This document shows positions 1-64,000 of a stretch of 64,000 nucleotides of DNA, in pieces. Source of the DNA: Tissierellia bacterium (GTDB lineage: Bacteria; Bacillota; Clostridia; Tissierellales; Peptoniphilaceae); assembly GCA_030537855.1 (NCBI GenBank), contig JAUNVD010000002.1:19745-83744 (forward strand), read 5' to 3'. The notes under the pieces are model-generated. The model saw only the letters and a program-made list of their open reading frames with translations, ran no database searches and was not told the origin of the DNA. How positions within the stretch are numbered: position 1 is the stretch's first letter; every line of letters starts with the position of its first letter. The position numbers were made by a program, and so were the translations under genes.

Positions 1-23
1 GAATGACAATGAAATTCTTTCAT
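1..23 (-). CDS. 5' end of an unidentified gene running off the left edge (MKEFHCH...)
   Basis: ATG (minus) at 21-23 with a GGAG-type RBS at 29-33 (minus). The frame is open to the window edge, but only 7 codons are visible. Confidence 0.25.
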
Positions 24-212
24 AAATACTCCTTTATTAATCATTTGTTTTTCATCCTGTATTACTACTTGTTCTATACCCAATCTTATCATGAATTTGA
101 CAAAGTGTTATAGTTTTTTCTTGTTTTCCCAAGGTTTTCAAAAACTTGATTAAAGAGATAGTGGTCGGGTATATATGAATCAGTACAAAAATTCGAAACA
201 AGGAGAGATAAT

Positions 213-767
213 ATGAGTCTATTTGATTTAATCGAGAGAAAACGTAGAGAAGCAGAAAGACAAAGAAGAGTGGATGCTGCTAGTAAAGTTGTATTGGGAA
301 CAATTTTAGGTGCAACTGCAGGAATTCTTTTAGCTCCAAAATCTGGGGAGGAAACTAGAGCTGATATTCAGGAAAAATCCAAAGAACTTGCTCAAAAGGG
401 TACTGAAGTAGCAAAAGACACTGCTGAAACCATTCAATATAAGGCATATGAAGCTGGAGAGGCCGTTAAAAATACTTATGATGATTTAAAGCTTCGTGCA
501 GCGATTAAAAAAGACGAAGTAAAAGATGATATTGAGATTGCAAAGGCTAAAGCGGATGCTATTGGTGAAATTGTTCGAGATAGTGGCAAAGAAGTAAAAG
601 AACAGTTAAAAGCTACTGGGGCAGAAGTGAAAGATGCTGCTAAAGATGTGAAAGACCAAGCAAAAGATTCAGCAAAAGAAGTAAAGGACCAAGCAAAAGA
701 GTCAGCTGAAAAAATTGGGAAAGAAGTAAAAGAATCTGAAGAAAAGATAGAAAAAGAAGTAAAGTAA
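213..767 (+). CDS. YtxH-domain stress-type protein with K/E-rich 11-residue repeats
   Basis: RBS GGAGAG upstream. The N-terminal motif GTILGATAGILLAPKSGEETRADI is typical of the YtxH family. The C-terminal half is charged 11-mer repeats. Confidence 0.8.
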   Translation: MSLFDLIERKRREAERQRRVDAASKVVLGTILGATAGILLAPKSGEETRADIQEKSKELAQKGTEVAKDTAETIQYKAYEAGEAVKNTYDDLKLRAAIKKDEVKDDIEIAKAKADAIGEIVRDSGKEVKEQLKATGAEVKDAAKDVKDQAKDSAKEVKDQAKESAEKIGKEVKESEEKIEKEVK

Positions 768-788
768 ACCCTTTGAAAGAGTGATGAA

Positions 789-1283
789 ATGGATACGACG
801 ATTACGTTACATGAACTATTTAAGATTCTACTATATTTAGCTGGAATAGGTGCGTTAATTTACCTAGCTTTGGTGTTGAAGAATTTAGTAAAAATTACTG
901 GCACTGTAAAGGATATGTTAGAGGCAAATGAAGTTGCTATTGATGATACGATGAAGAAAGTACCGGATATTGCAAATAATGCAACTAAGATTTCTGCTGA
1001 TGTAGCAGTGATTACTGGTGAAGCTACTCATTTAGTAAATGAAGTAAAGCCGGAAGTGGAAAAATTAGTAGCCACTGTTGGAAATGTTTCTAATACTGTG
1101 GATGGTATTTCCCAAAAGGTTGATAGCACTGCATTAAGGGTTTCTGATACAGTGGTTGATATTTCCGATAGTATTTCGGATACTGCAAAGACCATCTCCA
1201 TTAATGCAAATAATGTGGTGGATTATTTTTACATTTTACGAGAAGTTATTGAAGCAATAAGAGATGTTTTTTTGTCTAAGTAA
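789..1283 (+). CDS. DUF948-like membrane-anchored protein
   Basis: One N-terminal TM helix (ILLYLAGIGALIYLALVL) followed by a helical region. It pairs with a ytxH-type gene, as is common in Firmicutes. Confidence 0.6.
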   Translation: MDTTITLHELFKILLYLAGIGALIYLALVLKNLVKITGTVKDMLEANEVAIDDTMKKVPDIANNATKISADVAVITGEATHLVNEVKPEVEKLVATVGNVSNTVDGISQKVDSTALRVSDTVVDISDSISDTAKTISINANNVVDYFYILREVIEAIRDVFLSK

Positions 1284-1291
1284 GTTTCTAG

Positions 1292-1320
1292 GCGGAGCTT
1301 TTAAGGGCTCCGCTTTTTTA
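1292..1320 (+). terminator. intrinsic terminator
   Basis: GCGGAGC / GCTCCGC stem followed by a T-run. Confidence 0.8.
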
Positions 1321-1377
1321 TATGGACTTTCGTCCCGATTCTAAGTATAATAGTAAGTGAGATAATAGGAGGAGATT

Positions 1378-2265
1378 ATGAAAAAGGTGAAAATAATCGC
1401 CAATCCCACCTCTGGTAGAGAGTATTCTCTTTTAAAAGTAAATCAATTAATCAATTATATGTCTGAAGATCCATGGGATATTCACCTTCTCTTTACTCAT
1501 AAACGAGGGGATGGGATAGAATATGCCAAACATTATCATGGAGAAGATTTGATTGTTTGTTGTGGAGGGGATGGAACCTTAAATGAAGTGGTCAATGGTA
1601 TCTATCAATCTGGAAGAGATACTCCTCTAGCAATTTTACCAAGTGGTACAGTTAATGACTTTGGTACATATTTAGATTTGCCTCAAGATGCAAAGTCTTT
1701 TTATAAATTATTGTGCCGAAATCATAAAATCCACGTAGACATGGGGTTGGCAGGTGATCGAGCATTTATTAATGTAGCTGCAGGAGGACTTTTGACAGAA
1801 GTTGCCTATACGGTAAGTGAAGATTCAAAAGCTGTCCTTGGTCGTATAGCGTACTATGTTGAAGGAGCAAAGGAGATTTTAGGTAGTATTGGTCGTCCCC
1901 GAGAAGGTGTTGAACTTGAGGTTACTGTAGACGATAAGGTATTTTCTGTAAATGCTACTTTGTTTATTATTGCCAATTCCACTTCTGTAGGAGGGTTTAA
2001 GAATTTAGCTCCAACTGCAGAAATTCATGATGGTTTAATGGATGTTATAATCTTAAAAAATGTGGAACTTAATGAAGCTTTAGAAATACTAGGTTCTTTT
2101 ACACTAGGAAAACATATCCATCATGACAAGGTCATTTATATTCAAACAGATGAAATTTCTATAAAAAGTGATCGTCCATTAATCGTTGATGTGGACGGAG
2201 AAAAAACCGGAGAGTTACCAATGACATTTCGAGTCGTAAAGAATGCATTAACCTTATTAATTTAA
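1378..2265 (+). CDS. diacylglycerol kinase-family lipid kinase (YegS/DagK-like)
   Basis: RBS AGGAGGAG. GGDGTLNEVVNG catalytic-domain motif. Typical length of 295 aa. Confidence 0.85.
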   Translation: MKKVKIIANPTSGREYSLLKVNQLINYMSEDPWDIHLLFTHKRGDGIEYAKHYHGEDLIVCCGGDGTLNEVVNGIYQSGRDTPLAILPSGTVNDFGTYLDLPQDAKSFYKLLCRNHKIHVDMGLAGDRAFINVAAGGLLTEVAYTVSEDSKAVLGRIAYYVEGAKEILGSIGRPREGVELEVTVDDKVFSVNATLFIIANSTSVGGFKNLAPTAEIHDGLMDVIILKNVELNEALEILGSFTLGKHIHHDKVIYIQTDEISIKSDRPLIVDVDGEKTGELPMTFRVVKNALTLLI

Positions 2266-2285
2266 GATAAGAAAGGAAGGAAATC

Positions 2286-3302
2286 ATGGCATCCACAATC
2301 AAAGATGTTGCAAAAATGGCAGATGTATCAATTTCTACAGTATCAAGGGTTATCAATGATTCAAAACCAGTAAGTCCTGAAGCGAGAAGACGTGTGCTTC
2401 ATGCAATAGAAGTTTTAGATTATAAACCTAATGAAGTAGCAAGGAGTTTAGTAACAAAAAAATCAAATCTAATTGGAGTAATCGTCAGTGATATTGGAAA
2501 TGCATATGTATCACAGGTACTTAGAGGGGTAGAAGAAATTGGGAGAATGTATAATTATGATATTTTACTTTCTTCGTCTTATGCAGATCCAGAAATTGAA
2601 TTAAAATTTGCAAAACTTTTTTCTCAAAAGCAGGTAGAAGGAATTATTGTGATTTCTGAAATCTTAAATTCTAAGTTAATGTATAAATTAGACGAGTTTA
2701 AGATTCCTTACCTTGTTATTAATCGATTTTACAATATTGAAGAAGCTGCGACAGTTTCTATTAATAATAAAGATGCAGCTTATAAGATGACAAAGTACTT
2801 AATTGACCAAGGTCATAAAAAGATTGGCTATGTGGCTTTACGAAAAGATATGGACCGTACCAATGAAACATATAAAATTAAAGGTTATCGTCAGGCAATG
2901 GGTGAAGAAGATTTAGAACCTCATATTATTTATGCAGAAGGGTTAGAAGGTGAGGCAGCGTCAGAAATTATACCGGAAATTCTTGATGATATTGATACCA
3001 AAGGAATTACCGCTCTATTCTGTACTCAGGATATTTTAGCTCTTTCGTTGATTAATGAATTCTACGATCGGGGCATAAAGGTTCCTGAAGATATTTCTGT
3101 TTGTGGATTTGGTGGTTCTAAATTATCCGGTATGTTTAGACCAAGGCTAACGACGGTAAAAGAGCCTTTTTATGATATTGGTGCTGTGGCAATTCGTAAA
3201 TTGTTAAAAACCATTGAAAATAAAGAAAAAGTTGTAGATAAAGAAACTGTTCTGCTTCCGGTACAAATTTTAAAGCGGGATAGTGTTAATCCACTAGAAT
3301 GA
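2286..3302 (+). CDS. LacI-family transcriptional regulator
   Basis: N-terminal HTH (IKDVAKMADVSISTVSRVIN ... YKPNEVARSL) plus a periplasmic-binding-protein-like sugar-binding fold. Confidence 0.9.
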   Translation: MASTIKDVAKMADVSISTVSRVINDSKPVSPEARRRVLHAIEVLDYKPNEVARSLVTKKSNLIGVIVSDIGNAYVSQVLRGVEEIGRMYNYDILLSSSYADPEIELKFAKLFSQKQVEGIIVISEILNSKLMYKLDEFKIPYLVINRFYNIEEAATVSINNKDAAYKMTKYLIDQGHKKIGYVALRKDMDRTNETYKIKGYRQAMGEEDLEPHIIYAEGLEGEAASEIIPEILDDIDTKGITALFCTQDILALSLINEFYDRGIKVPEDISVCGFGGSKLSGMFRPRLTTVKEPFYDIGAVAIRKLLKTIENKEKVVDKETVLLPVQILKRDSVNPLE

Positions 3303-3781
3303 AATATCGAGCCGTTGTCCTATGTCCATGCTATCTTTTTACCCTAGGGTTGGCAGTGGAATTAAGACAGCGAAGATTTTCTGTAGCTATACCAAGTAAT
3401 CGCCCGGAAACTTTAGATGATACCGTACTTTATTTTTTGCCGGAAGAAGAAATACGGTCCGGGGAAGAAAACCAAGTTAATGTTATTCCTCTTTTAGGAC
3501 AAAAAGGGAAGGGACTCTATTTTGGTGCTGATAATAAAGAGGTATGTGAATACTTGGACAAGGTGGTAAAAAACTTTACGAAAGAAGAAGACACAGTATT
3601 TTTAAACGAAAGAGAAGAAGCTATTTTAGAAAGGATTCTAGCTGGAAAATCTAATCGAGATATAGCTGCAGATTTGTTTTTAAGTGAAAAAACGATTAAA
3701 AATAATATTACCGTTTTATATACAAAGTTAGATGTAAAAAATCGCCAAGAAGTATTTTCTAAATTTAGTTACTTTTTTTAA
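3299..3781 (+). CDS. LuxR-type HTH regulator with a non-canonical (pseudo-receiver-like) N-terminal domain
   Basis: C-terminal GerE/LuxR HTH (EREEAILERILAGKSNRDIAADLFLSEKTIKNNITVLYTKLDV). Its start overlaps the lacI-type stop (ATGA). Confidence 0.7.
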   Translation: MKYRAVVLCPCYLFTLGLAVELRQRRFSVAIPSNRPETLDDTVLYFLPEEEIRSGEENQVNVIPLLGQKGKGLYFGADNKEVCEYLDKVVKNFTKEEDTVFLNEREEAILERILAGKSNRDIAADLFLSEKTIKNNITVLYTKLDVKNRQEVFSKFSYFF

Positions 3782-3839
3782 TGTTTGAAATTTAAAACCA
3801 TGGGTATATAAAAAATAGTAAGAAATAGGATTGGAATAA

Positions 3840-4053
3840 AAATTCATAGAGGTGATTCCGATGACAAGTTCAAAGGGGCACCTTTTTGAAAACGACTTTT
3901 TGAAAAGGTGCCGACATCAACTGTATATCATAGGTCTGTAATAAAACAGCTAAATACTGAACGATGAAAGCGTACTTTCAAAGATGACGAAATGATATAT
4001 TTAATACAATTTCATATATAAGAAGACTGACAGAAAGGTCGGTCTTTTTTATT
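3840..4053 (+). promoter_or_regulatory. structured 5' leader of unknown class ending in a terminator (candidate attenuator or riboswitch) upstream of ggt
   Basis: 10-bp hairpin GGCACCTTTT...AAAAGGTGCC, further small hairpins, then an intrinsic terminator directly before the ggt RBS. Confidence 0.4.
4026..4053 (+). terminator. intrinsic terminator immediately upstream of the ggt RBS (leader terminator)
   Basis: GACTGAC / GTCGGTC stem, loop AGAAAG, then TTTTTATT. Confidence 0.65.
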
Positions 4054-4071
4054 ATGAAGAAAGGAGACAAT

Positions 4072-5661
4072 ATGTATCAAGAATACCCTTTTCCTTCTCG
4101 AAGAACATGTGTCTATGGAAATGCCATTTGTGCATCAAGTAGTCCTTGGGCTTCTCAAGCTGGATTGGAAATTTTACAAAAAGGTGGAAATGCGATAGAT
4201 GCAGCTATTGCCATGGCTAGCACCTTGACGGTTACAGAACCAACTTGCAATGGACTTGGATCTGATATGTTTGCGTTAATATGGAAAGATGAAAAATTAT
4301 ATGGATATAATGGAAGCGGAAAGAGTCCGAAGGCCTTAGACCCGGATATATTGCGAAATATGGGACTTAGGGAACTTCCATTAGATGGAGTGATTCCCAT
4401 TACAGTTCCTGGTGCTGTAAAGGGCTGGTATGATATATGGGAGAAATTTGGAAAGCTTTCTTTTGAAGAGTGTTTTGAACCAGCTATTCACTATGGAAAA
4501 GAAGGGTTTATCGTCACCCCACAATTAGCTATTTTATGGGAAGATTCTTATCGTCGATTTGGAGATAAGAAAGAAAGTATTTATCAACCTTGGAAAGAAA
4601 CATTCGCACCAAAGGGACGAGCCCCTCGAGAAGGGGAACGTTTTGTTAATAAAGATATTGCAAAAACTTTAGAGATTATTAGTAAAACAAAAACTAAAGA
4701 TTTTTACCATGGAAAATTAGCAGATAAAATTGTAGACACAATTACAAAGGCTGGAGGATATTTAAGAAAAGAGGATTTAGAAAATCATAAGGGCCTTTGG
4801 GTTCAACCATTAAAAACCACTTATCGAGGAGTGGATATTTGGGAACTACCTCCGAATGGCCATGGAATCACTGTCCTTATGACCTTACAATTATTAGAAG
4901 AATTGCCCTTAGAAACGATGTCAGAAGAACTAAGTCGACATTATACCATTGAAGCTTTAAAATTGGCATATACAGATGTAAGGGAATATGTGGCAGACCC
5001 GGATCATATGATATGTACTCCTGAACAGCTTCTGCATCTTGAGTACTCTAATTCTAGACGTAAACTCTTAGAAGAACAGGCCCAAGAAGCAAAAATCGGG
5101 ACCCCTCCAGGAGAATCGACAGTATATTTTGCTGTAGCTGATGAAGAAGGTACCATGGTTTCTTGGATTCAAAGTAATTATGAAGGGTTTGGAAGTGGAG
5201 TAGTTATTCCAGGGACGTCTATAGCTTGTAATGATCGTGGAGCTAACTTTAACCTTCGAAAAGGACATGCTAATGAAGCAGGAGGAGGTAAAAGATCTTA
5301 TCATACTATTATTCCTGGTTTTATGACTAAAGATGGAAAGGCCTTTGGCGCCTTTGGTGTTATGGGTGGATTTATGCAACCTCAAGGGCAAGTACAAGTA
5401 ATCCGAAGACTTTTAGATGATGGCTATAATCCACAAGCAGCTTTAGATGCACCTCGTTGGCAATGGTTAGGTGGCTTATCCTTAGAAGTGGAAGAAGATA
5501 TGAATCCTAATGGGATTAAAGATTTGAAAACACGAGGACATGATATTCAAATGGTGAAAGATTCTCGATCTATGGGTCGGGGACAAATTATTTTAAAAAC
5601 AAAAGAAGGATATGTAGCTGGAACTGAAAAAAGAACAGATGGGAGTATTTATGCAAGATAA
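4072..5661 (+). CDS. ggt: gamma-glutamyltransferase-family protein
   Basis: GGT family throughout, with a putative autoprocessing or nucleophile Thr in GESTVYFAV. Start chosen at ATG 4072 (RBS AAGGAG 5 nt upstream) rather than the ORF-track ATG at 4054. Confidence 0.85.
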   Translation: MYQEYPFPSRRTCVYGNAICASSSPWASQAGLEILQKGGNAIDAAIAMASTLTVTEPTCNGLGSDMFALIWKDEKLYGYNGSGKSPKALDPDILRNMGLRELPLDGVIPITVPGAVKGWYDIWEKFGKLSFEECFEPAIHYGKEGFIVTPQLAILWEDSYRRFGDKKESIYQPWKETFAPKGRAPREGERFVNKDIAKTLEIISKTKTKDFYHGKLADKIVDTITKAGGYLRKEDLENHKGLWVQPLKTTYRGVDIWELPPNGHGITVLMTLQLLEELPLETMSEELSRHYTIEALKLAYTDVREYVADPDHMICTPEQLLHLEYSNSRRKLLEEQAQEAKIGTPPGESTVYFAVADEEGTMVSWIQSNYEGFGSGVVIPGTSIACNDRGANFNLRKGHANEAGGGKRSYHTIIPGFMTKDGKAFGAFGVMGGFMQPQGQVQVIRRLLDDGYNPQAALDAPRWQWLGGLSLEVEEDMNPNGIKDLKTRGHDIQMVKDSRSMGRGQIILKTKEGYVAGTEKRTDGSIYAR

Positions 5662-6178
5662 GATAGAACAAGGAAAGATTCATGTTTATACAGGGAATGG
5701 AAAGGGGAAAACAACAGCTGCCCTAGGTCTGGCAACAAGGATGTTATGTTCTGGTGGAAAGGTCTATATGGGACAATTTATCAAAGGAATGGAGTACGGA
5801 GAACTTCATTTACCAGATTACTTTCCGAATCTAACCATACGTCAGTTTGGAAGGGATTGTTTTATTCATCAGGACCCTAAAAAAGAAGATTTTGAATGTG
5901 CCTTAAAAGGTTGGGAAGAAGTAAAAGAAAAATTAGCCAAGGGGGAAGAAGAATTGATTATCCTAGATGAGCTAAATGTGGCTATTTTCTATAAACTCCT
6001 TCCCTTAGAAGAGGTTCTTCAAGTGATTGATACTAGAAATCCTAAGCCAGAACTTGTGATTACCGGTCGATATGCTCCAGAAGAAATTATCCAACGAGGA
6101 GACTTGGTCACTGAAATGAAAGAAATTAAACATTATTTTCACCAAGGAGTGAGAGCAAGAAAAGGAATTGAATATTAA
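5651..6178 (+). CDS. cobO: cob(I)yrinic acid a,c-diamide adenosyltransferase (CobA/CobO/BtuR type)
   Basis: P-loop-like YTGNGKGKTTAALGLATR and family-typical length. It overlaps the ggt 3' end. The ATG at 5639 is an alternative start. Confidence 0.85.
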   Translation: MQDKIEQGKIHVYTGNGKGKTTAALGLATRMLCSGGKVYMGQFIKGMEYGELHLPDYFPNLTIRQFGRDCFIHQDPKKEDFECALKGWEEVKEKLAKGEEELIILDELNVAIFYKLLPLEEVLQVIDTRNPKPELVITGRYAPEEIIQRGDLVTEMKEIKHYFHQGVRARKGIEY

Positions 6179-6639
6179 AAATTTTGATAAGGACGGCGAA
6201 GTCTTCCTGCAGGGATGGTACTAAGATGATAGGTGGTATTACCTAATTTCCAACCTTTCACCCAGTTTTCTAATAAAAGGGGTGGAAGGTTTTTTATTTG
6301 ATTGACAATATTTTTATCTCCAGGAATTGCATATAAATAAGAAAAATAACCAATCCCATCTTCTCCTATAGATACAGGATAATAAATATCAACAGGGGTA
6401 AGGAGAGGGAGATATTCTTCTCTCATACCACGATCATGTAAATAAGCACTTTGGGAATCTTTATCAATCCAGTAAAATTTACAAAGGTATAGAAAAAATC
6501 TCTCAGAATGTAGAGAAAGCGTATAAGATCTTTTTTTGGTTAGAACAAGAGTACTTATTTCTTCATTTTCTTTGAATATAGGGAAAAACCCAAGTAAACT
6601 TTCTTGTAAATAGGGAATAACAATTTCAAAATCTAACAT
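6175..6639 (-). CDS. hypothetical cytoplasmic protein (154 aa)
   Basis: Strong RBS GGAGG 7 nt upstream of the ATG. I recognise no family. Confidence 0.55.
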   Translation of the reverse strand: MLDFEIVIPYLQESLLGFFPIFKENEEISTLVLTKKRSYTLSLHSERFFLYLCKFYWIDKDSQSAYLHDRGMREEYLPLLTPVDIYYPVSIGEDGIGYFSYLYAIPGDKNIVNQIKNLPPLLLENWVKGWKLGNTTYHLSTIPAGRLRRPYQNF

Positions 6640-6824
6640 AATCTACCTCCAAATAAACTAATGTTCTTAATATATTATACAGGAATATATTTTTTTGTAA
6701 AGAAGAATTTTAATAGAATAATTTTCAAGAAAAATTATATTTTAAAAAGATACTGTAAGATTAGAAAAAATTATCACTTGGAAGTTATAAATAAATAAAA
6801 TTCATTATAATTTTATTAAAAATA

Positions 6825-6853
6825 TTGAAACATTCTGCAAAAAGTGTTATTAT
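6825..6853 (+). promoter_or_regulatory. sigma-A-type promoter of the feo operon
   Basis: TTGAAA - 17 nt - TATTAT. Confidence 0.55.
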
Positions 6854-6859
6854 ATTTAT

Positions 6860-6872
6860 ATTGATTATCAAT
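6860..6872. promoter_or_regulatory. Fur-box-like palindrome
   Basis: ATTGAT-T-ATCAAT inverted repeat immediately downstream of the -10, in front of the iron-transport genes. Confidence 0.5.
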
Positions 6873-6975
6873 ACAAATATAATAAGTCAAGGTTAATTAA
6901 GAGCCACCATTTATAGATTAATAGAATAGGTAAAAAATAAGTAGATTACATTCATTGTACTAAAGAGGTGGTTTT

Positions 6976-7206
6976 ATGAATTTATTAATGGCGCCGAAAG
7001 AAAAAGTCTTAAGAATTATTAAAGTTAGAGAGAAAAGAAGCACAGACAAGCAAGAAAAGTTTCTTTCTAATTTAGGCTTTGTCGAAGGGGCCAATATTTC
7101 TGTAATTACTGAAAATAGAGGAAACTTAATTGTAAATATTAAGGACAGTCGTGTGGCTTTAGGAAAAGATTTAGCCTTACGTATTATAGTTGAAGAAATT
7201 GATTAA
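6976..7206 (+). CDS. feoA: FeoA-family iron transport protein
   Basis: Small SH3-like FeoA (76 aa) directly upstream of feoB. Confidence 0.85.
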   Translation: MNLLMAPKEKVLRIIKVREKRSTDKQEKFLSNLGFVEGANISVITENRGNLIVNIKDSRVALGKDLALRIIVEEID

Positions 7207-7216
7207 GGAGGGGAAA

Positions 7217-7492
7217 ATGAGTGATATTCTAACGTTACGAGATGCTGAAATAGGTGGTTTTTATTCCGTAAAAAAGATTCATGGTTTAGGACCAGTTAAA
7301 AGAAGGATTATGGATATGGGTGTTACAAAAAACACTCCACTTTATGTTCGTAAGGTTGCTCCTTTAGGAGATCCTGTGCAAATTACAATTCGCAATTATG
7401 AATTAAGTTTACGAAAAGAAGATGCAGGGATGATAGAAGTAGTGCCAATAGAACCGGAAGAAGCAGAATCGTTAAAAATTAAAAAAATATAA
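7217..7492 (+). CDS. feoA: FeoA-family iron transport protein (second copy)
   Basis: FeoA-like sequence. Start moved to ATG 7217 behind RBS AAGGAGG. Confidence 0.85.
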   Translation: MSDILTLRDAEIGGFYSVKKIHGLGPVKRRIMDMGVTKNTPLYVRKVAPLGDPVQITIRNYELSLRKEDAGMIEVVPIEPEEAESLKIKKI

Positions 7493-7539
7493 AATATAAA
7501 AAATAAAATAAGCATAATCTGAAAAGAAGAGGTGATGAT

Positions 7540-9693
7540 ATGGGTATTCGAATTGCTCTAGCTGGAAATCCTAATAGTGGAAAATCCACATTATTTAATA
7601 CTTTAACAGGTAGTAACCAATATGTTGGAAACTGGCCTGGTGTTACTGTGGAAAAAAAGGAAGGTACATATAAAAAGGATAAGGATGTTTCCTTTACAGA
7701 TCTTCCTGGAATTTATTCTTTGTCTCCCTATACCTTAGAGGAGGTAGTTAGTAGGGACTATTTATTAAATGAAAAGCCAGATGTTATTATTGATGTAGTT
7801 GACGCATCAAATATAGAAAGAAACTTGTACTTAGCAACACAATTAGCTGAGATTGGTATCCCTATGGTACTAGCACTAAATATGATGGATATTGTAGAGA
7901 AAAATGGGGATCGAATTAACACTAAAGAATTAGAAAAAAGTCTTGGGTGTAAAGTTGTAGAAATCTCAGCACTAAAAAATAGAAATATAGATCATTTAAT
8001 CAATACTGCTAAGGAAGTAGCTAAAACAAAAATTCAGCCAATGGCTACCTTTACTGGAGAAGTGGAAAAGTATATCCAAAAAATTGAAGATACTGTTTCT
8101 TCTTTAAAAGGAGACCCTTCCGCTCGTTGGTATGCTATTAAATTATTTGAAAGTGATGATAAACTTCCTGGTCATCTTACAATTTCTCCAGAGGAACAAA
8201 ATAAAATTGAATCTATTATCAAAGAAGGAGAAGATGCTTTTGATGATGATGGAGAAGGAATTATTACTGATGCAAGATATCAATTTGTTACTGAAATTAC
8301 TAAAAATACAGTAAAAAAAGGTCGCTCCGGGTTAACAACTTCTGATAAAATTGATCGAATAGTAACCAATCGATTTTTAGCACTACCTATTTTTGCTGCA
8401 ATTATGTTTGGGGTTTATTTTATTGCTATCTCCATTGTTGGAGGACCGGTGACTGATTGGGTCAATGATGTTTTCTTTGGGGAAATCATCGGTGGAGGTT
8501 TGGAAGGATTTTTAACAAGTATTGGAACAGCTGAATGGTTGGTATCTTTAATTGTAGAAGGAATTGTAGGAGGAGTTGGTGCAGTTCTTGGTTTCTTACC
8601 AATTATTGCTACCTTGTATTTTTTACTTGCTATTTTAGAAGATATTGGATATATGAGTCGTATCGCCTTTATTTTAGACCGTATTTTCCGTAAGTTTGGT
8701 CTTTCTGGAAAATCCTTTATTCCTATTTTAATTGGAACAGGATGTTCTGTTCCAGGAATTATGGCAACAAGAACGATAGAAAATGAAAACGATCGAAAAA
8801 TGACCATTGTAGTAGCTAGTTTTATGCCATGTGGAGCAAAGACAGAGATTATAGCATTATTTGCAGCATCTATTTTTGTTGGAAAATGGTGGTTTGCACC
8901 AATTTGCTACTTTGCAGGTATTATTGCAGTGGTGGTTTCAGGAATTATCTTAAAGAAAACCAAGAGATTTGCAGGTGACCCTGCACCATTTGTTATGGAA
9001 CTTCCTGAATACCATATTCCAAGTGCTTACAATGTAGTTAAAAGTACTTACGATCGTTGTAAGGCCTTTGTTATTAAAGCTGGAACCATTATTTTGGCAG
9101 CTACAGTTGTTATATGGTTCTTAAGTAATATTTCTGTTCATGGAGAGTTCCGTGTCTTTGCAGATGATTCTACAGATAGTATTTTAGCAGCAATAGGTAA
9201 GGTTTTTGCTCCTTTATTTGCACCTCTTGGATTTGGTAACTGGATGGCAACTGTTGCAACAGCTTTAGGTCTTGTTGCAAAAGAAGTTGTAGTAGGTACT
9301 TATGGTGTAGTTGCTGGTTTGGGTTCAGATCTTGGGGCTGATGATCCAAGTATGCTTGAATATGTGAGAGGAACTTTTACAGCTGTTTCTGCTATGAGCT
9401 TTATGATATTTAATCAATTGAATGTTCCATGTTTTGCAGCAGTGGGTGCTATTCGAGAAGAAATGCATGATGCAAAATGGACCACCTTTGCGATTTTATA
9501 TCAAAGTATTTTCTCCTATGTGATTGCTTTAATTATCTATCAATTTGGAAATGTTTTGGTGATGGGAGAACCTGTAACTATCTGGACTATTATTGCAGGA
9601 ATTTGTTTAGCCGTTATTATATTCTTACTTCTACGTAAGGATCCTAATGAAAAGGAAAGATTAAAAGCAAGGTCTATAGTAACAGAATCCTAA
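7540..9693 (+). CDS. feoB: ferrous iron transporter FeoB
   Basis: N-terminal GTPase motifs (GNPNSGKST, DLPG) followed by a polytopic membrane domain. 717 aa. Confidence 0.95.
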   Translation: MGIRIALAGNPNSGKSTLFNTLTGSNQYVGNWPGVTVEKKEGTYKKDKDVSFTDLPGIYSLSPYTLEEVVSRDYLLNEKPDVIIDVVDASNIERNLYLATQLAEIGIPMVLALNMMDIVEKNGDRINTKELEKSLGCKVVEISALKNRNIDHLINTAKEVAKTKIQPMATFTGEVEKYIQKIEDTVSSLKGDPSARWYAIKLFESDDKLPGHLTISPEEQNKIESIIKEGEDAFDDDGEGIITDARYQFVTEITKNTVKKGRSGLTTSDKIDRIVTNRFLALPIFAAIMFGVYFIAISIVGGPVTDWVNDVFFGEIIGGGLEGFLTSIGTAEWLVSLIVEGIVGGVGAVLGFLPIIATLYFLLAILEDIGYMSRIAFILDRIFRKFGLSGKSFIPILIGTGCSVPGIMATRTIENENDRKMTIVVASFMPCGAKTEIIALFAASIFVGKWWFAPICYFAGIIAVVVSGIILKKTKRFAGDPAPFVMELPEYHIPSAYNVVKSTYDRCKAFVIKAGTIILAATVVIWFLSNISVHGEFRVFADDSTDSILAAIGKVFAPLFAPLGFGNWMATVATALGLVAKEVVVGTYGVVAGLGSDLGADDPSMLEYVRGTFTAVSAMSFMIFNQLNVPCFAAVGAIREEMHDAKWTTFAILYQSIFSYVIALIIYQFGNVLVMGEPVTIWTIIAGICLAVIIFLLLRKDPNEKERLKARSIVTES

Positions 9694-9723
9694 TAAAACA
9701 CTCACGGAGAGGAAGTGACAAAT

Positions 9724-9900
9724 ATGGAAAATTTGCCAACGATTATCGTCGGTTTAATCGTATTATTGGTATTTATCTATGCCGTGATGAAAACAAAAAA
9801 CACTGGTGGCGGTTGTGGTTGTGGCTGTAGTGGTTGTAAGTATGCCTGCCATCAAAAGGGAAAAAAGAATAAGAATGAAAAAGGTCATCCTATGGGATGA
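9724..9900 (+). CDS. FeoB-associated Cys-rich membrane protein
   Basis: One TM helix followed by GGGCGCGCSGCKYAC. It follows feoB. GTG 9715 is an alternative start. Confidence 0.7.
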   Translation: MENLPTIIVGLIVLLVFIYAVMKTKNTGGGCGCGCSGCKYACHQKGKKNKNEKGHPMG

Positions 9901-10238
9901 TCTTTTTTTGAGAAATTAATAAAATTAGACCCTTTTATAAGAAAATATAACCATTTTTATTTCTTGGAGCATTATTTTAATAAATCAATAAATTGATTTT
10001 TTAGAAAAAGAAATAATCAAAAAAATTTTTTTAAGAAATCTCTTATTGATAGGTGTTTTCAAAGTCTTGAGCATTTGTAAATAACGGATTTTCAGAGTTT
10101 TGGAATAAAATATTTTTCTGTAATTTATTAATATATTAAAAAAATCTAGAGAATTTCATAAAATTACGTTGAATATTTTAAAAAAGATGTTATAATAGAA
10201 TCATAAGTTAAATTAAAGAAAATGATGGAGGTTTTATT

Positions 10239-10406
10239 ATGGCTCATATTATTACTGATGAATGCATCGCTTGTGGTGCTTGTAAACCAGAATGTCCAGT
10301 AGATTGTATTACTGAAGGCGCAATTTACGAAATTGATCAAGATGCTTGTATCGATTGTGGATCTTGTGCAGCTGTTTGCCCAACTGGTGCAGCTCAACCT
10401 GAATAA
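10239..10406 (+). CDS. fdx: clostridial-type 2x[4Fe-4S] ferredoxin (55 aa), absent from the ORF track
   Basis: My translation is MAHIITDECIACGACKPECPVDCITEGAIYEIDQDACIDCGSCAAVCPTGAAQPE, which has two CxxCxxCxxxCP motifs. RBS GGAGG 8 nt upstream and a terminator downstream. Confidence 0.9.
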   Translation: MAHIITDECIACGACKPECPVDCITEGAIYEIDQDACIDCGSCAAVCPTGAAQPE

Positions 10407-10416
10407 AAGGTTACAT

Positions 10417-10447
10417 AACGGAAGGGGTTTCCTTTCCGTTTTTTATT
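10417..10447 (+). terminator. intrinsic terminator of the ferredoxin gene
   Basis: AACGGAAGG / CCTT(T)CCGTT stem plus a T-run. Confidence 0.75.
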
Positions 10448-10453
10448 TCTCTT

Positions 10454-10488
10454 AAAAATCTGTTGGCATTTTGTCGACAGATTTTTTT
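10454..10488. terminator. second hairpin in the convergent gap (A-run / T-run flanked)
   Basis: AAAAATCTGT...ACAGATTTTTTT. Confidence 0.4.
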
Positions 10489-10490
10489 AT

Positions 10491-10535
10491 AAAAAAGACC
10501 ACCAAATTTCACTCCCTAGAGTAAGGTTTGGTGGT
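10491..10535 (-). terminator. intrinsic terminator of the acn-icd-citrate synthase operon
   Basis: ACCACCAAA / TTTGGTGGT stem with a T-run on the minus strand. Confidence 0.65.
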
Positions 10536-10560
10536 AAAAATATTCATACGTTTTTTCAAC

Positions 10561-11916
10561 TTATCTTTCTTCTGGTGGAATAAATGGCATTGGGGCATTT
10601 AAGGTTACATAAGCAGGACGCATTATTTTATTGTCCATAACTTGTTCCATTCTATGGGCACACCAACCGGTAGTTCTCGAGACTCCAAAAAGTGGTGTGT
10701 ATAAATCATGGGGAATATCTAACATTTGATAAACTAATCCTGAATATAAGTCAACATTTGCTGGTGCAGGATAGTCTGTATTCCTTCTCTTTCGTAAAAG
10801 CTCGCCACCTATTTCTTCTATATCATTGATTAAAGCAAAGGATTCTTCAAAACCCTTTAATTTTGCTAGTTCTGCAGCTTTTTCTTTTAAGAGAACAGCT
10901 CGTGGATCTGACATAGTATAAACAGCATGTCCTAGTCCATAAATCAATCCTTTTTGGTCAAAAGCCCTTCCTTCTAAAATTTTCTCTAAATATTGGCGTA
11001 AAGCTTTTCGATCATCCCATCGTGGTAAATGTGCTTTAATGTCGTCAACCATAGATGCTACCATAAGATTTGCTCCACCATGGCGAGGCCCTTTTAGGGA
11101 ACCAAGGGCTGTGGCAATGGCAGAATAAGTGTCTGTTCCTGAAGAGGAAACTACATGAGTGGCAAAAGCAGAGTTATTACCTCCCCCATGTTCTGCATGA
11201 ACCACCATAAGAATATCTAGCATATCTACTTCTTCTTGGGTAAATTCTCTATTTTCACGTATTAAATGTAAAATATTTTCTGCTGTATTATATTCTTCTT
11301 TTGGACGATGGATGATTAAGGATTGGTCGTCAATATAATGTCTTTTTGCTGCATAACAATAAGCCATAATGGAAGGAATTTTAGCTATTAGGTTGATAGA
11401 TTGTTTTAAAACATTATAAGTATCTGTGTCATCTGGACTTTCGTCAAAGGTATATAATGCTAAAACAGATTGCATCATTTTATTCATAAGGTCCTTACTA
11501 GGAATTTTTAAAATAACATCTTCCAAGTACTTATCAGGAAGGGGACGTAATCGACAAAGGGTATCCTTATAAATTTTTAGATTTTCTTGATTTGGTAAAG
11601 AACCTAAAAGTAATAAATAGGATACTTCTTCAAAGATATTTCTACCTGTTTCTTCTCCGTTTTTGACGATATCAATTAAAGAATATCCTCGGTAACTAAG
11701 ATCACCTTCACAAGGGGTTTTTTCTCCGTCTACATATTTATATCCTTTTACATCGGCGACACGGGTGATTCCAACTAAAACCCCTGTACCATTTTTATTT
11801 CTTAGTCCTCGTTTTACTTTATATTTATCATATAATTCAGGTTGGATATAAGATCGCTTTTCAATGATGTCTACAAATTCTTTAAAACGATTCTTCAGTC
11901 CTCCATGTTGCTCCAT
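10561..11916 (-). CDS. citrate synthase
   Basis: GPRHGGAN and GLGHAVY motifs of the citrate synthase family. Start moved to ATG 11916 (RBS AAAGGTG). Confidence 0.9.
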   Translation of the reverse strand: MEQHGGLKNRFKEFVDIIEKRSYIQPELYDKYKVKRGLRNKNGTGVLVGITRVADVKGYKYVDGEKTPCEGDLSYRGYSLIDIVKNGEETGRNIFEEVSYLLLLGSLPNQENLKIYKDTLCRLRPLPDKYLEDVILKIPSKDLMNKMMQSVLALYTFDESPDDTDTYNVLKQSINLIAKIPSIMAYCYAAKRHYIDDQSLIIHRPKEEYNTAENILHLIRENREFTQEEVDMLDILMVVHAEHGGGNNSAFATHVVSSSGTDTYSAIATALGSLKGPRHGGANLMVASMVDDIKAHLPRWDDRKALRQYLEKILEGRAFDQKGLIYGLGHAVYTMSDPRAVLLKEKAAELAKLKGFEESFALINDIEEIGGELLRKRRNTDYPAPANVDLYSGLVYQMLDIPHDLYTPLFGVSRTTGWCAHRMEQVMDNKIMRPAYVTLNAPMPFIPPEER

Positions 11917-11921
11917 AATAT

Positions 11922-12920
11922 TCACCTTTCCATTTCTTTTAAAATACATGTAGTAAATTCTCTTGTCCCAACTTTTCCTCCAAGTTCATAGGTAAAGTTA
12001 TCTGTATTTGATAGTACTTTTTCAATGGCTTTCCGAATACTATTACCTTTATCTTCGTGACCGATATAATCTAAAAGCATAGCACCAGAAAGAAGGATAG
12101 CTGTTGGATTTGCTAAGTCTTTACCAGCTATATCTGGAGCTGATCCATGAACGGCTTCAAAAATAGCAAGATTTTCCCCAATATTAGCTCCAGGAATCAA
12201 TCCTAATCCTCCAACAAGTCCTGCACATAAATCGGATAAAATATCACCATATAAATTTTCGGTTACAATAACTTTATAATTTTCTGGATGCATAACCAAC
12301 TGCATACACATATTATCGATAAGGACTTCTTCTAGTTGGATACCTTTATAATTTTTTGCAACATCTCTAGCACACTGTAGAAATAAACCGTCGGTTAATT
12401 TCATAATATTTGCTTTAGTTACCACAGTCACTTTTTCGATTCCATGTTCTTTTGCATAGTCAAAGGCTTTTTTTATAATTCGTATTGATTTCTCCTGGGT
12501 GATCACCTTTATAGAGTGGGCTTCTGTAGGAGAAATTTGTTTTTCAATTCCTGCATATAAATCTTCTGTATTTTCCCGAAAAATAATGATATCTACATTT
12601 GGATATAATGAAGGAACTTTACCAATTCTCTTTACCGGGCGAATATTTGCATATAAATCATACTTTTTTCGAAGAGCTACATTTACACTGGAAAAGCCCT
12701 CTCCAATAGGTGTAGTAACAGGGCCTTTGATTCCAATTTTATTTTTTTCTAAGGATTGAAATAATTCTTCAGGAAGGTAAGTTCCAGTTTTTTTATAAGC
12801 ATCGGCTCCAGCTACATATTCTTCCCAAGTAATATCCAATCCTGTTTTTTCCATAACTGCTTTTAAGGATTTTATAATTTCTGGCCCAATTCCATCTCCA
12901 GGGATTAGTGTAATCTTCAT
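11922..12920 (-). CDS. icd: isocitrate dehydrogenase (isocitrate/isopropylmalate dehydrogenase family, short NAD-type)
   Basis: Family motifs (IRENTEDLY, NLYGDILSD). The call is supported by its position between aconitase and citrate synthase. Confidence 0.8.
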   Translation of the reverse strand: MKITLIPGDGIGPEIIKSLKAVMEKTGLDITWEEYVAGADAYKKTGTYLPEELFQSLEKNKIGIKGPVTTPIGEGFSSVNVALRKKYDLYANIRPVKRIGKVPSLYPNVDIIIFRENTEDLYAGIEKQISPTEAHSIKVITQEKSIRIIKKAFDYAKEHGIEKVTVVTKANIMKLTDGLFLQCARDVAKNYKGIQLEEVLIDNMCMQLVMHPENYKVIVTENLYGDILSDLCAGLVGGLGLIPGANIGENLAIFEAVHGSAPDIAGKDLANPTAILLSGAMLLDYIGHEDKGNSIRKAIEKVLSNTDNFTYELGGKVGTREFTTCILKEMER

Positions 12921-14848
12921 TTTTTTCCTCCATCTAAATGTTTTGAATAATTTAAATATCCACCTTCACGAAGAACAGCTTCTTCCCTTGGAGAAAGTGT
13001 AAGTTCTAGAAGGATATCGATATCTTTATTGACCACCTTTAAACGTAAATCCCCTTGACCAATGGTTTCCTTTAGGTTATCTAAACGTAGTAGATCTCCT
13101 TCTTCCAGTTTTTCATAATCTTCTTTATTTTTGAAAACCAATGGGAGAATACCTGTATTGATTAAATTAGATCGATGAATTCTTGCAAAACTTTTTGCAA
13201 TGACACCAACAATTCCTAAATATAAAGGAACTAAAGCTGCATGCTCTCTAGAGGAGCCTTGTCCATAATTTTCTCCTCCTACAATAAAACCACCATGATT
13301 TTCCTTAGCTCTTTGTTCAAAATCATCAATTAAAGTAGTAAAGGCAAAGGATGCTAAATGAGGAATATTGGAACGATAGGGGAGTAATTTTGCATTGGAA
13401 GGAACAATATCATCAGTTGTTATATTATCCCCAGCTTTAAAAATAATCTTTTTTTCTATAGTATTAGGTAAAGCTGTGTTAAGAGGGAAAGGCTTAATAT
13501 TTGGTCCCATCATTGTGGTTTTTCTTCTCTTATCTTTTTCCTTAGGATAGACAAAATAATGATCTACCTTACCATAAGAATCGGGTTCTTCTATTACTGG
13601 TGCAGACCAAGTAGAAGGGTCTGTTAAATAACCGGTAATAGCAGAAACTGCTGCTGTTTCTGGGCTGACAAGATAAACTTTTGCATCCTTAGTACCAGAA
13701 CGACCTTTAAAGTTTCGATTAAACGTCCGTAAAGAAACACCTTCAGATTTTGGGGCTTGTCCCATTCCTATACAAGGACCACAAGCAGACTCTAAAATTC
13801 TGGCTCCAGATAAAATCATTTGAGATAAGGCTCCATTTTCACTAAGTTGTCGTAAAATATTTGCAGATCCTGGACTGATAACTAAGGAGACATCAGGATG
13901 AACTTGTTTTCCCTTTAAAATTTCAGCTACCTTCATCATATCTCCATAGGAAGAATTGGTACAAGAGCCGATAGCCACTTGATCCACCTTTATCTTTTCA
14001 TCCTTTATTTCTAATACATTATCTGGACTATGAGGACCAGCAGTTAATGGAGTTAAAGTATTTAAATCAATGGAAATACTATTATCATAAATAGCATCAG
14101 CATCAGGAGAAAGAGGCAAATAATCTTTCTCTCTCCCTTGACGTTTTAAATATTTTCTTGTAATTTCGTCAGAAGGGAAAATAGACGTAGTTGCACCAAG
14201 TTCAGCCCCCATGTTACAAATAGTGGCTCGGTCAGTAACGGAAAGGTTTTTTACCCCTTCCCCAGTATATTCCATAATATACCCTACGCCACCTTTAACA
14301 GTTAAACGTCGCAGAACCTCTAAGATCACATCTTTGGCATTAACCATTGGAGGTAGAGATCCAGTTAATTCCACTTGAAAAACCTTAGGTGTCGTCAAAT
14401 AATAAATACCCCTTGCCATACCAACAGCCACATCTAATCCTCCAGCACCGATTGCTATCGCACCTAAACCTCCTCCAGTAGGAGTATGGGAATCAGAACC
14501 AATTAAAATAGTTCCTGGTATTCCAAATCGTTCTAAATGTACTTGATGACAAATCCCTCCTCCAGGTTTAGAAAAAATAATACCATATTTTTCAGCTGCG
14601 GATGCAATAAAGGCATGATCATCAGCGTTTTCGAAGCCAGACTGTAACATATTATGATCTATATATGCTACAGACAAGTCTGTTTGGACTTCTTCTGGTT
14701 CCATAGCTTCTAGTTGTAAATATGCCATTGTACCTGTAGAATCTTGGGTCAATGTTTGATTGACTTTTACTTTAATTTCTTCTCCTGGTTTTAAATTTCC
14801 TTCTAATAAATGAGATTCTAAAATTTTATAAGCTAAAGTTTTTCCCAT
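12917..14848 (-). CDS. acn: aconitate hydratase (~640-aa single-chain type)
   Basis: GSDSHT, IGSCTNSS, CGPCIG and GQGSSREHAA motifs. Start moved to MGKTLAYK (14848). The stop overlaps the icd start (ATGA). Confidence 0.9.
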   Translation of the reverse strand: MGKTLAYKILESHLLEGNLKPGEEIKVKVNQTLTQDSTGTMAYLQLEAMEPEEVQTDLSVAYIDHNMLQSGFENADDHAFIASAAEKYGIIFSKPGGGICHQVHLERFGIPGTILIGSDSHTPTGGGLGAIAIGAGGLDVAVGMARGIYYLTTPKVFQVELTGSLPPMVNAKDVILEVLRRLTVKGGVGYIMEYTGEGVKNLSVTDRATICNMGAELGATTSIFPSDEITRKYLKRQGREKDYLPLSPDADAIYDNSISIDLNTLTPLTAGPHSPDNVLEIKDEKIKVDQVAIGSCTNSSYGDMMKVAEILKGKQVHPDVSLVISPGSANILRQLSENGALSQMILSGARILESACGPCIGMGQAPKSEGVSLRTFNRNFKGRSGTKDAKVYLVSPETAAVSAITGYLTDPSTWSAPVIEEPDSYGKVDHYFVYPKEKDKRRKTTMMGPNIKPFPLNTALPNTIEKKIIFKAGDNITTDDIVPSNAKLLPYRSNIPHLASFAFTTLIDDFEQRAKENHGGFIVGGENYGQGSSREHAALVPLYLGIVGVIAKSFARIHRSNLINTGILPLVFKNKEDYEKLEEGDLLRLDNLKETIGQGDLRLKVVNKDIDILLELTLSPREEAVLREGGYLNYSKHLDGGKK

Positions 14849-14882
14849 TTTTACACATCCTAACCTAAAATTTTTATTTTCT

Positions 14883-14891
14883 ATTATATCA
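14883..14891 (-). promoter_or_regulatory. extended -10 promoter element of the acn operon
   Basis: TGATATAAT read on the minus strand, ~35 nt upstream of the acn start. Confidence 0.45.
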
Positions 14892-14963
14892 CAATGACTT
14901 GGTAAAATATATGATATTAAGGGAATCCTTAGAAAGAAAACATGTGCAATCACTCATGTAATC

Positions 14964-14990
14964 TTCATAACCATCTTAAGTGGTTATGAA
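14964..14990. promoter_or_regulatory. perfect 10-bp inverted repeat in the divergent promoter region (candidate operator)
   Basis: TTCATAACCA-tcttaag-TGGTTATGAA. Confidence 0.4.
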
Positions 14991-15022
14991 ATATAAAATA
15001 ATGATACATTTTGAAAAGAAAG

Positions 15023-15031
15023 TGATATAAT
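15023..15031 (+). promoter_or_regulatory. extended -10 promoter element of the activase-fusion gene
   Basis: TGATATAAT ~45 nt upstream of ATG 15075. Confidence 0.45.
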
Positions 15032-15074
15032 AGGTATATATCAAAAAATGTTTAAAAGTAAGGAAGGATGACAA

Positions 15075-18000
15075 ATGAAACTGCATATGGGACTTGATGT
15101 AGGGTCTACTACTGTAAAATTAGTGGTCCTAAATCAAAAGCTGGAATTACTTTATTCCACTTACCGTCGTCATTTTTCAGATGTGAAAAAGACGGTAAAA
15201 GATGTAATGAATGATTGTTATCGAAAATTTAAATATGATACTGTTACCATTAATGTAACAGGTTCTGGAGGTCTTTCCGTTCATGAATCTTTGGAAATTC
15301 CTTTTATACAAGAAGTGGTAGCAGGAACTGAAGCTATTAAAGAATTTTTACCCCAAACAGATGTTGCGATAGAACTTGGGGGAGAAGATTCAAAAATCAC
15401 GTATCTAAAAGATAGTTTAGAACAAAGAATGAATAGTATCTGTGCTGGAGGGACTGGCGCTTTTATTGACCAGATGGCTAGCTTACTGGAAACTGATGCT
15501 GGAGGATTAAACGAACTTGCCAAGGAGCATAAAAAAATCTATCCCATTGCATCAAGATGTGGTGTGTTTGCTAAAACCGATGTCCAAGCCTTAGTAAATC
15601 AAGGAGCTACTAAAGCAGACATTGCAGGATCTGTATTTCAATCTGTAGTTAATCAAACAATTTCTAACTTAGCTTGTGGGCGGCCCATTGAAGGAAGGGT
15701 AGCCTTTTTAGGTGGACCACTTCACTTTTTGTCGGAACTTCGCAGTAGATTTATTGAAACTTTGGAACTTGGAGAAGAGGAAGCTCTCATACCAGAAAAC
15801 TCAGAGCTCTTTGTAGCATTAGGTGCTGCTATTGGAGGGATGGATAATGAGGGGATTTCCTTTTTAGAATTATATCAACGAGCGCAAAATCCTAAGGAAA
15901 CACCTAGAGATAGTGAGGATTTTCTACCACCCCTATTTTCTTCAAAAGAAGAATATGAGGAATTTAAAACACGTCATGAAACAGATTCCCTACCTGTAAA
16001 AGACATAGAAGAATATGAAGGGCCTATGTATCTTGGAATTGATGCTGGTTCTACTACTTCGAAGATGGTTCTTTTAGGTGAAAACAAAGAAATTTTATAT
16101 ACCTTTTATGGGTCCAACAAAGGATCTCCTTTAGAAATTATTCGGGAAAAAACTTTAGAAATTCTATCTCATTGTAATGAACAACGATGGATAGCAGCTG
16201 CTGGTTCCACTGGATATGGAGAAGATTTTATAAAATCAGCACTGGGACTTGATTTTGGAGAAGTTGAAACTATTGCCCATTTTAAGGCAGCGAAGTTCTT
16301 TGAACCTGAAGTTGATTTTATCTTGGACATTGGTGGACAAGATATGAAATCTATGAGAATTAAAGATGGAGTTATTGAATCTATCTTATTAAATGAAGCC
16401 TGTAGTTCTGGATGTGGTTCTTTCCTAGAAGCCTTTGCCAATACAGTACAAATGTCTGTAGAAGAATTTTCTAAAGTAGGTCTTTTAGCAAAACACCCGA
16501 TGGATTTAGGTAGTCGTTGTACTGTCTTTATGAATTCACTGGTGAAAAAAGCTCAAAAAGACGGAGCAGAAGTAGGAGATATTGCAGCTGGACTGGCGTA
16601 TTCTGTTATCAAGAATGCAATACAAAAAGTAATAAAGATTAGAGATCCTCGAGAACTAGGAGAGCATATTGTAGTCCAAGGTGGTACTTTTTATGGAGAT
16701 GCTGTACTACGTGCTTTTGAATTGATAACAGAAAGGGAAGTAATACGCCCAAATATTGCAGGGCTTATGGGGGCTCTTGGTATGGCTTTAATCGGAATGG
16801 AAAAAGGATTAGAAAAATCCTCTATTCTATCTCGTGGAGAAATGGAAACTTTAAGTTTTCAAACAAGAAATACTCATTGTAATCGCTGTACCAATCAATG
16901 TCCATTAACGATACATCTATTTTCCAATGGTAATCGCTTTATTACTGGGAATCGATGTGAACGAGGAGCAGGAGTGGTATACGAAAAAGGGGAGGAAATT
17001 CCAAACCTTTATGCCTATAAACTTCATCGTCTCTTTGATTATCGTCCTTTGGAAAAAGAGAGAGCAAAAAGAGGAACGGTAGGAATTCCAAGGGTTTTAA
17101 ATATGTATGAAAACTATCCTTTCTGGTTCCGTTTCTTTACCGAACTAGGGTATCATGTTGTTTTATCTGACATGACCACTAGGAAGTTATATGAAGAAGG
17201 AATGAAATCCATTATAAGCGAAACCGCATGTTATCCTGCAAAAATAAGTCATGGACATATTGAAAACTTAGTGAAGAAAGATGTGGATTTTATCTTTTAT
17301 CCATCTATATTTTATGAAGAACAAACCTATGAAAGTGCAGATAATACACTAAATTGTCCTGTAGTTGCAGGATATCCAGAAGTGATTGCTCATAATGTTT
17401 CCTCCTTAAAGGAAAATAATATACCTTTCCTACATCCATTTTTATCCTTTGACCATAGGAAAAAATTGGAAAAAAGATTAGGAGAAGTATTTAAAGACAT
17501 CCCTTATGGAGAAATAAAAAATGCGGTGCGAGCAGCTTATCGAGAGCAAGATGAATATCGAGAAGATGTGGCGAAAAAGGGAAGAGAAACTTTACAATAT
17601 CTAGAAGAGAATCATAAAAAAGGAATTGTACTAGCTGGAAGACCCTATCATGTGGATCCGGAAATCAACCATGGTGTACCTGGATTAATCACATCTCTAG
17701 GATTAGCAGTTTTATCAGAAGATTCTATTGCTGGAGATGTAGAACTTGAGGGAAGACTACGAGTACTTGACCAATGGAATTATCATTCCAAACTTTACCG
17801 AAGTGCACAGTTTGTAGGGGAACATAAAAATTTGGAAATGGTACAACTAAACTCCTTTGGTTGTGGACTAGATGCAGTGACCACAGACCAAGTGAATGAG
17901 ATTTTAGCCTCCTATCATAAAATTTACACCGTCTTAAAAATTGATGAAGTCAATAATTTAGGAGCGGTAAAAATAAGGTTACGTTCCTTATTAGAAGCTG

Positions 18001-26608: not shown

Positions 26609-29299
26609 ATGCTTAAAAAAGAAAGCAAATATTTAAAGATATTTATAATGATACTAATTCTATTCATTTTCAGTCCCGTAAGTATATATGCGGATCAATT
26701 AGATTTCTATGCCATTTATAATGAGCAAATGAAAGGTGAAATCAAGATAACAGGGAACACGTTACAAACTCCTGATTCCAATTCACTAAATTCTGATGAA
26801 ATTGAAAAAATATTGACTGGCAAAAAATTGGAAAATAATAATGATTTGTTTATGACTCACTTAGATGTAGATGGAGATGGGAATACGATAAACTCCTCTT
26901 CTGCAGACCTGGAGATTTCTCCTGGCGCTAAGATACACAGGGCTTTTCTTGTTTGGGGAGCAAATGTAACTAAAGAAAAAACAGATGTACCAACTGTAGT
27001 AACAGAAAGTAAACCACCAACAATTGAAATTAAAACGCCAAAAATGGATTATAAAAAGTTGAAACCCACACACTGGAATCAGTTTACAAAAAAAGATAAT
27101 GTGAAATATGATTATACCGCTTATGTAGATGTAACTGAGATCGTTAAGGATGGAGGAGCAGGAACGTATACATGTGCGAATATCCCTCAAGGAACAGGAG
27201 CAAAGGATGTATATGGTGGTTGGTCTTTAATTACTGTCTTCGAAGATAAAACAAAGCCTTTAAATGACTTATCTATATACTTTGGACATAAAATTGTAAC
27301 AAGCAAAGCTCCAGGTAACCTTCTGGAAATTCCTATTCAAGGTTTTAAGACTCCGGATCAAGGGGAGGTTCATGCCAAACTTGGGATAGTTACTTGGGAA
27401 GGGGATCGGAAAAAAGGAAACGAGAAGTGTAAAGATTCTTTAACATTTGGAGGGAAAAAACTTTCGGATGTTCTAACGAATGAAGATAATTTTTTTGATT
27501 CTGGAGTAACCTATAATGAAAAATTAATAGGAAATAGAAATCCTGCTTATGTTAATAATCTAGGTATTGATGCTAAAATTTTCAATCAAGATGGAGTATT
27601 AAAGAATAGTGTAAATTCTACTACTTTAAAACTAGAAAGTAATTGGGAATGGTATTACCCAACAATAGTTACTACAGAAATTGAACTTTATGCTCCTGAT
27701 ATCAAAGTAGAAAAAGAAGTAAAAAATATTAATGGAAGTAAAATTGCAAAATTTGGAGATATTTTAGAATATACAGTTGAAGTAAAAAATCAATCCACAG
27801 ATACATCAATCAATACCATCGCTTCAGATATATTACCAGAAGGAATAGACTATGTACCTAATACCATTAAAGTATTAGAGGAATCGAAATTCGTTTCAAA
27901 AACAGATGAATCGGGAGATGATAACTGTGAATATGATAGTTCAAACCGAAAAATAGTTTTACGAATAGGAAAAGATTCTGTTAATACAGGAGAAGTAAAA
28001 GGTGGAAATCTTAGTAAAGATGAAGTTTTCATAGCTAAATTTCAAGGAAAAGTAAACGAAAAAAAATTAGGTTCCGTAATTAGAAATACAGTAAAAGTTA
28101 ACTTTGATGGTAGTGTTGCTAAAAGTCTAGAAGAAGAAGGCTCTGTTGAGATTACTACCGAAGAATTGAATTCTGGTCTAACTCTTTCAAAACAAGCAAA
28201 TAAGAAATCAAACACACCATTAAAACTAGGGGAAGTCATTACCTATACTTTTATTGTTAAAAATACGGGAAATAACACTATTTATAACATTGATATTTCA
28301 GATCCTTTAAAAGGATTATCAAAAATAAGTATTGATAAAAAAGATTTAGAACCTGGGGAAACTTTAACAGGAAAAGCGAATTATATAGTAACAAAGAAGG
28401 ATGTATCCATAGGAAAAATAGAAAATATAGCATCAGCAACAGGAGAAACTGTAAAGGGAGAAAAAGTGGAAGCTTCCGATACTCTCGTTTTAGGACGAGG
28501 AGAAACTCCAGAACCAGGAGGAACTGGAGGGCACTCTACAGGAAAGAAACACTATAAGGTAAAGAAAAATCCTGATATATCTCTAAATCGCGAACTACAC
28601 TATGCATATATGTTTGGCTATCCCCAAGGAGACTTTAGACCGGAACGACCCATTACTCGTGCAGAAGCTGCTGTTCTCTTTACAAGACTTAGTGTAGAAA
28701 CAGGAGATCCTGGTGTTTCAGATACTAAGTATCCTGATGTAGTCCAAGATAGTTGGTATGCAGATGCTGTGAATTATCTAAGCCATAAAGGGATTATTAA
28801 AGGTTATGAAGATGGCCTTTTCCGTCCAAATCAAGAAATTTCAAGGGCGGAATTTGCAGCCATTGCCAGTCGATATGAAAGATACACTGGTGATACCGTT
28901 AAGAACTTCCCAGATGTAGATAAAACACATTGGGCAATGAATGATATTAATAGTGCGTCCTCAGCAGGTTGGATCAATGGGTATCCAGACGGAACCTTTA
29001 AGCCGGCACAAAGTATTACTCGTGCAGAAGTGGTTACCATTGTGAATCGCATGCTTTATAGAGTCTGTGATAAAGAATTTATTCTAAGTCATTTGAAAGA
29101 CGAAAATTTAAGAACCTTTACGGATCTACAAGATTTGAAATACTGGGCATTCTTTGAAATTATGGAAGCAACCAATGGTCATGATTTTAATCGATTGGAA
29201 GATGGAAAGAATGAGAAATGGCTACTATTAAATGACAAAGATTTTTACTATGACAAACATTTAAAGGATATGAAAGTCAATAAAAAATATTATAAGTAA
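26609..29299 (+). CDS. SLH-anchored surface protein, paralog 2 (896 aa): head + DUF11-type domain + 1 repeat + 3 SLH + tail
   Basis: RBS AAGGAGAG and a signal peptide. Same domain order as paralog 1, with a single ITYTFIVKNTGNNTI repeat. Confidence 0.9.
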   Translation: MLKKESKYLKIFIMILILFIFSPVSIYADQLDFYAIYNEQMKGEIKITGNTLQTPDSNSLNSDEIEKILTGKKLENNNDLFMTHLDVDGDGNTINSSSADLEISPGAKIHRAFLVWGANVTKEKTDVPTVVTESKPPTIEIKTPKMDYKKLKPTHWNQFTKKDNVKYDYTAYVDVTEIVKDGGAGTYTCANIPQGTGAKDVYGGWSLITVFEDKTKPLNDLSIYFGHKIVTSKAPGNLLEIPIQGFKTPDQGEVHAKLGIVTWEGDRKKGNEKCKDSLTFGGKKLSDVLTNEDNFFDSGVTYNEKLIGNRNPAYVNNLGIDAKIFNQDGVLKNSVNSTTLKLESNWEWYYPTIVTTEIELYAPDIKVEKEVKNINGSKIAKFGDILEYTVEVKNQSTDTSINTIASDILPEGIDYVPNTIKVLEESKFVSKTDESGDDNCEYDSSNRKIVLRIGKDSVNTGEVKGGNLSKDEVFIAKFQGKVNEKKLGSVIRNTVKVNFDGSVAKSLEEEGSVEITTEELNSGLTLSKQANKKSNTPLKLGEVITYTFIVKNTGNNTIYNIDISDPLKGLSKISIDKKDLEPGETLTGKANYIVTKKDVSIGKIENIASATGETVKGEKVEASDTLVLGRGETPEPGGTGGHSTGKKHYKVKKNPDISLNRELHYAYMFGYPQGDFRPERPITRAEAAVLFTRLSVETGDPGVSDTKYPDVVQDSWYADAVNYLSHKGIIKGYEDGLFRPNQEISRAEFAAIASRYERYTGDTVKNFPDVDKTHWAMNDINSASSAGWINGYPDGTFKPAQSITRAEVVTIVNRMLYRVCDKEFILSHLKDENLRTFTDLQDLKYWAFFEIMEATNGHDFNRLEDGKNEKWLLLNDKDFYYDKHLKDMKVNKKYYK

Positions 29300-29310
29300 A
29301 TTGTTAAAAA

Positions 29311-29337
29311 GGCTCAACTTCGGTTGGGTCTTTTTTA
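29311..29337 (+). terminator. intrinsic terminator of paralog 2 (sequence-related to the paralog 1 terminator)
   Basis: GGCTCAAC-ttcg-GTTGGGTC plus TTTTTT. Confidence 0.75.
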
Positions 29338-29792
29338 TTTGATTGATAATGATAAGACTAAATTCATTTACTCCCTTTCATATATGAATTAACAATTAAA
29401 AGATATAATACATAAGATGGACTTTTGTTATTAAAAAATAAAATCTTAACAATGGTGTTTTATGATATAAAAAAATAAATTGAAGTATTTAGAATAAAGA
29501 AAAAAATTTTTAATTATAACAACATGATTAAAAATAAAAAAGAAGTTTTAAACTAATAAACAATTTAGTTTATATATGTTAAAATATGGTAAAGAATAAT
29601 TTTTCAAGGAATTTAAATAATATTTATAAATAAAATAGCTATAAATAAGAAAATTTCTTTTAAAATTGTGAGAATTTATGTCCATGAAGGAGAGGATTTA
29701 TGAAAGGGGAAAAGCTTTTACTTAAATGATTTTATGTTTTATATTGTGTTGAAAGTAAATGAAAAAGTAAGGAAGAAAGGAAGGTTGATACC

Positions 29793-32700
29793 ATGAAGGA
29801 GAAAGGAAGAATAAAGGGACCTCTGTCGTTTATCTTAACGATTTTGATGATAATGATACTGTCCACGTCGGTTTTTGCAGTTAACGAAGCAGAATTTACC
29901 CAAATTTATAAAAAACAAATGAGAGGGGAAATAAAGATTATTGGGAATACCTTACAAAAACCAAAGGGAAAAACAACTCCACCGGTTAATAAGAATAATA
30001 ATGATTTTACCATGGAACTCGTAGACACAGATGGTGATACAAGTACGAAAAGTTCTTCTTCTGCAGATTTAGAAATTAATACTGGGGCTAAGGTTGCAAA
30101 AGCCTATTTAATCTGGGGAGCAACTGCAGATGGAGAAACTAATGTAGAAGTAAGTGATGCTAAACCACCTACCATTAAGTTCAAAATACCAGGTGGAGAA
30201 TATGAAGAATTAACAGCTGGAATGGTGACAACAGACATTATAGGTAGTACTCCTAGTGAAATAAAAGGCTGGAATAATCTTGGGAATGGGGGTTATAAAA
30301 GTGCTTATACAGCTTGTGCAGATGTGACGGATCTTGTTAAAGAAAAAGGAGGTCCTGGGACCTATTGGGTTGCTGATATACCACAAGGCACAGAACTTAC
30401 TGATAGATTTGGAGGCTGGTCACTTGTTGTCGTCTTTGAAGATGAAAGTAAACCTTTAAATGATTTATCTATATTCTTTGGTCATAAAGCTTTAAGTAAA
30501 GTGGAAGAGGAAGATATTGAGATTACAGGAATTAAAACACCAAAAAATGATGCTGTTTTGGGAAAAGTTGGTATGGTTGTTTGGGAAGGAGATGCCGGTA
30601 ATAAAGGAGATGGATTTTTATTAAATGATATCCCTCTATCTGATAATGCATCTCCCATTGATAATTTCTTCAATTCTAGAATTTCTAACGAAGGAGTTCT
30701 TCTAACAAATAGAAATCCAAACTTTGAAAATAATATGGGAATTGATGCAAAAATTATAAATATTGATGGTAAATTAGAGAATAATGTTACAGAGGCTAGA
30801 TTCACTTTTAAGACTGATGGAGATTGGTATTATCCCACGATTTTAACCAGTCAAATTCAATTATATCAACCTGAAATTAATCCTAAGAAAAGCGTTACAG
30901 TATTTAGAGACGGAGATAAAATCACTGGAGATGCAAAAATTGGGGATGACCTGGAATATATCATTGAATTAGAAAATGAAGGAAAAGATACAGCGAAAGA
31001 GATAGTTCTTACCGATACCTTACCAAAGGGAATAACTTTGGATCAGACTTCCATAAAAATTCAAAAGCCTAAGGACTCCGCATTTGTAGGTCCTGATCCT
31101 GACACTGTTAGTTATGACGAAAATGAGGGTAAACTTAAAGTATTTGTTGGAGAAGGAGCAACTGGAACAACAGGAGGCACATTATCTTTTGAAGAAGTTT
31201 ATAAGGTAAAATATAAAGCAAAGATTAACGAAAAAGCATATAAAAATGGAACCACAAATAAGGTAGCAGTAGATTACAATGGGGAAGATGGCGCAGTTAA
31301 TCTAACAGGAGAAACAGAAGTTACCGTTCCTATGGAACCGGAAAATCCCATTATAGAAATTACAAAAACAGCAGAAGCACCGACTGAACTTAAAGTTGGG
31401 GAAAAGATTAAATACAAATTTGAGATTTCAAATAAAGGAAATGTCAAATTACAAGATTTTACACTTACAGATAAGAAATTAGGAATAATAAATGAAGAAA
31501 TTGTCGGTTCATTGGAACCAGGAAAAACAATGGAAGTTCAACATAAGGACTATTTTGATTATCAAATCACACAAGATGATGTTGATAAAGGTATAATTGC
31601 CAATACAGCTACGGTAACAGGAAAATCATTATCTGGTAAAGAAGATGATGATACTGATTCGGCAAAACCTATAAAAATCCCGGCGAAGGGGGAATTAACC
31701 TTTACTAAGTTGGCAAATGTAGGTGAATTGCCAGATAAAGATGGAAAGATTAAGTATACATTTAAAGTAAAAAATACAGGAAATGTGACCTTACATGATA
31801 TAAATGTGGCTGACCCTATGCTTAATTTATCAGATATAACTTGGGATAACAAGACCTTAGCACCAGGTAAAGAAGCTGAAGGAACGGCAACCTATACCGT
31901 TACCCAAGATGATGTGGATAAAGGATTAACAAATGTAGCAACTCTAACAGCAAAGACTCCTTCAAATTTTGAGTTGAAAGCAACGGATTCTGTAACCTTA
32001 GATTCCACTGGAGTGGCTCAATTAGAATTTGAAAAAACATCGGATGTAGCAAAAGATAAATCAGCCACTTTAGGTCAAAAAATCACCTATACCTTTACAG
32101 TAAAAAATACAGGTACAATAACTTTAGAAGATATAGAAGTAGAAGATCCTTTCTTTAGTTCATCAAGTATTACTTGGGATAAAACGACTTTACCACCAAA
32201 TGAAACAGCTACAGGAACGGCAACCTATACAGTTATTCAATATGATGTGGATAATGGTTTTATTAAGAATCAAGCTACTGTTACTGCGAAGCCTATAGGA
32301 AAAGATAAGCCTATAACCCAAACGAAGACTTTAATCATTCGAACTGAACAAAAACCAGATTATACTTTAACGAAGACGAGTGATAAAGATGGAAACTATA
32401 AATTAATTGCCGGAGATACTATTAAATATCGTTTTAAAATTGAAAATATAGGAAATGTTAAACTTGAAGATATTAAGTTAGAAGATAAACTTGAAGGATT
32501 ATCAAATATTACGTTAGATAAAAAAGTACTACCTAAAGGAGAATCTACAGAAGTATCTGCGGATTATATAGTAAAACAAAAAGATGTGGATAATGGTGTA
32601 TTAACAAATTATGCAAAAGCAAGTGCAAATACATTAAACAAACCAGAAGATGTAGATGATATTATTCGAACCAATTTTGTTTCTTTATTTGCAGACCGAC

Positions 32701-34193
32701 AACCGGCTCTTACCTTAGAAAAGACTTCAGACAAGGCCGAAGATTATAAATTAGTTGCTGGAGATACCATCATCTATACCTTTAAAGCGAAAAATACTGG
32801 AAATGTTACGTTAACGGATATTAGTGTAACGGATAAGCTAAAGGGTATATCGGATGTAACTTGGGATAAAACAGAAATTGCTCCGGGGAAAACTGCCATA
32901 GGTAGAGCCACTTATATCATAAAACAAAGTGATGTGGATAAAGGTGAGATTGTCAATACTGCCACTGCTAAGGCCAAAGGGCCTGTAGGTACAGTACCTC
33001 CTGTATCGGAACCTGCTTCTTTGACCATTCCTGCGAAAAAGGCACCGGGAATCACCTTAAAGAAGACGGTGGATCGTAATCCAAATCAACCATTAAGAGT
33101 TGGAGAAACTATCATCTATCAATTTGAATATGAAAATACTGGAAATGTAACCTTAAATAATATTACTATTAAGGATGCAATGAAAGGTCTTTCAGAAATT
33201 GAAATGGATCGTAGTACTCTTTTACCTGGAGAGATTGGTCATGGAAAGGCAACCTATACTGTAACAGCAAAAGATATAGCAATAGGTTTCATTAAAAATA
33301 ATGCCAAAGTATCAGCAACGACTTTCCAAACGGATCCAACGGTAACCGGAGAAGAAGTTATAGCCACTGCCTCTATTACCATTGGTCGTAAAGGTGGAGG
33401 AATGGGAGGTTCTTCTGGAGGAAGTCATGGCTCTGGAACCATTGTGGTGAAACCGGATGTGATAAATCCTGATATTTCCCTAAATCGTGAACTACACTAT
33501 GCCTATATGTTTGGATATCCTCAAGGAGACTTTAGACCGGAACGAGCCATTACTCGTGCCGAAGCTGCTGTTCTCTTTACAAGACTTAGTGTGGAAACAG
33601 GAGATCCTGGTGTTTCAAAAGCAGAGTATCCAGATGTTCCTCAAGATACTTGGTATTCAGATGCTGTAAATTATCTAAGCCATAAGGGAATCATCAAAGG
33701 ATATGAAGATGGTCTTTTCCGACCGAATCAAGAAATTTCAAGGGCAGAATTCGCAGCTATTGCCAGTCGTTACGAAAGATATTCTGGGGATACTGAAAAG
33801 ACTTTCCCAGATGTAGATAAGAATCATTGGGCGATAAAAGATATTAGTAGTGCTGCTTCTGCAGGTTGGATCAATGGGTATCCTGACGGAACCTTTAAGC
33901 CGGCACAAAGTATTACTCGTGCAGAAGTGGTTACCATTGTGAATCGTATGCTTCACCGTGTATGTGACAAAGAATTTATTCTAAGTCATTTGAAAGATAA
34001 AAAGCTTAGAACTTTTACAGATTTACAAGATGTGAAGTACTGGGCATTCTTTGAAATTATGGAAGCAACCAATGGTCATGATTTCAACAGACTGAAAGAT
34101 GGATCCGAGGAATGGATTAAATTAAATGACAAGGACTTTTACTATGACAAGCATTTGGAAGATATGAAAGTCAACGAAAAATTTTATAAGTAA
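29793..34193 (+). CDS. SLH-anchored giant surface protein, paralog 3 (1466 aa): head + DUF11-type domain + 6 repeats + 3 SLH + tail
   Basis: Signal peptide ending VFA/VN. Same domain order as the other two paralogs, with six more diverged repeats. Confidence 0.9.
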   Translation: MKEKGRIKGPLSFILTILMIMILSTSVFAVNEAEFTQIYKKQMRGEIKIIGNTLQKPKGKTTPPVNKNNNDFTMELVDTDGDTSTKSSSSADLEINTGAKVAKAYLIWGATADGETNVEVSDAKPPTIKFKIPGGEYEELTAGMVTTDIIGSTPSEIKGWNNLGNGGYKSAYTACADVTDLVKEKGGPGTYWVADIPQGTELTDRFGGWSLVVVFEDESKPLNDLSIFFGHKALSKVEEEDIEITGIKTPKNDAVLGKVGMVVWEGDAGNKGDGFLLNDIPLSDNASPIDNFFNSRISNEGVLLTNRNPNFENNMGIDAKIINIDGKLENNVTEARFTFKTDGDWYYPTILTSQIQLYQPEINPKKSVTVFRDGDKITGDAKIGDDLEYIIELENEGKDTAKEIVLTDTLPKGITLDQTSIKIQKPKDSAFVGPDPDTVSYDENEGKLKVFVGEGATGTTGGTLSFEEVYKVKYKAKINEKAYKNGTTNKVAVDYNGEDGAVNLTGETEVTVPMEPENPIIEITKTAEAPTELKVGEKIKYKFEISNKGNVKLQDFTLTDKKLGIINEEIVGSLEPGKTMEVQHKDYFDYQITQDDVDKGIIANTATVTGKSLSGKEDDDTDSAKPIKIPAKGELTFTKLANVGELPDKDGKIKYTFKVKNTGNVTLHDINVADPMLNLSDITWDNKTLAPGKEAEGTATYTVTQDDVDKGLTNVATLTAKTPSNFELKATDSVTLDSTGVAQLEFEKTSDVAKDKSATLGQKITYTFTVKNTGTITLEDIEVEDPFFSSSSITWDKTTLPPNETATGTATYTVIQYDVDNGFIKNQATVTAKPIGKDKPITQTKTLIIRTEQKPDYTLTKTSDKDGNYKLIAGDTIKYRFKIENIGNVKLEDIKLEDKLEGLSNITLDKKVLPKGESTEVSADYIVKQKDVDNGVLTNYAKASANTLNKPEDVDDIIRTNFVSLFADRQPALTLEKTSDKAEDYKLVAGDTIIYTFKAKNTGNVTLTDISVTDKLKGISDVTWDKTEIAPGKTAIGRATYIIKQSDVDKGEIVNTATAKAKGPVGTVPPVSEPASLTIPAKKAPGITLKKTVDRNPNQPLRVGETIIYQFEYENTGNVTLNNITIKDAMKGLSEIEMDRSTLLPGEIGHGKATYTVTAKDIAIGFIKNNAKVSATTFQTDPTVTGEEVIATASITIGRKGGGMGGSSGGSHGSGTIVVKPDVINPDISLNRELHYAYMFGYPQGDFRPERAITRAEAAVLFTRLSVETGDPGVSKAEYPDVPQDTWYSDAVNYLSHKGIIKGYEDGLFRPNQEISRAEFAAIASRYERYSGDTEKTFPDVDKNHWAIKDISSAASAGWINGYPDGTFKPAQSITRAEVVTIVNRMLHRVCDKEFILSHLKDKKLRTFTDLQDVKYWAFFEIMEATNGHDFNRLKDGSEEWIKLNDKDFYYDKHLEDMKVNEKFYK
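31340..33390 (+). repeat. in-frame tandem array of 6 diverged ~105-120-aa coding repeats
   Basis: Hand count. Repeat cores are KYKFEISNKGNVKL, KYTFKVKNTGNVTL, TYTFTVKNTGTITL, KYRFKIENIGNVKL, IYTFKAKNTGNVTL and IYQFEYENTGNVTL. Confidence 0.8.
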
Positions 34194-34226
34194 GGTTTGG
34201 TAAAATCCTTTGATTTATCATAATAT

Positions 34227-34266
34227 CAAAAAGCTGTTTTGGAAATGAATCCAAAACAGCTTTTTA
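34227..34266. terminator. bidirectional intrinsic terminator (paralog 3 / chorismate mutase)
   Basis: AAAAGCTGTTTTGG / CCAAAACAGCTTTT with A- and T-runs on either side. Confidence 0.8.
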
Positions 34267-34539
34267 CTATTTCTTTGCGTTTATCAAATCTTCTTGCATA
34301 TGACGGGAAACTTTCATAGTGTCTTCAAAAAATTCTTTTACATATTCTTTCATTTCTTCAGGCGTACGAGAAACGGCCTTGTCAATAACCTTTTGCTCTC
34401 GATCTTTATGGAGAACAGGCAAGTTATTTTCTATTTTATAATTGGCCACTCCTTTGACAATCTCCATTCTTTTTAAAAATAATTCTACGAATTGTCCGTC
34501 AATTTCATCAATTTCTTTTCTCAATTCTTCTAAATTCAT
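34267..34539 (-). CDS. AroQ-class chorismate mutase (90 aa)
   Basis: LRKEIDEIDGQFVELFLKRMEIVKGVANYK is a typical CM type 2 helix bundle. RBS GGAGG. Confidence 0.8.
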   Translation of the reverse strand: MNLEELRKEIDEIDGQFVELFLKRMEIVKGVANYKIENNLPVLHKDREQKVIDKAVSRTPEEMKEYVKEFFEDTMKVSRHMQEDLINAKK

Positions 34540-34548
34540 ATCGTCCTC

Positions 34549-35991
34549 CTACATAAGTATATTTGCTAAGGGATAACCAATAAATGTGGCAATAACAACT
34601 GCTACAAAGGCGATGATCGATCCATATATTGCTAGTGACTTTGCTGTAGTCCAACCGGATGCTCCTGCTATTGCTACACATGGCATAGCTGGTGGGAAAG
34701 CAAAGGAGAAGGAAGCCATTGTTCCAATAATTGCACATACAGCTGCGGTATTTACAGATCCTTTTGTTGCTAAGGTAATAGGTATGGCAATGGCAGTGAC
34801 TACTGTTACTGTAACCATATTACTAGATAAGTTGGTTTGGATGGCAGCCCAAAGTGTTAAAACAAAGACCATAGCTAAAGGAGCCATTGTTTCTGCCATA
34901 GGAGCAATCATCTTTCCTAATTGGTCTGTTAATCCAATCTCTGGATTACTAAGGGCAGATCCTAAGGCTAATGTTCCAGAAGCCATAATCAAAGCTGCCC
35001 AAGGAACTCCTTGTTTCATTCCATCAGTAAATTTTAATAAAGGCTTTCCATTATCTGAAACAATGGATAGTAATACAACCCCAAGTAATGGTGGGAAGGC
35101 TGTTCCTAATTCTTTCATTTTTCCAGCGAAAGAAGGTAAGATAGACTTCGTTAAATCTGGTAAGACCCAAAGAGCGACAACAATGGCAAAAATCCCAAGT
35201 ACCTTTTTTTCTTGGCCACCCATAGGATCTTTTTCAAGTTTTAATTGATCTAAATCCTTGATGTGTAATGCTTTCATATCTGGTTTCATAATATAACGAA
35301 ATACAAGTAAGGAACCGATAAAACTCAATAGACCGGTGGGGATGGCATAGGCCATATATTGTGTATAGGTAATAGCTTCTTTTGTAGCTTCTTGGAAAAA
35401 TCCTAGTGCCATTAAAGGAAAGACATGGGCGATAGGAGTCATTCCACTGGAAATTCCACAACAAATAACAAGTCCTATCATAAGCATAGAAGCTGCAGAA
35501 TCTCCTTTTTTCAACTGAAGTACATGGTACATTTCTTCAATAATAGGTAGGTAAATAATAAATAAAACCGTTGGTGAAATAAATGAACCTACAAATAAAA
35601 TAGAAATAAAAAATAAAATTGCTAAATACCAAGGACCTTTTTTTGCCCATTTACTAGTGACAAATGCCATGGCACATCGACGAATAAAAGGTGTTTCTGA
35701 TAGTGCATAAGTACATAAAAAAGTAAACATTAAAAATGCAAAGGTTGAGTTACCAAAGGATGATCCGAGTATTCCCTTCATATCCAGTCCTGTAACTAAC
35801 GCTAAACCTCCCATACAAAGTACACTTGGCCAATCTATAGCAACAGTTAGCCATAGAATTAAGGTACCTAGAAAAATCCCTAGTACTTGAATTCCTCCTT
35901 GGGTCATTCCTCCAGGTGGTGGTAGTACAAATCCTGAGAAAAAAACGATTAAAGCTATGATAACTTTAATGGCACGATTTTTATCTTTCAT
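34549..35991 (-). CDS. DASS/SLC13-type anion (di/tricarboxylate) permease
   Basis: About 12 or more TM segments and ArsB/NhaD-superfamily-like sequence. RBS AGGAGG. Confidence 0.7.
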   Translation of the reverse strand: MKDKNRAIKVIIALIVFFSGFVLPPPGGMTQGGIQVLGIFLGTLILWLTVAIDWPSVLCMGGLALVTGLDMKGILGSSFGNSTFAFLMFTFLCTYALSETPFIRRCAMAFVTSKWAKKGPWYLAILFFISILFVGSFISPTVLFIIYLPIIEEMYHVLQLKKGDSAASMLMIGLVICCGISSGMTPIAHVFPLMALGFFQEATKEAITYTQYMAYAIPTGLLSFIGSLLVFRYIMKPDMKALHIKDLDQLKLEKDPMGGQEKKVLGIFAIVVALWVLPDLTKSILPSFAGKMKELGTAFPPLLGVVLLSIVSDNGKPLLKFTDGMKQGVPWAALIMASGTLALGSALSNPEIGLTDQLGKMIAPMAETMAPLAMVFVLTLWAAIQTNLSSNMVTVTVVTAIAIPITLATKGSVNTAAVCAIIGTMASFSFAFPPAMPCVAIAGASGWTTAKSLAIYGSIIAFVAVVIATFIGYPLANILM

Positions 35992-36018
35992 AATATCCTC
36001 CTTTTCTTATTTTGACAT

Positions 36019-36810
36019 TTATGGAAAAAACTCTAATGATTCTAAGGTATCTTCCAACTCTTTTTTCGCCTCTAGCAAAGATTTTTTTAAAGTATCATAG
36101 CCCTTAACCTTAAGTCGAGTTGTGGGGCCAGATAGACTAATCGCAGCAATAGGCTTTGTGGAATTCTTTTGAAAGATCCCTGTACCAAAACAAGTTAGTC
36201 CATATTCATATTCTTCATTGTCTTGGGAAAGACCTGTTTCTAAGATGACTTTCATCATTTTCTGAAAATCTTCGTAGGTGGTTTTTGTATTAACCGTACG
36301 TATTTCCAGTTCTTTTGAGAAAAAATCTTGTCTTTCCTTCTCTTCCATATAGGTTAAAAAAATCTTTCCCATCGAGGAACAATGTAAGGGACTAAGAGGA
36401 ACTAAGTTATTGATTAAATAAAATTTCTCCCCAATCACAGTATCAACATTTACAGCATACTCCTTATAATGTAAACCTAGATTAAAAGATTCTCCTGTTT
36501 TTAATGCATATTTTTCTAAAATGGGATGGGACATACTTGCAATATCTAAATTAGACTTAACCTTTTGACCATAAGTTAAAAATGAAATTCCCAGTTTATA
36601 ATTATCATCTTTATTTTGAGAAATAAATCCGTGGATTTTTAAAGTGTAAAGAATTTTAAAAGCTGTTGCCTTAGGAATTCCCAGTTCTTTGGAAAGCTCT
36701 CCGATTCCACACGGACGACTTTGTTCATAGATGTATTGTATAATACGGGTGGCTCGATCCACCATAGGTACAATATAGTCATCCCTTAATTCTTGTTCCA
36801 ATATTATCAC
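36019..36810 (-). CDS. IclR-family transcriptional regulator
   Basis: N-terminal winged HTH (ELSKELGIPKATAFKILYTL) plus an IclR effector domain. The start is uncertain: GTG 36810, TTG 36801 or ATG 36765. Confidence 0.85.
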   Translation of the reverse strand: MIILEQELRDDYIVPMVDRATRIIQYIYEQSRPCGIGELSKELGIPKATAFKILYTLKIHGFISQNKDDNYKLGISFLTYGQKVKSNLDIASMSHPILEKYALKTGESFNLGLHYKEYAVNVDTVIGEKFYLINNLVPLSPLHCSSMGKIFLTYMEEKERQDFFSKELEIRTVNTKTTYEDFQKMMKVILETGLSQDNEEYEYGLTCFGTGIFQKNSTKPIAAISLSGPTTRLKVKGYDTLKKSLLEAKKELEDTLESLEFFP

Positions 36811-37650
36811 CCCTTTTAAAAAATATTAATACCATTATAACACAGTAAAGTGTAACTATAGTAAAAATTTTATAGGTTTTTAAAAGAAGATATATAAAAA
36901 TCCAGGGGCAATTATTATGATTAGACGTATAAACAAGTGAATATATGTAATTGTTAGGAAAAAATATTTTTGTAAAAAGAACATTAAAAGGGATTTTCTT
37001 ATGAAAATGTAAAGCTACGTAGGAGATCTTTCCCTATCTTATAGAGGAAAATAAAAACTTAAATGTATAAAGATTTTAGGAATCATCCTTAGATAGAAGG
37101 GTTATAAAAATTAGAATTTCATTATTAGTTTTGCAGTCCTATTTAATATTTACACATTTTAAGGAAAAAGAAGCTTTCTAAAAACTTTCTTAAAAATGAA
37201 CAGTATCTTTTATGATTCTAAGAAAAATATTGTCATAAATAAACTTAGTTATCCTACATAAAATCGGCAAACTTTATTTTAAGTGTAAAGGTTATAAGAA
37301 TCTAAAGAAGGGATTTGTCTCTTAATTTTTTAGGGTTAGGATATTATAGAATCATAGTTTGTTGAAATCATTGATGAAATATAATATTATGAAAAATTTG
37401 ATTCCTGAGGAAAAATACGGAAAAGTCTTCGTATACATTTTTAAAGGAGTTTTTGATAATTTTTAGAATCAAATCATAGTATTTATTTAGAAAACTCTTA
37501 TAACATATAAGTTTTCCTCTTTTCCGAAAGGTGTATAAATTTGTAAAAATACGTATATTGACTTTAGGGTAGGTCTAGAGTAAAAAAATTTTTTAAAGTA
37601 TCATAGAAATTTTGATTTTTAAATATTAATGTTAAATATTAAAAAAACCA

Positions 37651-37679
37651 TTGTAAAGTTGGTTTTAATGATTTATACT
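37651..37679 (+). promoter_or_regulatory. sigma-A-type promoter of the 2-HADH/arginase operon
   Basis: TTGTAA - 17 nt - TATACT. Confidence 0.5.
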
Positions 37680-37692
37680 TATATCAACAGTA

Positions 37693-37715
37693 TTTTAGAA
37701 ACACTGTTTCTAAAA
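37693..37715. promoter_or_regulatory. perfect palindrome, candidate IclR operator
   Basis: TTTTAGAAAC-act-GTTTCTAAAA, starting 14 nt downstream of the -10. Confidence 0.5.
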
Positions 37716-37804
37716 TGAAAATGACCCAAGTTTTTAAGTAGGGGAAAGAATCCTTGGGAGAACATTTTCATGTTAAAAATGTCATCATGAGGAAGGAGGA
37801 AAAG

Positions 37805-38758
37805 ATGTTTAAAGTATACCAAATTACTAAAGATGTTGACCCGGAAATGGTGAAAAAGTACTTGTCATCGGAGATTTCTTTTGAATATCGGCCTTGTACT
37901 ACTGAGGAAGATATTATTAAGTATTGTCAAGATGGAGATGGAATCATATCTGTTTATGAACCTATGACGGAAAAAGTGATGAAATCTTTAAAGAATCTTA
38001 AGTATATTTGTTTAGGTTCTATCGGATATAATGCTGTAGATGTAAAAGCGGCTAAAGAGCTAGGGATCGATGTGTCTACAAATCCGACCTACTGTGTCAA
38101 CGAAGTTGCTGATCATGCTTTAGCATTATCCTTAAATTTACTACGAGGAATTGATAAGTTTCAAAAAGAAGTGAAAGTTAAGAAAAACTGGGACTACACG
38201 GCTTTTGGGAATTCTTTCCATAGGATTTCCACCTTGACCATTGGACTTCTTGGGTTTGGGAATATAGCAAAAGGGGTTGCCAAAAGGTTTCAAGCTTTTG
38301 GTGCCAAAGTTTTGGCCTACGACCCTTATATTTCTGAAGAAATCTTTCGAGAATTAATGGTTGAAAAGGTAGAATTGTCTAAAATTCAAGAGGAAAGTGA
38401 TTTAATTTCTATTCATTTACCTTTAACAAAAGAGACCAAAAATTTTGTAGACCAAGATTTTTTAGAGGACTGTGTTAAGTCTCCCTATCTTATTAATGTA
38501 AGTCGAGGAGAAATTGTAGACCAAGAAATCATTAAAGATGCTTTAGAGAAAGGGTTGATACGTGGAATTGGTTTAGATGTTTTAGATGATGAAAACCCTG
38601 ATTTAGAATCTCTTGATTTTCTTGAAGAAGAAAATGTGTTACTTACTCCCCATGTAGCCTTTTACTCTCAAGAATCTATTGTTGAGGCTGATTCAAATTG
38701 TGGAAAATATGTAAGTTTATATGAAAAAGACAAAAAAGAAGAAATACCATTACTTTAA
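37805..38758 (+). CDS. D-isomer-specific 2-hydroxyacid dehydrogenase (NAD-binding)
   Basis: GxGxxG-type motif GLLGFGNIAKG, a catalytic-type RGE...D...H arrangement, and family-typical length. Start at ATG 37805 behind GGAAGGAGG. Confidence 0.8.
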   Translation: MFKVYQITKDVDPEMVKKYLSSEISFEYRPCTTEEDIIKYCQDGDGIISVYEPMTEKVMKSLKNLKYICLGSIGYNAVDVKAAKELGIDVSTNPTYCVNEVADHALALSLNLLRGIDKFQKEVKVKKNWDYTAFGNSFHRISTLTIGLLGFGNIAKGVAKRFQAFGAKVLAYDPYISEEIFRELMVEKVELSKIQEESDLISIHLPLTKETKNFVDQDFLEDCVKSPYLINVSRGEIVDQEIIKDALEKGLIRGIGLDVLDDENPDLESLDFLEEENVLLTPHVAFYSQESIVEADSNCGKYVSLYEKDKKEEIPLL

Positions 38759-38769
38759 AGGAGAAAATC

Positions 38770-40137
38770 ATGACAGAAAAAAGAGAAACAGTACATTTAC
38801 AAACAAATTCTAAAAGTGTACTTAAATTTATTATCTTATCATTAATTGGGGTATTTTTATTTCTTATCCCTATAGCAAGTGGCGATACTTTTACAATACC
38901 TATTGGTATTATTATTGATTGGGTGAAAAGTCATATTCACGAGTTTACATTATGGCCACTTACCTTTTTAGTTACTTTAAATGCATGTTTAACAGTAATT
39001 ACAAAAATTGCAAAACCAGAATTTATTATGAAGAATCATTGGCTCCGAGATTTATTTGATACAACTCCTCTTTATATTATAAGTAGGATTGTAGGAGCAG
39101 TATTTATTATAATGTTTACCTTTCAAACAGGACCAACAATGATTATTGAAGCCAATACTGGTGGAACTATGATAGATCTAGCCCAATCATTGATTTCCAT
39201 ATTAATTGTTATTTCATTTACGATGCCATTATTAACAGAATTTGGGATAATGGAATTTGTGGGAATTTTAATTTCAGATTATGTACGACCATTATTTAAA
39301 GTTCCTGGACGTTCAGCGATTGATTTAATCACATCATGGTTAGGGGCTTCTAATGCAGCTGTACTTTTAACAAAACAACAATTTGACAAAGGCTTTTATT
39401 CTGGAAGAGAAGCTGCTACCATTATGACAAACTTCTCTTTAGTTTCCATTCCCTTTTGTTATATTATTGCTCAAATGGTTGGGGTAGAATCTAAATTTAC
39501 AGCTTACTATTTAATTATTACAGGGACTGGGGTAATTATTGCATTGATTATGCCTCGTATTTATCCGATTAAAAATGTGCCTGAAATTTATAGTGAACGA
39601 GCAGGAAAACAAGTAGATGAAGCGGTACCTCAAGGTGTTGGTAAATTCCAATATGCAATTCATCAAGCTTCCTTACGAGCAGAAAAATCTACTTTTGAAG
39701 GTGCAATGCGACAAGGTGCAGATATGTTTTTGTCAGTAATTTTTGGACTTTCACCTATTATTATTGCCTGGGGTACTATTTCGTTAATCGTCGTTGAATA
39801 TACTTCTGTTTTCCAAACAATTGCCTATCCTATGGGATTATATATGAAAGTTCTTGGAATACCAGAGGCAATTGACGCAGCTCCAGCAACTTTAGTTGGT
39901 TTTGCAGATATGTTTATACCTGGCTTAATGTTAACTTCCATTAAGAGTATGGACACTAGATTTATTGTTTCAGCAGCTTCTTTGTTACAGCTTATTTACA
40001 TGACAGAAGTAGGAGCGATTATCGTTCAATCAGATGTTCCACTAAAGTTTAAAGATTTAGTTATAATATTCTTAGAAAGAACGTTGTTAGCACTGCCCAT
40101 TATAACGTTATTAACTCGCTTATTTGTACATTTTTAA
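38770..40137 (+). CDS. polytopic membrane protein of the YjiH / nucleoside-recognition (Gate) domain type, putative transporter
   Basis: About 10-12 TM segments. The GRSAIDLITSWLGASNAAVLLT segment resembles the YjiH/Gate-domain family. Confidence 0.5.
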   Translation: MTEKRETVHLQTNSKSVLKFIILSLIGVFLFLIPIASGDTFTIPIGIIIDWVKSHIHEFTLWPLTFLVTLNACLTVITKIAKPEFIMKNHWLRDLFDTTPLYIISRIVGAVFIIMFTFQTGPTMIIEANTGGTMIDLAQSLISILIVISFTMPLLTEFGIMEFVGILISDYVRPLFKVPGRSAIDLITSWLGASNAAVLLTKQQFDKGFYSGREAATIMTNFSLVSIPFCYIIAQMVGVESKFTAYYLIITGTGVIIALIMPRIYPIKNVPEIYSERAGKQVDEAVPQGVGKFQYAIHQASLRAEKSTFEGAMRQGADMFLSVIFGLSPIIIAWGTISLIVVEYTSVFQTIAYPMGLYMKVLGIPEAIDAAPATLVGFADMFIPGLMLTSIKSMDTRFIVSAASLLQLIYMTEVGAIIVQSDVPLKFKDLVIIFLERTLLALPIITLLTRLFVHF

Positions 40138-40154
40138 ATTAAAAAGGAGAAAAT

Positions 40155-41318
40155 ATGAGTAATTGTAAAAAATATTTATCTGATCGTTATCAAAGTATTC
40201 AAGAATCAGCCTTTTCTGGGGCTAGAGATGAAGACACTTGGGAAGATGCTATTAATTTTTGTATTGGAGACCCTGATATTCGTACTCATGAAACGATTAT
40301 CCAAGGAGCCTATGAAGACTCAATGGCTGGGATGACGAACTATACAGACCCCCAAGGAATGCTTGAAGTTCGACAAGAAGTTTGTAATTTTTATAAAGAA
40401 GAGTATGATGTAGAAATAGATCCTTCTGAGGTTCTTATGACAACTTCTGCTTGTGAGGCTTTTTGTTTAGTTTTGGAAGCAGTGTTAAATGATGGAGATG
40501 AAGTTTTAATTCCATCCCCATTTTTCGGGGTATATGAAGATCAAGTTGTTCTTTCAAGAGGAGTGCCAGTATATATCCCTACTACTTTTGAAGAAAACTT
40601 TGAACTTTCTCCAGAGAAACTAGAGGAGTATATTACAGATAAGACAAAAGTCTTGGTTTTAAATACCCCAAATAATCCAACTGGAGCTTGCTTATCTATT
40701 GACAAGATGAAAACTTTATTCGACATTGCAGAAAAACATGATTTGTTGATTTTAGCAGATGACATTTATACGATTTATTCCTTTGGGGAAGAGTTTGTTC
40801 CTATTATGACATTAGAAAAGGCAAGGGAACGAGTGATTACTGTAAATTCTTTTTCTAAAGACTTTGTGATGACTGGATGGAGAATTGGTAATGTTATTGC
40901 AAACAAGGAATTTATTGATGTTATGTGTCACATTAATAATTCTATTATATTTTCTGCTCCAACAGTATCTCAAAGAGCAGCTCTACATGCTCTAAGAAAT
41001 CGTCATGATATTCAACCAGCTTTAGTTAAAGAATTTAAAGACCGTATGTTTTACGCTTATGAACGTTTAAAGAAATTAAAAGGTGTGGAATTAGAAGAAC
41101 CTAGAGGAACGTTCTATTTATTCCCAAATGTTGAAGGAACAGGACTTCCTTCAGAAGAAGTGGTAAGAAAAATGGCGGAAGAAGCTCATGTTCTTGTACT
41201 AGATGGGAAGAACTTTGGTCCTGGAGGAGATGGACATTTAAGACTTGCTGTTACTTTAGGAATTGACAAAATGAAGGAAGCTTTTGATCGATTAGAAAAG
41301 ATGGATATTTTCAAATAA
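40155..41318 (+). CDS. class I/II PLP-dependent aminotransferase
   Basis: NSFSKDFVMTGWRIG (PLP-lysine motif), NPNNPTG, 387 aa. Confidence 0.85.
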   Translation: MSNCKKYLSDRYQSIQESAFSGARDEDTWEDAINFCIGDPDIRTHETIIQGAYEDSMAGMTNYTDPQGMLEVRQEVCNFYKEEYDVEIDPSEVLMTTSACEAFCLVLEAVLNDGDEVLIPSPFFGVYEDQVVLSRGVPVYIPTTFEENFELSPEKLEEYITDKTKVLVLNTPNNPTGACLSIDKMKTLFDIAEKHDLLILADDIYTIYSFGEEFVPIMTLEKARERVITVNSFSKDFVMTGWRIGNVIANKEFIDVMCHINNSIIFSAPTVSQRAALHALRNRHDIQPALVKEFKDRMFYAYERLKKLKGVELEEPRGTFYLFPNVEGTGLPSEEVVRKMAEEAHVLVLDGKNFGPGGDGHLRLAVTLGIDKMKEAFDRLEKMDIFK

Positions 41319-41409
41319 ATACAATATCTTGTCTAAAAATAGAAATATAGGGTAAACGATATATAGAGTGAAATAAAGTATCAATAAAATTAGGAAAAGG
41401 GGGAAAGAT

Positions 41410-42321
41410 ATGAATCCAGAAATTAATGACAAACTTTCGATTATTGGCTGTCCATTAGACATGGGGGCAAGTTTAAGAGGGGCTAGATTGGGACCAGAAG
41501 CTATACGTTTAGCTGGGATTGTGAAACGACTTGAAGATATTGGCTATGAAGTAAGAGATACAGGAGATATTCCAGTTCCAAATCATCTTGGATTAGAACG
41601 TAGTGACAATAATTTAAATTATTTGGAAATTGTTAAAGCTGCTGTTGAAGAATTAGAAAAAAGAGTGGACCATGAAATGTCAGAGGGAAGATTCCCAGTG
41701 GTTCTTGGTGGAGACCATGCTATAGCCATGGGTACTATTCGTGGAGTTTTAAATCATGTAGAAAATTTAGGGGTACTATGGTTTGATGCTCATGGAGATA
41801 TTAATACAGATGAAACAACTCCTTCAGGAAATATACATGGAATGCCTGTTGCTTCATTACTAGGACTAGGTTCTTATGAATTAAGGGCTATGGGTCATGA
41901 AAATCTAAAAGTCAAAAAGGAAAATATTGTCTATATTGGACAAAGAGACTTAGATGCTGGGGAAAGATCTATGATTAAAGATCTTGGTATTAAAGTATAC
42001 ACCATGCATGAAGTGGACTATATGGGAATTAAAAAGGTAATGGAAGAAGCAATTGAGTACTTATCAGATCGAGTAGACGGTTTCCATGTAAGCTTTGATA
42101 TGGATATTCTTGATCCAGAAGTGGCACCTGGAACAGGGACAAAAGTCCCAGGTGGAATGGCTTATCGAGAAGCACATTTATGTTTGGAGCTTTTAGCTAA
42201 AACTAAAAAGGTAGTATCTTGTGAATTTGTAGAAGTAAATCCAATTTTAGATGTGGTTAATAAAACGGCAGAAGCTGCTGTTGCATTAAGTGGTTCATTA
42301 CTTGGAGAATGGTTAATTTAA
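41410..42321 (+). CDS. rocF: arginase (ureohydrolase family, RocF-like)
   Basis: Mn-binding motifs GGDHAIAMG, WFDAHGDINT and SFDMDILDP. By my recollection of the Bacillus subtilis RocF sequence it is collinear and similar along its full length. Confidence 0.85.
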   Translation: MNPEINDKLSIIGCPLDMGASLRGARLGPEAIRLAGIVKRLEDIGYEVRDTGDIPVPNHLGLERSDNNLNYLEIVKAAVEELEKRVDHEMSEGRFPVVLGGDHAIAMGTIRGVLNHVENLGVLWFDAHGDINTDETTPSGNIHGMPVASLLGLGSYELRAMGHENLKVKKENIVYIGQRDLDAGERSMIKDLGIKVYTMHEVDYMGIKKVMEEAIEYLSDRVDGFHVSFDMDILDPEVAPGTGTKVPGGMAYREAHLCLELLAKTKKVVSCEFVEVNPILDVVNKTAEAAVALSGSLLGEWLI

Positions 42322-42331
42322 AGTAAGAAAT

Positions 42332-42368
42332 AAGCTGTCACTTTTCTAAAGTGACAGCTTATTTTTAT
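42332..42368. terminator. bidirectional intrinsic terminator
   Basis: AAGCTGTCAC / GTGACAGCTT stem plus a T-run. Confidence 0.8.
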
Positions 42369-42369
42369 T

Positions 42370-43314
42370 TTATAACTGATCAAATAAATTTTTAAATATT
42401 TCATCTTCCATTGAATTATTTTCTCGAGATTTATTAAACTCTTGAAGTTCTTTAGAAGGGGTATATTTTTCTCCTTTAAGCTCCGCCTTCATAGATTCTA
42501 CCACTTGGTGGGTATAGGCTCCTAAATCATTAAGTTTGTATACCAAGGCACCTGCGGCCTTATTATTTCCACCAAGAAAAGCTTCTTTATAATTTTCCAT
42601 CATACCAGGAAGACTTTCTGCAATCCTTTTATATAATTCTTGAATATCTTTAAATCGTTCTGGTGCTTGTAAGTCCTTTGCCTTTCCAGCGGCAGCATTG
42701 ATTTTAAAGGAAAGATCTCTAAAAATTTGGATGAGTTCAGCCTTACTGTATTTGTCAAAATTTTCAAAGGCATAGGAGCGAAATTCACTTAAATAAGATG
42801 TAATTTCCATTTGTGTTTCATCAAAAGCTTTAACATATGCTAATTCAGCTGGAGTTAACCGAGATAAATCCAAACCATCCAAAAGTGATGTAGCAGAGGA
42901 TTTTTGGGTTAAGATAACTACATAGTTTTTAGGATCCCAATCTACTTTCACATCCATACTTTCAGCGATAAATCGTAAGGGAACCATGGTACGATCCTTT
43001 GCAATAAAAGGTGCAACATCTAAAGTTGTATTTTTCCCTTTCACAAGAGCTTCTTTTTTATCTACAGTAAGTAATGTTTCTGTTCCAGGTTTTGTAATTT
43101 TTACTTGTCTTGCAACTTCATCCCAAGTTACTTGGTAGCCCAGTGCTTCTGAAATAAAACGAACAGGGACAAAAACCCGATCATTTTTAATGACTGGTGG
43201 GACATCAGTTTTAACTTCGTTATCATTTAAAGTTATGGTCACTTTAGGATGGGCAAATGCCACTCCTGACACAAGTGAGAAAACGATTAAAAATAGTAAA
43301 ATTTTCTTCTTCAT
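42370..43314 (-). CDS. secreted protein with copper-amine-oxidase N-terminal-type (stalk) repeats
   Basis: Signal peptide. Two DR.FVP.RFI.E..G..V.WD motifs. The C-terminal half is helical and unassigned. Confidence 0.7.
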   Translation of the reverse strand: MKKKILLFLIVFSLVSGVAFAHPKVTITLNDNEVKTDVPPVIKNDRVFVPVRFISEALGYQVTWDEVARQVKITKPGTETLLTVDKKEALVKGKNTTLDVAPFIAKDRTMVPLRFIAESMDVKVDWDPKNYVVILTQKSSATSLLDGLDLSRLTPAELAYVKAFDETQMEITSYLSEFRSYAFENFDKYSKAELIQIFRDLSFKINAAAGKAKDLQAPERFKDIQELYKRIAESLPGMMENYKEAFLGGNNKAAGALVYKLNDLGAYTHQVVESMKAELKGEKYTPSKELQEFNKSRENNSMEDEIFKNLFDQL

Positions 43315-43323
43315 TCTTTCCTC

Positions 43324-43959
43324 CTAATTATCCTTTTTATCTTCAGTAGATTTTTTAGATTCAGAACCTTTATCTTTTGTTTTTGTACTATCTTCTTCAG
43401 GTTCATCTTTTTTATAGGTTGCTTCCACATATTCTAAAATCGTGTCGTTAGTTGGAGCAACTTCAATGAAAGACATATTCCCATTGGTTGGCGTTACATT
43501 ACCTTCTTCATCATCGTGGAAGAAAAGTAAATACTCTCGATCTGTTTTTAAGCCTTTTGGAACGGGAAATTCAATGTTAGACAAGGAACCCTTATAATTT
43601 TCCAATACTTTAAGTTCTGTATCATTGTCTCCAAGTCTTGTTAATTTTACACGGCTAATATAATCAGACTTTACCATCATATCGTATAATTGGTCCTTAG
43701 TTAATTCCTTGTTGTCGGTTGCAGAAAGATTATTATTCGTAGTTTCCTTATTCTTTTCATTACCATCTTCATTGGTATTTTCTGCATTTTTTTCGTTATC
43801 CAAAGCTTCAGTGTTTGTATTTTTACCTTCTTCATTATTTACATTAACGGTATTTACCTTATTATTAGCATTCTCAGTATTTTTTCCTTCATTGCCTCCA
43901 GTACAACCTGTTACAATCAAAGCCACACCAAGTACAATTGTCGGTAATATTTTTTTCAT
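43324..43959 (-). CDS. lipoprotein with an N/E/K-rich low-complexity linker
   Basis: Lipobox LIVTGC after the signal peptide. RBS GGAGGAAG. Confidence 0.7.
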   Translation of the reverse strand: MKKILPTIVLGVALIVTGCTGGNEGKNTENANNKVNTVNVNNEEGKNTNTEALDNEKNAENTNEDGNEKNKETTNNNLSATDNKELTKDQLYDMMVKSDYISRVKLTRLGDNDTELKVLENYKGSLSNIEFPVPKGLKTDREYLLFFHDDEEGNVTPTNGNMSFIEVAPTNDTILEYVEATYKKDEPEEDSTKTKDKGSESKKSTEDKKDN

Positions 43960-44309
43960 AATCTTCCTCCATACATCATGAAATCATCGGTTCTCAATGT
44001 ATTATATCATAGAAGAAGTTCAAATTGGTAGGGAATGAGTTAGATTCCTTAGAATTATATGTATTGAAATTATAATAGGTAGAAATCAATAAAATTTTAA
44101 TTGTGAAAAAAGATAAACAGAAAGCTTAAGATCGTAAATCTTATGTATGAATCGTTAAGAGTTTTTAATTTTCAATCTAAGAAAATAATAAGTAAATATA
44201 TAGGGTCTGTACCAATTTTCATAGTTACGAAAATGAAAGTTTCTAAGTTCTCAAAGGTTTGATTTATAAATTTCCATTTTTGATTTTGATACACTTTCTT
44301 AAAAAGAAC

Positions 44310-44338
44310 TTGCAAAAGTTGTAGATATAGTGTATGAT
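44310..44338 (+). promoter_or_regulatory. sigma-A-type promoter of the FMN riboswitch-ribU unit
   Basis: TTGCAA - 17 nt - TATGAT. Confidence 0.55.
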
Positions 44339-44361
44339 TAAATCATAGAAAAATAATTCAC

Positions 44362-44507
44362 ATATCTTCAGGGCGAGGTGAAATTCCTCACCGGTGGTTA
44401 TAGTCCACGAGTCGAAAGATTGAATCGGTGAAATTCCGATACCGACGGTACAGTCCGGATGAAAGAAGGTTGCGTATGCAAGTTGCCCCGAAGATGGGCA
44501 TTTTTTT
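44362..44507 (+). promoter_or_regulatory. FMN riboswitch (RFN element) with terminator-type expression platform
   Basis: TCTTCAGGGCGAGGTGAAATTCCTCACCGGTGGTTATAGTCCACGAG ... GGTGAAATTCCGATACCGACGGTACAGTCCGGATGAAAGAAGG matches the RFN core. It is followed by a short hairpin and T7. Confidence 0.9.
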
Positions 44508-44535
44508 ATGCCAGTATATTCTTTGGGAGGTATGT

Positions 44536-45150
44536 ATGAACCAAGTTAATCAAGTAAGAAAAAATCGTATTGAAACTGCCACAATGGTTAAAGTTTCTGT
44601 ATTGTCCGTCATTGCCTATATGTTAATGTATATTGATTTTCCATTAGGTTTTATTGCACCACCTTTTATTAAAATGGATATTTCCGATATGCCTGCACTT
44701 ATAGGTGGATTTGCTATGGGTCCTGTTGTTGGAGTAGGAATTGAACTATTTAAAAACATATTACACATTTTATTAAAAGGTACATCTACAGGAGGAGTAG
44801 GGGAACTTTCTAATTTTTTAATCGGGTCTATCTTTGTTTTTACAGCAGCAACCATTTATAAAAAACATAGAACGTATAAAGGAGCTTTTTTCGGTCTCTT
44901 AGCAGGAATCATCGCTATGACAGTTTTAGCTACGGTAAGTAATTATTTTGTGGTATTCCCACTATATGCTAAACTTATGGTACCAATGGAAACAATTATA
45001 GAAATGGGTTCAGCAGTAAGTCCTAGAATTACAGATTTATGGACAATGATGATTTATTCTATTGCACCATTTAATATTTTAAAAGGACTCTTAGTTTCTG
45101 CAGTTACTATGTTACTCTATAAGAGAGTCTCTCATATTTTGCATAAATAA
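44536..45150 (+). CDS. ribU: riboflavin ECF-transporter S component RibU
   Basis: Six-TM ECF S-component downstream of the FMN riboswitch. Start at ATG 44536 behind GGGAGG. The ORF-track start at 44428 lies inside the riboswitch. Confidence 0.85.
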   Translation: MNQVNQVRKNRIETATMVKVSVLSVIAYMLMYIDFPLGFIAPPFIKMDISDMPALIGGFAMGPVVGVGIELFKNILHILLKGTSTGGVGELSNFLIGSIFVFTAATIYKKHRTYKGAFFGLLAGIIAMTVLATVSNYFVVFPLYAKLMVPMETIIEMGSAVSPRITDLWTMMIYSIAPFNILKGLLVSAVTMLLYKRVSHILHK

Positions 45151-45173
45151 TAAAAATAAAGCAAATCACTTTA

Positions 45174-45201
45174 ACCGGCAGGAAACTGTCGGTTTTTGTT
45201 T
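45174..45201 (+). terminator. intrinsic terminator
   Basis: ACCGGCAG / CTGTCGGT stem plus a T-run. Confidence 0.75.
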
Positions 45202-45225
45202 TTTACAAAAAAATATGAAATAATT

Positions 45226-45254
45226 TTGAAATTATAATTCTAATGTTCTATAAT
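45226..45254 (+). promoter_or_regulatory. sigma-A-type promoter of cstA
   Basis: TTGAAA - 17 nt - TATAAT. Confidence 0.6.
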
Positions 45255-45393
45255 AGGAGTAACGGAGATTTATTTTATTACTATATATCATTAAGAATGA
45301 TTTTCATTGTCGGGGGCTTAATCGTATATGGGAATAAACTATTTTTTCGTTATTTTGTGTGTAAAAATTTATAGAATGTTGTGAGGAGGAGTT

Positions 45394-46836
45394 ATGTTAC
45401 TATTTTTATTAGGAATGGCAATTCTTCTTGTAGGAGGTTATTTTTACGGGAGATATTGCGAAAAAGTTTTTGGTCCAGATGATCGACCAACACCAGCACA
45501 AACAATGGCTGATGGGATTGATTATGTGGAGATGGATTCAAAACGAAATATGTTAATTGAATTACTTAACATAGCAGGGACTGGACCGATTTTAGGGCCG
45601 ATTCAAGGGATTTTATTTGGACCAATTGCTTTTATAAGTATTCCCATTGGTTGTGTTTTAGCAGGTTCACTACATGACTATTTTGTAGGAATGATTTCCA
45701 TGCGTAACGAAGGTGGACAAGTTCCGAAACTTGTCAATCGTTATATGGGTGGAACAACCAATAAAGTTTATAATGTTGTTATTTGGATTTTAATGTTATT
45801 AACTGGAGTTGTCTTTATTTATACCCCTGGGGATCTAATTGTGAATGATGTTATGCATATGGATGTTAATTCATCTGTGATTTGGGTTGTTTATGGTATT
45901 ATTTTCTTATATTATATTATTGCAACTTTATTCCCAATTGATAAGATTATAGGTAAAATATATCCTATTTTTGGGGCGATATTAATTGTTTCTGCTATCG
46001 GGATTTTTGTTGGAATACTATTTGATGGAGGAGCAAATTTACACTCCATGACTGGTGGATTCTTAATGAAACATCCTGGAGGTCAAAAATTTATTCCTGT
46101 ATTCTTTATTACTGTAGCTTGTGGTATTATGTCAGGATTCCATGGGTCTCAAGCAACACTAATTTCACGTACTGTAGGAAGTGAAAAGGACGGACGAAAA
46201 GTGTTCTACAACATGATGATTGCAGAAGGATTTATTGCAATGTGTTGGGCAGCTGGGGCTATGATATTGTTTAATCGTGGAACCGCTCTAGATACTGGTG
46301 CTACTCTTATGGTTGGTAATATTTCAAGAGAATTTATGGGTAAAATTGGAGGATATTTTGCTATTGTTGGTGTAATTGTTCTTCCGATTACTTCTGGAGA
46401 TACTGCGTTTCGTTCTTTAAGACTTATGGTTGCAGAACAGTTCAATATAGACCAAAAGGTTGCTAAAAATCGAATTGTTTTATCTATTGTTCTATTTATT
46501 CCAGCGATGGCTATTTTGTTTTTTGCAAAAACGAATTCTGCAGGCTTCCAAATTCTTTGGAGATACTTTGGATTTGCAAATCAATTGGTAGCAGTTTTTG
46601 CTTTGGCAATGATTACCGTATACTTAAAAGTTGAAAATAAAAATTACTGGATTTCCTTAATCCCAGGTTTATTTTATACTTTTATTGTTGCGTCCTATAT
46701 TTTCAATGCTCCAATTGGTCTAAATTTACCTTTAACGATTGCATATATTATTGGTATTGGATTTATGGTATTCTTCTATTACTTTACTACCAATACGGCA
46801 AAACGAAGAAGAAAAATAATTTTACAAGGAAAATAG
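45394..46836 (+). CDS. cstA: carbon starvation protein A-family transporter
   Basis: Polytopic membrane protein with the CstA-like segment NIAGTGPILGPIQGILFGP. Confidence 0.75.
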   Translation: MLLFLLGMAILLVGGYFYGRYCEKVFGPDDRPTPAQTMADGIDYVEMDSKRNMLIELLNIAGTGPILGPIQGILFGPIAFISIPIGCVLAGSLHDYFVGMISMRNEGGQVPKLVNRYMGGTTNKVYNVVIWILMLLTGVVFIYTPGDLIVNDVMHMDVNSSVIWVVYGIIFLYYIIATLFPIDKIIGKIYPIFGAILIVSAIGIFVGILFDGGANLHSMTGGFLMKHPGGQKFIPVFFITVACGIMSGFHGSQATLISRTVGSEKDGRKVFYNMMIAEGFIAMCWAAGAMILFNRGTALDTGATLMVGNISREFMGKIGGYFAIVGVIVLPITSGDTAFRSLRLMVAEQFNIDQKVAKNRIVLSIVLFIPAMAILFFAKTNSAGFQILWRYFGFANQLVAVFALAMITVYLKVENKNYWISLIPGLFYTFIVASYIFNAPIGLNLPLTIAYIIGIGFMVFFYYFTTNTAKRRRKIILQGK

Positions 46837-46838
46837 AC

Positions 46839-46868
46839 AAAAAAAAGACGTCCTTATGGGCGTCTTTT
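46839..46868. terminator. bidirectional intrinsic terminator
   Basis: AAAAAAAAGACGTCC-ttat-GGGCGTCTTTTCC. Confidence 0.75.
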
Positions 46869-46872
46869 CCTA

Positions 46873-47535
46873 TTATTCTTCTTCTGCATCAGGAACTTCT
46901 TCTCCTTCTGTTTCATCAACAGTTGGAACATCTGCTGCATCAATATCTAATTCTTCTTCATCTTCAGGAATTTCTTCTTCTCTTGGTTCACTTAAGGAAC
47001 AAACAGGTTCATCAAGAGGGGTTAAAACTGTAATATTTTCAATAGAACTTACATCTAAGTCTGCAACTGTAAGTACATCTCCAATTTCCATATCCTGTAC
47101 TTCTACCTCTCCAGCAGAAGGAAGGTTTCCAGGTAAACATTCTACTTCCACTTCATCTAGATGCTGTAAAAGAACAGATGGTTGTGCTTGGATATCATCA
47201 CGATTGTGTAGAATAACCGGAATAGATAAGCGAAGTTTTTCCTTCATATTTACTCCATATAAATCAAAGTGTAAAATTTGATTTTTGAATGGATGCATTT
47301 GTACTTCTTTAAAAAGTACCATTTTTTGTTCCCCATCTAGACTTAATTCTACTAAGTTTGAAGTACCAGCTTCATTGACTATTTTTTCCAACTCTCTTTG
47401 AGCTGCTAGAATCGGTACATTTTCTTCACCTTTAGTATATAAGATTCCAGGAATCAACTTTTCATCACGAAGTTTGTTAACCTTGTTTTTACCAAGGCCC
47501 TCCCTTTTTTCTACACTAAATGTCATTTTGCTCAT
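46873..47535 (-). CDS. ctc: 50S ribosomal protein L25 / general stress protein Ctc with an acidic C-terminal tail
   Basis: REGLGKNKVNKLRDEKLIPGILYTKGEENV is typical of L25/Ctc. Start at ATG 47535, 9 nt after GGAGG. Confidence 0.85.
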   Translation of the reverse strand: MSKMTFSVEKREGLGKNKVNKLRDEKLIPGILYTKGEENVPILAAQRELEKIVNEAGTSNLVELSLDGEQKMVLFKEVQMHPFKNQILHFDLYGVNMKEKLRLSIPVILHNRDDIQAQPSVLLQHLDEVEVECLPGNLPSAGEVEVQDMEIGDVLTVADLDVSSIENITVLTPLDEPVCSLSEPREEEIPEDEEELDIDAADVPTVDETEGEEVPDAEEE

Positions 47536-47593
47536 AATCATTAACCTCCGTTTTATAATTTCAACTTTTCCCAATCAAGGCAATCAATCCTAT

Positions 47594-47601
47594 ATTATAC
47601 A
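47594..47601 (-). promoter_or_regulatory. extended -10 promoter element of ctc
   Basis: TGTATAAT read on the minus strand. Confidence 0.45.
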
Positions 47602-47625
47602 GGAAAAGACTGTAAAAATCCAGTT

Positions 47626-47928
47626 TTATATTTCCAAGGAATTTAATCCTAATATTAAGGATTTTATAATTTCATATCTTATAATATTTTCATCTTCTAC
47701 CTGGGCATCATCTAAGGTAACGGTATTGTGGAAAACTTCTCGATATCCAGGAAAAAAGATTTTAGTATCAACAACTGGCTCTTGATATGTACTACTAAAG
47801 ATAATACATCCTCGTTCCCCTTCGTCTAAGGTATCAATAAATTTAATACTTTCCTCGGGGAAAAACTTTCTGATGATTTCATAAAAGTCATCATCATAAT
47901 CATGACCTTGCATTGCAATACATATCAT
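47626..47928 (-). CDS. small hypothetical protein (100 aa), possibly a stand-alone HemZ-N-terminal-like domain
   Basis: Strong RBS GGAGGTGGG upstream of ATG 47928. The family assignment is only tentative. Confidence 0.5.
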   Translation of the reverse strand: MICIAMQGHDYDDDFYEIIRKFFPEESIKFIDTLDEGERGCIIFSSTYQEPVVDTKIFFPGYREVFHNTVTLDDAQVEDENIIRYEIIKSLILGLNSLEI

Positions 47929-48022
47929 TTGCCCACCTCCCATGGAACTTGGATAAACTTGTTATATTAAAGTATAATAAATATTTTAATAAAAGTAAAC
48001 TCTTTTCAAAAGATTTGGCTTA

Positions 48023-48901
48023 TCAAGGATTTCGTCGCCCATAAAAACATAGAGCCAACATTCCTGTACCTACATGGGCTCCTATAACAGGACTGGTAAT
48101 TACAGAAGGGATTTTATCATTTCCTGTAATGTTTTGAATCATAGGTGTTATCATATCTACACTCTTTTGAGCAAGACTATGGGATATGATGACTTGGTCG
48201 TTAAATTCAGGAAGACGGCTTTTGTCGAAAAGATTAGCAATTTCTTTCATTGATTGACGCATTCCTCTAGCTTTTGTTAAAGGTAATAATTCTCCATTTT
48301 CCGATACATATAAGATAGGTTTAATATTTAATGCTGTAGTAACCATAGCTGTTAAGGCAGAAATACGTCCTCCTCGTTTTAAATGATATAAATCTTCTAC
48401 CACAAATAAATGGACAATACTTTTACTATGTTTCCGTAAGTCATTGGCATTATCTAAAAGAGATAAACCTTCTTCTTTATTTTTAATAGCTCTTTCTAAA
48501 AGAAGTCCAATCCCTGCTGTTGCTGATAAGGTATCTACTACTTCGATTTGACGTTCAGGATATTTATTTTTTAAGTCTCTTGATGTAAGAATTGCTTGAT
48601 CACACATTCCTGAAATTGCAGAATCTAAAGACAAGTATAAAATATCTTCCCCTTGTTCTAAAAATGGAGTAAAAAACTCATTATATTGATAAGCAGTAAC
48701 TTGGGATGTGGTTGGTTTAGATCCTTCTTTTAAAGATGTGTAATATTCTAGAATTTGATCTGGATCAATATCAGGGGTATATGTAAAGGAGGTATCTCCT
48801 ACTGTAACTTCCATAGGGACTACAGGGATAGAATATGTTTCTAAGGTTCCTGGGAAAAAATCTCCTGCAGCATCTACTATTATTTTATATGAAACTGTCA
48901 T
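48023..48901 (-). CDS. DegV-family fatty-acid-binding protein
   Basis: DegV-like sequence along its full length. Start at ATG 48901 behind GAGGTG. Confidence 0.85.
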   Translation of the reverse strand: MTVSYKIIVDAAGDFFPGTLETYSIPVVPMEVTVGDTSFTYTPDIDPDQILEYYTSLKEGSKPTTSQVTAYQYNEFFTPFLEQGEDILYLSLDSAISGMCDQAILTSRDLKNKYPERQIEVVDTLSATAGIGLLLERAIKNKEEGLSLLDNANDLRKHSKSIVHLFVVEDLYHLKRGGRISALTAMVTTALNIKPILYVSENGELLPLTKARGMRQSMKEIANLFDKSRLPEFNDQVIISHSLAQKSVDMITPMIQNITGNDKIPSVITSPVIGAHVGTGMLALCFYGRRNP

Positions 48902-49044
48902 GCTACACCTCATTTCTTAAATTGGTATCATTAATTATAACACGAAAATAGGAAGAGGGACAAAATTTTATAAATTATATTAGAAAAGAGGTGTAAATTG
49001 ATAAAAATCATATTTTAAAAAAGCGTGAAATATAAAGTAATACC

Positions 49045-49073
49045 TTGACAAAGAATTGTTTATTACATATACT
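49045..49073 (+). promoter_or_regulatory. sigma-A-type promoter of ilvE
   Basis: TTGACA - 17 nt - TATACT. Confidence 0.6.
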
Positions 49074-49111
49074 AATGAGTTAAAGAAGCCAAAGTAGAAA
49101 GGATGGTTAAG

Positions 49112-50032
49112 ATGGATAAGAGTTATGTTTATTTTAATGGTAAGATTGTTGAAGAGGAGCAAGTATCCATAAGTATTCGAAGTAAAGTCGTAAATTATGG
49201 CTTAGGTGTTTTTGAAGGTATTCGTGCTTATTGGAATCCAGATCAAGAACAATTATTTGGATTTAAAATGTTAGAGCATTATGAAAGATTTCTTCTATCA
49301 GCAAAGGCAGTTAATATAGAAATTAAAGAAACGGCAGAAGAGTTAGTGGAAATTACTGCTGAGCTTCTACGAAAAAATGAATTTAAAACGACTACTTATA
49401 TTAGGCCTTTAGCCTTTAAAAATGATTTAAGCATTGGTGTAAGTCTAAAGGGAAATGAGAATGATACGGTAGCCATCTTTTGCCAACCTTTAGACAAATA
49501 TATTGAAAAAGACGAATTTCGTGTAGCTGTATCCTCTTGGACTAGGATTGCTGATAATATGCTACCACCTAGAACCAAGGCAACGGCAGGGTATATGAAT
49601 TCTGCTTTAGCAAATATGGAAGCTGTGGATAATGGATTTGATGAAGCCATTCTTTTAAATCGTCATGGTAATGTATGTGAAGGACCAGGAGAAAATATTT
49701 TCTTAGTTAAAAGAGGTGCACTAATCACACCACCTGTTGCTGATGATATTCTAGAAGGAATTACAAGACAATTGGTTATGGATTTAGCAAAAAATGAACT
49801 TGGTATTCCAGTGATTGAACGTTCCGTTGCAAGGACAGAACTTTATAATTCGGAAGAAGTATTTTTCTCTGGAACAGCTATGGAAGTTGCTCCTATCGTA
49901 GAAGTGGATAGACGTATGGTTCACAATGGAAAACCAGGTCCTATTTACAAGGAGTTAAAAGAATTATTTTATGCTATTACCCATGGTGAAAAAGAGGAAT
50001 ACAAGGACTCTTTAACTCCAATCTATAAATAG
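49112..50032 (+). CDS. ilvE: branched-chain amino acid aminotransferase (fold type IV)
   Basis: Class IV aminotransferase sequence (GLGVFEGIRAY ... EGPGENIF ... GITR). ATG 49112 has better RBS spacing than ATG 49103. Confidence 0.85.
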   Translation: MDKSYVYFNGKIVEEEQVSISIRSKVVNYGLGVFEGIRAYWNPDQEQLFGFKMLEHYERFLLSAKAVNIEIKETAEELVEITAELLRKNEFKTTTYIRPLAFKNDLSIGVSLKGNENDTVAIFCQPLDKYIEKDEFRVAVSSWTRIADNMLPPRTKATAGYMNSALANMEAVDNGFDEAILLNRHGNVCEGPGENIFLVKRGALITPPVADDILEGITRQLVMDLAKNELGIPVIERSVARTELYNSEEVFFSGTAMEVAPIVEVDRRMVHNGKPGPIYKELKELFYAITHGEKEEYKDSLTPIYK

Positions 50033-50044
50033 AATAATGGTAAT

Positions 50045-50074
50045 AAAAAATGGAGCGTAAGGCTCCATTTTTTT
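50045..50074 (+). terminator. intrinsic terminator
   Basis: TGGAGC-gtaag-GCTCCA flanked by A- and T-runs. Confidence 0.75.
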
Positions 50075-50156
50075 GTAAAATTTTTTGTCAAAAGAAGGGA
50101 TGTCTTTTCCCATCATTGGTCTTATGATATAATTTACAAGAATGTGAGGTGGTACT

Positions 50157-51398
50157 ATGTTTCCCGTCATTCTTGGAACAGATATTAATGCTTATGGAGT
50201 GGCAAGAAGCTTTCATGAAGCATATGGTGTCAAAAGCTTATGTATTGGGAGAAAGGCATTAAGATATACTAGATCTTCTAAGATTTTAGAGGTTATGGTT
50301 ATATCTAATTTTGATGAAGATACTGTTTTTTTAAAAACTTTAAAGGAAATTGGAGAAAAATATAAAGAACAAAAATTACTGCTGATTTCTTGTGGAGATG
50401 GGTATACTTCTTTAATGGCTAAGTATGAGAATGAGTTAAAAGACTTGTTTTCTTTTAATATTGTGACCAATCAGCAACAACAAGAACTGGAAAATAAAAT
50501 TGACTTTTATAAAATATGTGAACAATATGGTTTAGATTATCCAGAAACTCTTCTAATTTCTAAAGAAATGGTTGAGAAAAAAGTATCTTTACCTTTTGAA
50601 TATCCTGTGGCTCTTAAACCTAATGACAGCATTTCCTACTTGGATTTAAATTTTCCTGGAAAGAAAAAGGCCTATAAAATAGAAACGGAAGAAGAGTTAA
50701 ATAAAGTGTTACAAGACATATATAAAAGTGGATATAAAGATTATATGATTGCACAGGATTTTATCCCTGGAGATTCGGATACGATGGCTGTTTTAAATGC
50801 TTATGTAAATCGTAAAGGAAAGGTTAAGATGATGTGTCTAGGTCAATGTTTACTAGATGCTGTTTTACCTGCTGAAATTGGAAATTATAATGCTTTAGTT
50901 ACAGTTGATGGTGAAAAGATTTACCCTCAATATCAAAAGTTCTTAGAGGATTATGGATATCGAGGATTTGCAAATTTTGATTTAAAATATGATATCAGAG
51001 ATGGTAAGTATAAAGTTTTTGAAATCAATATTCGTCAAGGACGTAGCTCTTATTATATGACAGCAGGGGGTTGTAATTTTACGAAATTTTTAGTTGATGA
51101 TTTGGTGGAAAAAAAGGATGAACCTGTTTATTATCATAAAAAGCGAGGACTATGGCTCTATGTAGATCCTTATGTGTTAAAAAAATATGTACCTAGGAGT
51201 ATCTTTCCTATGGCAAAAGCAGAATTAAAAAGGGGTTTTGCTTTTACACAATGGTATGAGAAGGATCGTAATTTTACTCGTTTTCTAGATTATATCCGAA
51301 GGAGATTAAGTTCTATTAAAATTTATCATTATTATGGAAAGAAATCTTCAGGAAGTGTCGGTGGGGAAATGATAGGAAGAACTGGAGAAAAAAGATGA
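50157..51398 (+). CDS. ATP-grasp-domain protein (carboxylate-amine ligase type), substrate unknown
   Basis: ATP-grasp-like segments (YPVALKPN, FANFDLKYD, FEINIRQGRS). Confidence 0.6.
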   Translation: MFPVILGTDINAYGVARSFHEAYGVKSLCIGRKALRYTRSSKILEVMVISNFDEDTVFLKTLKEIGEKYKEQKLLLISCGDGYTSLMAKYENELKDLFSFNIVTNQQQQELENKIDFYKICEQYGLDYPETLLISKEMVEKKVSLPFEYPVALKPNDSISYLDLNFPGKKKAYKIETEEELNKVLQDIYKSGYKDYMIAQDFIPGDSDTMAVLNAYVNRKGKVKMMCLGQCLLDAVLPAEIGNYNALVTVDGEKIYPQYQKFLEDYGYRGFANFDLKYDIRDGKYKVFEINIRQGRSSYYMTAGGCNFTKFLVDDLVEKKDEPVYYHKKRGLWLYVDPYVLKKYVPRSIFPMAKAELKRGFAFTQWYEKDRNFTRFLDYIRRRLSSIKIYHYYGKKSSGSVGGEMIGRTGEKR

Positions 51399-52492
51399 AA
51401 AAAATAATACTACTACTTATGATACTATTGTCTTTGGTGGCTTGTTCTAGTGAAGAGCCTTTAGATATGTACCAAGGACAGTTTTATGAATGTTTTGACA
51501 CTGTTACTTCCGTATCAATTCCTGCAACTTCCGAGGAAGAAGCCCAAGAAAAAATAGACAAAATACAAAAAAGATATGAAGAACTTCATCAACTATACGA
51601 TAAATACCATGAATATCCTGGAATCGTAAATATTAAAACGATTAATGAAAAAGGTCATAAGGAACCAGTGAAAGTTGAAAAGGATTTATTGGATTTGTTG
51701 ATTTTTTCAAAGGAGAACTACAAAAATATTTCAAAGAAAGTGGATATTTCTAAAGGAGCTTTATTAGAGGTTTGGAGCGACTATCGTGATGGTCATGAGG
51801 CTGGATTGGATTTTGAAGGAGAGGAACAAAGAAAAGATAGAAAACCTGAGTTACCTCCAATGGAAGAGTTGGAAAAAGTCGGTTCTTATGGAAGTATGGA
51901 GAATTTAATCATTGATGAAAAAAACTCCACAGTATTTTTAAAAGATCCTAATATGAAACTAGATGTTGGAGCAGTGGCGAAAGGTTTTGCTACAGAAATT
52001 GTTGCTCGAGAATTGGAAAAACAAGGAGAAGACCATATTATACTAAGTGCAGGAGGGAATGTCCGACTAATTGGAAACCCACTAGATCCAAATAAGAAAC
52101 GATTTGTTATTGGATTACAAAATCCAGAAGTTTTAACCGATGATGGAACAGGCTCTAATATCTTAGATGTTGTATATGCAAATGATGTGTCCATTGTTAG
52201 TTCTGGGGATTATCAAAGATACTATGAGGTAGATGGAAAAATTTATCATCATATTATTGATATGGAGACATTATATCCTGGGGATTACTTTAGGGGCGTT
52301 TCTGTTGTAACAAAGGACTCGGGAATAGCAGATTTTCTATCCACTGCCGTTTTTCTTATGCCCTATGAAGAAGGAAAGGCGTTAATAGACTCCTTGCCAG
52401 ATACAGAAGCATATTGGATTTTTGATGATATGTCTGTAAAATATACAGATGGTATGGGACCAATGTTACGTAGTCAAGGAGCAACCAATTAA
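51395..52492 (+). CDS. apbE: FAD:protein FMN transferase (ApbE family) lipoprotein
   Basis: Lipobox LVAC. ApbE motifs GAVAKGFATE and SSGDYQRY. The start overlaps the upstream stop (ATGA). Confidence 0.8.
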   Translation: MKKIILLLMILLSLVACSSEEPLDMYQGQFYECFDTVTSVSIPATSEEEAQEKIDKIQKRYEELHQLYDKYHEYPGIVNIKTINEKGHKEPVKVEKDLLDLLIFSKENYKNISKKVDISKGALLEVWSDYRDGHEAGLDFEGEEQRKDRKPELPPMEELEKVGSYGSMENLIIDEKNSTVFLKDPNMKLDVGAVAKGFATEIVARELEKQGEDHIILSAGGNVRLIGNPLDPNKKRFVIGLQNPEVLTDDGTGSNILDVVYANDVSIVSSGDYQRYYEVDGKIYHHIIDMETLYPGDYFRGVSVVTKDSGIADFLSTAVFLMPYEEGKALIDSLPDTEAYWIFDDMSVKYTDGMGPMLRSQGATN

Positions 52493-52501
52493 GGAGTTTT
52501 T

Positions 52502-53002
52502 ATGTTAAAGAATAATATTTTAGGTTGTATCGGTCAAGTTATTCTTGTTTTGCTGACCTTTCTATTTATAAGTCTGATACATATGGGAGAAGGATTGTCT
52601 CAATTTTTCTACTCTGGATTTATAGGAAAGATTTTTTTTATTTTAGTTCCAGCACTATACTATTGGCTTTTTGGAAAATTAATGAGTCGTAGTACAGGTT
52701 GGGCTGGATTGCTTTTTCCTGGACTGAGTATTTTTGGGATTTCCCTTATTCTTGGATTTATTGGATTTTCTGCTTTAGGTAGTCAGTGGATAAACTTGTC
52801 CGTTGGTGAATCTATGTGGAGATTCCCCTTAGAAGTGTTTTTACTGCCACAATATATACTTGCAACTTTATGGAATTTACCTAAAGAAGAATATACTTTG
52901 TTGATTCTTTCTTGTGTCCCTGGGTTAATTTATACCATTAGTTTACTTGGAGGTAGACATAAAATTCGTCAAAGACGGAAAAGAAGGGGAGAGTATCTAT
53001 GA
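52502..53002 (+). CDS. hypothetical integral membrane protein (166 aa)
   Basis: About 5 TM segments and RBS AAGGAG. I recognise no family. Confidence 0.55.
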   Translation: MLKNNILGCIGQVILVLLTFLFISLIHMGEGLSQFFYSGFIGKIFFILVPALYYWLFGKLMSRSTGWAGLLFPGLSIFGISLILGFIGFSALGSQWINLSVGESMWRFPLEVFLLPQYILATLWNLPKEEYTLLILSCVPGLIYTISLLGGRHKIRQRRKRRGEYL

Positions 53003-53526
53003 AAAGTAAGGGAAATTACTTTATTCTTTTTTTAATCCTGGTTCTTACTACTTGGGTGAGCTTACATGGAAAAGGAAATTATGAAAGTGTTAGAATTACC
53101 AGAGTGATTGACGGAGATACCGTAGTTGTGGATAACAATGAAAAGGTACGTATTATCGGAATGAATACCCCAGAAGTAGGAAAAAGAACGGAGCCTTATG
53201 GGGAGGAAGCAAAGGAATTTGCAACTCATATATTATTGGGAAAGGATGTTTACCTGGAAAAGGATGTTTCTGATAGAGATAAGTATGGGCGTTTGCTCCG
53301 TCATATTTGGTTAAAGGATCCAAAAAAAGGGATATTGGAAGAGGATAATTATGGAGCCATTGCTTTAAAAGAAGGATATGCTCAAGTATATACTTTTCCA
53401 CCAGATGTTAAATATGAAAAAAAGTATTTGGAAATTTCTCGTAAAGCAAGGGAAGAAAGGAAAGGTCTTTGGGGAATCAATATTAATGGAACCACCAGGG
53501 GTGAAGTTCCTGGAGGTCAGTTTTAG
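52999..53526 (+). CDS. thermonuclease (staphylococcal nuclease-like), membrane-anchored or secreted
   Basis: SNase motifs (VIDGDTVVV, VRIIGMNTPE, YGEEAKEF, DKYGRLLRHIW) and an N-terminal hydrophobic anchor. Confidence 0.8.
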   Translation: MKSKGNYFILFLILVLTTWVSLHGKGNYESVRITRVIDGDTVVVDNNEKVRIIGMNTPEVGKRTEPYGEEAKEFATHILLGKDVYLEKDVSDRDKYGRLLRHIWLKDPKKGILEEDNYGAIALKEGYAQVYTFPPDVKYEKKYLEISRKAREERKGLWGININGTTRGEVPGGQF

Positions 53527-53534
53527 GAGGAAAT

Positions 53535-54068
53535 ATGTATAGTTATAATATGGATGAATTGAATAAACAAGCCATTGCTGGTTTAAAAAGTAAAGGGGTA
53601 GAACTTCACGATATTGCAAAATTAGTTTACTTTTTACAAGAACGTTATATGGAACATTTGACGATGGAACGATGTTTAGAAAATGTAGAAGCTGTTTTAA
53701 GAAAACGAGAAGTTATTCACGCAGTATTAACAGGTCTTGCCATTGATGAAGTAGCAAATAAAAAATTACTTCCTGAGCCCTTACAAAGCATTGTAGAAAA
53801 TGATGAAGGCTTATATGGGATAGATGAAGTACTTCCTTTAGGAATTGTTAATATATATGGAACCATTGGTCTAACAAATTTTGGATACTTAGATAAGGAA
53901 AAGGTAGGAATTATCAAAGATCTAGATGAACGAAAGGGAAATGAAGTGACTACCTTTACAGATGATTTAGTAGCTGCAATAGCAGCAGCTGCTGCTTCAC
54001 GTCTTTCGCACCAGAATTATGAGGAAGAATGGGGTACTAAGGATGTAAAACGAAAGATAGATGAATAA
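53535..54068 (+). CDS. phosphatidylglycerophosphatase A-family protein (YutG-like)
   Basis: REVIHAVLTGLAIDEVANKKLLPEPLQ ... LYGIDEVLPLGIVNIYGTIGLTNFGYLDKEK resembles Bacillus subtilis YutG as I recall it. Confidence 0.6.
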   Translation: MYSYNMDELNKQAIAGLKSKGVELHDIAKLVYFLQERYMEHLTMERCLENVEAVLRKREVIHAVLTGLAIDEVANKKLLPEPLQSIVENDEGLYGIDEVLPLGIVNIYGTIGLTNFGYLDKEKVGIIKDLDERKGNEVTTFTDDLVAAIAAAAASRLSHQNYEEEWGTKDVKRKIDE

Positions 54069-54075
54069 TTATTGT

Positions 54076-54114
54076 AAATAAACATTAGTACAATTTATGT
54101 ACTGATGTTTATTT
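54076..54114 (+). terminator. intrinsic terminator (17-bp stem)
   Basis: AAATAAACATTAGTACA / TGTACTGATGTTTATTT. Confidence 0.75.
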
Positions 54115-54153
54115 TATTATCAGGGAAATGATTGTGTCTAATTTCACAATTTA

Positions 54154-54162
54154 TGTTATAAT
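54154..54162 (+). promoter_or_regulatory. extended -10 promoter element
   Basis: TGTTATAAT about 30 nt upstream of the 2Fe-2S gene. Confidence 0.45.
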
Positions 54163-54189
54163 ACAGTTAAATAATGAAAGGAGAGGGTC

Positions 54190-54465
54190 ATGAAAGTTCA
54201 ACTTTGTATGGGTGCCAAGTGTACCATGATGGGGGCTAATTCTATTTATGATGCTCTAGATAATCTAAAGGAATTTTGTGGAGAAGACTATCCTTTAGAT
54301 CATCTCAATGATCTTGAAGTGGAGTTGGTCAATTGTCTTGATTATTGTAAAAAGGAAGAAGGAGATGTTTCTCCTGTAGTTGTGATTGACGGTGAGGTAA
54401 TTTATAGGGCCACAGCCCAAGAGGTTAGTGATCGAGTGATTACTGAGTTAAGTCAAGGTGACTAA
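54190..54465 (+). CDS. small thioredoxin-like [2Fe-2S] ferredoxin-domain protein
   Basis: Cys pattern C-x4-C ... C-x3-C (CMGAKC ... CLDYC). It sits directly upstream of the hydrogenase. Confidence 0.6.
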   Translation: MKVQLCMGAKCTMMGANSIYDALDNLKEFCGEDYPLDHLNDLEVELVNCLDYCKKEEGDVSPVVVIDGEVIYRATAQEVSDRVITELSQGD

Positions 54466-54480
54466 ATGTAATAGGGAGGG

Positions 54481-55986
54481 ATGTTGTTGAAAGAAAGTTA
54501 TATGAGTATTATGAATATTCGTAGGAGAGTATTCTCTGAAGTTGCAAGAATCGCATACGAGGATTCTGATTTAGAAGAGTTAGAAGATGCTTCTTATCGA
54601 TTGTTTCCAGGGGAAGTAGCAACGGTTAGAGAAAATATTTTCCGAGAAAGGGCTATTGCTGAAGAAATGTTACGTTTAGCTATGGGTCTGGATATTCGTG
54701 AAGTCTCTACATATAAAAAAGTAACAGATGGTTTTGATAAAATTAATATTGCAGAAAATGCTTATGAAGAACCTTTAGTATCTGTAATAAAATTTGCTTG
54801 TGAATCTTGTCCTACAAGGGCTTTTTATGTAACGAATAATTGTCGAAAATGTATGGCTCATCCTTGTACTAATGTTTGTCCAGTAAATGCAGTAAGTATT
54901 GGAAAATTTGGAGCTATTATAGATGAAGAAAAATGTGTAAAATGTGGACGTTGCAAAAATACTTGTCCTTATAATGCTATTGTGGAGTATGAAAGACCTT
55001 GTGCTTCAGTTTGCGGGGTAAATGCTATAGAAGATGATGAAGTGGGCAGGGCTGTGATCAATCACGACAAATGTGTGGCTTGTGGTCGTTGTATTACCCA
55101 ATGTCCCTTTGGAGCAATTGCTGATAAAACACAAATTTACCAATTAGTAAAAGCATTGGTGAGTAAAAAGAAAATATATGCTATTATAGCCCCTTCTTTT
55201 ATTGGACAATTCGGTGCTTTAACAACTCCTGTTCAAGTTGCAGAAGCTATTAAACTATTAGGATTTGAAGATGTGGTAGAAGTAGGGCTTGGAGCAGATA
55301 TGACTACCTTACATGAAGCAAAAGAGTATTTAGAGAGAGTCCCTGCAGAAATACCATTTATGGGAACTAGTTGTTGTTATTCTTGGTCATTGATGATTGA
55401 GTATAATTTTCCTGAATTACATCCTTATATTTCAGACTCTGGTTCTCCTATGAAATACACCGCAGAATATATTAAAGAAAAAGATCCAGATGCTTATGTA
55501 ACATTTATTGGACCATGTACATCTAAGAAGTTAGAAGCTATAGATACTAAAGTACAAGGGTATGTAGATTTTGTGATAACCTTTGAAGAACTAATGGGTA
55601 TGTTTGTAGCCAAAGGAATCGAACCTTCAGAAATAGAAGTCACGAAAGAAATGGAAGATGCATCATCTTCTGCAAGGGGCTATGCAATGGCAGGTGGAGT
55701 TGCAGAGGCAGTGGCTGAAGTTGCAAAAAAAATAGCACCAGATCGAGAGATTAAAATTGAAGGGGCGAATTCCCTTGATGAATGTATGAAAATGTTAAAA
55801 TTAGCAAAAGCTGGAAGAAAAGACGGTTATCTCTTAGAAGGAATGGCTTGTCCTGGTGGATGTATAGCAGGAGTGGGAACCATTGCTTCCACAACAAGAG
55901 TCAAAAGGGCATTAAGTAAATATATGAAAGATTCTGAATATAAGACACCTTTTGAGAATATTCATATCCCTGAAAGTTTAAAATAA
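54481..55986 (+). CDS. [FeFe]-hydrogenase-family protein with N-terminal multi-[4Fe-4S] domain
   Basis: H-cluster signatures TSCCYSW, GPCTSKK and EGMACPGGCIAG, plus several CxxCxxCxxxCP motifs. The exact start is ambiguous because GGGAGGG abuts ATG 54481; TTG 54487 is possible. Confidence 0.85.
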   Translation: MLLKESYMSIMNIRRRVFSEVARIAYEDSDLEELEDASYRLFPGEVATVRENIFRERAIAEEMLRLAMGLDIREVSTYKKVTDGFDKINIAENAYEEPLVSVIKFACESCPTRAFYVTNNCRKCMAHPCTNVCPVNAVSIGKFGAIIDEEKCVKCGRCKNTCPYNAIVEYERPCASVCGVNAIEDDEVGRAVINHDKCVACGRCITQCPFGAIADKTQIYQLVKALVSKKKIYAIIAPSFIGQFGALTTPVQVAEAIKLLGFEDVVEVGLGADMTTLHEAKEYLERVPAEIPFMGTSCCYSWSLMIEYNFPELHPYISDSGSPMKYTAEYIKEKDPDAYVTFIGPCTSKKLEAIDTKVQGYVDFVITFEELMGMFVAKGIEPSEIEVTKEMEDASSSARGYAMAGGVAEAVAEVAKKIAPDREIKIEGANSLDECMKMLKLAKAGRKDGYLLEGMACPGGCIAGVGTIASTTRVKRALSKYMKDSEYKTPFENIHIPESLK

Positions 55987-56098
55987 AGTTAAAAAACTAA
56001 GAATAATAAGACCTCCAAAAAAGAAAGTTTTATCCTTTCAAATTAGACTTTCTCCTTGGGGGTCTTTTTATGGTATACTTGGAAAAGGAGGAAATAGT

Positions 56099-57040
56099 AT
56101 GAATAAATTTGCCCCATATGATTATTCTTCATTTCAATTTTCCTGTGAAGGGACACATAAATCATGTCATCCAGTGAACTACCAATTGGAGCATAATCCT
56201 ACCCCTATCAAGTTATCTAGCGAAATGACTGAAGCGATAGAATATTTATTATGGTATGTTCCAAATATTAATTCCTTACAATCAAAATCGAATCCTTTAG
56301 TGGAAAAGATTCTCTATGATGATTTTACTTTTGATTTAATAAGAAAGGAAATGGAACTGACGACAGATGATATTTTAATTGAAGAGGAAATTCCTTTTGA
56401 TGTATACCGATATTTTAGGCATAAAATTTGTACCAATTGTCAAAAATTAGTACTAACAAGAGCAGAGGAAGAGACAAAATCAGCGTCACTACTTAGACAT
56501 ATTCGAAATGCCATTGCTCACGGTCTTTTTACCATAGTAGATGAAATGCTAATGGCCTTTGATTTTCGAAATATGGAAGATGCGAAAGAAGATAAGAACT
56601 GTACAGCAATTATTAAAATAAGACCTCGTTCATTATTACAAGCGTTAAAGAAAATAGATACAGAATTAACCCATGAACATTTAGCTGCAAAGGCCTTTCA
56701 AGAAGCTGGCTATTGTTTAAAACGAACAAAGTGGAAGGATAAGGGTCTTCCCTATGACTTTGAAGTGGAAAAAGAAGGACGTTTCTATGGGGTGGAAATA
56801 AAAAAATTTGATACTCCCTTACATATGGAACCGATAGAAGTAAAAAAAGTTATTAAGGGATTTGAACATATTAAGGATATTCCCTTAGTATTATTAAGTG
56901 ATTCTTCCTATCTAAAAAAGGAAAGTAAACAATTGTTAAAAACACTACCAATCACTATTTTAGATATGGAAAATATTGAAGATTTACTCCAAGGGCATGA
57001 TGTTTTAAAATCTATTGAAAAAGGTGGAAATAAATCTTGA
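56099..57040 (+). CDS. uncharacterised protein with HEPN-like R-x4-H motif and C-terminal PD-(D/E)xK-like module
   Basis: RBS AGGAGG. LLRHIRNAIAHG at aa 131-142. YDFEVEKEGRFYGVEIKK at aa 219-236 gives D220 ... E233-x-K235. Confidence 0.55.
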   Translation: MNKFAPYDYSSFQFSCEGTHKSCHPVNYQLEHNPTPIKLSSEMTEAIEYLLWYVPNINSLQSKSNPLVEKILYDDFTFDLIRKEMELTTDDILIEEEIPFDVYRYFRHKICTNCQKLVLTRAEEETKSASLLRHIRNAIAHGLFTIVDEMLMAFDFRNMEDAKEDKNCTAIIKIRPRSLLQALKKIDTELTHEHLAAKAFQEAGYCLKRTKWKDKGLPYDFEVEKEGRFYGVEIKKFDTPLHMEPIEVKKVIKGFEHIKDIPLVLLSDSSYLKKESKQLLKTLPITILDMENIEDLLQGHDVLKSIEKGGNKS

Positions 57041-57076
57041 AGAGGCCTTTTTGCTGTGATATAATACCTTGAGTAA

Positions 57077-57154
57077 GCACTCGTAGCTCAGCCTGGATAG
57101 AGCAACGGACTTCGGATCCGTGTGTCAGGGGTTCGAATCCTCTCGGGTGCACCA
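57077..57154 (+). tRNA. tRNA-Arg (anticodon UCG), CCA encoded
   Basis: Hand-folded cloverleaf. Acceptor stem GCACTCG/CGGGTGC, D arm GCTC/GAGC, anticodon stem ACGGA/TCCGT with loop CTTCGGA, T arm AGGGG-TTCGAAT-CCTCT. Confidence 0.9.
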
Positions 57155-57157
57155 TAG

Positions 57158-57191
57158 AAACCCTGTAGTTGGTACAGGGTTTTGCTCTTTT
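57158..57191 (+). terminator. intrinsic terminator after the tRNA
   Basis: CCCTGTA / TACAGGG stem plus a T-rich tail. Confidence 0.7.
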
Positions 57192-57284
57192 AAGTCGATG
57201 GAAGCTGGGTTTACTCATCCTATTCCCAAGTTAGAGAAAATTGTATAAATTTAGAAAATATTCTGAATAATTCCTTTAACTTCC

Positions 57285-57314
57285 TTGACAGCTCTCTCGA
57301 CTATGTATTAAAAT
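57285..57314 (+). promoter_or_regulatory. sigma-A-type promoter of rplM-rpsI
   Basis: TTGACA - 18 nt - TAAAAT. The ~65-nt leader with hairpin AGTGTT...AACACT may be an L13-type leader. Confidence 0.45.
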
Positions 57315-57381
57315 AAAGTTTAGTGTTTAAGCCCCGGAAAATGAACACTGCTCAACAATCAAAGGATAGGAGGTCGCCTCA

Positions 57382-57810
57382 TTGAAAAGCTATATGGCGA
57401 AAGCAAATGAAATAGATAGAAAATGGTATGTTATCGATGCTGAAGGTAAAGTACTTGGACGTTTAGCGTCTGAAGTTGCAAAGATACTTAGAGGTAAACA
57501 TAAGGCAATTTATACCCCTCATGTTGACACTGGTGATTTTGTCATTATTGTCAATGCAGAAAAAATAGCATTAACAGGAAATAAATGGGATCAAAAAACA
57601 CATAATTATCATACAGGATATCCTGGTGGACGTAGAGAAGTACCCTATAAACAGTTATTGGCAAAACATCCTGAAAGAATTATCGAATTAGCGGTAAAAG
57701 GAATGCTACCAAAAAATAGTTTAGGTCGACAAATGTATCGTAAATTAAAAGTATATGCAGGTCCTGAGCATCCACATGAAGCTCAACAACCTGTAGCATA
57801 TGAAATTTAA
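57382..57810 (+). CDS. rplM: 50S ribosomal protein L13
   Basis: [17 protein letters not shown] is typical of L13. TTG start 8 nt after AGGAGG. Confidence 0.95.
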
Positions 57811-57829
57811 GGGAAGGAGGGTTTAGCGA

Positions 57830-58222
57830 ATGGCTGTAGAAGAATATAGAGGTACCGGAAGAAGAAAAACATCTGTTGCTCAAGTTCGTTTATTACCTGG
57901 CAATGGTGCGTTTACAATTAATGGTAAAGATATTGATGATTATTTTAATTATGAAACTTTAAAAGTAGTTGCAAAATCTCCTTTAGAATTAACAGGAGTT
58001 GCAGGAAACTTTGATGTACTTGTAAAAGTAAACGGTGGTGGATATACTGGACAAGCTGGTGCAATTCGTCAAGGTTTAGCTCGTGCACTACAAGAGGCAG
58101 ATGGAGAATTACGAGGACCCCTTAAAAAAGCAGGATTCTTAACTCGTGATCCCAGAATGAAAGAGCGTAAAAAATACGGCTTAAAGAAAGCTCGTAAAGC
58201 TCCACAATTTTCAAAACGTTAA
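57830..58222 (+). CDS. rpsI: 30S ribosomal protein S9
   Basis: [14 protein letters not shown] ... [12 protein letters not shown] ... [12 protein letters not shown]. Confidence 0.95.
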
Positions 58223-58231
58223 AAAGATTAT

Positions 58232-58258
58232 GGCTTCGGATTTCCGAAGCCTTTTTAT
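58232..58258 (+). terminator. intrinsic terminator
   Basis: GGCTTCGGA / TCCGAAGCC stem plus a T-run. Confidence 0.85.
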
Positions 58259-58409
58259 TTTACCATCTAAAGGATTATTTAATAGAAATTCATTATGAAA
58301 ATAAACTATACTATTTTTTAAAAATACTAAGGACAAGATTTTCGAAAGGAATCTCTTATATGATATAATAATAAAGAGCTAAATCCATCTAAAATAAGGA
58401 GGAAAAAAT

Positions 58410-58679
58410 ATGAAGGCGGTTATTTCCGTTGTGGGAAAGGATCGAATCGGCATTGTTTATGAGGCTACTGAACTATTGGTCAAGTATAAACTAAATATTT
58501 TAGACATAAATCAAACTCTAATGGAAGGGTTTTTTACCATGATTATGTTAGTAGATTTGTCTGCAATGACGGTATCCTTTGATGAACTTGTAGACGGGTT
58601 CGACGAATTAGGTAAAAAAAGAGGGATATCTATTCGTGTACAACATGAAGATATTTTTGACGCAATGCATAATATATAA
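58410..58679 (+). CDS. ACT-domain protein (UPF0237 type)
   Basis: 89-aa ACT fold (ISVVGKDRIGIV). Canonical partner of the downstream UPF0210 gene. Confidence 0.75.
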   Translation: MKAVISVVGKDRIGIVYEATELLVKYKLNILDINQTLMEGFFTMIMLVDLSAMTVSFDELVDGFDELGKKRGISIRVQHEDIFDAMHNI

Positions 58680-58688
58680 GGGGGATAT

Positions 58689-60044
58689 ATGGATCGCAGT
58701 AATATTTTAGAGACCATACGTATGTTAGATGAAGAAAAGTTAGACATACGAACGATTACCATGGGAATATCTTTGCTGGACTGTATTTCCTCTAATGGAA
58801 AAGAAGCCAGAACAAGAATTTATGATAAAATGATGCGTGTTTCCCAAAATCTTGTGGAAACTTCCGATCATATTGGAAAAAAATATGGTATACCTATTAT
58901 TAATAAAAGACTCTCTGTTACTCCTATTTCCTTAATTGCTCAAAGTACAGGGGAAAGTGACTATGTAGCTTTTGCTCACACTTTAGATCAAGTGGCAAAG
59001 GAAGTTGGAGTAAATTTTGTTGGTGGATTTTCTGCGTTAGTTCAAAAAGGAACTATGGCAGGGGATAGTATCTTAATGGAATCCATTCCTCATGCATTAG
59101 CAGAAACAGATTTTGTTTGTTCTTCTGTAAATGTTGCATCTACGAAAACTGGCATCAATATGGATGCAGTATCTCAAATGGGAGAGGTGATTAAAAAAAC
59201 AGCAGAAGCAACGAAGGACAGAGATTCTATTGGTTGTGCAAAACTTGTTGTTTTTGCAAATGGGGTGGATGATAATCCCTTTATGGCTGGTGCTTACCAT
59301 GGTGTTGGAGAAGAAGATACGGTTATTAATGTTGGAGTTTCTGGTCCAGGTGTTGTGAAAGCTGCTTTAGAAAAAGTAAAAGGTGCACCTTTTGATATTG
59401 TTAGTGAAACAGTAAAGAAAACTGCTTTTAAAATTACCCGTATGGGTGAATTAGTTGGTAGAGAGGTTGCTGAGAGTTTAGATCTTCCCTTTGGGATTAT
59501 CGATTTATCTTTGGCTCCAACTCCTGCAGTTGGAGATTCTGTTGCTAGAATCTTAGAGGAAATAGGATTGGAAACTGTGGGAACCCATGGTACAACAGCA
59601 GCCCTTGCTATGTTAAACGATGGAGTTAAAAAGGGAGGAATTATGGCCTCTGGTCGTGTTGGTGGTCTTTCTGGCGCTTTTATACCAGTTTCTGAAGATG
59701 AGGGTATGATTCATGCTGTGGAATCTGGGCGTCTGACCTTTGATAAATTAGAAGCAATGACTTCGGTATGTTCTGTGGGACTAGATATGATTGCCATCCC
59801 TGGGAACACTTCTCCTGCTACTATTGCTGGTATTATTGCTGATGAGGCTGCTATTGGTGTAATTAATCATAAAACCACAGCTGTTCGTGTGATTCCAGTT
59901 ATCGGGAAAAAAGAAGGAGAAATGGTGGAATTTGGTGGATTATTAGGATATGCACCTATCATGGGGGTAAATCCTGGATCTAGTCAAAGATTTTTCGAAC
60001 GTGGAGGACGGATTCCAGCTCCTGTGACATCATTTAAGAACTAA
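58689..60044 (+). CDS. UPF0210 / DUF711 (PFL-like) family protein
   Basis: 451 aa with the typical pairing to an ACT-domain protein. The N-terminus [24 protein letters not shown] is characteristic. Confidence 0.7.
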
Positions 60045-60054
60045 GGAGGAGAAG

Positions 60055-61107
60055 ATGATTATTTCATTTTCAGATTTCATCTCCCATGCAATGGGAAATC
60101 CAGCACTACTTACAACGGTTCTCTTAGTTTTAGCGGTTATTTTAGTGAATGGTTGGACAGATGCACCAAATGCTATTGCAACTTGTATTTCTACTAGAAG
60201 TATTGATCCAAGATCGGCGATTATTATGGCCACTGTTTTTAATTTTTTAGGTGTATTTTTAATGACTATGATCAATGCTAATGTGGCGGAAACTATTTAT
60301 AACATGGTGGATTTTCGTGGGAATGCTCATGATGCAATGATTGCTCTTTGTGCAGGTCTTGTGGCCATTGTAACTTGGGCAACTGCTGCTTGGTATTTTG
60401 GGATTCCAACTTCTGAATCCCATGCTCTTATTGCAGGAATTTCCGGTGCGGCTATTGCCCTTCATGGAGGTCTTTCTGGTATTAATGGCAATGAATGGCT
60501 TAAGGTAGTTTATGGCTTAGTATTATCCACCTTTTTAGGTTTTGGCATGGGATATGGAGTCGTGAGTTTGGTAAAGAAAATCTTTCGTGATTCTGACCGT
60601 CGAAAGGTATCTGGCCTTTTTCAAAAAGGACAAATCTTTTCTGGTGCAGCTATGGCATTTATGCATGGAGCTCAAGATGGGCAAAAGTTTATGGGAGTTT
60701 TTATGCTTGGAGTTTTTCTTGCTCAAGGAAATGATCAAGTGACCTCTTTTGTAATCCCTGTTTGGCTAATGATTCTTTGTTCTCTTGTAATGGGACTAGG
60801 AACTTCCATTGGTGGCTATCGTATTATTAAAGCTGTTGGTATGGACATGGTACGTTTAGAAACCTTTGAAGGGTTTTCAGCAGATATGGGAGCTGTACTT
60901 TGTCTTCTTATTTCTTCTGTTACTGGTCTTCCTGTAAGTACTACTCATACTAAAACCACTTCTATTATGGGAGTTGGTGCACATAAACGATTATCTAATG
61001 TGAATTGGTCTGTTGTAGGAGAAATGGTATTAACTTGGGTTCTTACTTTTCCCGGTTGTGGGATGATAGGGTTTTTTATGACAAAATTATTTATGCATTT
61101 ATTTTAA
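60055..61107 (+). CDS. pit: inorganic phosphate transporter, PiT family
   Basis: NGWTDAPNAIATCISTRS and a second-half repeat (GLPVSTTH). Confidence 0.85.
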   Translation: MIISFSDFISHAMGNPALLTTVLLVLAVILVNGWTDAPNAIATCISTRSIDPRSAIIMATVFNFLGVFLMTMINANVAETIYNMVDFRGNAHDAMIALCAGLVAIVTWATAAWYFGIPTSESHALIAGISGAAIALHGGLSGINGNEWLKVVYGLVLSTFLGFGMGYGVVSLVKKIFRDSDRRKVSGLFQKGQIFSGAAMAFMHGAQDGQKFMGVFMLGVFLAQGNDQVTSFVIPVWLMILCSLVMGLGTSIGGYRIIKAVGMDMVRLETFEGFSADMGAVLCLLISSVTGLPVSTTHTKTTSIMGVGAHKRLSNVNWSVVGEMVLTWVLTFPGCGMIGFFMTKLFMHLF

Positions 61108-61119
61108 GGAGGAGAAGAA

Positions 61120-61743
61120 TTGCTAAAAGAATATCGATTTGACTATTTTAAAAATTTTGAGGATATGTCAGCAGTAACTTTGGAAATAGCAAAGATGTTA
61201 GATGATTGTTTAAAGGATTTTTCTCCAGATAATATGGAAGAAATTTTAAAAGAATTTCATGAAGTAGAACATCGTGGAGATGAATTGATGCATAGTACTT
61301 TAAATAGGCTGGCTAAGGAATTCTTGCCTCCTATTGAGCGAGAAGATATTGTGTTTTTAGTTCATAGACTTGATGATGTAACAGATAATATTGAAGATAT
61401 TGCAATGGCATTATATATGTATAATGTTCAGGAACTATTACCGGAAACTTTAGAATTTTCATCTTTACTACTAGAGGGAGCAGGAATTTTGTCAGAAGTG
61501 ACGAAGGAGTTTGTGAACTTTAAAAAGGCCAATGACATTAAAGAAAAGATTATTAGCGTGAACACTTTAGAGGAAAAAGGGGATCTTTTATATATGCAGA
61601 CTCTAAGGAATTTATATGAAAATTTTGAAACACCAAAGGAGTTAATCATTTGGACAAGAGTAATCGACAAAATGGAAAAAACATTGGATTCTATGGAATT
61701 TTGTTCCAATGTGATGGAATCCATTATTTTAAAAAACAGTTAA
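61120..61743 (+). CDS. DUF47-family protein (PhoU-like PiT accessory or regulator)
   Basis: Helical 207-aa protein adjacent to pit. TTG start behind AAGGAGGAG. Confidence 0.7.
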   Translation: MLKEYRFDYFKNFEDMSAVTLEIAKMLDDCLKDFSPDNMEEILKEFHEVEHRGDELMHSTLNRLAKEFLPPIEREDIVFLVHRLDDVTDNIEDIAMALYMYNVQELLPETLEFSSLLLEGAGILSEVTKEFVNFKKANDIKEKIISVNTLEEKGDLLYMQTLRNLYENFETPKELIIWTRVIDKMEKTLDSMEFCSNVMESIILKNS

Positions 61744-62432
61744 TCCTTCTTTTATGTTTTTTTCTTTTAGGCTGTTCTCAAAGTGTTAAAAATCTCGACG
61801 AGGCCAATATTGATAAGAATAAAAAGGAGAAAGTGAAATATTTGACTTTAAAAGACTTTCACCAAGAGGAAACACCTTCTACCTTTGACTACAATGAAGA
61901 TGGTATTGGGGATTATGATGCATTTTTAGAAGGTGCAAGAAAAGATGCAAGGAACCATCCAGTTTATGATCCATCTTATGTACAAGGAGGGTACCCTGAT
62001 CCAGATCGTGGAGTTTGCACTGATGTTATTTGGAGAGCCTTTCGTGAAGGTGGTTATAACTTAAAAGAAATGGTTGATAATGATATTAAAAGAGATCTTT
62101 CTGCTTATCCTCGGGTAGATCAACCAGATCCTAATATTGATTTTCGTAGAGTCCCTAATTTAGATTCCTTTTTTAAAAAATATGGAATACATCTTACCAC
62201 TGACACAATGGAAATTGGCCAGTGGCAAAGGGGAGATATTGTTATTTATGGGAAAAAGCATATAGCAATGGTGTCTAATCGTTATAATAAAAAAGGAGAG
62301 CCATGGATTATTCATAATTTTGGACAAAAGAATCGGGAAGAAGACGGTATTCATTGGGGAACGATTACGGCTCATTATCGTTTCGATGCTTCCCAAGTTC
62401 CTGAAGAGATTTTATGTCCTTGGGAAGAGTGA
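61650..62432 (+). CDS. DUF1287-family lipoprotein
   Basis: Lipobox FLLGC. GVCTDVIWRAFREGGYNL ... WQRGDIVIYGKKHIAMVS is typical of DUF1287. TTG start 8 nt after AAGGAG, with TTG 61701 as an alternative. It overlaps the DUF47 gene. Confidence 0.7.
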   Translation: MDKSNRQNGKNIGFYGILFQCDGIHYFKKQLILLLCFFLLGCSQSVKNLDEANIDKNKKEKVKYLTLKDFHQEETPSTFDYNEDGIGDYDAFLEGARKDARNHPVYDPSYVQGGYPDPDRGVCTDVIWRAFREGGYNLKEMVDNDIKRDLSAYPRVDQPDPNIDFRRVPNLDSFFKKYGIHLTTDTMEIGQWQRGDIVIYGKKHIAMVSNRYNKKGEPWIIHNFGQKNREEDGIHWGTITAHYRFDASQVPEEILCPWEE

Positions 62433-62477
62433 AAATAGAGTATTATCCAAGTAATTAGGATAATACTCTATTTTTTT
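62433..62477. terminator. bidirectional intrinsic terminator
   Basis: AATAGAGTATTATCC / GGATAATACTCTATT stem plus a T-run. Confidence 0.8.
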
Positions 62478-64000
62478 CATTCTAAGTCGTCTAAAAATCT
62501 GGAAATTTCACGAGGGGTTTTTAAAATATAGGATGGGGAAAGTAAAAATACTTCACTTCTTCCTCGAGTGATAGCTACATAAAAAAGTCTTCGTTCTTCC
62601 TCTAAAAGAGTGGCGTCTCCCCCTTGATATCTTTTAATACTTTTCGAAGATGGGAGCACCTTATCACAGAGATCTATGATAAATACACGATCAAATTCTA
62701 ATCCCTTCGCTCCATGGATAGTGGAAAGGGTGATACCAGAAGATGAAGAAACCTCAGAAATATAGGCTTCTAAATAATCAAGACGACCGAAAAATTCTTC
62801 TGTAGTATCTACTGTTTTACTTAATTCTATAAAATTCTGGTATTGAACCAATTGCGGCTCTAAGGGCTTTCCCGTTCTTTTACAAAAATTTTCTAAATAT
62901 TCTCTGTATTTTAAATGATCTAGAATAAATTCTAAGGATTCTTTAGGATTACAATGACCTAAATGATTAAAATCACCTTTGATTTCATAAATTCCCTTCT
63001 TTTGAAAATAAGGTAGACCTGGTAAGTCCGCCATTGCATCAAAGACATTATTACGAGGATGATTTTTTGCATAGGAAATTTGCTTCTTTGATAGATAACC
63101 TTTCATTTTATAATATATTTTTTCTAAGGCTTCTATAGAACCTGGATACTTTGCTAAGGAGAGAAAGGATACAATATCATGGAGCATCCATGTTTTAAAA
63201 AACCATCCACGACCTTCTCGTACATAAAAGGGAATCCCTTCTTGTTCTAAAGATAATAAAATACCTAGTGCTGAAACTGTATTTCGAAAAAGAATAGCTG
63301 TCTCTAGTTCTGGATTCCTTTTTAATTCTTCTAGGATAAATGAGTATTGGTCCCTTGTATGACGACATCGAATTAATTGAACGGGCTTTTTATAGGGATT
63401 CGGGGTTCCTATTTTCTTTTGGAATCGATGTTTATTTTTAGTAATAGTTTTTTCAGATAATTCAACAATATTTTTACTAGAACGAAAATTTTGTTGAAGA
63501 TAATAGGACTTACATCCTTCAAATCGTTTTTGAAACTCAAAGAGAACTTCAGGATCTGCACCACGAAAACCATAAATTGATTGATCGTCATCTGCTACGA
63601 TAAAAATATTATTTTTCTTATTGATTAGTTGATAAATAACGGAAAATTGAGCAGGGGAAGTATCCTGTGCTTCGTCAATTTGAATATAATCAAAGTAATT
63701 ACGGTATTTTCGTTTTAAATAAGGTTCTCTACCTAGAATATCATTTGCTAATAAAATCATATCGTCAAAATCAATGGTTCCATATTTTTCCTTAGCCTTT
63801 TCATATTGTTGGTATAAAGTATAGAATTTTGGGATTTGACAATCTGGAGAACTTTCATAATTCTTTGGATCCTTCATACGATTCTTTACAAAGGAAAGTT
63901 CTTGGAAAAAAGATTCTTTGTCTTCATCAGTGGGATAGACTCCAAAAACCTTTCGATGAATACTAGTATATAAATCATAAGGATGAATAGGAGAGTCTTT
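62477..64000 (-). CDS. UvrD/PcrA/Rep-family ATP-dependent DNA helicase (partial; N-terminus beyond the right edge)
   Basis: Motifs IQIDEAQDTS (II), VADDDQSIYGFRGA (III), LSTIHGAKGLEFD (V) and YVAITRGR (VI). The reading frame stays open from 63877 to 64000. Confidence 0.85.
   Translation of the reverse strand, partial: KDSPIHPYDLYTSIHRKVFGVYPTDEDKESFFQELSFVKNRMKDPKNYESSPDCQIPKFYTLYQQYEKAKEKYGTIDFDDMILLANDILGREPYLKRKYRNYFDYIQIDEAQDTSPAQFSVIYQLINKKNNIFIVADDDQSIYGFRGADPEVLFEFQKRFEGCKSYYLQQNFRSSKNIVELSEKTITKNKHRFQKKIGTPNPYKKPVQLIRCRHTRDQYSFILEELKRNPELETAILFRNTVSALGILLSLEQEGIPFYVREGRGWFFKTWMLHDIVSFLSLAKYPGSIEALEKIYYKMKGYLSKKQISYAKNHPRNNVFDAMADLPGLPYFQKKGIYEIKGDFNHLGHCNPKESLEFILDHLKYREYLENFCKRTGKPLEPQLVQYQNFIELSKTVDTTEEFFGRLDYLEAYISEVSSSSGITLSTIHGAKGLEFDRVFIIDLCDKVLPSSKSIKRYQGGDATLLEEERRLFYVAITRGRSEVFLLSPSYILKTPREISRFLDDLE

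What the first reader, a model, noticed from the sequence alone, without database searches (positions are those of the whole stretch)
56099..57040. Isolated HEPN-like plus PD-(D/E)xK-like protein next to tRNA-Arg: candidate single-gene defence or toxin module
The 313-aa protein has no family that I recognise, but it carries two nuclease-type signatures. LLRHIRNAIAHG (R136-x4-H141, nt 56504-56521) matches the R-x4-6-H motif of HEPN RNases, in its most common RN..(A)H form and after a predicted helix. The C-terminal third then has a helix (AAKAFQEAGY) followed by YDFEVEKEGRFYGVEIKK. That gives D220 ... E233-x-K235 (nt 56756-56803), the spacing expected of a PD-(D/E)xK restriction-endonuclease fold core. 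The N-terminal 120 aa contain C16/C23-H24 and C111-x2-C114, a possible Zn site. The gene is monocistronic, with its own RBS and a hairpin upstream. It is wedged between a hydrogenase operon and a tRNA gene 36 nt downstream, and tRNA loci are classic landing sites for accessory genes. HEPN/nuclease fusions are recurrent in abortive-infection and toxin systems. I see no antitoxin or partner gene here, which is unusual if the protein is active.
Basis: partly seen in the sequence, partly recalled or inferred. Interest (0 to 1): 0.6.

Follow-up and report, generated by a model that had tools for sequence, protein, structure and literature searches.

The report
Lineage-fixed HEPN RNase–Mrr nuclease fusion
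The gene encodes a real two-nuclease protein (an RNA-cutting HEPN domain fused to a restriction-enzyme-like domain), but it is an old, vertically inherited, single-copy gene of one group of Peptoniphilaceae bacteria, not a mobile defence gene that landed beside a tRNA.

Summary
ORF 56099-57040 (+) encodes the 313-aa protein, every motif coordinate is correct, and tRNA-Arg(TCG) starts 36 nt downstream.

The domain guesses are also right:
- Residues ~40-190 are a pEK499_p136-type (PF18736) HEPN domain. hhalign against genuine members gives 97.5% probability, E 8e-12. R136 and H141 are the only invariant columns in 90 homologues.
- Residues ~192-310 are an Mrr/AF1548-type PD-(D/E)xK domain. The AlphaFold model has pLDDT 92 and Foldseek matches it at probability 1.0. 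D220/E233/K235 align to the catalytic triad, which is intact in 74/90 homologues.
- A likely metal site uses C16/H32/C111/C114, not C23/H24.

The "accessory gene at a tRNA landing site" reading fails:
- The gene is single-copy in 19 of 20 species across three genera, and its tree follows taxonomy.
- dN/dS is 0.04-0.12, and composition is native.
- Neighbours are housekeeping genes, stable within each genus.
- It is absent from phages, plasmids, viral contigs and PADLOC.
- The tRNA is next to it only in the window and its closest relative.
- No partner gene is conserved.

My best reading is a lineage-specific stand-alone nuclease whose essential activity is the HEPN RNase. It was probably domesticated for a cellular RNA/DNA-processing or stress role. 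A chromosomally fixed immune nuclease remains a serious rival. Interest is moderate.

The parts
56045..56065 (+). Terminator-like hairpin plus T-run ending the upstream [FeFe]-hydrogenase-like gene.
   Evidence: sequence
56088..56092 (+). Ribosome-binding site GGAGG, 7 nt before the ATG
   Evidence: sequence
56099..57040 (+). HEPN-Mrr fusion gene, 313 aa (P0001)
56144..56440 (+). Codons of the putative Cys/His metal site: C16 (56144-56146), H32 (56192-56194), C111 (56429-56431), C114 (56438-56440). The family-wide pattern CC...H...CxxC is present in 57/90 homologues.
56216..56668 (+). pEK499_p136-type HEPN domain, residues ~40-190. Helices at 41-52, 66-84, 127-140 and 176-188. Insert 85-126 lies between helices 2 and 3. 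A beta-hairpin at 144-156 follows the motif.
56504..56521 (+). Catalytic Rx4H dyad, R136-N137-A-I-A-H141, at the C-terminal end of helix 3. R and H are the only invariant columns in 90 homologues.
56672..57028 (+). Mrr/AF1548-type PD-(D/E)xK domain, residues ~192-310. Core order alpha192-202, beta206-210, beta221-225, beta228-235, alpha245-253, beta263-267.
56756..56803 (+). D220 ... E233-x-K235 catalytic triad of the REase fold
   Evidence: canonical or conservatively substituted in 74/90 homologues, broken in 16/90
57037..57065 (+). Promoter-like site TTGAAG-17-TATAAT with a TG extension, overlapping the ORF's 3' end and placed to drive the tRNA
   Evidence: consensus match only
57077..57154 (+). 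tRNA-Arg(TCG), the only copy found in this draft genome. A recent neighbour of the gene, not its ancestral landing site.
57157..57183 (+). Terminator-like hairpin after the tRNA

Best explanation
The gene encodes a stand-alone two-domain nuclease.

SHOWN (by computation):
- Residues ~40-190 are a HEPN domain of the pEK499_p136 (PF18736) clade.
- Residues ~192-310 are an Mrr/AF1548-type PD-(D/E)xK domain with an intact D220/E233/K235 triad.
- A conserved Cys/His cluster (C16, H32, C111, C114) is contributed by the N-terminal tail and the helix-2/helix-3 insert.
- The gene is single-copy, under strong purifying selection, and vertically inherited within one subclade of Peptoniphilaceae (Peptoniphilus, Aedoeadaptatus, Urinicoccus, Anaerococcus and allied MAGs).
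- Its neighbours are housekeeping genes, it has no conserved partner gene, and it is never found on mobile elements.
- The tRNA-Arg neighbour is a recent local acquisition.

INFERRED:
- Like other HEPN enzymes, the protein probably dimerises so that two Rx4H motifs form a metal-independent RNase site that leaves 2',3'-cyclic phosphate ends.
- The RNase is the indispensable activity (R/H kept in 90/90 homologues).
- The Mrr-like domain binds nucleic acid and, in most members, also cleaves it (triad kept in 74/90). It would target or gate the RNase.
- The Cys/His cluster is probably a structural Zn site.
- With no antitoxin present, activity must be restrained by substrate specificity or by intramolecular or oligomeric gating.
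- Biological role: I put about 50% on a module of conflict-system type that was domesticated for a non-essential cellular job (RNA processing or decay, or a stress or repair nuclease). I put about 30% on a chromosomally fixed immune nuclease.
For: Domains:
- Pfam gives sub-threshold PF18736 and Mrr_cat hits exactly where predicted. Among 90 homologues, 52 hit PF18736 and 23 hit Mrr_cat, best 3.4e-9.
- hhalign of residues 1-192 against 13 genuine PF18736 proteins gives 97.5% probability, E 8e-12. The C-terminal control gives 0.3%. The global alignment gives 97%.
- The AlphaFold2 model has pLDDT 92.2 and pTM 0.87.
- Foldseek matches AF1548, MspJI, FokI, NucS and Hjc at probability 1.0, and viral 'restriction endonuclease/Mrr' models.
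- A profile search against PDB sequences aligns D...ExK to AF1548 and Hjc.
- R136 and H141 are the only invariant columns.

Evolution:
- The gene occurs in 36/121 family genomes, always as one copy, and in 4/4, 5/5 and 10/11 species within three genera.
- The gene tree follows taxonomy. Anaerococcus is monophyletic with 30 rows and support 99.
- Contexts are genus-stable and consist of housekeeping genes.
- dN/dS is 0.04-0.12 in both domains. Divergence is similar to the ApbE and 2Fe-2S neighbours.
- GC content and codon usage are native.
- There is no match in phages, plasmids, PHROGs, IMG/VR or PADLOC.
- The gene has no paralogue in its own genome.
- A tRNA lies beside the gene only in the window and L093, not in L094 or in any of the 80 other loci.
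Against: - No biochemical data exist for this family or for PF18736, and no PF18736 structure is solved.
- This protein's own Pfam scores fall below both curated cut-offs: 21.9 against 26.6 bits for PF18736, and 15.7 against 21 bits for Mrr_cat.
- The four-helix packing of the N-terminal domain could not be checked by fold search.
- Both domain families are overwhelmingly linked to conflict systems (PMC3710099).
- The gene is absent from 38 of 56 genera of the family and was cleanly lost in one Aedoeadaptatus species. It is therefore dispensable, which also fits a defence gene.
- No expression data could be obtained.
- Nothing identifies a cellular substrate.
Confidence: 0.55

Rival explanations
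1. A chromosomally fixed, self-contained immune nuclease. The Mrr-like domain would sense or cut foreign (for example modified) DNA, as type IV restriction enzymes do. The HEPN RNase would act as a second, abortive-infection-type effector. The gene became fixed in this lineage instead of cycling through defence islands.
For: - PF18736 and Mrr_cat are typical conflict-system domains. HEPN-REase fusions and HEPN genes in R-M operons are recurrent (PMC3710099).
- A genuine PF18736 gene in L096 sits behind a small PD-(D/E)xK-like ORF.
- The HEPN module occurs alone or with other C-terminal regions in distant relatives, which is modular shuffling typical of defence proteins.
- The gene is dispensable: it is absent from two thirds of the family's genera and was lost in one species.
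Against: - There is no patchiness within genera (19/20 species), and the phylogeny is congruent with taxonomy.
- Across 80 loci there are no defence, R-M, integrase or mobile-element neighbours.
- Purifying selection is strong and uniform, with no fast-evolving segment.
- The gene is not in PADLOC, phages, plasmids or viral contigs.
- No methyltransferase or antitoxin partner is present.
Confidence: 0.3
2. A solitary toxin of a degenerate toxin-antitoxin or abortive-infection pair, delivered as cargo next to a tRNA gene.
For: - HEPN toxins are common in TA and Abi systems (PMC3710099).
- A tRNA gene lies 36 nt downstream.
- The 65% homologue has a Fic-domain gene just upstream.
Against: - No neighbour is conserved across genera, so there is no antitoxin candidate.
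- tRNA adjacency exists only in the window and L093.
- The 'empty site' (hydrogenase gene abutting rplM) and the syntenic rplM-adjacent position across genera show a chromosomal gene, not an integrated island.
- Composition is native.
- Long-term vertical descent under purifying selection.
Confidence: 0.05
3. A DNA-repair or recombination nuclease (Hjc/NucS/RecU-like structure-specific endonuclease), in which the HEPN-like domain has become a non-catalytic regulatory or nucleic-acid-binding module.
For: - Foldseek and profile hits include Hjc, NucS/EndoMS and Bax1. Hjc Pfam hits occur in 6/90 members.
- The gene shows housekeeping-type evolution.
Against: - The HEPN R/H dyad is invariant while the REase triad is broken in 16/90 members. 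That is the opposite of what is expected if the REase site were the essential one.
- The hits to resolvases reflect the shared fold at 11-17% identity, not family membership.
Confidence: 0.1

Closest known systems
pEK499_p136 HEPN family (Pfam PF18736; Anantharaman et al. 2013, PMC3710099)
   Same: - It shares the extended motif (I/L)RH(I/L)RN(A/S)I(A/S)H, followed by a beta-hairpin and a strand. hhalign gives 97.5% probability, E 8e-12.
- A PNI..S...Q.K.N element before helix 2 also lines up.
- Both are predicted metal-independent RNases.
   Different: - Genuine members are ~150-190-aa stand-alone proteins. They are rare (2 of 401 Bacillota genomes) and are described as occurring with R-M, ART, Macro and NamA-like genes.
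- The window protein scores below Pfam's cut-off, carries a Cys/His insert, and is fused to an Mrr domain.
- It is vertically inherited among housekeeping genes.
Mrr / AF1548-type PD-(D/E)xK domain (Pfam PF04471 Mrr_cat; PDB 1Y88; type IV restriction enzymes such as MspJI)
   Same: - It has the alpha-beta-beta-beta-alpha-beta core, with D...ExK on beta2/beta3.
- Foldseek gives probability 1.0. The profile alignment places the catalytic residues on those of AF1548.
   Different: - It has no winged-helix or SRA-type DNA-reading domain and no McrB-like partner.
- Its N-terminal partner is an RNase domain.
- The triad is lost in about 18% of family representatives.
- It is not strain-variable like typical type IV enzymes.
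Other HEPN-REase fusions (DUF4145-REase; EC042_2821 wHTH-HEPN-REase-ZnR) catalogued in PMC3710099
   Same: One polypeptide combines a HEPN RNase with a restriction-endonuclease-fold domain, sometimes with a Zn module.
   Different: - Those belong to different HEPN clades and lie in R-M operons or defence contexts.
- None is reported as a lineage-core gene.
- PF18736 was not listed there as fused to REase.
Housekeeping HEPN RNases (eukaryotic Las1 in ITS2 rRNA processing, Swt1; discussed in PMC3710099)
   Same: They are precedents for HEPN nucleases recruited to cellular RNA processing and inherited vertically.
   Different: - There is no detectable specific relationship, and the partners differ (Grc3 kinase for Las1).
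- The analogy is functional only and was not tested here.
Cdn1 / Can2 / Card1 (CARF + PD-(D/E)xK CRISPR ancillary nucleases; PDB 8Z4I, PMC12825302)
   Same: - Cdn1 is the best Foldseek hit (E 3.3e-4) through the nuclease domain.
- It shows that this fold can cleave ssRNA and be gated by a fused N-terminal domain and by dimerisation.
   Different: - There is no CARF domain and no CRISPR locus here.
- Identity is 9-12%.
- The N-terminal domain here is a catalytic HEPN domain, not a ligand sensor.

Membership tests
HEPN superfamily, pEK499_p136 clade (PF18736) | Rx4-6H motif with a polar residue (N/D/H) right after R, conserved across the family | tested here: met
   R136-N137-x3-H141. R and H are present in 90/90 homologues and N137 in 88/90.
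HEPN superfamily, pEK499_p136 clade (PF18736) | Significant profile match to the family | tested here: met
   hhalign against 13 genuine members gives 97.5% probability, E 8e-12, with a control at 0.3%. However, the single-sequence Pfam score of 21.9 bits is below the curated 26.6-bit cut-off, so Pfam itself would not annotate this protein.
HEPN superfamily, pEK499_p136 clade (PF18736) | [quoted passage not shown] | tested here: inconclusive
   The model's secondary structure fits. Helices lie at 41-52, 66-84, 127-140 and 176-188, the motif is at 136-141, and the insert is at 85-126. The 3D packing could not be compared with HEPN structures because the fold-search lists were dominated by the C-terminal domain.
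HEPN superfamily, pEK499_p136 clade (PF18736) | Metal-independent RNase activity that depends on R and H | not testable with these tools
   Needs biochemistry.
Mrr_cat / PD-(D/E)xK restriction-endonuclease fold (PF04471) | alpha-beta-beta-beta-alpha-beta core | tested here: met
   The high-confidence model shows H192-202, E206-210, E221-225, E228-235, H245-253, E263-267. Foldseek gives probability 1.0 to AF1548, MspJI and FokI.
Mrr_cat / PD-(D/E)xK restriction-endonuclease fold (PF04471) | Catalytic D ... (D/E)-x-K on beta2/beta3 | tested here: met
   D220, E233 and K235 align to AF1548 (IDVV...IECK) and Hjc. The family-wide triad is canonical or conservatively substituted in 74/90 homologues.
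Mrr_cat / PD-(D/E)xK restriction-endonuclease fold (PF04471) | Score above Pfam's curated cut-off | tested here: not met
   15.7 bits against a 21-bit cut-off for this protein. 23/90 relatives hit at E<=0.01, best 3.4e-9.
Type IV (modification-dependent) restriction enzyme | A DNA-modification-reading domain or McrB-type partner, and a strain-variable, defence-island distribution | tested here: not met
   No such domain or partner was found. The gene is near-universal within genera.
Toxin-antitoxin / abortive-infection module | A conserved adjacent antitoxin or partner gene | tested here: not met
   Clustering of neighbours in 80 loci shows no cluster that accompanies the gene across genera. 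The homologues of the candidate neighbours are unlinked in the window's own genome.
Known anti-phage defence systems (PADLOC-DB v2) | Match to a defence-protein model | tested here: not met
   Only a 12-bit, 22-residue match to RTasHEPN over the Rx4H motif.
tRNA-targeted genomic island cargo | Integrase or att repeats, foreign composition, presence/absence polymorphism at the tRNA, and tRNA adjacency shared by homologues | tested here: not met
   No tRNA lies within 6 kb in nearly all of the 80 loci, and none lies adjacent. tRNA-Arg sits beside the gene only in the window and L093. GC and codon usage are native. No integrase-like neighbour was found.

The most novel reading that the evidence does not exclude
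A nuclease pair of conflict-system type (PF18736 HEPN RNase plus Mrr DNase) has been domesticated in one Peptoniphilaceae subclade. It would act as a partner-less, vertically inherited cellular enzyme, for example a stress-gated tRNA/rRNA/mRNA endonuclease or an RNA-DNA hybrid processing enzyme. That would make it a bacterial counterpart of Las1-type HEPN domestication, and the first PF18736-clade protein with a defined cellular substrate.
Probability: 0.3. Interest if true: 0.6.

Novelty: new variant of a known kind. Interest (0 to 1): 0.38.

Why it matters
HEPN and Mrr-type domains are usually read as flags for mobile defence or toxin genes. Here the same pair behaves like a lineage-core gene. 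It is single-copy, congruent with taxonomy, under strong purifying selection, surrounded by housekeeping genes, and has no antitoxin.

That makes it a clean case for two questions:
- How is a potentially toxic RNase/DNase kept harmless without a partner?
- Can conflict-derived nucleases be recruited to cellular RNA or DNA metabolism in bacteria?

The PF18736 clade has no solved structure and no biochemistry, so this compact 313-aa protein, with a confident model, would be a convenient entry point. The carrier genera (Anaerococcus, Peptoniphilus) are common members of the human skin, gut and urogenital microbiota.

It is also a warning for automated 'defence gene' calls based on domain content and tRNA proximity alone.

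Tried and rejected
- **Single-sequence AlphaFold.** pLDDT was 39 and the model was useless. It cost one of the two structure jobs, so the N-terminal domain could not be folded or searched on its own.
- **Fold searches of the full model.** Only hits to the C-terminal domain appeared, and nothing informative for the HEPN half.
- **Profile and sequence searches against PDB.** No relative of the N-terminal domain or of PF18736 was found. The Hsp70 hits are chance matches.
- **Family libraries.** NCBIfam, PADLOC and PHROGs gave nothing meaningful.
- **Candidate functional links, rejected as incidental.** These were the macro-domain gene (Anaerococcus and the P. harei group), TadA (other Peptoniphilus), rplM-rpsI (Aedoeadaptatus clade) and tRNA-Arg. 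Each is specific to one clade, and all but rplM-rpsI and tRNA-Arg are unlinked in the window's genome.
- **'Fast-evolving gene'.** Rejected, because identity to relatives (41-51%) matches the ApbE and 2Fe-2S neighbours.
- **'Variable island upstream in Anaerococcus'.** Rejected, because those genes are sugar, polyamine and pentose-phosphate metabolism genes.
Rejected, because they are not conserved.
- **Literature.** Searches found no characterised HEPN-Mrr single-gene system.
Full report
**1. Observation**

The ORF at 56099-57040 (+) exists as described. It has an ATG start and a GGAGG 7 nt upstream, and it encodes 313 aa. All the quoted residues and nucleotide coordinates are correct: R136/H141 at 56504-56521 and D220...K235 at 56756-56803. 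ARAGORN and Rfam place tRNA-Arg(TCG) at 57077-57154, 36 nt after the stop codon.

The upstream gene (54481-55986) is a [FeFe]-hydrogenase-like protein. Fe_hyd_lg_C and 4Fe-4S domains are recorded for its orthologue in L093. It ends in a terminator-like hairpin at 56045-56065.

A promoter-like site for the tRNA (57037-57065) overlaps the end of the ORF, and a terminator follows the tRNA (57157-57183). No terminator separates the ORF from the tRNA, so 'monocistronic' is plausible but unproven.

**2. What the protein is**

PF18736 (HEPN pEK499_p136) matches residues 121-191 with E 1.5e-4. PF04471 (Mrr_cat) matches residues 193-297 with E 0.017. PADLOC, NCBIfam, PHROGs and PDB sequences add nothing.

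Homologues are few. The word-indexed search found 195. The exhaustive search found only 131 clusters at 50% identity among 1.84 billion representatives.

In a 90-sequence alignment spanning 23-72% identity, the only invariant columns are R136 and H141. N137, A140 and G142 are at or above 97%.

Across those 90 proteins, Pfam matches are as follows:

| Family | Members matching |
|---|---|
| PF18736 | 52 |
| Mrr_cat | 23 (best 3.4e-9) |
| Hjc | 6 |
| HEPN_RiboL-PSP | 5 |
| HEPN_MAE_28990 | 5 |

To test the HEPN call properly, I fetched genuine PF18736 genes from other Bacillota. They occur in only 2 of 401 genomes. I built a 13-sequence alignment from them. hhalign of residues 1-192 of our family against it gives 97.5% probability and E 8e-12. 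The match covers the Rx4H helix, the following beta-hairpin and the next strand. The C-terminal half, used as a control, gives 0.3%. A global alignment keeps 97% and also lines up VPNINSLQSKSN with NPNISLKEYIxxQKxKTN.

**3. Structure**

With the 90-sequence alignment, AlphaFold2 gives pLDDT 92.2 and pTM 0.87. The single-sequence run had failed with pLDDT 39.

The C-terminal domain has the alpha-beta-beta-beta-alpha-beta order of the PD-(D/E)xK fold. D220 sits at the start of beta2, and E233/K235 sit in beta3. Foldseek matches, at probability 1.0:
- AF1548 (1Y88)
- MspJI
- the FokI cleavage domain
- NucS/EndoMS
- Hjc
- the nuclease domains of Cdn1 and Can2
- many viral 'restriction endonuclease/Mrr' models

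A profile search against PDB sequences aligns D...E-x-K onto the catalytic residues of AF1548 and Hjc.

The N-terminal domain has four main helices: 41-52, 66-84, 127-140 and 176-188. Residues 85-126 form an insert between helices 2 and 3, and the Rx4H motif sits at the C-terminal end of helix 3. This is the placement the HEPN reference paper describes, and it also notes frequent helix-2/3 inserts and, in Csx1, a beta-hairpin right after the motif (PMC3710099).

C23 and H24 are not conserved. C16 (85/90), H32 (88/90), C111 (85/90) and C114 (75/90) are conserved. The dominant family pattern is CC...H...CxxC, seen in 57/90 homologues. The window protein keeps four of these ligands. Their spatial proximity is untested.

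**4. Asymmetry between the two active sites**

The HEPN dyad is kept in 90/90 homologues. The REase triad is canonical (D-E-K) in 61. It is conservatively substituted (D-D-K, D-E-R, E-D-K) in 13. It is broken in 16.

dN/dS on twelve close pairs is 0.04-0.12 overall. The HEPN part is slightly more constrained than the REase part: 0.03-0.12 against 0.05-0.20. The RNase site therefore looks indispensable. The REase domain may be catalytic in most members and only binding or scaffolding in some.

**5.

- **Distribution.** The gene is present in 36 of 121 genomes of its family (18 of 56 genera), always as one copy. Within the genera that have it, presence is almost universal: 4/4, 5/5 and 10/11 species.
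- **Beyond the family.** A profile search of 399 genomes of the class found full-length copies only in this family, plus one outlier MAG. The other hits covered single domains.
- **Named carriers.** These are Peptoniphilus, Aedoeadaptatus, Urinicoccus, Ndiopella, Anaerococcus and Tissierellia MAGs.
- **Gene tree.** It follows taxonomy. Anaerococcus forms one clade (30 rows, SH-aLRT 99), and so do Urinicoccus and the Aedoeadaptatus group.
- **Context.** It is stable within each clade and made of ordinary genes, as shown below.

| Clade | Gene order around the gene (T) |
|---|---|
| Aedoeadaptatus / Urinicoccus / Ndiopella | rpsI-rplM, divergent from T |
| P. harei group | PBP1A, macro, NhaC, T, DUF1294 |
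| Other Peptoniphilus | LytD-like, RpoN, T, TadA |
| Anaerococcus | macro, (WrbA), T, membrane protein, two-component system |

- **Apparent variable runs.** The unclustered genes upstream in some Anaerococcus loci are Ula/PTS, transketolase, polyamine-transport and similar genes.
- **No mobile or defence neighbours.** No integrase, R-M, defence gene or conserved partner appears anywhere.
- **Not on mobile elements.** The gene is not found in 50,697 phage records, 72,556 plasmids or IMG/VR contigs.
- **Composition.** GC is 31.7% against 34.5% for the window. GC3 and codon usage are within the range of its neighbours.
- **Rate.** Its identity to relatives is 41-51%. That is like ApbE (44-55%) and the 2Fe-2S protein (38-49%), so it is not unusually fast-evolving.

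**6. The tRNA**

Among the homologous loci, a tRNA sits next to the gene only in the window and in its 72% relative L093. L093 has the same order: hydrogenase gene, the gene, tRNA-Arg(TCG), rplM. The 65% relative L094 has Fic, the gene, rplM and no tRNA.

In the next clade out, the gene is adjacent to rplM but inverted, again with no tRNA. One related genome without the gene has the hydrogenase gene abutting rplM directly, an 'empty site' (L106). More distant genera have the classical truA-rplM-rpsI order.

One Aedoeadaptatus species has lost the gene cleanly. Homology to its 95%-identical relatives stops about 105 bp upstream of rplM.

The tRNA therefore arrived next to an already resident gene, not the other way round. 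The gene is near-core but dispensable.

**7. Mechanism**

The architecture, the conservation pattern and the evolutionary behaviour are shown. The rest follows from established knowledge of HEPN enzymes (PMC3710099). They are metal-independent RNases, their R and H are catalytic, and the active site is typically formed across a dimer. The products carry 2',3'-cyclic phosphate.

I infer three things:
- The RNase is the essential activity.
- The Mrr-like domain supplies nucleic-acid binding and usually a second, metal-dependent nuclease site. The Cdn1 precedent shows this fold can also cut ssRNA and be gated by a fused domain (PMC12825302).
- With no antitoxin, the enzyme is restrained by substrate specificity or by intramolecular or oligomeric gating. 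The Cys/His cluster probably acts as a structural Zn site.

For the biological role, the evolutionary evidence favours a domesticated cellular function (about 50%) over a fixed immune nuclease (about 30%).

**8. Comparison and novelty**

The protein is a divergent member of the PF18736 HEPN clade fused to an Mrr_cat domain. HEPN-REase fusions are known as a kind for other HEPN clades (PMC3710099). A genuine PF18736 gene in L096 has a small PD-(D/E)xK-like ORF just upstream, so there the two modules are split between separate genes.

Three things are new:
- this particular fusion, with its Cys/His insert
- its restriction to one Peptoniphilaceae subclade
- its core-gene-like behaviour

No paper in the library describes it. 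Public records call it 'hypothetical protein' or 'restriction endonuclease'. I rate it a new variant of a known kind, of moderate interest.

**9. Limits**

There is no biochemistry and no expression data. There is no 3D check of the HEPN bundle and no strain-level pangenomes. The best-explanation confidence of 0.55 mainly reflects uncertainty about the biological role. I hold the domain architecture and the vertical, non-mobile status at about 0.9 each.

Noticed in passing
L096:569-1938: A genuine PF18736 HEPN gene (1387..1938, 36.5 bits) is preceded by a 133-aa ORF (569..970) with a PD-(D/E)xK-like DLIAEKNDEKWIIEAK motif. This looks like a split-gene version of the window's HEPN-REase fusion.
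   Followed up: partly
window 56099-57810; L093, L094, L013-L029: The gene is inverted in place between clades. It is divergent from rplM in Aedoeadaptatus, Urinicoccus and Ndiopella, and co-directional in the window and its two closest relatives. tRNA-Arg(TCG) lies between the gene and rplM only in the window and L093.
   Followed up: yes
L106 (G014:C22): An 'empty site': the hydrogenase-like gene abuts rplM directly, with a gap of about 115 bp and no HEPN-Mrr gene or tRNA. More distant genera have truA-rplM-rpsI.
   Followed up: partly
L105 (G123:C10) 864-1500: The only Aedoeadaptatus species lacking the gene has 637 bp with no ORF of 90 aa or more upstream of rplM. Homology to its 95%-identical relatives stops about 105 bp before rplM, which indicates a recent loss or replacement. 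I did not identify the replacing sequence.
   Followed up: partly
L094:4984-5802: A Fic-domain gene lies immediately upstream of, and co-directional with, the 65% homologue. It is absent from the window and from other loci.
   Followed up: no
L030-L092 (clusters c2 and c20): A macro-domain gene is often just upstream of the homologue in Anaerococcus and two genes away in the P. harei group. A TadA-like tRNA adenosine deaminase gene is immediately downstream in 10 Peptoniphilus loci. Both are on other contigs in the window's genome (C80, C88), so I read them as incidental. The reference paper does mention Macro/ART associations for PF18736.
   Followed up: partly
P0186, P0200, P0231, P0193, P0201: The N-terminal HEPN module (residues ~25-185) also occurs alone, as ~170-aa proteins. 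It also occurs joined to unrelated C-terminal regions of 230-450 aa with no Pfam match. Their taxonomy and contexts are unknown.
   Followed up: partly
L066 / L099 and L083: Two long-branch full-length homologues sit in MAGs labelled 'Clostridia bacterium' and 'Erysipelotrichaceae bacterium' (GTDB family f149 for G597). This could be rare transfer, mis-binning or misclassification.
   Followed up: partly
whole genome G000: ARAGORN finds only 21 tRNA genes in the 130-contig draft. The tRNA complement is incomplete, so 'single-copy tRNA-Arg(TCG)' is provisional.
   Followed up: no
window 51395-54068; L093 1300-4005: The cluster ApbE, membrane protein, SNase-type nuclease and PgpA upstream of the hydrogenase-like gene is conserved in order in L093 and partly in Aedoeadaptatus, Urinicoccus and Ndiopella.
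   Followed up: no
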